From Candidatus Harpocratesius repetitus (lineage in GTDB: Archaea; Asgardarchaeota; Lokiarchaeia; Sigyniarchaeales; Promethearchaeaceae), in assembly GCA_021498095.1 (NCBI GenBank), contig JAIZWK010000001.1, positions 510,001 through 542,000 of the forward strand: a stretch of DNA of 32,000 nucleotides, read 5' to 3'. This document shows positions 1 through 32,000 of the stretch, piece by piece. The position numbers and the translations under genes are program-made. Each line of letters opens with the position of its first letter. Within the stretch, counting starts at the first letter, position 1. The notes beneath the pieces are model-generated. The model did not search any database, was not told the DNA's origin, and worked only from the letters and a program-made list of their open reading frames with translations.

Positions 1-2
1 GT

Positions 3-821
3 CCTAAACAAGCACAATTATATGCAAAAGTTGTTCGTGAAACCTTGCAGGAAATCGAAAATCTTGAAAAATCTAATATTCAAAGAAAAGGTCTAATTCT
101 GAAGCTATTAACGGCAACTAAACAAATATGTAATCATCCTGTCCAATATCTTTATAAAACGAAACATAAAGTGAAAATTTTACCAAAATCAGCACCCATC
201 AATCAATCCGAAAACCCATCTAATAATCTATCGGAAAAACAATCTGATGATATTGAAATTTCTTATTCAGAATTTTTACATGCATCTCAGAAATTGGAAA
301 GATTGTCGGAAATGGTGGAAGAAGTCTTGGAAGACGGCGAAAAACTATTAATTTTCACTCAATTCAAACAAATGGGCGATTTATTAAAAGAATTTTTAGA
401 ACTAAAATATCACCTTCCAGTCGGATGGTTTCATGGGGGTGTTCCGGAGCGGCAGCGCCAACAATTAGTAGATAATTTCCAATCTACAGCATTAGACTCC
501 ATTCCAATTCTAATCTTGTCTCTTAGAGCAGGAGGAACGGGTTTGAACCTTACGCAAGCATCTACTGTATTTCACTATGATAGATGGTGGAACCCTGCTG
601 TTGAAGATCAAGCCACCGATCGAGCTTATAGGATAGGTCAAAAAAAGACTGTTAATGTGTATAAATTTATCACTACCGGAACAATAGAAGAAAAGATTGA
701 TCAAATGTTGGAAGAAAAGCGGGATCTTGCCGATCGGATTCTTGCTGCAAAAGATGAAACTTGGATCACCGCTCTTTCTAATGACGAATTGAAAGAATTG
801 TTTAGTCTTTCTTATAGCTAA
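3..821 (+). CDS. SNF2/SWI2-family helicase, C-terminal part (5' truncated by the window edge)
   Basis: Frame is open from nt 3 (PKQAQLYAKVVRETLQEIEN...). Helicase-C motifs: LKQICNHP, LIFTQF, LSLRAGGTGLNLT, HYDRWWNPAVEDQATDRAYRIGQ, GTIEEKI. Confidence 0.95.
   Translation, partial: PKQAQLYAKVVRETLQEIENLEKSNIQRKGLILKLLTATKQICNHPVQYLYKTKHKVKILPKSAPINQSENPSNNLSEKQSDDIEISYSEFLHASQKLERLSEMVEEVLEDGEKLLIFTQFKQMGDLLKEFLELKYHLPVGWFHGGVPERQRQQLVDNFQSTALDSIPILILSLRAGGTGLNLTQASTVFHYDRWWNPAVEDQATDRAYRIGQKKTVNVYKFITTGTIEEKIDQMLEEKRDLADRILAAKDETWITALSNDELKELFSLSYS
694..811 (+). repeat. 118-bp direct repeat, copy 1 (3' end of the SNF2 CDS; attL-like)
   Basis: agattgatcaaatg...tttagtctttc matches 3331-3448 at 116/118 nt. 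Both mismatches are synonymous Lys AAG/AAA changes. Confidence 0.97.
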
Positions 822-1115
822 TTTTTTTTAGAAATCGAGATTCTTTCTAAATTTTAAAATCATCAATTTTAATGTCTTTTCTATTTTGATATCCACAATT
901 TATTTTATGTTAAAGAGTGTTCTATTTAATATAATTCTATAAAAATTTACAAATTGTGCATTCATGCATGATTAGGCTTTAATTACTATAATTATATGTA
1001 ATTATAAGAATACAATGCTCTAAATGAAACCTTTATTTCATAATTTGTATAAATTGAATATTAAAATAAATGCTTTTTATGTGAATTAAAAATAATTTTT
1101 TTTAAAAAGCGATTT

Positions 1116-2153
1116 TTATTTACTCAAATCAATTTTTTCTGCCATCATCCGTAGCATGTTCTCTTCGGGAACCTTTTTAAAGGGATCGAGCAAGTATTCA
1201 AATGCCAACTCATAATAAGTGCGAGAAAAATGATCAAAATAATCATCGAAGATTTTTCCAATAGGTATTCTTATAGATCTTGGAGAATATTCTGGAAAGG
1301 GTAAGTTAGGATAATTTAAATCAAAAATAATTGCCTTTTCGTTATAATACAACCATATTTTCTTTGATTTTAGAATGTTATATTGTGAGGCGGTCAACTC
1401 GATAGCAGAGGGGGAATATATTTTGAGTTTTTCGAGATGTGGGGCATTTATAAGAGAGGAAGGTAAAGAGTGTATATTTTTAGAATTGTAAAGAGTGAGT
1501 TCAGAGAATTCAGGCATTAAATTAAAAAGATTTGGTAATTGAGTGATTTTGGGGGTTAATAGATAAAGACCTTTAAGATAATGATGATCTTTAAAGAATT
1601 GCTGTGGAAAGTTTTGGAGTCGATAAAGAATTAAGGTCGAAGCAGTTAATTTTGAAAGACGGTTGAGCCAAGAGGGCATTTCCTTAATGAATTGATCTTC
1701 AAAATAAATATATTTAAGATTGGGTAAGAAGTCAGGTAATTGTTCCAACATTTCATTTAATTCATCCGACGGCTCTTTATGTAAGCCAATCAAATAAATC
1801 GAATGAATATACTCAACTTTTCGATTCGTAGGATTGAATTTATCATAATCTGTTAGAAAAGTAGCACTAACTGTAATAAATGGTAAATCCTTACAATCAA
1901 AGGCATTGGTTTCATCTTCCCAAATTACACGTAATTCTTGCAAATAGGATGCAGTTTGGCGGTCAAGTTCATCAAATGGAGGATGTATATTTGCACAGTA
2001 ATGAGATGGGCGGAAACATAGTCGACGATTACTGTAGATACACTGCATATGCGGATTGTTTTTTTTTGGATTGAAAAGTTTAAGTTTTGGGGCTTCAATC
2101 CAGATTTGTCCCTTAGTTGCTCGATCCCACGCCGATATTTTATGTTTTTTCAT
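1116..2153 (-). CDS. Leucine-rich-repeat protein with an unrecognised N-terminal region
   Basis: 345 aa. Degenerate LRRs such as LPDFLPNLKYIYF, IKEMPSWLNRLSKL, ITQLPNLFNLMPEFSELTL and IHSLPSSLINAPHLEKLKI. ATG start with a TATA-like TTAAATATA upstream on the minus strand. Confidence 0.75.
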   Translation of the reverse strand: MKKHKISAWDRATKGQIWIEAPKLKLFNPKKNNPHMQCIYSNRRLCFRPSHYCANIHPPFDELDRQTASYLQELRVIWEDETNAFDCKDLPFITVSATFLTDYDKFNPTNRKVEYIHSIYLIGLHKEPSDELNEMLEQLPDFLPNLKYIYFEDQFIKEMPSWLNRLSKLTASTLILYRLQNFPQQFFKDHHYLKGLYLLTPKITQLPNLFNLMPEFSELTLYNSKNIHSLPSSLINAPHLEKLKIYSPSAIELTASQYNILKSKKIWLYYNEKAIIFDLNYPNLPFPEYSPRSIRIPIGKIFDDYFDHFSRTYYELAFEYLLDPFKKVPEENMLRMMAEKIDLSK

Positions 2154-2266
2154 GTATACATTACCATTGATTACCTTTTGCTTATTGTAGATATATTTAA
2201 GAAATTCAAATATAAAAATTTGGTTTAAAAAAAGTTAACTCGTAAATCCAATTATTAAATATCGGG

Positions 2267-2813
2267 CTATTTTTAATTACGAAGGATCAATTCACTAACA
2301 CCTCGGTTTGAATTTTTTTCCCCCATTTTTCGTTTGATTGAAATAATCGTTTAATTTCTGAATTATTCCACTCATTAAAGAGAATTTTTGGGCTAAATCG
2401 GTGTGGAACAATGGTATTTCCTAAGATTTCGTGTTAATTTGTGATTGTAATTTATGCCTGAAGTCGCTGTTCTAAACCCTCAGGTGTTTTAGGACCAGTT
2501 TAATGCACGCGAGTCTTAATCCTACTATTAATATTCTCCGCCAGATTATTTGATATAACTTTTGCCACAAATAGTCTTGTATTTCCTTTATAGCAACTGT
2601 AACTGCGGAAAGCACATTTTTTGCTAGTTTGAGATTTTTATAAAAAAGACTATTTTTGCATATCCCTGCTTTTCATTGTCAAAATCTTTAAAATGGTACA
2701 CGCTTTGCTTAAAAATTTCAGAATAATTGCCAATAAATTTTTTTTGAATTAAAATTTTGAAATAATTTAAAAAATAAGGCTTTTCTTAATTGATCCTTCA
2801 TTCTTAAAAATAG
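2267..2813. repeat. 547-bp segment bounded by 26-bp imperfect inverted repeats (MITE/IS remnant or invertible segment)
   Basis: 2267-2292 ctatttttaattacgaaggatcaatt versus the reverse complement of 2788-2813 ctatttttaagaatgaaggatcaatt: 23/26 identical, with a perfect inner 12 bp. Confidence 0.55.
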
Positions 2814-3330
2814 TCGGTTTCTATTTAACAGAAATTAATTTCCATTTAAGCACTTGAAATGGACAACAAAAAACCACTTTTTCCATTCTGATCTCTGAGA
2901 ATTTGTTCTGCCTTCGGCTTTTGAAGGGAATTATTTTTGTAACTTGAGTAACTGAACTGAAGGAAAGATTTCTAGAATTAAGCGAATCCGACGTGGTAAT
3001 TTATCAAGAAAAATGCTAAGAACCGAATCAAAAAGTACAAAAGGGATTTAAGATTATAGATTATCGCCAACCACTCTACAATATTCCCTAAAAGAGGTCT
3101 TAAATCCTATGATTAATAATACTGAGCACTTAAAAGAATTTAAGGAATTCATCAATCTTTTTGATTGAATAATATTATATTTTATAATGATCAAAATCAA
3201 TTAAGGAAGTAAAAAATCTGAAAAATTTAACTATAAATCATTCAAAGACAAGCTGTTGACTTTTAAAAAAATTAACATAAAATTAAATAAAATAGAAGTC
3301 TACTTAATTGCGAATAATAATATTTCCTAT

Positions 3331-3470
3331 AGATTGATCAAATGTTGGAAGAAAAACGGGATCTTGCCGATCGGATTCTTGCTGCAAAGGATGAAACTTG
3401 GATCACCGCTCTTTCTAATGACGAATTGAAAGAATTGTTTAGTCTTTCGCAGATTGAGGAGGGATATTGA
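3331..3470 (+). pseudogene. Displaced original 3' end of the SNF2 gene (repeat copy 2, 3331-3448, plus tail ...FSLSQIEEGY*)
   Basis: Encodes IDQMLEEKRDLADRILAAKDETWITALSNDELKELFSLSQIEEGY*. Its TGA (3468-3470) overlaps the SWIM ATG (3470), preceded by an SD-like GAGGAGGG. Confidence 0.85.
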
Positions 3471-4438
3471 TGCAACGTCGAACCAAAGAATCTAGAAAGC
3501 CAAAAAAAACACAAAATGGCCATAATTCAAGAAATGGACATAAAACAAGAAAAGGTCGTTATTTAGGAAATAATCGAAACGTACGGAAAGAAGTGCAAGA
3601 AATCAAGAGAGAATTGCACGGATTTGCAAAAACTAAATGGGGACAAATTTGGGTGGATCATATGTTAGAGTATGGTCGTCCGTTTCGAATGCAAAGAGGT
3701 ATTCGCTATGCACAAGAAGAAAGAGTATCTAATATCACAATTTCTCCAGGAATGATCTTTGCAACAGTTCAAGGAACTGCTCCAACCCCCTATTTAGTAA
3801 AAGTCCGATTTGAAACAATACCTGAAGATGTTTGGTATCAAATTGCCATGAAAATTGCAGAAAAAGCCTATTACACGATAAAATTATTAGAAAATACCAT
3901 TCCGGAGGATTTTGAATCAATTTTTGAAGAAGTGGGATATGAATTGTTTCCAGATCCAACAACAAGTTTAAATGCATCATGTTCTTGTCCTGATAAAGAA
4001 ATTCCTTGTAAACACATAGCTGCGACAATTTTATATGTTGCTCGTGTATTTGATTATGATCCATTCCTCTTACTAAAATTACGGGGAAAAGCTCGTGATG
4101 AATTATTACAAACGATTAAAAATGCACGAAGTTGCGCAAATGAACCAATTACAATTTCTGTAAAAAAGATTCGAGAAATGGTTAATATTGCAGATAAAAG
4201 TTTTGAAGTGCCAATTCTTCCAGTTCAAGAATTAAACGTAAATTCATTCTTAAAACCAACAACTCCCTATAATATTGGTTTTCGATTTTTAAAACCAGGA
4301 ACTGATATAAAAACATTAGATACGCTAAACTTGGCTCCAAATTTAGAAAAACCGGATCAATTTTATCAAGTTTTTCGAGACTTGTATTTAGTAGTCTCCA
4401 AAAAAGCTTATGGAATGGCAAAAAAATTAAATGAATAA
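3470..4438 (+). CDS. SWIM zinc-finger protein (SNF2-associated type)
   Basis: SWIM motif CSCPDKEIPCKH. Family-like segments WGQIWVDHM, RMQRGIRYA, ATVQGT..PY, DPFLLLKLRG. Basic N-terminal tail. ATG at 3470 preferred over TTG at 3467. Confidence 0.9.
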   Translation: MQRRTKESRKPKKTQNGHNSRNGHKTRKGRYLGNNRNVRKEVQEIKRELHGFAKTKWGQIWVDHMLEYGRPFRMQRGIRYAQEERVSNITISPGMIFATVQGTAPTPYLVKVRFETIPEDVWYQIAMKIAEKAYYTIKLLENTIPEDFESIFEEVGYELFPDPTTSLNASCSCPDKEIPCKHIAATILYVARVFDYDPFLLLKLRGKARDELLQTIKNARSCANEPITISVKKIREMVNIADKSFEVPILPVQELNVNSFLKPTTPYNIGFRFLKPGTDIKTLDTLNLAPNLEKPDQFYQVFRDLYLVVSKKAYGMAKKLNE

Positions 4439-4840
4439 TATATTTTTAAAACGAAAAATATTGTAAGAGGGTATTTTAAATTTCAAAGATTCGAAGTTTT
4501 TCATTTCATCATCTTAATTCTCCCGACTCAAATCCAAAATATCCTTCCTTATTTTTTGTCGATTTTACCAAGGGCTAAATTCAAGATATGCAAATCAAAA
4601 ATTATAATAAAATCGACTTCAGATTGAAGAATTTATAAATATGATGGTATATTTTTAACAAATTCTTTGAAAAAATCGAGTTCGACAAAAAAAGAATTGT
4701 GATATTTTAGATTTAAGTCGGAAATATATGAATGATATTCAAAAAAGCGTTTAAATTAAAAAAGATGAAAGATCCTCGTAAAAATGAGAAAAATATCGAA
4801 AAAATGAAAATATGAAAGAAATTGGATTGGATTGATTAGA

Positions 4841-5521
4841 TTAGATATAAAATGAATTATCGCTAACTTTTACATTTTCCCTTATATTTTGGGAATTCAA
4901 AATTTGTGCTCGATTTCGCATATCCTTAACAATTTTATCGTGAGTTTCCAAAATATCAACAAATAATCCACCTTTTAATAAACTTAAGAAAAGGTCAAAA
5001 TTCAAAGTTCGATGAGCTAATCGCGTATTTACTAAAAGATAAGCCAATAAATCGATTTCACCTTGGACCTGCGTCATCATTGCCATAAAACTATCTTGAT
5101 CTTCTATTGCATTGCTTTCTGCCACTTCTGCTAACCTCATTTTGCAAAAATCGTAAAATCCGGACTCTAAAATAGCATTTAATATTAATTTTTTATTTGC
5201 ATGGGAGAAGAGCAGTTGATCTGAACGTGTAAACCCAGAAATTGTTTCATCAATTGCCACATTTAGGTAATCCATTAATGAATTCAATGCTTTTTGGTAG
5301 TTAAAGAAATTGCTTACATCGATTATTTGAACATTTTCATCTTCTTCATTATTATCTTTATCATCATTGACTTCAGGATTATCATTTTCTTTTCTATCTT
5401 TATTTTCTATTCTATCCTTATTTTCTTCTTTATCTTCATTTTCTTTGCGATTCCTATCTTTATAATTATAATTATTTTTCTTTTTATTAGATTGCCCATT
5501 TTCTTTCTTATCTTTATTCAC
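4841..5521 (-). CDS. Hypothetical protein with a low-complexity K/N/D/E N-terminus and a helical C-terminal domain; start uncertain
   Basis: 226-aa ORF with a GTG start and protein-like C-terminal about 160 aa. No recognised motif. Confidence 0.65.
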   Translation of the reverse strand: MNKDKKENGQSNKKKNNYNYKDRNRKENEDKEENKDRIENKDRKENDNPEVNDDKDNNEEDENVQIIDVSNFFNYQKALNSLMDYLNVAIDETISGFTRSDQLLFSHANKKLILNAILESGFYDFCKMRLAEVAESNAIEDQDSFMAMMTQVQGEIDLLAYLLVNTRLAHRTLNFDLFLSLLKGGLFVDILETHDKIVKDMRNRAQILNSQNIRENVKVSDNSFYI

Positions 5522-5689
5522 TTTTTCATTACCATTTTCATTTTATGATATTTATTCGAGTTCCAATGCTCTTAAAGAAAGAATGCTCCCCTTTATACCT
5601 TTTTGGTGAATTTAATCAGATTCAATTAATGAAATAGAACTCGAATAAAAATAAGATAAAAAAGCACAAAATTTGCACTCTTTGCTATA

Positions 5690-6358
5690 TTACAAGAGAT
5701 CACTGGGTTTTGGTAATTCAATTGTTGAAGAACTATCGAATAATGAGGATGCTTGACCTTGTGTTGATTGGGATACTCCGAGGAGTTTCTGAAGAACAGT
5801 TCCTAATGCAAAAGAACAAAGCATATACCATCCTGTATACCCCAAAAATCCTGCTTCTACGGGAAGATTCCCAACTGCAGAAAATAATTGCGAACGCATC
5901 ATGGCAACGATAAATGCGGGGAAATCATCCATGGGATTAATTGGAGGTCTAGCTACAGGTAATTGAATTGATGACCATGATGGTGTATAGATACTTCTGA
6001 TGACAAAGAAAAATGCCATAAATGGAATTATCGTAATGCATGTTGGTTTCAATTTCTCCATTTGTATAGATTGCTGCATTTTTTGAACGCTTGCATCTCG
6101 TCTTTGCCATTTTCCATATTCTTTTGCATAGCGCTTTGGATTTGTTTTAGATAATTCTAGAAGAGCTTTCTTTTTTGCATTATGTTCTGCCACAACTTCT
6201 TGGATACGACGAGCTTTATTGTGATCAACCAATTTTTTATTTAAAAATGTAGAAACTAATGAAACGAGTAAACAGATGAAAAAAATGAACCAAAGTGAAT
6301 TTGGAGGTCGGGAAACAAGAGTGATAAAATCACTCCATGCTAAAATCATGGCCAACAT
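5690..6358 (-). CDS. DUF106 / EMC3-TMCO1-like Oxa1-superfamily membrane insertase
   Basis: TM1 (LWFIFFICLLVSLVSTFLNKKLVD), a cytoplasmic coiled coil ending in MEKLKP, TM2 (ITIIPFMAFFFVI) and GWYMLCSF. Lies near secY, as is usual in archaea. Confidence 0.85.
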   Translation of the reverse strand: MLAMILAWSDFITLVSRPPNSLWFIFFICLLVSLVSTFLNKKLVDHNKARRIQEVVAEHNAKKKALLELSKTNPKRYAKEYGKWQRRDASVQKMQQSIQMEKLKPTCITIIPFMAFFFVIRSIYTPSWSSIQLPVARPPINPMDDFPAFIVAMMRSQLFSAVGNLPVEAGFLGYTGWYMLCSFALGTVLQKLLGVSQSTQGQASSLFDSSSTIELPKPSDLL

Positions 6359-6456
6359 TAATCACTTAAATTTAACGAATGTAAAAAAATTTACGAAGTA
6401 AGAATAATAGAAATTATAAAAAAAATAAAAGTCTAAATAGATACCAAAAGGATAAT

Positions 6457-7266
6457 TTAAGTGGATTTTGAACGTTGAGAAAGAAATATAAATATTGGCG
6501 AGAATACAAAAACTACCTGCCCTATTGCTGTATTTAGGATGGTTGCTTCCCAAATTAAATCCCTAATTAAGAAATAAATTAGTCCTATTGGAATTAACAA
6601 ATTTCCAATGATGGTATATATAACTTTTCGCTTTAGCTCTTTATTTTTTAACGATTTTGCAATAGTTCCCAACCTAAATGAAGCTATAAGATAAAAACTT
6701 AAAGGAACAACAAAAATAACTGCAAAAACCCCAAAAACATCCTTTACCACAAAATCATCATTAGGAGGTAAATCTGTCACAGGATTTAATGGAGCACCAC
6801 TGGCATATTGAATCGAAATATTAGAAAAAATTGCCAAAATAATATAGCTTATTGCAAGAATCGAAATTTGAAGCAATAGTTGTTTCTTTTCTTTCATTAT
6901 ATATAAACTTGATTGAACAATGCATGCAGTGTTGTATGTAAAATACGTAAGAATAAAAAGCATAAGTAATTGTATTCGCCAAAATACTTGAGCAATTATA
7001 AAAGCAGTATAACTTAGTGGGGCAATGTACAAAACAATTATATCAAAAAAATTAAATCCAGCCCAAGCAACAAATGAGGTTGCAAAACATTTGTTCAATG
7101 TAGAGTTTTGTTTTTTATATACTTTATAAGCCGAGAAAAGATAGAAAACAAGAACAAAAAGCTTTACTGCAACAATTACCGGGTGAATTCGGCTATGAAA
7201 GGGAATTTCAAAAATCATGATAGATATTTTAAAAAAAGTGCTTAAAAATTTGATCATTGTGTACAT
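6457..7266 (-). CDS. Stand-alone 7-TM membrane protein (resembles HisKA_7TM-type sensor domains); start may be downstream of 7266
   Basis: Seven hydrophobic segments counted by eye, with a polar loop between TM4 and TM5 and no cytoplasmic output domain. Confidence 0.7.
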   Translation of the reverse strand: MYTMIKFLSTFFKISIMIFEIPFHSRIHPVIVAVKLFVLVFYLFSAYKVYKKQNSTLNKCFATSFVAWAGFNFFDIIVLYIAPLSYTAFIIAQVFWRIQLLMLFILTYFTYNTACIVQSSLYIMKEKKQLLLQISILAISYIILAIFSNISIQYASGAPLNPVTDLPPNDDFVVKDVFGVFAVIFVVPLSFYLIASFRLGTIAKSLKNKELKRKVIYTIIGNLLIPIGLIYFLIRDLIWEATILNTAIGQVVFVFSPIFIFLSQRSKST

Positions 7267-7570
7267 ATAATTTTAATATATTGTTATTCAATTCTTTTTA
7301 TCAAATTTTCATTCAAGATTAAGTATTATTTCGATAGATACAAAATCTTTGCTGATTTGGAAAATAATCGAAAAAACTTTTCTGTAAAGATTTTTTAAAA
7401 ATATTTCTACTCCAATTTAACTTAAGATCGTAGTTTTTAATGGATTTCAGGATTTGATTAAAGACTGATATAGCAATTGCTGCGATAACATCATATTTCT
7501 AAGATCAACAAATTAAAAAGCAATAAAAATAAAGTAAAAAACGAAAAGTAAGAAATAAAAAATTCAAATT

Positions 7571-9064
7571 CTAACCTAAAAGAGCACTCATTCCAGGGAA
7601 CTGTTCCTTTGCTGCTTCTTGTGAAATTGTTTCAGCATAGTTTTGAATAATACCTACAGTAAGAAGGAGCCCTGTTCCAGAGCTTAATGCACCCATGAAA
7701 TCGGCTAAGAAACTAAGCATGCCAACAATAAAACCACATAAAATGGTTAATGGCCCAATATAACGTTTGAGAATCTTTTCAATAATCTTTTCACTCCGTC
7801 TAAAACCGGGAACTTGCATTTTTGAGCCTAAGATTTGTCCCGCAATATCGCGAGGAGCTAATCCAGAAACTTCTACCCATATTTGCCCAAAAACAATACA
7901 GATTGTAATGAAAATTACCATGTAAACAAGCGACTGAAATATAACACTTGCACCTTCTCCTTCTTTAAATGCAGTTATAATTGACCCCAAACCTTGCGGA
8001 GCAGTGATATATTTCAATAAACCCTTTATAGGTTTATAATACTGAGCATTGTCGGATTGTTCGAATACACCAAACCAATTTACCCACCATTTAAGTTTTC
8101 CTGTCTTTTCTGACCATTTCCAAAGAAGTTGTCCGAAAAAGAGTAAGTTGGCATATAGAGCTTGAGCAAGAATGACAGGAATATTGGATACATAAAGGAG
8201 CTTCATTGGATATTTGCCCCTATATCCTTTATACCCAGCATAAGTTAGTGGAATTTCAACACGCATGGTTTCAACATAAATTACCACAAAGAAGATAATT
8301 AAAGTAGTAGTCAACCCAAGTAATCCGGGATCTCCAGCATCCCTAATCCATAAATCTCGTAAGCGAATAACATCTCCATTTGCATCCAATTGTCCTGGTT
8401 TAAACAAAACAGAGAAGAAGGCAATAATAATTCCAGTTGGTAATCCATCTCCTGAACGATCGCTAAAGAAACTAAATGAATTCCAGAAAATTTGACCTGC
8501 TACACCACTGGCAATAAATAATGAAACACCAGATCCTAAACCATATCCTTTTTGAAGAACTTCATCCATCATCATAATTAAAATTCCAGCAAATATCAGT
8601 TGGAGAAAGATCAAGATCATATTAGTAGCACCGAGTTCGGCAGAGTCACCAAAAGCATCTCCAAAAATATATGCAATAATTTGAAGAATCGTTAAGAATA
8701 CTGTGATTACTTTCTGAGCACCAGTGAAAAGGGCTCGATCTTCTGGTGAGGACATATCAACTTCTATGAGTTTACTACCTTGCAATAATTGAAGAATTAA
8801 ACCCGCAGTTACAATTGGACCAATTCCGAGTTCCGTCAAAGTGCCTTTATTACTTGCAAGAATTACCCGTAACCAATAATAGTAATCAGCACTTGCACTT
8901 TGTAATATCCCATATAAAGGAACATTAGACATAATTGTATAGAGCAATAAGACGATAAAGGTATATATGAGTTTATCTTTAAAAGAGATTTCCCTATCTG
9001 GCTGTTTAATTTCTGGAGTTATACGTACAAACGGTGAGAATAATTTTAAGAAGCGACCTGCCAT
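7571..9064 (-). CDS. secY: Preprotein translocase subunit SecY / Sec61alpha
   Basis: KDKLIYT, VPLYGI, LASNKGTLTELGIGPIVTAG, EDRALFTGAQK, GYGLGSGVSLFIA, YPMKLLYVSNIPVIL, GTGLLLTVGI. Strongly Sec61alpha-like. Confidence 0.98.
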   Translation of the reverse strand: MAGRFLKLFSPFVRITPEIKQPDREISFKDKLIYTFIVLLLYTIMSNVPLYGILQSASADYYYWLRVILASNKGTLTELGIGPIVTAGLILQLLQGSKLIEVDMSSPEDRALFTGAQKVITVFLTILQIIAYIFGDAFGDSAELGATNMILIFLQLIFAGILIMMMDEVLQKGYGLGSGVSLFIASGVAGQIFWNSFSFFSDRSGDGLPTGIIIAFFSVLFKPGQLDANGDVIRLRDLWIRDAGDPGLLGLTTTLIIFFVVIYVETMRVEIPLTYAGYKGYRGKYPMKLLYVSNIPVILAQALYANLLFFGQLLWKWSEKTGKLKWWVNWFGVFEQSDNAQYYKPIKGLLKYITAPQGLGSIITAFKEGEGASVIFQSLVYMVIFITICIVFGQIWVEVSGLAPRDIAGQILGSKMQVPGFRRSEKIIEKILKRYIGPLTILCGFIVGMLSFLADFMGALSSGTGLLLTVGIIQNYAETISQEAAKEQFPGMSALLG

Positions 9065-9399
9065 TGTTTATAAACCTTATAATGTGAGTCCGAGTAGATT
9101 AGACATTTTTTAATGAATTACGAAGCAAAATTTACAATATTATAAAATTTTTGTTATACAGCAATTGATGAATGGGCATAAATGTAATAAAATCACCAAT
9201 CACAATCTTGATCACTCTCGAATTTGATCTTGCAAAAAAAAAATATTCTATGAATTCAGCTCAGGTAATAGCAGTTGTTAAGGATTAAAATTTCAAATTT
9301 TTCTGCATTTTTTAATTTTTTACTATATTTTTTCGTTCTCTCTATTTAAAAATTAATTTGTCCAAAAAACTCAAATTGATTGGAATTTTGCATTTAATA

Positions 9400-10590
9400 A
9401 TGAATAAAGAACCGATCGATGAAAAGGAAAATCCCCAACCTAACGAAAATGAAAATCTTCAACTTGATCCATGGGGTCAGGGTTTATTCTCAGAGGAAGA
9501 TTATGAAAGGCTCACTCGTGAATTTGGAATTGAGTTAATTCAAGATTTGGAGATTTCTTATTCGATGTTTGAAAAAAATCGTTTCTTGAGGCGAAAAGTG
9601 ATTTATGGACATCGGGATTTTAACCAAATTGTTAATGCGATTCAACATCAAAAACCTTGGGCAGTAATGAGTGGAATCAAACCAAGCGGGCATTTTCACT
9701 TAGGTACTTTAACAACGGCATCAGAAATCGTAGAATTCCAAAAGATGGGGGGTTTTGTTTATTATTCAATTGCTGATATCGAATCTTTTGTGGATAATGG
9801 AATGCCTTACAAACAAAGTTTTGAATATGCTGTTGATAATTTAGCAGATGTATTAACACTTGGATTGGATCCTAAAAAGGCATATATTTGGCTTCAATCA
9901 AGGGAACCACGAGTTAAAGAAATGCCATTTCGAGCAGGGCGATATGTAACCAGCAATATGATGCGTGCAATCTATGGAGAACGCGATTTTGCCCTATATC
10001 TTGCAGCATTGGTTCAAGTAGGAGATATTTTCATGCCTCAATTGCGCGATACAGTCATGCCAACAGTTGTTCCGGTAGGTATTGACCAGGATCCTCATTT
10101 AAGATTAGTCCGAGACTTGACAAAACACTTTAAACGTTCAGAAATAAACCCAAAAACGGGTCAAGAAGAAGAAGTCCCCTTCTTTAAACCTAGTGCGACG
10201 TATCATAAATTGCTACCTGGATTAGACGATATTCACAAAAAAATGAGTAAATCCCGTCCCAACAGTTATTTTAACTTAGGAGATGAACCTAAGTCAATTA
10301 AAAAGAAAATTATGGGTGCTTACACTGGTGGTCGAAAGAACAAAGAAGAGCAAGAAAAACTTGGTGGAATTCCAGAGAATTGTATGGTTTATAAATTACT
10401 TGAAATTCATTTTCAAAAGGATGATTCAAAACTCCAAGATCGATATCAACGTTGCAGAAGTGGAATGTTATGTGGAAAATGCAAAAAAGAAGCAGTTCAA
10501 ATCATTTTAGATCATATTCAAGATCACAATGAAAGGAAAAAGGAGTATATTGAGCTTGCACGTGAAATCCTTTCGCAAGGTCCAGACTAG
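9400..10590 (+). CDS. trpS: Tryptophanyl-tRNA synthetase, archaeal type (ATG at 9400 preferred over TTG at 9358)
   Basis: HIGH-like PSGHFHLG, VPVGIDQDPHLRL, KMSKS, AYTGGR and C-terminal CGKCK. Confidence 0.95.
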   Translation: MNKEPIDEKENPQPNENENLQLDPWGQGLFSEEDYERLTREFGIELIQDLEISYSMFEKNRFLRRKVIYGHRDFNQIVNAIQHQKPWAVMSGIKPSGHFHLGTLTTASEIVEFQKMGGFVYYSIADIESFVDNGMPYKQSFEYAVDNLADVLTLGLDPKKAYIWLQSREPRVKEMPFRAGRYVTSNMMRAIYGERDFALYLAALVQVGDIFMPQLRDTVMPTVVPVGIDQDPHLRLVRDLTKHFKRSEINPKTGQEEEVPFFKPSATYHKLLPGLDDIHKKMSKSRPNSYFNLGDEPKSIKKKIMGAYTGGRKNKEEQEKLGGIPENCMVYKLLEIHFQKDDSKLQDRYQRCRSGMLCGKCKKEAVQIILDHIQDHNERKKEYIELAREILSQGPD

Positions 10591-10777
10591 TCCAATTTAC
10601 TATTTGATATTTAGAAATAAATAAGTAATTTTTTCTTTTTTCCTTAAATTTTTGGATTTTTAATCAAATCAAAAAATGAAAGCTTAGTTCTGATTCTAAA
10701 TAATTAGTGTTGATACGTTTCATAAAATAGAAGTAAAAAACAAAAAACAAAAAAAAATAAAGAACAGTGTTATGATT

Positions 10778-13363
10778 TTAAGCTGAAAAGGTAAATTCTC
10801 CGTTTTTATCAACATCCACTGTGATTTCCTGCTCTTCTTGAATACGACCTTCAAGAATTGCCACCGCTAATGGATCTTGTATATATCGTTGAATTGCTCG
10901 TTTCAGAGGACGGGCACCATATTCTGGATCAAATCCGATTTCAGCTAAACTCTCTCTAGCTTTTTCGCTCAATCGCACCTTAATATGTCGGCTTTTGAGT
11001 ATTCGGTTTAAGTCATTAATTTGAATATCTACAATTGCTTTTATCTGATCGACTTTGAGGAAATTGAAAGTGATTATATCATCTACTCGATTCAAAAATT
11101 CTGGTCGGAAGTATTGTTTAAGTAAACTATGAATTTCTTCTTGAGTAATAGGTGATCCGCTCTTATTTTTCTCAGCAATCAATGCACTTCCGATATTGCT
11201 TGTCATAATTAATACTGTATTTTTGAAATCAACGGTTCTTCCCTTTCCATCAGTAAGACGACCATCGTCTAAAACTTGAAGAAGCACATTAAAAACTTCT
11301 AAATGAGCTTTTTCAATCTCATCAAAAAGAATAACAGAATAGGGACGTCTACGAACTGCTTCAGTTAACTGCCCTCCTTCGTCATATCCCACATAACCTG
11401 GAGGTGCTCCAATCAACCTGGCGACACTGTGTTTCTCCATATATTCTGACATATCAATTCGAATTAAGGCTTCTTCACTATCGAAAAGGAACTCAGCTAA
11501 AGCTTTAGCAGTCTCTGTTTTTCCTACACCGGTTGGCCCTAGAAAAATGAAAGAGCCAATGGGACGGTTTGGATCTTGGATCCCTGAACGTGCTCTACGA
11601 ATTGCATTTGCTAATGTTGAAAGAGCCGCATCTTGTCCTACAACCCTCTTTCTAAGTCGATCTTCCATTTCTAGTAGTTTAGTACGTTCTCCTTCTAAAA
11701 GACGCGAAACTGGAATGTTCGTCCATTGTGAAATAATTTGTGCAATATCTTCTGCAGTAACTTCTTGGCGGAGCATGCGTTTCTCCTTTGATACTTCTTT
11801 TAATTTTTGGGTTAAGCGTTCTTTCTCCTTTTGCAAATCCAATCTGACACCATAACGCATTTTTGCCGCCTTTTCCAAGTCACCTTCGCGAGTGGCGCGT
11901 TCTTCTTCAAGTTTAGATTCTTCAATTCGTTTATTGATCGTTGAAATAGCATTGATAATCTTCTTTTCTTCTTCCCACTGTTTTTTCAAGTCTTCATATT
12001 GTTGTTGCAATTCATGAATCCGATCATCGCAAGCTTGTCGTTGTTTCTTCCCAGCTTCATCAGTTTCTTTTTTAAGAGCTTCTTTTTCAATTTGTAGTTG
12101 AATGATTTGTCGATGAATGTTATCCATTTCTAGCGGCATTGAATCCAATTCAATTCTTAGCCGAGAAGCGGCTTCATCAATTAAGTCGATGGCTTTATCT
12201 GGCAAAAACCGATCAGTAATATAACGGTGAGACAATGTTGCGGCTGCAATTAGCGCTTCATCTTTAATATGAATTCCATGATGAACTTCATATTTTTCTT
12301 TCAAACCGCGTAAGATTGTAATCGCCTGCTCTACGCTGGGTTCATTCACAAATACAGGTTGAAATCGGCGCGTAAGGGCTGTATCTTTTTCAATATATTT
12401 ACGATATTCTTTGACAGTTGTTGCGCCAATACATCTTAGTTCTCCCCGAGCAAGAGCAGGTTTTAACATGTTAGATGCATCCATAGCCCCTTCAGCTGCA
12501 CCTGCTCCAACCAAAGTGTGTAATTCATCAATGAAGAGAATATATTTTCCATTACTCTTTGTAATCTCTTTTAACACTGATTTTAATCGTTCTTCAAATT
12601 CACCACGATATTTGGCTCCAGCGACAAGTTGGCCAAGATCGAGAGATATTACAATCTTATCTTTCAAAGAAGATGGAACATCTCCATTGTGGATTCGTTG
12701 GGCAATACCTTCAACAATAGCAGTTTTTCCAGTCCCTGCATCTCCAATTAAAACAGGATTATTTTTAGTACGTCGTGAGAGGATGGTAATAACTCTACGA
12801 ATTTCTTCATCTCGACCTATTACTGGATCTAATTTACCTTGCCGTGCAAGATCGTTCAGATTTTTAGTATATTTTGCTAAGACATTGTATGTTCCTTCAG
12901 GATTTTGTGTATCTATCGTAGTATTCCCTCGAATTTCAGAAAGTGCTCGTAAAATGCGCTCATAAGTTAAACCATTCTTTTTGAATAAATTTGACAACGA
13001 ATAATCATTTCCCTTAGCCAACGCCAAGAAAAGATGTTCACCACTTAGGTATTGATCATTAAGTGAATCCATTTCGGCCATAGCTTCATTGATTAATCTG
13101 CTAAGGTCTCTTGATAAATAAATATCTCCCGTATTTCCTGTAACTTGTGGAATACGTTTAATTTCTTTATCTATTGCACTAGTGATCTGTTTTGGATTAA
13201 CACCTAATTTTTGCAGAATAAGTGTTCCAATTTCTGTTGGATCTGATAAAAGGGATTTGAATATATGTTCTATTTCTATTTGCTGATTATGATGATTTTC
13301 GGCAATATTTTTTGCCCGCATAATAGCTTCTTGTAATTTTACTGTAAATCGATTAAGTTCCAT
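10778..13363 (-). CDS. clpB: ClpB AAA+ disaggregase, bacterial type
   Basis: Clp N domain; NBD1 ([29 protein letters not shown]); long middle coiled coil; NBD2 ([33 protein letters not shown]). No ClpP-binding IGF loop noticed. Confidence 0.97.
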
Positions 13364-13370
13364 GTATTAT

Positions 13371-13376
13371 TCACCT
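13371..13376 (-). promoter_or_regulatory. Shine-Dalgarno AGGTGA upstream of clpB
   Basis: Minus strand aaaAGGTGAataatacATG, with 7-nt spacing. Confidence 0.7.
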
Positions 13377-13453
13377 TTTTTTGTTTGGATTGTATGTGAT
13401 TTTTAATAATTCGATTCTTACTATTTATAAGGTTTTCTATCTATTTAAATTTT

Positions 13454-13472
13454 TGTCAACTTAAAGTTAACA
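13454..13472. promoter_or_regulatory. Imperfect palindrome next to a TATA-like box upstream of clpB (candidate operator)
   Basis: tgtcaactt-a-aagttaaca (arms 8/9 complementary), adjacent to minus-strand TTTAAATA at about 13442-13449. Confidence 0.3.
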
Positions 13473-13633
13473 TAAATAATACTGCTAATTATTTTCTTTT
13501 TTTCTTTAAAATACTTTTTATACTACTAGTTGCATTTTTCTTTCCTTGGAACATTTTAATAATTTAAATTTAGAAAATTTCGAAAAAGAATCACTATGAA
13601 GTTAAGAATCAGATTTAAAAGAAGAATAGATAA

Positions 13634-13655
13634 CCCCCCTCTTTGTAGAGGGGGG
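13634..13655. other. Perfect GC-rich hairpin in the nrdJ-clpB intergenic region
   Basis: cccccctct-ttgt-agagggggg: a 9-bp perfect stem with a 4-nt loop in very AT-rich surroundings. Function unknown. Confidence 0.6.
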
Positions 13656-14095
13656 CGCGTTTTCACGCATTGTGGGGTTTTTTTTTAGGTTTGGGGTTAA
13701 AATTTTGGGGATTTTACTATACTTTTGTTGTTTTTTGTGAGTTGTGATGTATGAATGAAAGGAAAATGATTTTATTGTGAGATAAGTATATGATTGTTAT
13801 GAAATTTTCCCAATTAGTGTGACTAAACTCATGAGTGTCGACGAATCAATTAATATCAGACAGATATCAGTGTTGATTCCATGGCACATAGTGAATCACA
13901 CTACGGGATTCTAAATAATAACAATGAGAAAAGCTATAAAAAAGCAAGGAGAACTCAAAACGAAAAATTACAAAAAATACATCGTCCATCCTTATGTCAT
14001 TTATATATAATGATTTACAAAATTAAAAAAAAGACATGATACTGGAAAAAAATAAAAAAAATATGGAATGGAAAACAAAAACAAAATATCAGATT

Positions 14096-16699
14096 TCAAA
14101 GAAGAATCATGCATCCAGATTCTTTTAGTTCATTCAACCATTTCCTCTGTTCTTCAATCATACTTTTTAGCGAATTTCCGGATAAATCAAGAAATTTAAT
14201 TTTCTTTAAATGTATAATTCCGTCAGGTAAACTTGATAACCCACAATTCTTCAAACTGAGCCTTTGTAAATTCACCAAATGCGAGAAATTTGACGGAAGC
14301 TCTGAAATTTTTTTGTTATAAAGTCCCACTTCAATGATGGTGCCATTTTTCACATGAAACCCAAAAGAATCAGAAGTTATGTTTTGTATCGAAGGAATTC
14401 TTTCATGCAAAATGCTTTCCATGTCGCGCAATACACTAGCTTCTTCAACTTGATGACAACTATCACCATCACAGTAGACCGTTCCAGCAGATTTTTCGTG
14501 AGTAATCCAAGTCTTAATTGGTTTTAATCCTTGAATTCGTCGTTCGTATTCTTCTTTGGTGATTTCTTCATATGGCATCTGCTTATATCCTGAATCTGTG
14601 AGTGGTAATAAGCTCAATCCTTTCAATTTATCTTCAACGAATTGCAACGCATATTTTAGATCTTTGATTTCTTCTTTCTTGAATGTAACTGTAATAGATA
14701 CTTGATTATCACTCCAGTAATGTTGGTAATCAATTGCATTAGCCAATTGTTCCCAGATCGAAACGTCCTTTTTCGCTCGCAAGAAATTCTTTTCGTGAAT
14801 AGGGAATTCCACAACCATACTATTATCTGAATAAGCATCAGGTTCAATATGATAATTTGCTTCTTTGAGAATATCAAGGAGTGTTGATTCTTTGGAAATT
14901 CGGATACGGCGAATGTAATACTCTGAATGAGGATAATGAATGCCAGGAGCGACACCAGGTAATAGACTTACTGTTCCACTTGGTTTTACTGTTGTTATTT
15001 TGATAGATTGAGGAACACAGAAAAAATCAGAATATTTTTCGTCTAATTCACGTAAATACCTATACCCTCTATCTGACCATTCCAATATGGCATGTCGCCC
15101 ATGTCGTGCAAATGCATCAATAATTCCAGTTTGGCTTGTTCCAATACGCCTATTCTTTCCCATAACAGCATTTGTTTCATTCCAATGAACATTAACTAAA
15201 GTAACAGATTTAGCATATAGATAAGCATACTTAAGAGTCTCTTCAAATTCCTCATAAGACTCATGCAAAGAAGGAAATGTTTCAACAAGACAGCATAATT
15301 CAAAGGATTCTAAAGTCTGTTCTCCACAAGGATTAACCCCAACGGCTTTTTTATCTTTATAATCAGGTGGATGTCCCATACGACTGTATGCTCGCGAATT
15401 TTCCAGCCATATAATTCCGGGTTCTCCATTTCTTGCAATAGAATCAATAATTTTACTGTAATCCATTCCTTTATGCCCAATGATGCTGTTGTTTGAAGCC
15501 CATCGATGATGATAAAGTGCCTTTTGATCTTGTTTGCAGTTTACATAAGCTTCATCATCCAAATCACCTAATGCAATTTCAGCAGAGCGCCGAACATTTC
15601 CTGCAACCACGCATTTACCAATTAAATTCATCATATCGACGATATCAACAGAAGAGAGAGTTTGACCGATACGTTGATCGAGAATCTCTTTTTGACTGTT
15701 TAACATTTCTTTTAAAGGTTCAGGACCTGATGCTACACCACCAAATCCTCGAATAAGCGAACCTGCGGGTCTAATTTTTGAAAAATCGTAAATCGGCATC
15801 GCATCTCCTTCAAAGTAAGCATTTAGCAAATGACGGAGTGCTTGCACCCAGCCTTCTCGGCTGTCAGGCACCTCAAACACAAAAGTTTCGTCTTTTGGTT
15901 TTTGGATAATTAATTTACCCGCTCCTTTCGTGTCAAAACCAACACCAACTCCCAACATCAATGCGTCCATTAACCATTCAAAAGCTTTTGTCTTTTTAAT
16001 CTGAATATCTTCAGTAGAGACAAAACCACAGTTGTTCAGCGCCATTGAACCATGTTTATCAATAAATTCTGTACCCATCATCCATAAACCCCGACCAGGG
16101 GGTAAAAATCTAAATGTCCAAATTTTTTCGAACATTCTTTGAGCAGATTTTTGAGCTTTCTCAGGATCCCATGGTAAGCCAAGATTATAACAGTGTTCCT
16201 TCTGAATACTGTAAACCCCTTCCACTACTCGCTGTACAGTTTCATAAAATTCTTCAGTGCGATTTTCTGATTCCAAATATCGAGCATAGGTGCGTTTATA
16301 AGTAATATATCCTAAAGGACCCCATTGAGGTTGTTTTCCAGCATATTGAGCCATGAATTTTGGGTCTAACTTAAATTTAATTACACTGCTGTTAATCAAT
16401 TTGGCGTAGATATTTCGTTCCCGTTCGTGACCTCGAGCTAAAAGATCCAAACACATTATTTCTCGTACCATGGATGTTTGAATCGTATCTAATCCTAAAA
16501 TTGTTATTCGTTTTAATGAATCTTTCACTACTTCAATACATTCATTCCAATCAAGCCCAGTTTCTTTATTAAGACTTTTTACCATCTTATCTGGATTAAA
16601 AGGTTTGAATGTACCCCGAGCATTTTTTACATGTCGGGGGAAAATACGTTCTAATGAGAAATTTATATTATTTTTTTCAGGTGGAATTGATTGAACCAT
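14096..16699 (-). CDS. nrdJ: Adenosylcobalamin-dependent (class II, monomeric RTPR-type) ribonucleotide reductase with N-terminal ATP cone and C-terminal LRR module
   Basis: TYKRTYAR, LPPGRGLW, ALNNCGF, GNVRRSAEI, radical-site NPCGEQ, TVKPSGTVS, DNQVSITV and tail CDGDSC. ATG at 16699 has an SD (gagggga) and is preferred over 16768. Confidence 0.95.
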   Translation of the reverse strand: MVQSIPPEKNNINFSLERIFPRHVKNARGTFKPFNPDKMVKSLNKETGLDWNECIEVVKDSLKRITILGLDTIQTSMVREIMCLDLLARGHERERNIYAKLINSSVIKFKLDPKFMAQYAGKQPQWGPLGYITYKRTYARYLESENRTEEFYETVQRVVEGVYSIQKEHCYNLGLPWDPEKAQKSAQRMFEKIWTFRFLPPGRGLWMMGTEFIDKHGSMALNNCGFVSTEDIQIKKTKAFEWLMDALMLGVGVGFDTKGAGKLIIQKPKDETFVFEVPDSREGWVQALRHLLNAYFEGDAMPIYDFSKIRPAGSLIRGFGGVASGPEPLKEMLNSQKEILDQRIGQTLSSVDIVDMMNLIGKCVVAGNVRRSAEIALGDLDDEAYVNCKQDQKALYHHRWASNNSIIGHKGMDYSKIIDSIARNGEPGIIWLENSRAYSRMGHPPDYKDKKAVGVNPCGEQTLESFELCCLVETFPSLHESYEEFEETLKYAYLYAKSVTLVNVHWNETNAVMGKNRRIGTSQTGIIDAFARHGRHAILEWSDRGYRYLRELDEKYSDFFCVPQSIKITTVKPSGTVSLLPGVAPGIHYPHSEYYIRRIRISKESTLLDILKEANYHIEPDAYSDNSMVVEFPIHEKNFLRAKKDVSIWEQLANAIDYQHYWSDNQVSITVTFKKEEIKDLKYALQFVEDKLKGLSLLPLTDSGYKQMPYEEITKEEYERRIQGLKPIKTWITHEKSAGTVYCDGDSCHQVEEASVLRDMESILHERIPSIQNITSDSFGFHVKNGTIIEVGLYNKKISELPSNFSHLVNLQRLSLKNCGLSSLPDGIIHLKKIKFLDLSGNSLKSMIEEQRKWLNELKESGCMILL

Positions 16700-17065
16700 A
16701 AAATCTCCCCTCTTCGATTTGTTCCGATTTGATTCGGCACAATCTATTACTTGGGTTTTTTTTTCCAATATAAATTAGTAACACAAATTGTTATTTGAAG
16801 TTCATTATTAAGAAAGGAACATACGTCTATTTAACATTAACAACCGACAATATTTTTTAGATTCATCGTTATTTTGATTAAAAAATTCTAAAGAAATATT
16901 TGTATCACTCATTTTGCAGAAAATATGATGTTAAAATGATAATTATTTCAATATATAGGCTCAATACGAGTATTTCTGTTCTTTTAAAAATATAATTCCG
17001 AATTTGCTTAATCTTTGCTTTCATAATTTTTATACCCAACGCAAACTTATTTAAATTGAAAATCA

Positions 17066-17923
17066 ATGTCATGGTTGCGAATTGAAAAGCTCACTGTTGA
17101 AGTAGAGGGAAAGAGAATTTTAAATGATTTCGATTTGAATATTGATCAAGGTGAGGTGCATGTTTTACTAGGTCCAAATGGAGCCGGAAAGACAACACTT
17201 ATCAAATCAATATTGGGTTTTAAGAATTATCACGTAGTAAATGGACATATTTACTTTAAAGATCAAGAAATCACACATTTCCCGATTAATGAGCGAATCC
17301 AAATGGGAATTGGCGTTCTGTTTCAACACCCACCTGCGATAAATGGTTTAAAACTTTCCAAATTATTAACAGTTTGTGGCGAAAAACGAGGAAATCATAA
17401 TGGAGAAATACAAGGAAATAATTATCAACAAATAGAATCGAGTAATTGCAGTGATGAATTTCCTCCATATATTCAAAGTTTAGCTGACCGCTTAAAATTT
17501 CCTCCTGATTATTTGAATCGAGATGTAAACATGGGATTTAGCGGTGGGGAAGTGAAGCGATCGGAAATTCTTCAGATGATGGTGTTGCAACCAGAATTAT
17601 TACTTTTTGATGAGCCTGATTCGGGGGTCGATGTCGAAAATGTTGAATTAATCGCCAAGATCATGCGAGAATTGCTCGATCGAGATAAAGTTCCATCAAA
17701 ACAAACAAAATCCGGATTGATAATTACTCATTTAGGTTATATTCTAAAATTTCTTGGACATATTACCCGAGCACATATAATGATGGATGGAACAATTACT
17801 TGTTCAGGCGACCCTGCGTTAATTATTCATTCAATTATGAAAAATGGTTTTGAAGCATGTCGTGAGTGCATTAGCTGCGTTGAAAGTTCAAGTATATTAA
17901 AGGAGGTTGATTTTACCCTATGA
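17066..17923 (+). CDS. sufC: SufC/SmsC Fe-S assembly ABC ATPase
   Basis: GPNGAGKT, FQHPP, RDVNMGFSGGEVKRSE, LFDEPDSGVD, IITHLG and a C-terminal CRECISC. ATGA overlap with sufB. Confidence 0.95.
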   Translation: MSWLRIEKLTVEVEGKRILNDFDLNIDQGEVHVLLGPNGAGKTTLIKSILGFKNYHVVNGHIYFKDQEITHFPINERIQMGIGVLFQHPPAINGLKLSKLLTVCGEKRGNHNGEIQGNNYQQIESSNCSDEFPPYIQSLADRLKFPPDYLNRDVNMGFSGGEVKRSEILQMMVLQPELLLFDEPDSGVDVENVELIAKIMRELLDRDKVPSKQTKSGLIITHLGYILKFLGHITRAHIMMDGTITCSGDPALIIHSIMKNGFEACRECISCVESSSILKEVDFTL

Positions 17924-19218
17924 ATACAAAGCAAAATATGACCAAAAGTGATAATGAACGTCAAATTTCATCTGAGGAAATCAAAAAGCGCGCAAAAGAA
18001 ATTATTGAAGCTGCAAGACAGAATAACGAAGACGGAATTGATTTAGACGCATACACTTTAGGTGACATTAATGAACCAGAAGCAACTATGCATTCAGAAG
18101 CGGACATCCCTGATGAATTAAAAGAATCTATGGATAAAGTGGGAATTGATATCAAAGAAAATAAAAGTGGAATCTATCTGCAAACTGGAAATAAACACGA
18201 TCTCTGCGTTAGTAATACACCGGGTGTAGAATTACTCCCAATTAAAGAAGCACTTAAAAAATATGATGGAACAGATGGAAAGTTCAATTTACAAGAATAT
18301 TTATGGAAAGCAGTACCATATGACAAAGATCAATATACAGCTGAAGCCGCCATTCAAGAAATTACCCAAGGATACTTTATCTATGCTCGAAAAGGTCAAA
18401 AAACAGTCTTTCCTTTGCAATCATGTTTGTTTGTAAATTTGCCTGGCATGAAACAAGTTGTTCATAATATTATTATTGCTGAAGAAGGTTCTGAATTAGA
18501 TATTATTACAGGTTGTTCAACACATAAAACTGCCAGAAAAGCTTTACATTTGGGAGTCTCTGAATTTTACGTAAAGAAAAATGCAAGAGTTTCTTTTACC
18601 ATGGTTCATAATTGGGCAGATGATACCAATGTTCGACCACGAACGGGTATAATTTTGGAAGATGATGCACAATTTTCCAATTTTTATATCGTTATGTCAG
18701 CGGTAAAGAATCTCCAAACCAATCCTGTTATAAAATTGGTTGGAAAAAACGCATCTTATTATGGCCAAACTTTAATTTATGGAAAAGGGGAAAGTTATTT
18801 TGATACCGGTGCAACCGCACATTTAATCGGGGAGGGCTCCAAAGCAGAAATTATTTCACGAGTATTAGCAGTAGATGGTGCTCATGTGAAAGCCAGAGGA
18901 ACGATTATAGGAGAAGGAAGAGATGTTACCGGCCATATTGATTGTTCTGCTCTAATTCTATCTGATCGATCTCGTGTTGACTCAATTCCTGAAATTCAAG
19001 CAAAAAACCCTGAAGTTACACTCACTCATGAAGCTTCGGTGGGAAAAATCGCAGATGAACATATAGAATATTTAATGAGTCGCGGCTTATCTGAAAGTGA
19101 GAGCATTAATCTAATTGTAAGTGGATTTCTCGATGTAGACACAAGCCCACTTCCAGAAAAACTTGCTAAAGAAACACAGAAAATAATTGAACTTGTTTCT
19201 GAAGCTGAGATGGGATAA
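17920..19218 (+). CDS. sufB: SufB/SmsB Fe-S scaffold
   Basis: HNIIIAEEGSELDIITGC, GHIDCSALIL, LTHEASVGKI, YLMSRGLSE, LIVSGF. Confidence 0.95.
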   Translation: MNTKQNMTKSDNERQISSEEIKKRAKEIIEAARQNNEDGIDLDAYTLGDINEPEATMHSEADIPDELKESMDKVGIDIKENKSGIYLQTGNKHDLCVSNTPGVELLPIKEALKKYDGTDGKFNLQEYLWKAVPYDKDQYTAEAAIQEITQGYFIYARKGQKTVFPLQSCLFVNLPGMKQVVHNIIIAEEGSELDIITGCSTHKTARKALHLGVSEFYVKKNARVSFTMVHNWADDTNVRPRTGIILEDDAQFSNFYIVMSAVKNLQTNPVIKLVGKNASYYGQTLIYGKGESYFDTGATAHLIGEGSKAEIISRVLAVDGAHVKARGTIIGEGRDVTGHIDCSALILSDRSRVDSIPEIQAKNPEVTLTHEASVGKIADEHIEYLMSRGLSESESINLIVSGFLDVDTSPLPEKLAKETQKIIELVSEAEMG

Positions 19219-19251
19219 AAATCAAATATTATCTTTTTCTTTTCTAATTTT

Positions 19252-19980
19252 TTATCCTATTTTTCTGATTCTTCTCCCATGATATAACAAGATATCTTCA
19301 AAAAACTTATGTGTGCTTAATACTTCCAATATTTCAATATTTAATTTCTTTAAATGGGATTTTATTGGAGTCTGATCAATATTGCTTGAAGAAATTAACA
19401 TGAAATCCCCTGGACATTTTAGAAAAGGTGAGACTTCCTCTAAAAATGCTAAAGTAACTTCATATCCATTAATTCCACCCTCCCATGCAAAATCAATTAA
19501 TTGGCGGTTTTTCTGATCAATTATTTGAGGTTCACTTGCTAAATATGGTGGATTTGATAGAATAAAATCAAAGGGTGCATAATTATGATGGTTAATTAAT
19601 GGGGAAAAAAACTCACCTTGATAAAATGTAATATATTTTTCTAATCCATTAAGCTCTGCATTAAATTGAGCCGTTTGAACTGCAATTGGATTAATATCTA
19701 CTCCAATTATTTCAGGTAAATATCCTTTTTGAAGTAAACGTGATGCAAGATACAGTGAAAGAACCCCGCTCCCAACTCCCATTTCAAAAATCCTAATATT
19801 TTGAGATTTTTCGAGAGAATAAGGAGATTGATCAATATTTTGAATCCATTTCTTTAAAAATACAATAGATAAATCTGTATCATCAGAAGGAGTATAGACT
19901 TGGTTCGGAACAACTAATTGTAAATTAAAATAATCAAATGCATCATTTTCATCAAGAATAACAGGTTTAAATTTCTCCAT
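19252..19980 (-). CDS. hemK: HemK2/PrmC-like N5-glutamine methyltransferase (release factor)
   Basis: VYTPSDDT, EMGVGSG, GVDINP, ILSNPPY, WEGGING. ATG at 19980 overlaps the ksgA end (alternative start 20004). Conserved archaeal position. Confidence 0.85.
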   Translation of the reverse strand: MEKFKPVILDENDAFDYFNLQLVVPNQVYTPSDDTDLSIVFLKKWIQNIDQSPYSLEKSQNIRIFEMGVGSGVLSLYLASRLLQKGYLPEIIGVDINPIAVQTAQFNAELNGLEKYITFYQGEFFSPLINHHNYAPFDFILSNPPYLASEPQIIDQKNRQLIDFAWEGGINGYEVTLAFLEEVSPFLKCPGDFMLISSSNIDQTPIKSHLKKLNIEILEVLSTHKFFEDILLYHGRRIRKIG

Positions 19981-20941
19981 CAGCAAATTCTCCAGTGATT
20001 CCAAAAATACATAGTTTAAAAAGAGTTTTTGGGGTCAAATTTCTCACTTTTTCATTGGAAAAAACAAAGTGAGAAGGATTTTCAATAAATTTATTAAAAT
20101 ATTGATATTTTGTTTTACAAATTTCATCAGAATGCTTTAACCAGAGCTTTAGAGCATTTCTTATGGATTTATTCTTATGAGGAAAAACACCCCTTAAAAA
20201 AGTCAAATACAACTCTTTATTATCCCAACTTTGAAAATCTCCAACATAAATTGGCGATTTCCTCTTCAAAGTAATAAGTTTTGAAGATACTCTGGGTGGT
20301 GGATAAAAAGAATTAGGATTTACATGATGATTAATATGAACATCTAAGAATAAACCAACGCTGGCTGCAAGACGGGAGTAATTCGAGCTATTTACTGATG
20401 CAGTCAATCTATCTGCAAATTCAGTTTGTACCATTAGATTTACTTGATCAAACTGCCACTCTTCAATTAATTTAAATATAAGTGGAGCTGAAATCTGATA
20501 TGGAATATTAGCAACCACCCGATTTGCATTTGGAAGGGGAATTTTAAGAACATCTCCAAAAATAATGATTACTTTCGCTTCAGATGTAGAAATTTGTGAT
20601 CTAAATGTCTCAATTTTGCAATTTAATTGATCTACATCGTAATAATCACAAGAATAATCGTTTCTATAAGCGGAATATAAAAATTTAGCGATTTTTCGAT
20701 CGTTTTCAATTAAGAATACTTTTTTACTATTTTGAATTAAAAAATCAGAGAGAATTCCAAGACCTGCCCCTATTTCAATTACATAATCTCTGTTGGGATT
20801 TAATTTAGCATATTGAAGAATAAGATGTATAATATTTTTATCAATCAAATAGCACTGTCCGCGATTTTTGTCCAACTTTATTCCCAATTCTTGTTGCATC
20901 GCTTTCAAATCTTGGGGAGTAAAATATGGCAAGAGAAACAC
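19967..20941 (-). CDS. rsmA: 16S rRNA m6,2A dimethyltransferase KsgA/Dim1
   Basis: RGQCYLID, EIGAGLG, VVANIPYQISAP, MVQTEFADRL, YSRL, SFYPPPRVSS. GTG start. Confidence 0.95.
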   Translation of the reverse strand: MFLLPYFTPQDLKAMQQELGIKLDKNRGQCYLIDKNIIHLILQYAKLNPNRDYVIEIGAGLGILSDFLIQNSKKVFLIENDRKIAKFLYSAYRNDYSCDYYDVDQLNCKIETFRSQISTSEAKVIIIFGDVLKIPLPNANRVVANIPYQISAPLIFKLIEEWQFDQVNLMVQTEFADRLTASVNSSNYSRLAASVGLFLDVHINHHVNPNSFYPPPRVSSKLITLKRKSPIYVGDFQSWDNKELYLTFLRGVFPHKNKSIRNALKLWLKHSDEICKTKYQYFNKFIENPSHFVFSNEKVRNLTPKTLFKLCIFGITGEFADGEI

Positions 20942-20989
20942 CTAAATATTTATTAATAAAAAAAAGATAAATAAGAGAGTATTGTAAAA

Positions 20990-21745
20990 TTATCGCCGAC
21001 GACGTGGATCATCAGGGCGATAACGCCTATGATCTTCTTGGCGCCTATATCCAGATTGCTTCTTTTGTCTTTTCGCAAACAAATAATGCTTTTGATCAGG
21101 ATCACTGATTTCTTCAATGATTCTTTTCGCAAATACATCTACTGGTTTGAAACCAGGAATATTTTCATGAATTTCTTTAAAGCTTTGAAATGGATGCTTT
21201 TCGCGATATTTAATAATCTCCCACATTAGTTTTTTTCCAACTCCTGGAAGAACTTCTAATGAGTGTCGTTTCAGAGTAATAGGACCAGCATTATTTATGA
21301 AATGAAGAAACTTTGCCTCATTTTCCTTCACATATGATTCTAAAACAGAAGATAAAGTGTTTATCGATGTAGGTGTAAGATCATCATAATGTAAAACCTT
21401 GTTAACTCGTCCCAGAGGGCTTTCTTCACTCCCCTCATAAATTATCTTTTGCTGAACTTCGAGATTAGGAATTAACTTTTTATTCAAATTAACTTCTAAG
21501 AGACGAAAAGTAGGTATTTCAATCACTTGACAAATGGGATGCCAAGAGTGACCTGCTTTATCCACCCCACCGTGTTGTAAAATATCAAGAAGATATAATT
21601 GTGTCCCCTTTTTGATATATACATTCGGACGGGGATGAGATCGACGACTGATTCGACGAGGGCCCCGAAAACCTGGTTTTCGAGGTGAATTTCTTGAATA
21701 AGAATCCCTTGACTGTTTTGGATATCTTCGCTCTGGACCGCTCAT
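20990..21745 (-). CDS. DUF655 (COG1491) predicted RNA-binding protein with Arg-rich terminal extensions
   Basis: LYLLD, YDDLTPTS..L, FINNAGPITLKRHSLEVLPGVGKKLMWEII..R...PFQSF. Sits between rpoF and ksgA as in other archaea. ATG at 21745 (alternative GTG at 21757). Confidence 0.9.
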   Translation of the reverse strand: MSGPERRYPKQSRDSYSRNSPRKPGFRGPRRISRRSHPRPNVYIKKGTQLYLLDILQHGGVDKAGHSWHPICQVIEIPTFRLLEVNLNKKLIPNLEVQQKIIYEGSEESPLGRVNKVLHYDDLTPTSINTLSSVLESYVKENEAKFLHFINNAGPITLKRHSLEVLPGVGKKLMWEIIKYREKHPFQSFKEIHENIPGFKPVDVFAKRIIEEISDPDQKHYLFAKRQKKQSGYRRQEDHRRYRPDDPRRRR

Positions 21746-22126
21746 TTTTGCATTCACATTTGTTTTTTTTATATATATCTATTATTATGAGATTTAGGGT
21801 ATATTAGTGGTAGAAAAATACCTCAGTTAAAAAAAAAGTAACCAATCTACAAGATTTATGGTATTTGATTTATCCCATGAATAATGTTGAATCAATTCGA
21901 ATGGGAGGACTGGAACTGAAACTGAGGTTCATTATGCATTCACTCGAAGAAATTTAGTTATACCTAATATAGTTCAAAACGAATTAATAAAATTAATGAA
22001 AAACTTATCAACACTGATCACTCTCCATGGAAGAATATGAATAAGCTGATCAGTGATTAGAAAATTTTTTATCGATTTTTACTAATATAATTCCATTATC
22101 GTAAAAATCATTAAATTTCTTTTTGA

Positions 22127-22483
22127 TCAGGCTTGCAATTCTCGAATTTTCTGAATCATGATAACAATATCTTCATCAGATAAATCTCGAAGAACTGGAT
22201 CTTTCTCCAATATCACGCGTACTTCTTGAGGATAATTAGGATCAATATTAACTATTTGAATTGCATGTGAATCATCCATATCATACTCATCTTTTAGCAT
22301 GTTGATAACATTTCGTGCCACGTCTGCAGGCATTTTGCTGAAATTATGACAGTATTCATAAGTTGCTTCAGTGAAAGGATCGACTGGTGTTTCGAGTTTT
22401 TCCATTCGGGCATATACTTTGTCAAGAATTTCTTTCACTTCAGGAATGGATATTTTTTTTTCTTCTAGTATTTTTTTAACCAA
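22127..22483 (-). CDS. rpoF: RNA polymerase subunit F (Rpo4)
   Basis: ISIPEVKEIL, TYEYCHNFSK, AIQIVNIDP...EVRVIL. TTG start with SD AGGTG. Conserved synteny with rpl21e. Confidence 0.9.
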   Translation of the reverse strand: MVKKILEEKKISIPEVKEILDKVYARMEKLETPVDPFTEATYEYCHNFSKMPADVARNVINMLKDEYDMDDSHAIQIVNIDPNYPQEVRVILEKDPVLRDLSDEDIVIMIQKIRELQA

Positions 22484-22743
22484 TGTTTTTTACACCTTTG
22501 TTGAGTAAAGAAGAGTATATAAGAATTGAATTTTTGCAAATTTTTCTTGATTTAGGGAAAATTTTGTTATTTAAATTTGATAGTTGTATGCAGTTTAAGA
22601 ACATTGAAAATGATGATTAATTAATATAATATTAGTGCTTTAAAAAAAAAGGAATATCGCATAACAATGCGTGTGTTTATTTTTTAATTTTCACGAAGGT
22701 AGGACAAGGATTTTGATCGTTGAAATCGTTGAAAATGTTCAAA

Positions 22744-23070
22744 TTATACTTCTGCGGCTTGATTTTTCAATTCCCAATCTTTATTAATTCGAATGTGTTC
22801 GCGACCAATAAACAAAGTCTTTAGTTTATTTTGGTCCTTAACTTTAACTTCAAAACATCGACCTCGCTGACCGATAATAACACCTGTTTTTCCAACAAAT
22901 CTTCGGTGAGGTAAACCTCGTTTTTGAAATGAAGGATCTCCTAAGATATCAACCTTCATACCTGGATAATAATCAATCATAAAACGGGATAATCCGGGTA
23001 ATCCGCGTTTTCGGATATTTTTTCGAAAAATCCGTCTTGTTTTGGCTCTGTATCCATTATGTTTAACCAT
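22744..23070 (-). CDS. rpl21e: 50S ribosomal protein eL21
   Basis: GYRAKTR..FRK, GMKVDI, GLPHRRFVGKTG, REHIR. ATG at 23070. Confidence 0.95.
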   Translation of the reverse strand: MVKHNGYRAKTRRIFRKNIRKRGLPGLSRFMIDYYPGMKVDILGDPSFQKRGLPHRRFVGKTGVIIGQRGRCFEVKVKDQNKLKTLFIGREHIRINKDWELKNQAAEV

Positions 23071-23268
23071 AGTACTCAACTTAATTTAATCGTAATAAGG
23101 AGAAAAATCCGACATTTAAAAAAAAATTTTCGATTTGAGGCAAATTCATCACTAATAGTATTAACCAACTATATTAGAACACTTAAGAGCGAAGAATTCT
23201 GAATAATTTCAAAGTTGTTAAAGAAGGCTTTTTAAATAATGTTGATTTTCGAAGATAAGTGAAATACC

Positions 23269-24414
23269 ATGCGCTCGATTACTAATGAAAAATTCGAAAA
23301 ATTATTGAAATTCATGCAAGATGAGAAAATAGATGTTTTAATGATTGCAGATAATGAAAGCTCAAAAAATGTTAACTTACAATATCTCAGTGGTCATCCT
23401 ATGGATGCATTATTTATTGTAACTAGCTCAGGTGAAAACGCTTTGATTCCTTGGGATGTTCCTTTAGCTCAAAAAGAAGCACAAGTTGATGAAATTATCG
23501 ATCCGATTAATTACAAATATAATTATATTCAAGCAGTAAAGGAATATTTAGAGAAGCATCTTAATAAATCAAAAGTTGTGATGGCTGTTACTGATAATTT
23601 TCCTTATTCAGGTGTAATAAGATATGAAGAAAGCATTCCAAATATATCATTTTACCGAGAAATTCCCAAAATTTCCCAATTTATCAGTGATTTACGTTCA
23701 ACAAAATCACATAAAGAAATTGAGATTTTACGTAAAGCAGCCCAAATTGGAACGGAAACAATCCAAGATATCAAACATTTCTTGAAAAATGCCGTGGATG
23801 AATCAGAAAATGATCTAGCTTTTTATGTTCATAAAAAAATGGCAGATAAAGGAGCAGAAGATTTAGCTTTTCCTACATTAGTTGGGAATGCAAATCGAGC
23901 ACATATGATACACTGCCACCCTTGGGCATCAAGTCAAAAATTAGCTGTTCCAGGTTTAGGTTTAATTGATTTTGGAGCAAAATATAAGGGTTATCACTCT
24001 GATATTACAGTTCCATTTAGCTTTGGAGAACTAAACGAAACTCAGCAAAAAATGCACGAATTAACATTTAAAGCCTATCAAGCTGCCATTGACATGTTAG
24101 AAATAGGAGTTCCCTTATGGAAAGTAAATCAAGCTGCCATTGATGTAATTAAAGCAGGTGGGTTTGATATGCCTCACTCATTAGGTCACGGTTTGGGATT
24201 AACAGTCCATGATTCACCTTTTATAAGTCGAAAACCAAGCAGTGAATATGCATTGAAGTATTGGAAAGAGGTGAAGTTGGAAGAAGGAATGGTATTTACT
24301 ATCGAACCTGGAATTTATAAGGAGGGATTCGGAGGACAACGCTTGGAGAACGATGTGGCAATCGTGAATGGAAAGGTAGAAATTCTAACAAAAAGTGAAT
24401 TCATCCAAATCTAA
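23269..24414 (+). CDS. Xaa-Pro aminopeptidase/prolidase, M24B family
   Basis: Creatinase-like N domain. Metal ligands in LIDFGAKYKGYHSDIT, HSLGHGLGL.VHD, TIEPGIY and RLEND. Confidence 0.93.
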   Translation: MRSITNEKFEKLLKFMQDEKIDVLMIADNESSKNVNLQYLSGHPMDALFIVTSSGENALIPWDVPLAQKEAQVDEIIDPINYKYNYIQAVKEYLEKHLNKSKVVMAVTDNFPYSGVIRYEESIPNISFYREIPKISQFISDLRSTKSHKEIEILRKAAQIGTETIQDIKHFLKNAVDESENDLAFYVHKKMADKGAEDLAFPTLVGNANRAHMIHCHPWASSQKLAVPGLGLIDFGAKYKGYHSDITVPFSFGELNETQQKMHELTFKAYQAAIDMLEIGVPLWKVNQAAIDVIKAGGFDMPHSLGHGLGLTVHDSPFISRKPSSEYALKYWKEVKLEEGMVFTIEPGIYKEGFGGQRLENDVAIVNGKVEILTKSEFIQI

Positions 24415-24647
24415 TACTTCTATCACATTCATCCTTGCAATGTAGTCGATATCACCATAATTAAAATGTTATTTTTTTTTGATTTTCAATTTCAAGAAGT
24501 TTTGGAAGTTTTAACACCCTTAAGCGAAATTTATAAATTACCTTGAATTTTAAATTTTAACTCGCACTTGATCAAATAATTATCTAAGCAAACCCAACGT
24601 TAAGTTGTGAGAAAAATTTTACATGAATTTACTAAGTGATTGAATAT

Positions 24648-25694
24648 ATGACTGAAAAAAAAGAAAATTCTTTACAAAATTCTGAAATTAAAATACTAAA
24701 AACATCCAATTCTGCGATTTCTCAAAGTTCTTCACCCTTAAAATCATCATCTTTGATTTCTCCTTCTTCTTCCACCTCATTATCATCTGTTAGTTCGAAA
24801 ATATTAAAAATGCTTCTAAAATACAACCCTTTTGATCCAATTTGCGATTGGTCTCGGAAAGTAATGCAAGATTTAGGAATATTGGATATTTACGACGAAT
24901 TTATTTACTGGAATGTTGGAAGAGCTAATTTTATTCAATTTTTCCGAACATTTTGGGGTTATGATATTCGAGGTAAAGAGAATTTTCCAGAACATGGGGG
25001 CGCTTTGGTTATAGCCAATCACCAATCAGAATTTGATCCATTTTTAGTAGGATCTGCAGTGCATCGTAAAGTTCAGTGGTTATCAAAAGCAGAAAATTTT
25101 GAAATCCCTATTTTTCGTTCAATTATCAAACCATTTGGTACTATTCCCTTAAGAAGAGGACAAAGTGATGAAAAAGCTTTAGCAAAAGTTCGCTCTGTAT
25201 TAGAAGGAGGAGGATGTGTGGGTATGTTTCCAGAAGGAACCCGTTCTCCTGATGGAAAATTAGGGCCTTTTCATAAGGGTGCAGCACGATTATGTTTAGA
25301 AACAGGTGTACCTTATGTTCCTTGTGCAATTTTCGGAGCATATCGAGTTTTTCCAAAGCATGTGAATGTAACCGGTATACGCTGGAATAAGGGTTATAAG
25401 ATATCAGTTGTAATTGGAAACCCAGTTTATATTGACCCCTCTTTAGAATCGAATTTTGAAAATGCTGAAATGGTGAAAGATGCAATGCGCCATGATATTA
25501 TCTTATTAAAAGCAGGATTGATGAATAAATCCAGAGTATTGAGAACAAGAAAAGATATTGCACCAGTTGAACAGATTCCAGATCTTAATTCATTAGTTCG
25601 TGAAGAAATACAAATGGATCGAATAGGTAACTCGATTTCTGAAAAAGAACGGATGCAATTAGAAGCAAATTCAGACAATTTAAGCATTTCCTAA
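24648..25694 (+). CDS. plsC: 1-acyl-sn-glycerol-3-phosphate acyltransferase (PlsC family) with a Ser-rich N-terminus
   Basis: Intact catalytic NHQSEFD (HX4D; His at 25020-25022), SKAENF, FGTIPLRRG, MFPEGTRS, FHKGAARL, VPCAIFG. ATG at 24648 (alternative GTG at 24636). Confidence 0.9.
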   Translation: MTEKKENSLQNSEIKILKTSNSAISQSSSPLKSSSLISPSSSTSLSSVSSKILKMLLKYNPFDPICDWSRKVMQDLGILDIYDEFIYWNVGRANFIQFFRTFWGYDIRGKENFPEHGGALVIANHQSEFDPFLVGSAVHRKVQWLSKAENFEIPIFRSIIKPFGTIPLRRGQSDEKALAKVRSVLEGGGCVGMFPEGTRSPDGKLGPFHKGAARLCLETGVPYVPCAIFGAYRVFPKHVNVTGIRWNKGYKISVVIGNPVYIDPSLESNFENAEMVKDAMRHDIILLKAGLMNKSRVLRTRKDIAPVEQIPDLNSLVREEIQMDRIGNSISEKERMQLEANSDNLSIS

Positions 25695-25880
25695 AAAATA
25701 ATTGGGTTGCGCTTTATAATCAAAAGTTTTTTGTTGTTTTCTATTTTATTTAATTTAATTCAAGAATTGTGATAATTGTAATATTCAAAGAAAATGTAAA
25801 CTTTCATCTGGATCACAGTTAATCTTAGAAAATTAGCATGAAAATAATAGAAAAATTGTTTTAGTTTCATCTGGAGGAGA

Positions 25881-26690
25881 TTGACGATTACTGAAAATTC
25901 TGAAAAAAATTTTATTTCAAAATTCATAATTGAGCCGATTAATAACAGTATTTATGGATTGCGCCAAGTTACTAAAAAAATAGGCTATTTAGAAGCAATT
26001 GATGGCCTATTTCTTCGAGTGATAGAAGAACCACTAATGTTGAAGCTCCTCACCAGCAATTATCAGTTTGAAATCTCAGGAACTGAAAATCTAAAACAAC
26101 ACATGGAAAATGGTTGCTTATTGATTTCAAATTTTCAATCGGCAATAGATCCACTTATTTCTGGAGTATCTGTAATGCATATTACAAAAAAAATTCCCAA
26201 TCATGTGTTACCATTGAAATTGGGAGTAGATTCTCCAATAATGAATTTAGTTAGAATGAACCAAACTATATTTTCACGCACAACTGGTTTAGAAGAGGAA
26301 ACAATAGAAGAATGTCTTGCAGCATTAGAACAAAGGAAAATAATTTTTTTCTATCCTGAAATGCAGCCAAATTTAGGAAATGGTGCTTTTTTACCATTTA
26401 ATCCAGGATATATTCAAGTTGCATTTGAAAGTAAACGTCCAATAATTCCAGTGGCCATTTTTGGAACAGATCGAGTATTCGGGCCAAAAATGAAAATTCC
26501 AGCCATGAAGGGAAACATTAAAATTCGGTTTGGTAAGCCATTATTTTATGAAAACTTATTTAAAGATGTGATCTCCTTAGATTTTCGCATATTGGAAAAA
26601 GTTAACAAAAAGATTCAACGAAAAGTGAAAAATCTTTGGTCAGATATTTGGGCGGAAGAAGAAGATAAAAAGAAGAAAGATAATTCTTAA
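25881..26690 (+). CDS. PlsC-fold paralog with a degenerate active site (probable pseudo-enzyme)
   Basis: SNFQSAID replaces NHxSxxD, and FYPEMQP replaces FPEGTR. The fold motifs FNPGYIQVA..SKRPIIPVAIFGT and IRFGKPL are retained. TTG start with SD GGAGGAGA. Confidence 0.8.
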   Translation: MTITENSEKNFISKFIIEPINNSIYGLRQVTKKIGYLEAIDGLFLRVIEEPLMLKLLTSNYQFEISGTENLKQHMENGCLLISNFQSAIDPLISGVSVMHITKKIPNHVLPLKLGVDSPIMNLVRMNQTIFSRTTGLEEETIEECLAALEQRKIIFFYPEMQPNLGNGAFLPFNPGYIQVAFESKRPIIPVAIFGTDRVFGPKMKIPAMKGNIKIRFGKPLFYENLFKDVISLDFRILEKVNKKIQRKVKNLWSDIWAEEEDKKKKDNS

Positions 26691-26726
26691 TAATACTAAT
26701 CAGAACAAGAGCTTAAAAGAAGAAAA

Positions 26727-27785
26727 ATGAACGAATCGAATATTCCCCCCCGAAAAATAAAAGTAGGAATCCCTCGGGCACTTTATTTTTATCGATATGG
26801 CCCACTGTGGGTATATCTATTACGTCAATTTCAATGTGATGTAGTCATTTCTGCACCAACTTCGGCAAAAATTGTAGAAGATGGGGCAAAACAAGCTATT
26901 TCAGAATTATGTGTTCCTATGAAACTTTACTTCGGACATGTTCAAGCCCTTTTAGATGAATATCCGGATTTAGACTATGTTTTTATTCCTCGATATGTTT
27001 CTATCCATAAAAACCAGTATTACTGTCCAAAATTCCTTACTTTACCCGAAACCATTAAATACGGTATGAAATTATCGGTTCCAATCTTGACCTTAGAAGT
27101 TAATGCAAAAAAACATTATGGGATCGAAGGAGCAATCGAAATGGGTAAAACTCTTGGATTTTCTCTTGAAGATTCTGGAAAAGCTTGGATGGTTGCTTTG
27201 AAAAAGTATAATCAGCTGAAATCCAAAATGAATTCTTCAAACTACATTGATATTTTAGCAAGTCTTGACAAAAATCCGAATCATGTAATAAAGAAAAGAA
27301 AATTTCGCGAAGTTATTCCAAAAAAAATTCGAGGAAAATTTCCGTTATCCATCCTCATTTTGGGACATCCTTACAACGTGTACGAATCATATATAAATAT
27401 GCATCTAATCGAGCGATTGAAGACATTAGATTGCCATATTCTTACTATTGAAGATACTCACTCAGATCAATTCAAAAAACCGGTGAAAATTAATAAAATA
27501 TATGAGCAATACTGGCAGAGTGAAGATGAAATTTTGAAAACTGCCCGATATTATTTGAATGAGGGAAAGAAAGAAATAGATGGAGTTATTTTTCTTATTT
27601 CATTTGCTTGTGGACCAGATAGTTTAATCGAAGAATTGGTTATGCGGGATATGAAAACACGTAAAATTCCATTTTTAACATTGATACTTGATGAGCATTC
27701 TGGGGAATCAGGGATGGTTACCAGAATAGAATCATTGGTTGATATGATTCGCCGGAAAAAATATGATTCTATATCATCATCTTAA
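26727..27785 (+). CDS. DUF2229-type 2-hydroxyacyl-CoA dehydratase/reductase-like subunit (similar to the PlsA reductase domain)
   Basis: KVGIPRAL, ELCVPMKLYFGHV, VFIPR, YCPKF, ILGHPYN, SFACGPDS, LDEHSGESG..TRIESL. Confidence 0.88.
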   Translation: MNESNIPPRKIKVGIPRALYFYRYGPLWVYLLRQFQCDVVISAPTSAKIVEDGAKQAISELCVPMKLYFGHVQALLDEYPDLDYVFIPRYVSIHKNQYYCPKFLTLPETIKYGMKLSVPILTLEVNAKKHYGIEGAIEMGKTLGFSLEDSGKAWMVALKKYNQLKSKMNSSNYIDILASLDKNPNHVIKKRKFREVIPKKIRGKFPLSILILGHPYNVYESYINMHLIERLKTLDCHILTIEDTHSDQFKKPVKINKIYEQYWQSEDEILKTARYYLNEGKKEIDGVIFLISFACGPDSLIEELVMRDMKTRKIPFLTLILDEHSGESGMVTRIESLVDMIRRKKYDSISSS

Positions 27786-27790
27786 AAATT

Positions 27791-29098
27791 ATGGGAGATT
27801 CTCAGATAATGACAAAAATTATTAGTTTTCCTTCTATGGGATGGAGTAGAATTGCTTTTCGCGCGTTATTTGAAAAATTACCTGGCGTCACAGTATTTCC
27901 TCCTCCTCCAGTTACCCGTGATATTGTCAAAATGGGAGCCAAAATCTCTCCTGAATTCGTATGTTTTCCCTTTAAAGTTACCCTTGGCGAATTTGTTAAT
28001 ATGATCGAAAATCATGATATTCATACATTTGTAATGTCAATAGATTGCGGGCCTTGCCGTTTGGGTTTTTATGCACCTATCCAAGAGAAAATCTTAAAGG
28101 ATTTGGGTTATGATGTGGAAATCATTCCAATTCAACAAGATGATTTACTAAATTTCAAGTGGACAAAAACTTTACTTCAATTATCAAATGTGACAAACCC
28201 AATTATGAAATACTACGACGTTATCCGTTGTACTCGTCTTGCTTTAGTAAAAATGAGCTATATTGCAGATATTACCCGATTAGAAGGTTTAATCCGATGT
28301 CGAGAAATTCACAAGGGAGATACAACTCGTGTAGTAAAAAATCTAATGGATCAACTTGATAATGAATGGGATCTTCAAGTTCTTCATCATTTTGATAAGG
28401 TAATTCAAACAGCTTTTGCAAAAATTAGAATAAAGCACGACATCGAACCTTTACGGGTGATAGTTACAGGAGAAAATCATATCGTTATGGAACCTTTTAT
28501 CAATATGGATATTGTCCGAAAATTTGGTGAAGAAGGTGTAGAAGTTCATTTGGCAAATAGTTTATATGGTTGGATTTTACATAAACTTCACATAAATGCA
28601 GAACGCAAAAAATTGGAGAAACTATCCAAACCATACATTCCACTGGATATCGGTGGTGAAGCAATATGGGTAGTTGGACATTACATTGAAGGTCAAAACC
28701 AGGGATTTGACGGATTTATTCACTTATATCCATTTACTTGTATGCCTGAAAACACTGCCCGAGGAATACTGGAAGGACAAAGTCCTGATCCTTTTTATCT
28801 ACCTATTCAATTTTATAGTATTGATGAACATACAGGTTATGAAGGTATGCGAACCCGTCTGGAAAGCTTTATTGATTTAATGAACTCAAATCGGCAAGGA
28901 AATCCAAAATTCCAAAATAAATATAGAGAACCATCAGAAATCAAAGCAATTTATGATAAAAAAGTCCCTTTAACAAATCATTCACCATTATTTTCTGAGG
29001 TTCTCACCCCATTTACTAATAACTTGAATATTTTAATATCGGAGCTTTTTAATATGAAAGCTACAAAACAAAATACAAAGGGAGATAGAAATACTTAA
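27791..29098 (+). CDS. Second 2-hydroxyacyl-CoA dehydratase/reductase-like subunit (PlsR-like)
   Basis: FPSMG, FVCFPFKVTLGEF, GPCRLGFY, VTGE, PFINMDI, HLYPFTCMPE, IDEHTGYEG..TRLESF. TAATG coupling to the next gene. Confidence 0.85.
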   Translation: MGDSQIMTKIISFPSMGWSRIAFRALFEKLPGVTVFPPPPVTRDIVKMGAKISPEFVCFPFKVTLGEFVNMIENHDIHTFVMSIDCGPCRLGFYAPIQEKILKDLGYDVEIIPIQQDDLLNFKWTKTLLQLSNVTNPIMKYYDVIRCTRLALVKMSYIADITRLEGLIRCREIHKGDTTRVVKNLMDQLDNEWDLQVLHHFDKVIQTAFAKIRIKHDIEPLRVIVTGENHIVMEPFINMDIVRKFGEEGVEVHLANSLYGWILHKLHINAERKKLEKLSKPYIPLDIGGEAIWVVGHYIEGQNQGFDGFIHLYPFTCMPENTARGILEGQSPDPFYLPIQFYSIDEHTGYEGMRTRLESFIDLMNSNRQGNPKFQNKYREPSEIKAIYDKKVPLTNHSPLFSEVLTPFTNNLNILISELFNMKATKQNTKGDRNT

Positions 29099-30225
29099 TG
29101 GAAAAACAAGAATTGGAAGAAACCAAGCATATCACTTCAGTAAGCCTTGAAACACAATCAATGAAAACCCAAATAAATCAAGAATCGAAATTTAAAGAAA
29201 TTCGTAATGTATTTATGGGTATTGATATCGGATCTGTTTCCATTAAAATTCTACTACTAGATGAACAAGAAAACATTATTGAACGGTTGTGGTTGCGAAA
29301 TCAAGGTAGTCCAATTGAATCTTCAAAAAAGGGATTGGCTCAATTAAAGAGACAATTGGAAGATCATGGGATTTTAAACAAGATTCGAATTATTGGTGTA
29401 GGAACTACAGGTTCTGCACGATATCTTATCAAAAGTGTTATTGGTGGAGATATAGCAAAAACTGAAATTATTGCACACGCCGTGGCGGCTATTCATTATA
29501 ATCCAGAGGTTCGAACAATTTTAGAAATTGGTGGACAAGATTCGAAAATTATAATACTCAGAAATGGTATTGTTTCAGATTTTGCAATGAATTCTGTGTG
29601 TGCAGCCGGAACAGGCAGCTTTCTCGATCATCAAGCCAGTCGATTAGGTATTCCAATTGAAAAATTTGGAGAATATGCACTTCGAGCGAGTGAGAATGTT
29701 ACAATTGCAGGCCGTTGTGGAGTTTTTGCAGAAAGTGATATGATTCATAAAGCTCAAATGGGATATTCAAAAGAAAGCATCATCCGTGGATTGTGCGATG
29801 CATTAGTTCGTAATTATTTAAACAATGTTGGAAAAGGTAAAGAAATAGAAGAACCAATTCTATTTCAAGGGGGAGTTGCATTTAATAAAGGCTTGATTAA
29901 AGCATTTCAAGAAGAATTACATAAAAAAGTAATTGTTCCCGAAAATGGCTTGAATATAATGATGGGCGCTTACGGTGCAGCGTTATTGGTTAAAGAAGAA
30001 GCAGAACGAACTCAGAAAATGATTGGAACTTGGGAAACTAAATTCAGAGGATTCGATCTTTTGCATTTTGATTTTGAAACAAAAGCATTTCAATGTCAAG
30101 GTTGCCCAAATCGTTGTGAAGTGGTTTCTGTATATATGCATAAAAAAGACGAAGAAACTGGAGAAGAGAAGAAAGAATTAGTTGCCCGCTGGGGAGATCG
30201 TTGCGGTAAATGGGCTGTTTACTAA
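29098..30225 (+). CDS. ATP-dependent [4Fe-4S] activator (HgdC/BadF-BadG/BcrA-BcrD ASKHA family) with a C-terminal Cys cluster
   Basis: GIDIGSVSIK, GTTGSAR, TEIIAHA, EIGGQDSK, MNSVCAAGTGSFLD, CGVFAESD, FQGGVAFN, then CQGCPNRC...GDRC. Confidence 0.93.
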   Translation: MEKQELEETKHITSVSLETQSMKTQINQESKFKEIRNVFMGIDIGSVSIKILLLDEQENIIERLWLRNQGSPIESSKKGLAQLKRQLEDHGILNKIRIIGVGTTGSARYLIKSVIGGDIAKTEIIAHAVAAIHYNPEVRTILEIGGQDSKIIILRNGIVSDFAMNSVCAAGTGSFLDHQASRLGIPIEKFGEYALRASENVTIAGRCGVFAESDMIHKAQMGYSKESIIRGLCDALVRNYLNNVGKGKEIEEPILFQGGVAFNKGLIKAFQEELHKKVIVPENGLNIMMGAYGAALLVKEEAERTQKMIGTWETKFRGFDLLHFDFETKAFQCQGCPNRCEVVSVYMHKKDEETGEEKKELVARWGDRCGKWAVY

Positions 30226-30251
30226 TCACTTTAAATTAAGGGTTTTTAATC

Positions 30252-30503
30252 ATGGATAACAATAACTTTTCTATTTCGCAGAAAAATAAGTTAAATGAAA
30301 AATCATCTTCAATCAAATCTTTAATTGATGTAGATAAAGTAATTAGTGATATAAAAAAAATAGCTAGACAAATTCAAACTCCTTCAGATTTATTGGATTT
30401 AACTTGGGAACAACTAATTCCTAAGATAGTTAAGGAAAAAACGGATGACTTTTTCCAAAACGCTCAAAAAACGATTGATTATTTTTTCCGACACTTAATT
30501 TAA
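30252..30503 (+). CDS. Small hypothetical protein (83 aa), last gene of the cluster
   Basis: ATG 26 nt after the activator stop, same strand, with helical amphipathic-looking sequence. Confidence 0.55.
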   Translation: MDNNNFSISQKNKLNEKSSSIKSLIDVDKVISDIKKIARQIQTPSDLLDLTWEQLIPKIVKEKTDDFFQNAQKTIDYFFRHLI

Positions 30504-30560
30504 TCTAATTTAATCTAAATCTGATTGAAATCAAAAAAAAAAAGTAGTAAAAAAGAATTA

Positions 30561-32000
30561 TTATAATTTTCTGACTAATTTTTTATTTTTTTTCGATTTA
30601 GGCTTCGATTCTGGTTTTTCTACTTTAGATGGTGTTTTATCAACCTCAATATTATCTGAACTTTCTGTATCACTTTCTACCTCAGAAATTTGGGATTTTT
30701 GCATTAAACGTATCTTCAATCCTGTATAAGAAGTTGCAAAAACTAAAACTCCACCAATAATTATTCCAATAACAAACATAAGCCAAATCATGGAATTAAA
30801 TGTTTTAGTTGTTTCAATTTCAAATTTAACTGGATCGGATAATTCAGAAGTTAATCCATCAGTATCTTGTATGAGAATTTGAACTGTCCATGTCCCAGCG
30901 GCTAATTCTGCGGTATTTAATTGGAATTTCTCGGTTTCAGAGTATTGGTAAGGAATAGTATATTGTTTTTGAGTTCCTGTTGCATCATGGGTTAAAATAA
31001 TAGTAATATATGCATATACTTCTTTATTATTTTCATGATTCAAAGCGATAATACTCGCATCCTCATCATCAATTACATCAAACGTGAAATTTAAAACTTC
31101 ATTTTGAGTAAAGCTTAGAGGTTCTCCATAAAAACCATTAATGTAAAATTTATTTACTTCAGGAGCATTATTCTTGAGTTGAATTTCTATGGTTTCACTT
31201 GATTTACCAATTAACGTTTCATTATCAGTTGCATATTCTCTTAATTCAACATTCATTGTAATTACTCCGATATTGATTGTTGTAGGAAAGAGAACTTCTT
31301 TTTCAAATAACCATGAAGTTTCAGTTAAATTTGGTAAAATATCATTGTAATCACTGAAGAAAATAGCAGTTCCACTAATTGGATCTTTAGCAGTGATTGT
31401 GATTCGAAAATTTTCAAAATGACCATCAATATCTGAAGCATTAAGTCGAAGTTTAAAGTTTTCTCCTCGATATACAGGAATACTTGTGGAATTGACTTGA
31501 TTATATATACTTTCGCCGATTTCTAATTGTATTGCATCAATAATAGGATCGTTATTCAAGATCTCAAAATAATATAAATCAACATTTCGTTCATCAGCAT
31601 CCCAACAAGTTGCATTGATGTAATAATTTCCTAGTGCAGTATCATTCGCAATATCATAAGAATACTCAAATACTGACTCGTTGTTTACAAAAATCTCGAT
31701 AGGTGTTGCTGAACCAGATCTATATAAGCTAATCATCCAAGTTAAATCTCCAACAGCTTGTTCAACATCTGATGGGAAAAATTCCATGTTAATTGTTTCT
31801 TCTCGATAATATTCTTCTTTATCTAGTTGAACAGAAACAGATGGCTTATTATTCTCAATAATAAATGAAGCATCTGGATCATTGTTTTCTATTCCACCAG
31901 AAGTTCCTTGAATATAAACATTAGCTTGTCCTGTAATATTATAAGCATCTGGAGTAAATAGCACAGACCAAACTTGAGGATTACTTGTTGTGTTAGCCAT
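30561..32000 (-). CDS. Membrane-anchored extracellular protein with repeated Ig/cadherin-like domains (probably 5' truncated)
   Basis: Acidic, beta-rich repeats that each start NN.P (NNKPSV, NNDPII, NNAPEV), with DxD/E motifs and several N-x-S/T sequons. C-terminal TM (MIWLMFVIGIIIGGVLVFA) followed by a charged tail. The ORF reaches the window edge. Confidence 0.75.
   Translation of the reverse strand: MANTTSNPQVWSVLFTPDAYNITGQANVYIQGTSGGIENNDPDASFIIENNKPSVSVQLDKEEYYREETINMEFFPSDVEQAVGDLTWMISLYRSGSATPIEIFVNNESVFEYSYDIANDTALGNYYINATCWDADERNVDLYYFEILNNDPIIDAIQLEIGESIYNQVNSTSIPVYRGENFKLRLNASDIDGHFENFRITITAKDPISGTAIFFSDYNDILPNLTETSWLFEKEVLFPTTINIGVITMNVELREYATDNETLIGKSSETIEIQLKNNAPEVNKFYINGFYGEPLSFTQNEVLNFTFDVIDDEDASIIALNHENNKEVYAYITIILTHDATGTQKQYTIPYQYSETEKFQLNTAELAAGTWTVQILIQDTDGLTSELSDPVKFEIETTKTFNSMIWLMFVIGIIIGGVLVFATSYTGLKIRLMQKSQISEVESDTESSDNIEVDKTPSKVEKPESKPKSKKNKKLVRKL

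Follow-up and report, generated by a model that had tools for sequence, protein, structure and literature searches.

How did some 2.5 kb of DNA come to separate a SNF2 helicase gene from its SWIM zinc-finger partner in an Asgard archaeon, between two copies of a 118-bp direct repeat and with no integrase at hand? The window examined here is a 32,000-nucleotide stretch of the Candidatus Harpocratesius repetitus genome (contig JAIZWK010000001.1, positions 510,001 to 542,000). It opens inside the SNF2 gene, which as a whole occupies genome positions 507480-510821 and encodes 1,113 aa with DUF3670, SNF2-rel_dom, and Helicase_C domains. A preliminary description of the sequence had proposed a site-specific element that uses this gene as its attB site. 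We consider it probable instead that the last SNF2 codons received ~2.5 kb of accessory DNA in a single insertion event and that the event belongs to the class termed "insertion with long target duplication." The features concerned are as follows (window coordinates).

1-821, plus strand: 3' part of the SNF2 helicase gene (open reading frame and domain search).
694-811, plus strand: proximal repeat copy (copy 1), the working 3' segment of SNF2 (repeat comparison).
812-831, plus strand: two new codons (Tyr-Ser) that now form the SNF2 tail, their stop (TAA, 819-821), and a T8 run (824-831).
812-3330, no strand: insert of 2,519 bp, absent between SNF2 and SWIM in 19 of 19 relatives.
1116-2153, minus strand: orphan gene for an LRR-domain protein of 345 aa.
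2265-2815, no strand: MITE-like element of 551 bp with terminal inverted repeats of ~26 bp.
2828-3165, plus strand: truncated 5' 338 bp of a 2.0-kb gene unit.
3166-3330, no strand: unique AT-rich right end of the insert, without a match elsewhere in the genome.
3331-3448, plus strand: distal repeat copy (copy 2), the displaced ancestral 3' segment of SNF2 (repeat and relatives).
3342-3470, plus strand: remnant 42-codon open reading frame, from an ATG in copy 2 to the tail QIEEGY and its stop.
3470-4438, plus strand: intact gene for the SWIM zinc-finger protein (322 aa), the conserved partner of SNF2.

The repeat that had been described was reproduced: its copies align without gaps at 116 of 118 positions with an offset of 2,637 bp, and both of its edges are sharp, similarity ending abruptly on either side. 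A search of the whole closed 4.36-Mb genome found these two copies only, which excludes a chance origin. The two differences (719 G versus 3356 A and 752 A versus 3391 G) fall in third positions of lysine codons (AAG/AAA) and are thus synonymous, in agreement with the earlier reading. The derived state at 752 sits in copy 1, and 719 is ambiguous between two outgroups. An 8-bp palindrome, TTGATCAA, is indeed present at the left edge of the repeat (697-704 and 3334-3341), but the significance attached to it did not hold up, as the same eight letters occur 409 times in the genome (an 8-bp palindrome begins at 0.58% of genome positions) and are not conserved at the DNA level in two same-genus genomes. 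No terminal inverted repeat was found at 812 or 3330.

The two copies lead to different gene ends, exactly as had been noted. Copy 1 closes the 1,113-aa reading frame as ...FSLSYS (stop, TAA), and the T8 run behind the stop looks like an archaeal terminator. Copy 2 reads ...FSLSQIEEGY (stop), and its TGA at 3468-3470 overlaps the SWIM ATG at 3470; the remnant open reading frame retains this TGATG overlap, follows an in-frame TAG that spans the junction (3330-3332), and may be translated, possibly leaving SWIM translationally coupled to it. With its replacement end, SNF2 has lost the six-residue tail, now lies 2.6 kb away from SWIM, and is no longer coupled to it.

Which of the two ends is the older one was answered by relatives. 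In all 19 examined (two same-genus genomes and 17 others, each with a SWIM ortholog), the end of SNF2 touches or overlaps the SWIM start, and one same-genus tail, FSLSQTTEVY (stop), resembles that of copy 2. The ancestral SNF2 therefore ended ...FSLSQIEEGY with its stop overlapping the SWIM start, and copy 2 is that end, translationally coupled to SWIM, as the preliminary description had supposed. The present order is SNF2 body, copy 1, insert, copy 2, old tail, and SWIM. Cargo of any kind between the two genes, whether different or integrase bearing, was absent from all 19 relatives. These comparisons support a lineage-specific insertion, seen only in this genome, with the polarity read from genus-level and more distant relatives.

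An assembly artifact that fused two strain haplotypes, a danger raised in the preliminary description along with a call to map reads across both junctions, can be regarded as negligible. The repeat does exceed a short-read k-mer, and run contigs break within it. Against this, the chromosome is a single closed contig, and from two of the four listed sequencing runs (none recorded as RNA) short-read contigs cross all four junctions without differences. These contigs cover 674-907 (run X2) and 1-749, 782-2290, 3078-3386, and 3419-4493 (run X1), two of the X1 contigs having only 30 bases on one side of a junction. In the contigs each variant of the repeat is joined to the flank where it belongs, and depth stays even from one flank (21) through the insert (20.6) into the other flank (24.4). 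It is important to point out that the crossing runs probably represent the sample behind the genome assembly and thus do not count as independent support.

In principle the insert could be lost if its flanking repeats recombined, but the available data give no sign of this. Neither a joint skipping 2,637 bp nor a circle junction was present among the contigs, which is uninformative because the contigs break inside the repeat. A third run, X3, is a marine sediment metagenome. At ~2x it reaches portions of both SNF2 and SWIM, with 0-1 differences, and leaves the unique parts of the insert uncovered, a depth that does not suffice to call an empty site. A joint from 160 to 4097 in the same run was disregarded, one of its sides being only 21 letters long. 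Scans of metagenomes with a degenerate repeat pattern and with the exact ancestral tail/SWIM junction pattern gave 0 matches each, and neither these scans nor a search of 5.8 billion proteins produced a same-species empty site, a donor, or a circular form.

[quoted passage not shown] The integrase that had been reported missing is missing indeed, as searches with Pfam, NCBIfam, PADLOC, and PHROGs found no recombinase in the insert, which also lacks a transposase. The LRR protein has four paralogs in this genome (38-40% identical), none with flanking repeats around its gene; its matches in 60 relatives were only weak LRR ones, and it matched only itself among the 5.8 billion proteins. The mobile content consists of one nonautonomous MITE without a transposase open reading frame, from a family with >30 genome copies; it is a deletion derivative of a 1.6-kb insertion sequence with a 460-aa open reading frame that is weakly DDE/IS240-like. 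The 338-bp fragment corresponds to the upstream region and ~100 bp of coding sequence of the 2.0-kb unit, full copies of which lie at genome positions 1590133-1592145 and 2994310-2996323 and encode a 584-aa protein of unknown family. Neighboring repeat units encode proteins of 584, 456, and 410 aa, for which PADLOC and PHROGs gave no matches, and Rfam and tRNA scans found no RNA genes in the window.

A plain local rearrangement, in which the SNF2 end and its neighbors were duplicated in tandem or segmentally and then trimmed by deletions, would make the insert reshuffled local DNA. Duplicated gene fragments do exist in this genome, such as an internal fragment of Cas6 located 2.2 kb downstream of the intact gene. 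(The Cas6 pair, at genome positions 189039/191253, had been considered as a similar scar and was set aside as a copied internal fragment.) The insert, however, matches nothing near the locus, and the MITE and the 338-bp fragment are its only parts with a match in the genome. In the relatives, moreover, SWIM directly follows SNF2, which means that the LRR gene is not an old neighbor, and several extra steps would be needed. We therefore regard this explanation as very unlikely.

The abundance of multicopy repeat in the insert (36%, against 4.8% of the genome) and the position of the MITE and the truncated repeat unit near its right end could instead point to transposition, be it composite or one-ended, in which the MITE, the insertion sequence it derives from, or the 2-kb unit brought in the DNA beside it. 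Such an origin is highly improbable. The insert ends carry no inverted repeats. The MITE sits well within the insert, 515 bp short of its right edge, and is bounded by terminal repeats of its own, and the 2-kb unit lacks terminal inverted repeats. Target duplications made by DDE transposases are usually <10 bp (PMC2853133), and 118 bp is far above this; among the repeat families checked, there were no insertion-sequence copies with long variable duplications.

The SNF2 locus does not stand alone. A genome-wide scan for unique local direct-repeat pairs found 21, with lengths of 55-319 bp, of which eight overlap a gene 3' end and about five a gene 5' end; unique direct repeats 20-150 kb apart were not found. 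About 13 of the pairs are like that of SNF2, lie at unrelated gene ends, and share no edge motif. In four of these sister scars the repeat stops 1-4 nt past the stop codon, and one pair, with a 129-bp repeat, flanks a Type II methylase and restriction enzyme. Repeats around the sister inserts are up to 99.6% identical, whereas the closest genomic paralog of an insert is at most ~91% identical. Because of this discrepancy, at least the cargo of the actin scar seems to have been imported rather than copied within this genome. Other copies of the multicopy cargo families of the actin and lacZ scars have no flanking repeats. At the PUA and restriction-modification scars, comparison with the same-genus genomes (DNA and tblastx) found no synteny beyond the target gene, so that these two are not polarizable. 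For the case at genome position 4185406 a tRNA end was suspected by eye, but ARAGORN (introns allowed) and Rfam found no tRNA there.

These scars bear directly on the claim that a site-specific element had used SNF2 as its attB, which we do not uphold: cargo was present in 0 of 19 relatives, the scars lie at unrelated sequences, and recombinases are far away. The only genome match to PF00589 (tyrosine recombinase) is at 2.287 Mb, 1.8 Mb off, and the 12 matches to PF00239 (serine recombinase) are small open reading frames, the nearest ~170 kb from the site. Similar scars at unrelated genes without a common edge motif indicate a general, recombinase-free process rather than one specific to SNF2. 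It is probable that SNF2 is not a preferred attachment site and that no dedicated integrase was involved.

It is possible, although unlikely, that a site-specific integrative element entered by its own integrase, with recombination near the left repeat edge and with a replacement SNF2 3' end on its attP, and that internal deletions later removed the integrase along with most of its genes. Several observations would fit. The proximal copy closes the SNF2 reading frame ahead of a terminator-like run and the distal copy retains the old end; synonymous differences are expected of an element-borne allele; the fragment at 2828-3165 shows at least one truncation within the insert; and the repeats of the four sister scars end just past the stop, like att sites at gene ends. 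Nevertheless, the insert holds neither a recombinase nor a remnant of one, the site is empty in all 19 relatives, relatives of the LRR gene are confined to this genome, and the palindrome gives no support. The ~13 integrase-less scars would each need an independent decay, with no core motif common to them. Finally, the replacement has cost SNF2 six residues and its coupling to SWIM. Replacement of a protein gene's 3' end by an integrative element is known from e14 and phage 21 in icd of E. coli, and tRNA-targeting archaeal elements offer a related comparison. As with those, the repeat here derives from the 3' end of the target and the gene is closed through the element-side copy. Unlike those, this locus lacks an integrase as well as phage and plasmid genes, the site is not used again in relatives, and the protein tail is not kept by the replacement end.

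The better match is to insertion with long target duplication (Nobusato et al. 2000, as cited in Furuta, Abe & Kobayashi 2010, Nucleic Acids Res 38:2428, PMC2853133), described by Furuta, Abe, and Kobayashi for restriction-modification cassettes in bacteria, with repeats of 46-423 bp and no archaeal case left by their screen (PMC2853133). In that class an insert of <20 kb without mobility genes lies between copies of a unique direct repeat of >30 bp that is single copy at the empty site in related genomes. Here, the 118-bp repeat has two copies, relatives have empty sites, and the 2,519-bp insert is transposase free; repeat length also varies by locus, and this genome has a textbook Type II restriction-modification case of its own, exactly of the sort known from bacteria. 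The differences are that the host is an Asgard archaeon, that the cargo is an LRR gene rather than a restriction-modification system, and that the empty site comes from other species of the genus or family and not from a same-species strain. The SNF2 scar is most likely an archaeal member of a kind known from bacteria, with recombinase-free recombination through the duplicated segment as the favored mechanism.

Taken alone, this is a small event, a strain-specific LRR gene placed behind a helicase gene and uncoupling the SWIM partner. Its value is that of a clean case, well polarized by 19 relatives, of accessory gene gain in an Asgard genome, by a route (gene entry without integrases via long gene-end duplications) so far described for bacterial restriction-modification systems. 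In surveys of Asgard genomes for horizontal gene transfer, "no integrase nearby" should thus not be equated with "not recently acquired." A closed genome with a dozen or so scars of different ages could help to work out the mechanism of long target duplication.

Pop-in/pop-out genetics is used in archaea and bacteria, pop-in being a Campbell-type single crossover, and the favored insertion could have followed the same course. DNA from a close relative, carrying a SNF2 3' segment joined to the cargo, would have circularized and entered by one homologous crossover within the 118 bp, made by the host's own recombination proteins. As in Campbell integration, DNA lies between two copies of a homologous segment, can be lost by recombination, and needs no site-specific recombinase. 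Here, in contrast, integration would have happened naturally over just 118 bp of homology, and the circular donor and its source are hypothetical. Alternatively, staggered breaks or a replication template switch may have duplicated the 118 bp in place while joining the cargo.

We lean slightly toward the crossover. It is copy 1, the functional one, that is derived at 752 and possibly at 719, whereas changes should have accumulated faster in copy 2 if it is free of constraint. A rough estimate of the likelihood ratio in favor of the crossover is ~3-8, which is weak. The two copies, read as donor and recipient alleles, differ at two positions, both synonymous, and two differences cannot separate the variants. 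Neither variant explains the tidy gene ends (those of the four sister scars and the SNF2 stop with its T8 run) without invoking selection. Adapted integrative elements supply such tidy ends.

A more far-reaching and rather doubtful version of the favored insertion is that lokiarchaeial accessory genes move as recombinase-free cassettes for which a captured gene end is the portable attachment site. Circles of repeat plus cargo would leave by homologous pop-out and enter related empty-site cells by one crossover; gene ends would act as address labels, the dozen or so scars as footprints, and the SNF2 scar as one such cassette. At SNF2 itself, the gene fragment at 2828-3165 would have been truncated at least once after entry, and the MITE could have arrived either before or after the insertion.

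The 3' end of the SNF2 helicase gene is present twice in the window, as copy 1 (694-811) and copy 2 (3331-3448). As claimed in the preliminary description, the two copies agree at 116 of 118 positions, gap-free and offset by 2,637 bp, and both differences are synonymous, being third-position changes in Lys codons. Similarity ends abruptly at both repeat edges, and there is no third copy in the whole source genome (G000; a closed, 4.36-Mb chromosome of 31% GC, with the window at G000:C1:510001-542000). Copy 1 is the working end of the gene (genome 507480-510821; 1,113 aa, with DUF3670, SNF2-rel_dom, and Helicase_C), which closes as ...FSLSYS two codons beyond the repeat, at a TAA (819-821) followed by a T8 run (824-831). 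Copy 2 continues to ...FSLSQIEEGY, its TGA sharing one base with the ATG of the 322-aa SWIM gene; both endings are those originally reported. With respect to misassembly, contigs of two public runs span each junction with zero differences; they break inside the 118-bp repeat, and each repeat variant is joined to its own flank. Depth is even over flank, insert, and flank (21, 20.6, and 24.4). The two runs are probably from the source sample, so the agreement speaks for internal consistency only.

A SWIM orthologue was sought in 61 same-order genomes, including G000, which gave 28 matches besides G000, and polarity was read from the best 19 of these 28 loci. The SNF2 3' end directly precedes SWIM in 19/19, and in most genomes of its own family the SNF2 stop overlaps, abuts, or is 1 base from the SWIM start (TAATG, TGATG, TAA-ATG). 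The SNF2 tail of one same-genus genome, FSLSQTTEVY, resembles that of copy 2. Furthermore, the copies are 98.3% alike, whereas the orthologous DNA is clearly diverged from G000 over the segment. Gene order, tail likeness, and the closeness of the copies together indicate that copy 2 is the ancestral, SWIM-coupled SNF2 end, as had been proposed, and that the G000 lineage acquired the intervening 2,519 bp once it had split from the sampled genus members.

The insert (812-3330) resembles the host genome in composition and holds the following features.

Features of the insert
Left end, 304 bp: AT-rich spacer
1116-2153, minus strand: 345-aa ORF, LRR-like by profile
2265-2815: MITE-like element, 551 bp, with inverted ends of ~26 bp
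2828-3165: first 338 bp of a 2.0-kb gene unit, cut off in the insert
Right end, 165 bp: unique AT-rich DNA

A profile built from the 345-aa protein and four G000 paralogues (38-40% identity) matches PDB LRR proteins (E = 1e-16); a search of 60 relatives gave weak LRR matches only, with nothing else among 5.8 billion proteins. The MITE-like element belongs to a family of >30 copies in G000, 76-98% identical to the window copy, which derives through internal deletion from a 1.6-kb element (L046:709-2307; genome 2063709-2065307) with a 460-aa ORF that is weakly DDE/IS240-like (E = 9e-5, under the Pfam cut-off). The 2.0-kb unit comprises 238 bp upstream and a 584-aa ORF for a protein of unknown family, which has no Pfam, PADLOC, or PHROGs match; the unit lacks terminal inverted repeats. 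It is found in full at L050:1133-3145 (genome 1590133-1592145) and genome 2994310-2996323 (95% identity), the truncated window copy being the third. One full unit adjoins the gene of a 456-aa protein, which matches an OLD-like TOPRIM weakly.

Nothing resembling a recombinase, transposase, phage, or plasmid gene lies anywhere in the insert 812-3330, in line with the reported absence of an integrase, and its ends (812, 3330) carry no inverted repeats. The locus had been interpreted as a site-specific element using SNF2 as attB. All 19 relatives read have an empty SNF2-SWIM site, and this, with the lack of a recombinase in the insert, argues against that interpretation. Elsewhere in G000, PF00589 has one match (at 2.287 Mb) and PF00239 has 12, in open frames of 124-257 aa, the nearest ~170 kb from the scar, as we term a unique local direct repeat flanking inserted DNA. 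The palindrome TTGATCAA is indeed present at the repeat edge, but its significance did not hold up: it occurs 409 times in the genome, and an 8-bp palindrome begins at 0.58% of positions, so that one near either of two edges is not unusual. The two genomes of the same genus have ATCGATCAA and ATCGACCAA in its place, although the residues it encodes, Ile-Asp-Gln, are conserved. The insertion and the ancestral copy 2 of the earlier reading stand, but the SNF2 scar is not supported as an SNF2-targeting mobile element.

A genome-wide scan for direct repeats of 40-600 bp (at least 85% identical, 0.4-25 kb apart, at most two genome copies) found 21 unique local pairs in G000, eight of which overlap a gene 3' end, counting genes of at least 100 aa. 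In all eight, one copy lies in the intact gene and the other is displaced past 1.6-8 kb of accessory genes. The seven besides SNF2 (loci L039, L044, and L047-L049) have repeats of 55-319 bp that are 87-99.6% identical. About five further pairs overlap a gene 5' end, and there the intact gene goes with the distal copy.

Gene 3'-end scars by first copy, followed by the restriction-modification scar (genome coordinates)
63606: PUA-domain gene; repeat 108 bp
342390: ferredoxin-domain gene, MazF-like toxin in insert; repeat 55 bp
378603: 1,168-aa gene; repeat 157 bp
510694: SNF2; repeat 118 bp
2054696: 227-aa gene; repeat 319 bp
2260749: 377-aa gene; repeat 249 bp
2565756: 858-aa gene; repeat 298 bp
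3491644: 304-aa gene; repeat 106 bp
117401-120366 (copies 117401/120238; L041:1401-4366): Type II restriction-modification scar; repeat 129 bp, 98.4%

The scar repeat edges share no common motif. Among the Pfam-sampled inserts, which come from most of the scars, there was no recombinase, and a DDE transposase was found solely in the insert at 3491775. Multi-copy repeats make up 36% of the SNF2 insert versus 4.8% genome-wide, and scar inserts are rich in such repeats. The copies of the repeat in the youngest scar share 99.6% identity, against no more than 91% between its cargo and the nearest G000 paralogue, so this cargo at least seems to have been imported and not copied from elsewhere in G000. 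The cargo of two sister scars (genome 2260998-2265221 and 378760-380972) belongs to multi-copy families (~12 and ~4 copies, 82-92% identical); homology with the other copies begins 0-27 nt from the repeat/insert junction, and those copies have no flanking repeats. One further repeat, at Cas6 (L043:1039-3605; genome 189039-191605), was rejected as an insertion scar. There, an internal 355-bp fragment is copied 2.2 kb downstream, past an AAA_14/DUF4143 ATPase gene; the true C-terminus has stayed with the intact Cas6, which makes the repeat a copied piece of the gene.

Restriction-modification genes lying without any other mobile element between direct repeats of 46-423 bp, with the repeat occurring once where a related genome has the site empty, have been described as "insertion with long target duplication" (Furuta, Abe and Kobayashi, PMC2853133). 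That study held the class distinct from site-specific integration, proposed a link to double-strand breaks, considered the units able to amplify via their own repeats, and had no archaeal cases passing its screen. The SNF2 scar shares the structure of this class but differs in its cargo, which is not restriction-modification. G000 also has a restriction-modification case, as in the published class: the 129-bp repeats at 117401/120238, each taking in a small ribbon-helix-helix-like gene from its promoter through its first 74 nt, enclose an N6/N4 DNA methylase and a Type II restriction enzyme (PADLOC E = 2e-42), and this cassette is an archaeal example of such an insertion. The SNF2 scar adds an archaeal case without restriction-modification genes to a known but mechanistically unsolved class; G000 holds roughly a dozen such scars, this one included.

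The locus shows a single insertion and the duplication of a 118-bp target segment. The insert lacks a recombinase, and the many parallel cases lie at unrelated sites; from these findings we infer a general recombinase-free route behind the scars. In one variant, (a), DNA from a close relative in which the SNF2 segment and the cargo were already linked would have circularised and entered through a single homologous crossover. In the other, (b), the 118 bp would have been duplicated in place: either staggered breaks were filled in, or replication switched template to the cargo and came back 118 bp behind the point it had left. Variant (b) predicts that copy 2, being unconstrained, changes ~3x faster than copy 1, at any codon position. 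Both differences are synonymous, and at 752 the derived base is in functional copy 1 (at 719, the two outgroups disagree); this evidence, weak as it is, tips the balance slightly toward (a) at the SNF2 locus. Across the eight pooled 3'-end scars, differences number 20/15/41 by codon position (32 synonymous, 44 non-synonymous), which is the post-event decay of the displaced copy predicted under either variant.

Neither variant explains the tidy gene ends, which are a hallmark of adapted integrative elements. The repeat stops 1-4 nt past the stop codon in four sister scars, and the SNF2 insert gives a stop after two codons, with the T8 run three bases on; in G000, only 0.6% of positions have a T8 run starting within 15 nt, and 7.5% of long ORFs are followed by a run of T7 or more. 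For this reason a decayed integrative element is retained as an explanation, albeit an improbable one. Alternatively, the tidy ends might reflect selection for harmless junctions.

The insertion would have cost SNF2 its six-residue tail, whose length and sequence vary among relatives, and SWIM its stop/start coupling to SNF2. A 42-codon ORF is left, from an ATG in copy 2 (3342) to the old TGATG; if transcribed, it could still couple translation to SWIM. If the two copies recombined, SNF2-SWIM would be restored and a 2,637-bp circle set free. Cyanobacteria (Coleofasciculus and Aphanothece; contigs L060 and L061) have relatives of the SWIM protein at 30-31% identity, so the protein is not confined to archaea. 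Beyond the SWIM gene, a tandem repeat of 18-nt period and at least six units (5365-5544), probably a charged hexapeptide repeat, lies mostly within a 226-aa ORF with no Pfam match (4841-5521, minus strand). Among the features that place G000 in the Lokiarchaeia, the window also encodes a SecY with a Sec61-type plug and an EMC3-like protein.

Follow-up and report, generated by a model that had tools for sequence, protein, structure and literature searches.

What the PlsC homologues of Lokiarchaeota do has been debated since 2017 and has been called unresolved (PMC9385802). The locus described here raises the question of whether such an acyltransferase may work together with a reductase that turns acyl esters into ethers. 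The window (the whole 32,000-nt stretch of DNA analyzed, from Candidatus Harpocratesius repetitus) contains, at positions 24648 to 30503, six + strand open reading frames with intergenic gaps of 186, 36, 5, −1, and 26 nt in the ORF listing, an exact match to the co-oriented genes and gap sizes given in a preliminary description made from the sequence. That description had named an intact PlsC, a degenerate PlsC, a DUF2229 subunit, a second dehydratase-like subunit, an HgdC-type activator, and a small ORF. Pfam and NCBIfam profile searches of all six proteins, together with motifs and a structure model of P0004, confirmed these identities, as follows.

24648 to 25694, + strand: P0001, PlsC/LPLAT-family acyltransferase with intact catalytic motifs (PF01553, 105 bits; NHQSEFD and FPEGTRS)
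25695 to 25880, no strand: 186-nt spacer between P0001 and P0002, with a T-rich run past the P0001 stop and GGAGGAG ahead of the P0002 TTG start
25881 to 26690, + strand: P0002, catalytically degenerate PlsC paralogue (PF01553, 45 bits; NFQSAID and YPEMQP)
26727 to 27785, + strand: P0003, Red1 subunit with a full DUF2229 domain and the C-terminal end of HGD-D (PF09989, 154 bits)
27791 to 29098, + strand: P0004, Red2 (PlsR-position) subunit with a BCR/HAD beta-like fold (AlphaFold model; short DUF2229 piece)
29098 to 30225, + strand: P0005, single-domain HgdC-type ATPase activase (TIGR00241, 184 bits; PF01869, 154 bits)
30252 to 30503, + strand: P0006, small ORF of 83 aa (no family match)

No Pfam or NCBIfam family matched P0006, homologues of which lie in the same position, directly after the activase gene, in four same-family genomes (E values of 4e-20 to 2e-6). 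A hydropathy scan found no transmembrane segments in any of the six proteins. The 186-nt spacer gave a single blastn match in its own genome, which ruled out a repeat element, and the same P0001-P0002 junction measures 20 nt in the same-genus genome G089 and 140 nt in genome G094.

P0001 starts at an ATG at 24648, with an upstream GTG at 24636 also open, and has a Ser-rich N terminus with no hydrophobic stretch above a KD value of 1.04. It carries both the HX4D motif (NHQSEFD) and the block III PEGTR motif (FPEGTRS) of PF01553, a family whose enzymes produce O-acyl lipid esters. The closest solved structure is that of Thermotoga maritima PlsC (5KYM; E value of 3e-17), which P0001 resembles in these two motifs. 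It differs from bacterial PlsC in being without a membrane anchor and in scoring 91.1 bits against the 1-acyl-G3P acyltransferase (AGPAT) model TIGR00530, below the cut-off of 102.95; a tandem relative (L045) scored 151 bits against this model. In P0002, the His of HX4D is changed to Phe (NFQSAID) and PEGTR has become PEMQP (YPEMQP), and since both motifs are lost, P0002 is a PF01553 member by fold only.

We found that P0001 best matches domain 1 of the tandem acyltransferase that relatives carry and that P0002 best matches domain 2 of the tandem proteins of family f2, in which the second domain retains NHNSEWD and YPEGTT. The His-to-Phe change is limited to two same-genus genomes. By these sequence comparisons, P0002 results from genus-level decay of domain 2 in a tandem ancestor whose two acyltransferase domains were both intact. 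The earlier label of pseudo-PlsC holds for this gene but describes a degeneracy confined to the genus, as most relatives have an intact second domain within one tandem protein. Bacterial PlsC and tandem or HAD-linked acyltransferases are the nearest known systems; P0001 differs from them in its ancestral form, a protein of two domains (three in class-level relatives) accompanied by a HAD phosphatase, and in the source genus the second domain has become separate and its His is lost.

P0003 contains the DUF2229 domain (154 bits) of the PlsA/PlsR-Ger group, and its C62, C100, and C295, which are invariant in 61 of 61 homologues, are presumed to be [4Fe-4S] cluster ligands. By sequence, P0004 has only a short DUF2229 piece (33 bits). 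Its AlphaFold model (pLDDT of 87) matched only catalytic subunits of BCR/HAD enzymes: all of the top 20 PDB matches are DCCP, MbdON, HadBC, or BzdNO, and the Swiss-Prot fold matches are FldC, LcdB, YjiM, HadC, BcrC, and HgdB, with PlsA/PlsR absent from this set. C58, C89, and C317 of P0004 are invariant in all 56 homologues, and P0003 and P0004 represent the two paralogous catalytic subunits, each with presumed cluster Cys residues, that characterize the BCR/HAD group. P0005 scored above the TIGR00241 cut-off of 125 bits and matched MbdQ, HadI, and HgdC in the PDB. It is an ASKHA activase with two cluster-bridging Cys residues per monomer, C168 and C207, which lie 39 residues apart, the spacing of Cys127 and Cys166 in HgdC. 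A C-terminal CxxCxxxC...C motif (C333, C336, C340, and C369) corresponds to the linker of the fused proteins considered below. None of 50 homologues varies in these six Cys residues or in the GxDxGS motif.

The triad thus has in common with HgdABC, HadIBC, FldIBC, BcrABCD/MbdONPQ, and DCCP the activase fold with its bridging Cys pair, the catalytic-subunit fold, and the logic of ATP-driven electron injection. It is set apart from this group by the extra 4-Cys motif of P0005 and by the lack of a CoA-transferase or acyl-CoA context at this locus. Red1 and Red2 are only marginally similar to HGD-D (PF06050), with 20 bits across ~60 C-terminal residues, and profile matches assign the triad to the DUF2229 branch, not to the classical HGD-D acyl-CoA dehydratases. 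The only characterized DUF2229 enzymes are PlsA/PlsR and Ger, which convert glycerolipid sn-1 acyl esters to vinyl or alkyl ethers (PMC13159169, PMC12838417).

When aligned to fused Act-Act-Red1-Red2 (BBD) proteins, P0005 corresponds to the second activase domain plus the linker, P0003 to Red1 (residues ~660 to 980), and P0004 to Red2 (residues ~995 to 1380), which bears out the module identity with PlsA/PlsR/Ger proposed in the preliminary description. PlsA/PlsR (Clostridium perfringens CPE1194/1195, with single-gene forms in Enterococcus and Lactococcus) are oxygen-sensitive Fe-S proteins built from the same HgdC-type activase, DUF2229, and second dehydratase-like domains, in a fused order colinear with P0005, P0003, and P0004. 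In contrast to PlsA/PlsR, the triad has a single activase domain instead of a pair, its three parts are separate genes in the order Red1-Red2-Act, linked to PF01553 acyltransferases, and the Red1 identity to fused forms is only ~25%. In a tree built for the Red1 subunit only, P0003 falls in a clade of split Red1-Red2-activase triads, apart from all fused BBD(R) proteins (SH-aLRT of 99). The tree contains no experimentally verified PlsA or Ger, and we assume from domain architecture that these belong to the fused clade; on that assumption, the branching with PlsA/Ger foreseen earlier was not recovered. Searches with relatives of the genome's own fused protein returned neither T. maritima nor C. 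perfringens, and NCBIfam has no PlsA/PlsR model.

Elsewhere, this genome encodes two canonical fused BBD-type paralogues of 1448 and 1482 aa, with PF09989 scores of 254 and 191 bits versus 154 for P0003 and with no lipid-gene neighbors beside either gene. Ger (T. maritima Tmari_0479; Desulfatibacillum alkenivorans SHJ90043) shares the superfamily and the B, D, and H domain pieces with the triad. It is defined by the BBD architecture (PMC13159169), a core of two activase domains fused to DUF2229, whereas the window encodes its parts separately, with an activase of one domain, so the two fused paralogues fit Ger better. They are likelier than the split triad to be the counterparts of the Lokiarchaeota Ger homologues published in 2022 along with the idea of bacterial-type ether lipids in Asgard archaea (PMC13159169). 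The split proteins would have escaped the published Ger search criteria (E value of at most 1e-50 and coverage of at least 30%; PMC13159169).

We also found that the adjacency of acyltransferase and Red1 genes is kept in ~58 Lokiarchaeial genomes. In ~56 of these, a PF01553 gene shares the strand of Red1 and ends no more than ~110 nt from it, and two further genomes have gaps of 0.6 to 1.1 kb; most gaps are 20 to 110 nt. The adjacency spans the main sampled families, f1 and f2, plus one f18 genome, down to 43 to 50% protein identity, and the two genes lie within 2.5 to 3.8 kb of each other in f3 and f4 genomes. Conservation of the plsC linkage across Asgard genomes had been set beforehand as a check, and since the linkage is strongly conserved in Lokiarchaeia, it withstood that attempt at refutation. 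In family f2, the operon additionally encodes a HAD phosphatase, an acyltransferase of two domains that each keep an intact HX4D motif, and a short third acyltransferase. Downstream sequence was available for eight f2 loci, and in three of them Red1 is directly followed by a PlsA-style BBD gene and one resembling PlsR. A LarA-like 2-hydroxyacid racemase gene is inserted in the operon of class-level relatives. What these comparisons add to the preliminary description is the ~58-genome adjacency, with its added phosphatase, acyltransferase, and PlsA/PlsR-style genes, and the tandem origin of the pseudo-PlsC.

The explanation that we tentatively prefer, at slightly less than an even chance, is that, in this conserved Lokiarchaeial operon, the formation of O-acyl esters is coupled to a low-potential one-electron enzyme of the DUF2229 branch, driven by ATP, that would convert ester to ether. 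P0001, with its dead partner P0002, would use acyl-CoA or acyl-ACP to acylate an acceptor of the glycerol-phosphate type. A P0005 homodimer with a bridging [4Fe-4S] cluster would receive an electron donated by ferredoxin and pass it, with hydrolysis of ATP, into a P0003/P0004 heterodimer, each subunit of which is predicted to carry a 3-Cys [4Fe-4S] cluster. There, the ester carbonyl would become a ketyl radical, and removal of the oxygen would leave an alk-1-enyl (plasmalogen-type) or alkyl ether. The electron donor, substrate, and ether product in this scheme are assigned by homology.

Support for the ester-to-ether reading comes from the observed gene set, domains and motifs, colinearity, invariant Cys residues, and acyltransferase linkage; from the P0004 fold; from the reactions of the characterized DUF2229 enzymes; from the phosphatase, the added acyltransferases, and the PlsA/PlsR-style genes in f2 loci; and from genes of the same genome for a GpsA-like G3P dehydrogenase and for a type I FAS/PUFA-like megasynthase. 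Against it stand the low identity of Red1 to fused forms and its separate clade, the lack of a lipid context in bacteria (see below), the fused paralogues as possible real Ger/PlsA equivalents, and the lack of transmembrane segments. Further points against it are the P0001 score below the TIGR00530 cut-off, the failure to find a PlsY, and the lipids of the cultured same-family relative MK-D1, from which ether cleavage released nothing but phytane and biphytanes (PMC7015854). Isoprenoid lipids are all that cultured relatives have shown so far. The rarity of the megasynthase, found in 6 of 69 operon-bearing f2 genomes, also counts against it. The tandem acyltransferase occurs in 61 of the same 69, and the megasynthase is therefore not supported across f2 as the acyl supplier of the operon.

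The split-triad clade is common to hundreds of anaerobic bacteria, and PlsC lies within 8 kb of the triad in only 1 of 80 bacterial loci, among which we found no recurring lipid-gene neighbor. Some bacterial triads sit after the spoVA operon, and many bacterial genomes encode either a pair of triads or one triad together with a fused form, a pattern suggestive of non-redundant roles. These findings bear on a second explanation, which we consider fairly unlikely: that the triad is an ATP-driven radical dehydratase/reductase for another substrate, such as a functional group of an acyl chain or a non-glycerolipid ester, held by or on its way to the acyltransferases, which with the HAD phosphatase would build an unusual acylated, non-ether product. 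The distinctness of the split clade from the fused PlsA/Ger type, the bacterial contexts and multiple systems just described, the racemase inside the operon of class-level relatives, and a Red1 paralogue fused to a VAO/PCMH-type flavoprotein are in line with this explanation. They must be set against the O-acyl lipid esters formed by PF01553 enzymes, a DUF2229 branch with no characterized member that acts on soluble CoA esters, HGD-D similarity limited to the C-terminal ~60 residues, and PlsA/PlsR-style genes at the same locus in some genomes.

Less probable again is that the window triad is a redundant or specialized paralogue and that the real ester-to-ether enzymes are the two fused proteins, with the triad perhaps acting on the same lipid class but preferring another position, head group, or chain, or else making a neutral ether lipid via the HAD phosphatase and third acyltransferase. 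The fused proteins do outscore P0003 on PF09989 and have the Ger-defining BBD architecture (PMC13159169), and the f2 operon, with three acyltransferase domains and a phosphatase, reads as a Kennedy-type parts list, but the fused genes are without lipid neighbors, and sequence evidence does not tell the substrates of fused and split systems apart. Finally, the T-rich 186-nt spacer that parts P0001 from the remaining genes would suit an adjacency without functional meaning, which we regard as very improbable given its retention in ~58 genomes with mostly short gaps and a P0001-P0002 spacer of 20 nt in a same-genus genome.

The near-universal operonic coupling of Lokiarchaeota PlsC homologues to a PlsA/Ger-superfamily reductase makes ester-to-ether conversion a concrete, expression-testable hypothesis in the lipid-divide debate. 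As the idea of bacterial-type ether lipids in Asgard archaea is in print and cultured relatives have so far shown isoprenoid lipids only, the finding sharpens an existing hypothesis and is no surprise. A broader version, that Lokiarchaeia have a dedicated, vertically inherited operon making non-isoprenoid alk(en)yl-acyl glycerolipids, so that the archaea closest to eukaryotes would possess ether lipids derived from fatty acids, and that bacterial split triads are by extension an unrecognized second type of ester-to-ether lipid synthase, is in our judgment doubtful. The split-triad family is large, with thousands of clusters, and is missed by current Ger/PlsA surveys. Cultured bacteria that have triads without a fused form, Caldanaerobacter subterraneus and Halanaerobium congolense, offer an easy entry for testing triad function.

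The Red1 paralogues fused to a VAO/PCMH-type flavoprotein are 800-aa FAD-fused proteins. An in-frame TGA (selenocysteine) in them was ruled out, as the TGA is the terminal stop and the next gene overlaps it. Alkyl-DHAP synthase was also ruled out as the identity of the FAD domain, which scored only 22 bits for AGPS and has cytokinin oxidase, EncM, and DprE1 as its best PDB matches.

The preliminary description placed six co-oriented genes at positions 24648 to 30503 of the window, and our ORF calls agree with it exactly, including the intergenic gaps of 186, 36, 5, -1, and 26 nt. Family searches gave the following assignments.

24636/24648-25694, plus strand: P0001, PF01553 acyltransferase (105 bits) with the motifs NHQSEFD and FPEGTRS
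25881-26690, plus strand: P0002, weak PF01553 match (45 bits) with the motifs NFQSAID and YPEMQP
26727-27785, plus strand: P0003 (Red1), full DUF2229 domain (154 bits) and the last 60 residues of HGD-D
27791-29098, plus strand: P0004 (Red2), a 50-residue piece of DUF2229 only
29098-30225, plus strand: P0005 (activase), scoring 184 bits on the model for acyl-CoA dehydratase activases, above its cut-off of 125
30252-30503, plus strand: P0006, small ORF, no family match

The earlier identifications hold for an intact PlsC (P0001, with both catalytic motifs), a degenerate PlsC (P0002, whose motifs lack the catalytic His and the Arg that binds phosphate), a DUF2229 subunit (P0003), an HgdC-type activator (P0005), and a small ORF (P0006). 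A hydrophobicity scan of all six proteins detected no segment of membrane-helix length. The flanks hold housekeeping genes unrelated to the cluster. One flank contains SufC/SufBD, methyltransferases, an Rpb4-like subunit of RNA polymerase (PF03874), L21e, and an M24 peptidase; the other contains an Ig-like surface protein. The genes for the SufC-like ABC ATPase and the SufBD-core protein of Fe-S cluster assembly (17066-19218, plus strand) stand upstream of the Fe-S enzyme cluster at a distance of 5.4 kb, with minus-strand housekeeping genes in between, and their closeness is probably coincidental.

By phmmer, the triad proteins (Red1, Red2, and activase) are strictly colinear with 1400-aa fused proteins: P0005 matches the second activase domain and the linker behind it, P0003 approximately residues 660 to 980 (Red1), and P0004 approximately residues 995 to 1380 (Red2, the PlsR position). 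When 50 to 61 homologues were compared per protein, C62, C100, and C295 of P0003 and C58, C89, and C317 of P0004 were invariant. So were, in P0005, the Cys pair C168/C207, the phosphate loop with its GxDxGS motif, and an additional CxxCxxxC...C motif. The 39-residue spacing of C168 and C207 is presumably that of Cys127 and Cys166 of HgdC. An AlphaFold model of P0004, built from 30 homologues (pLDDT 87), matched only BCR/HAD catalytic subunits in the PDB (DCCP, MbdON, HadBC, and BzdNO) and FldC, LcdB, YjiM, HadC, BcrC, and HgdB in Swiss-Prot, a predicted fold that bears out the second dehydratase-like subunit of the preliminary description. Given this colinearity, the invariant Cys residues, and the BCR/HAD-type model, we assign the triad to the DUF2229 branch as an intact radical enzyme that carries Fe-S clusters and is driven by ATP.

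Two further DUF2229 genes in the Harpocratesius genome both have the canonical BBD architecture (two activase domains plus DUF2229).

G000:C1:2590080-2594528 (L005:8081-12529): fused activase-activase-DUF2229-Red2, 1482 aa
G000:C1:4117575-4121921 (L006:8576-12922): fused activase-activase-DUF2229-Red2, 1448 aa

Their DUF2229 scores (254 and 191 bits) are well above that of P0003; their neighbors are a citrate-type transporter, an aminotransferase, a TetR regulator, and a methyltransferase, with no lipid genes beside them. It is more likely these two proteins, rather than the triad, that correspond to the published Asgard homologues of glycerol ester reductase (Ger). P0003 is only ~25% identical to fused forms and 30 to 40% identical to stand-alone proteins of 300 to 350 aa (2440 clusters at E <=1e-3, 362 at E <=1e-30), whose named members, from Petroclostridium, Carboxydothermus, and Omnitrophota, each lie within a Red1-Red2-activase triad. 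In a maximum likelihood tree computed from 74 Red1 domains with a quick IQ-TREE search, the split-type proteins, comprising bacterial triads, the Lokiarchaeial PlsC-linked set, a second Asgard set, and flavoprotein fusions, part from all fused BBD(R) proteins (SH-aLRT 99), which include both Harpocratesius paralogues and a Petrotogaceae protein. The kinship proposed earlier with Ger and the clostridial plasmalogen synthase PlsA/PlsR stands for the shared, colinear modules. In the Red1 tree the triad would branch apart from PlsA and Ger, whose position on the fused side is assumed from published architecture, as the tree holds no verified sequence of either. In family f2, a Red1 paralogue (L056:7128-9641, minus strand; P0127-P0129) is fused behind a VAO/PCMH-type FAD domain of ~480 aa, and its own activase and two Red2 genes come next. 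Among solved structures, cytokinin oxidase, EncM, and DprE1 are closest to this FAD domain, rather than alkyl-DHAP synthase.

Synteny with plsC is kept across Lokiarchaeia. In a sample of 300 Asgard genomes, whose relatedness makes the counts nonindependent, P0003-type genes (41 to 86% identity) occur in the main Lokiarchaeial families f1 (6/6) and f2 (57/69) and in f3 and f4, and more distant split triads (30 to 36%) occur in f7 and f29. The tandem acyltransferase was found in f1 (5/6), f2 (61/69), f3, and f4 and in none of the 28 f7 or 11 f29 genomes. Comparing the coordinates of both searches, we found acyltransferase and Red1 on one contig and strand in ~58 genomes, with the acyltransferase ending within ~110 nt of Red1 in ~56 of them; the linkage was verified gene by gene in 20 fetched loci. 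The f2 acyltransferase is a single 555- to 572-aa protein with two PF01553 domains, both keeping HX4D and PEGT; P0001 matches the first and P0002 the second, and the His-to-Phe decay of the second was seen only in the three genomes of the Harpocratesius genus. A HAD_2 phosphatase lies directly upstream in f2 loci, and a third, short and motif-poor acyltransferase follows the activase in both f2 loci whose downstream genes were examined (L045 and L048). In 3/8 f2 loci with downstream sequence, Red1 is followed directly by a PlsA/PlsR-style pair, made up of a BBD gene (977 aa) and a gene (469 aa) whose product resembles, as a homologue, the Red2 portion of the fused Harpocratesius protein F2. 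In the f3 and f4 relatives, the acyltransferase has three domains; in the f3 locus, a LarA-like gene and a HAD fusion stand between it and the triad.

In species genomes, at least 588 relatives were found, and 80 bacterial loci were kept, mostly from Bacillota with some from Thermotogota and Sumerlaeota. The triad is complete and in unchanged order in 75 of these, only 1 has a PF01553 gene closer than 8 kb, and the most frequent neighbor occurs in at most 15. A spoVA operon directly precedes the triad in ~11; these Bacillota loci (L144, L149, L150, L137, and ~7 more) carry SpoVAC, SpoVAD, and SpoVAE/GerA-like genes, with a sigma factor gene upstream, and the triad stands ahead of a DAP-decarboxylase-like gene. 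All five bacterial genomes checked, except an incomplete Kosmotogales MAG, contain either a pair of triads or one triad together with a fused protein. Pseudobacteroides cellulosolvens has two triads and one fused form, with a 1412-aa BBD-Red2 gene directly after one split triad (L084:8001-15579); Caldanaerobacter subterraneus and Halanaerobium congolense have two triads each and no fused form.

The only DUF2229 enzymes characterized so far act on glycerolipids, whose sn-1 acyl esters they reduce (PMC13159169, PMC12838417). This activity and the conserved coupling to PF01553 enzymes argue for an acyl-ester lipid as the putative triad substrate, so that conversion of an acyl ester to a vinyl or alkyl ether is the best single hypothesis. 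Against it stand the separate clade, the lack of lipid genes around bacterial triads, the canonical fused paralogues found elsewhere in this genome, and the lack of membrane anchors, and it is weakened by the purely isoprenoid lipids found after ether cleavage in MK-D1, a cultured member of the same family (PMC7015854). We hold ester-to-ether conversion by the triad only tentatively, at somewhat under even chances. A different substrate, processed jointly with the acyltransferases, we regard as somewhat less likely. With regard to ester-to-ether conversion, Ger homologues of Lokiarchaeota and Heimdallarchaeota are already published and bacterial-type ether lipids in Asgard archaea already suggested as a possibility (PMC13159169), as are PlsC homologues of Lokiarchaeota, their function still termed open (PMC9385802). 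A literature search turned up no publication on the split-triad family, on its association in one operon with a tandem acyltransferase and a phosphatase across Lokiarchaeia, or on the decay of the second acyltransferase domain that is specific to this genus.

The Harpocratesius genome, a 93.6%-complete single contig of 4.36 Mb, gave no match to PlsY (PF02660) or PcrB-type GGGPS (PF01884), and GGGPS is likewise reported missing in MK-D1 (PMC7015854). It contains a GpsA-like gene (172 bits), weak Fe-ADH_2 matches, a third PlsC outside the cluster, and one megasynthase gene.

G000:C1:864087-875474 (L171:2088-13475): type I FAS/PUFA-synthase-like megasynthase, 3795 aa

Relatives of 3300 to 3600 aa are common in the other Asgard families f7 (25/28), f29 (11/11), and f16 (10/11), and their presence in only 6/69 f2 genomes rules out the megasynthase as a general partner of the acyltransferase-triad operon. 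Its domains are an NMO-type ER, KS, AT, four tandem ACP, KR, DH, and PPTase, and its neighbors encode an acyl-CoA carboxyltransferase and an alpha/beta hydrolase.
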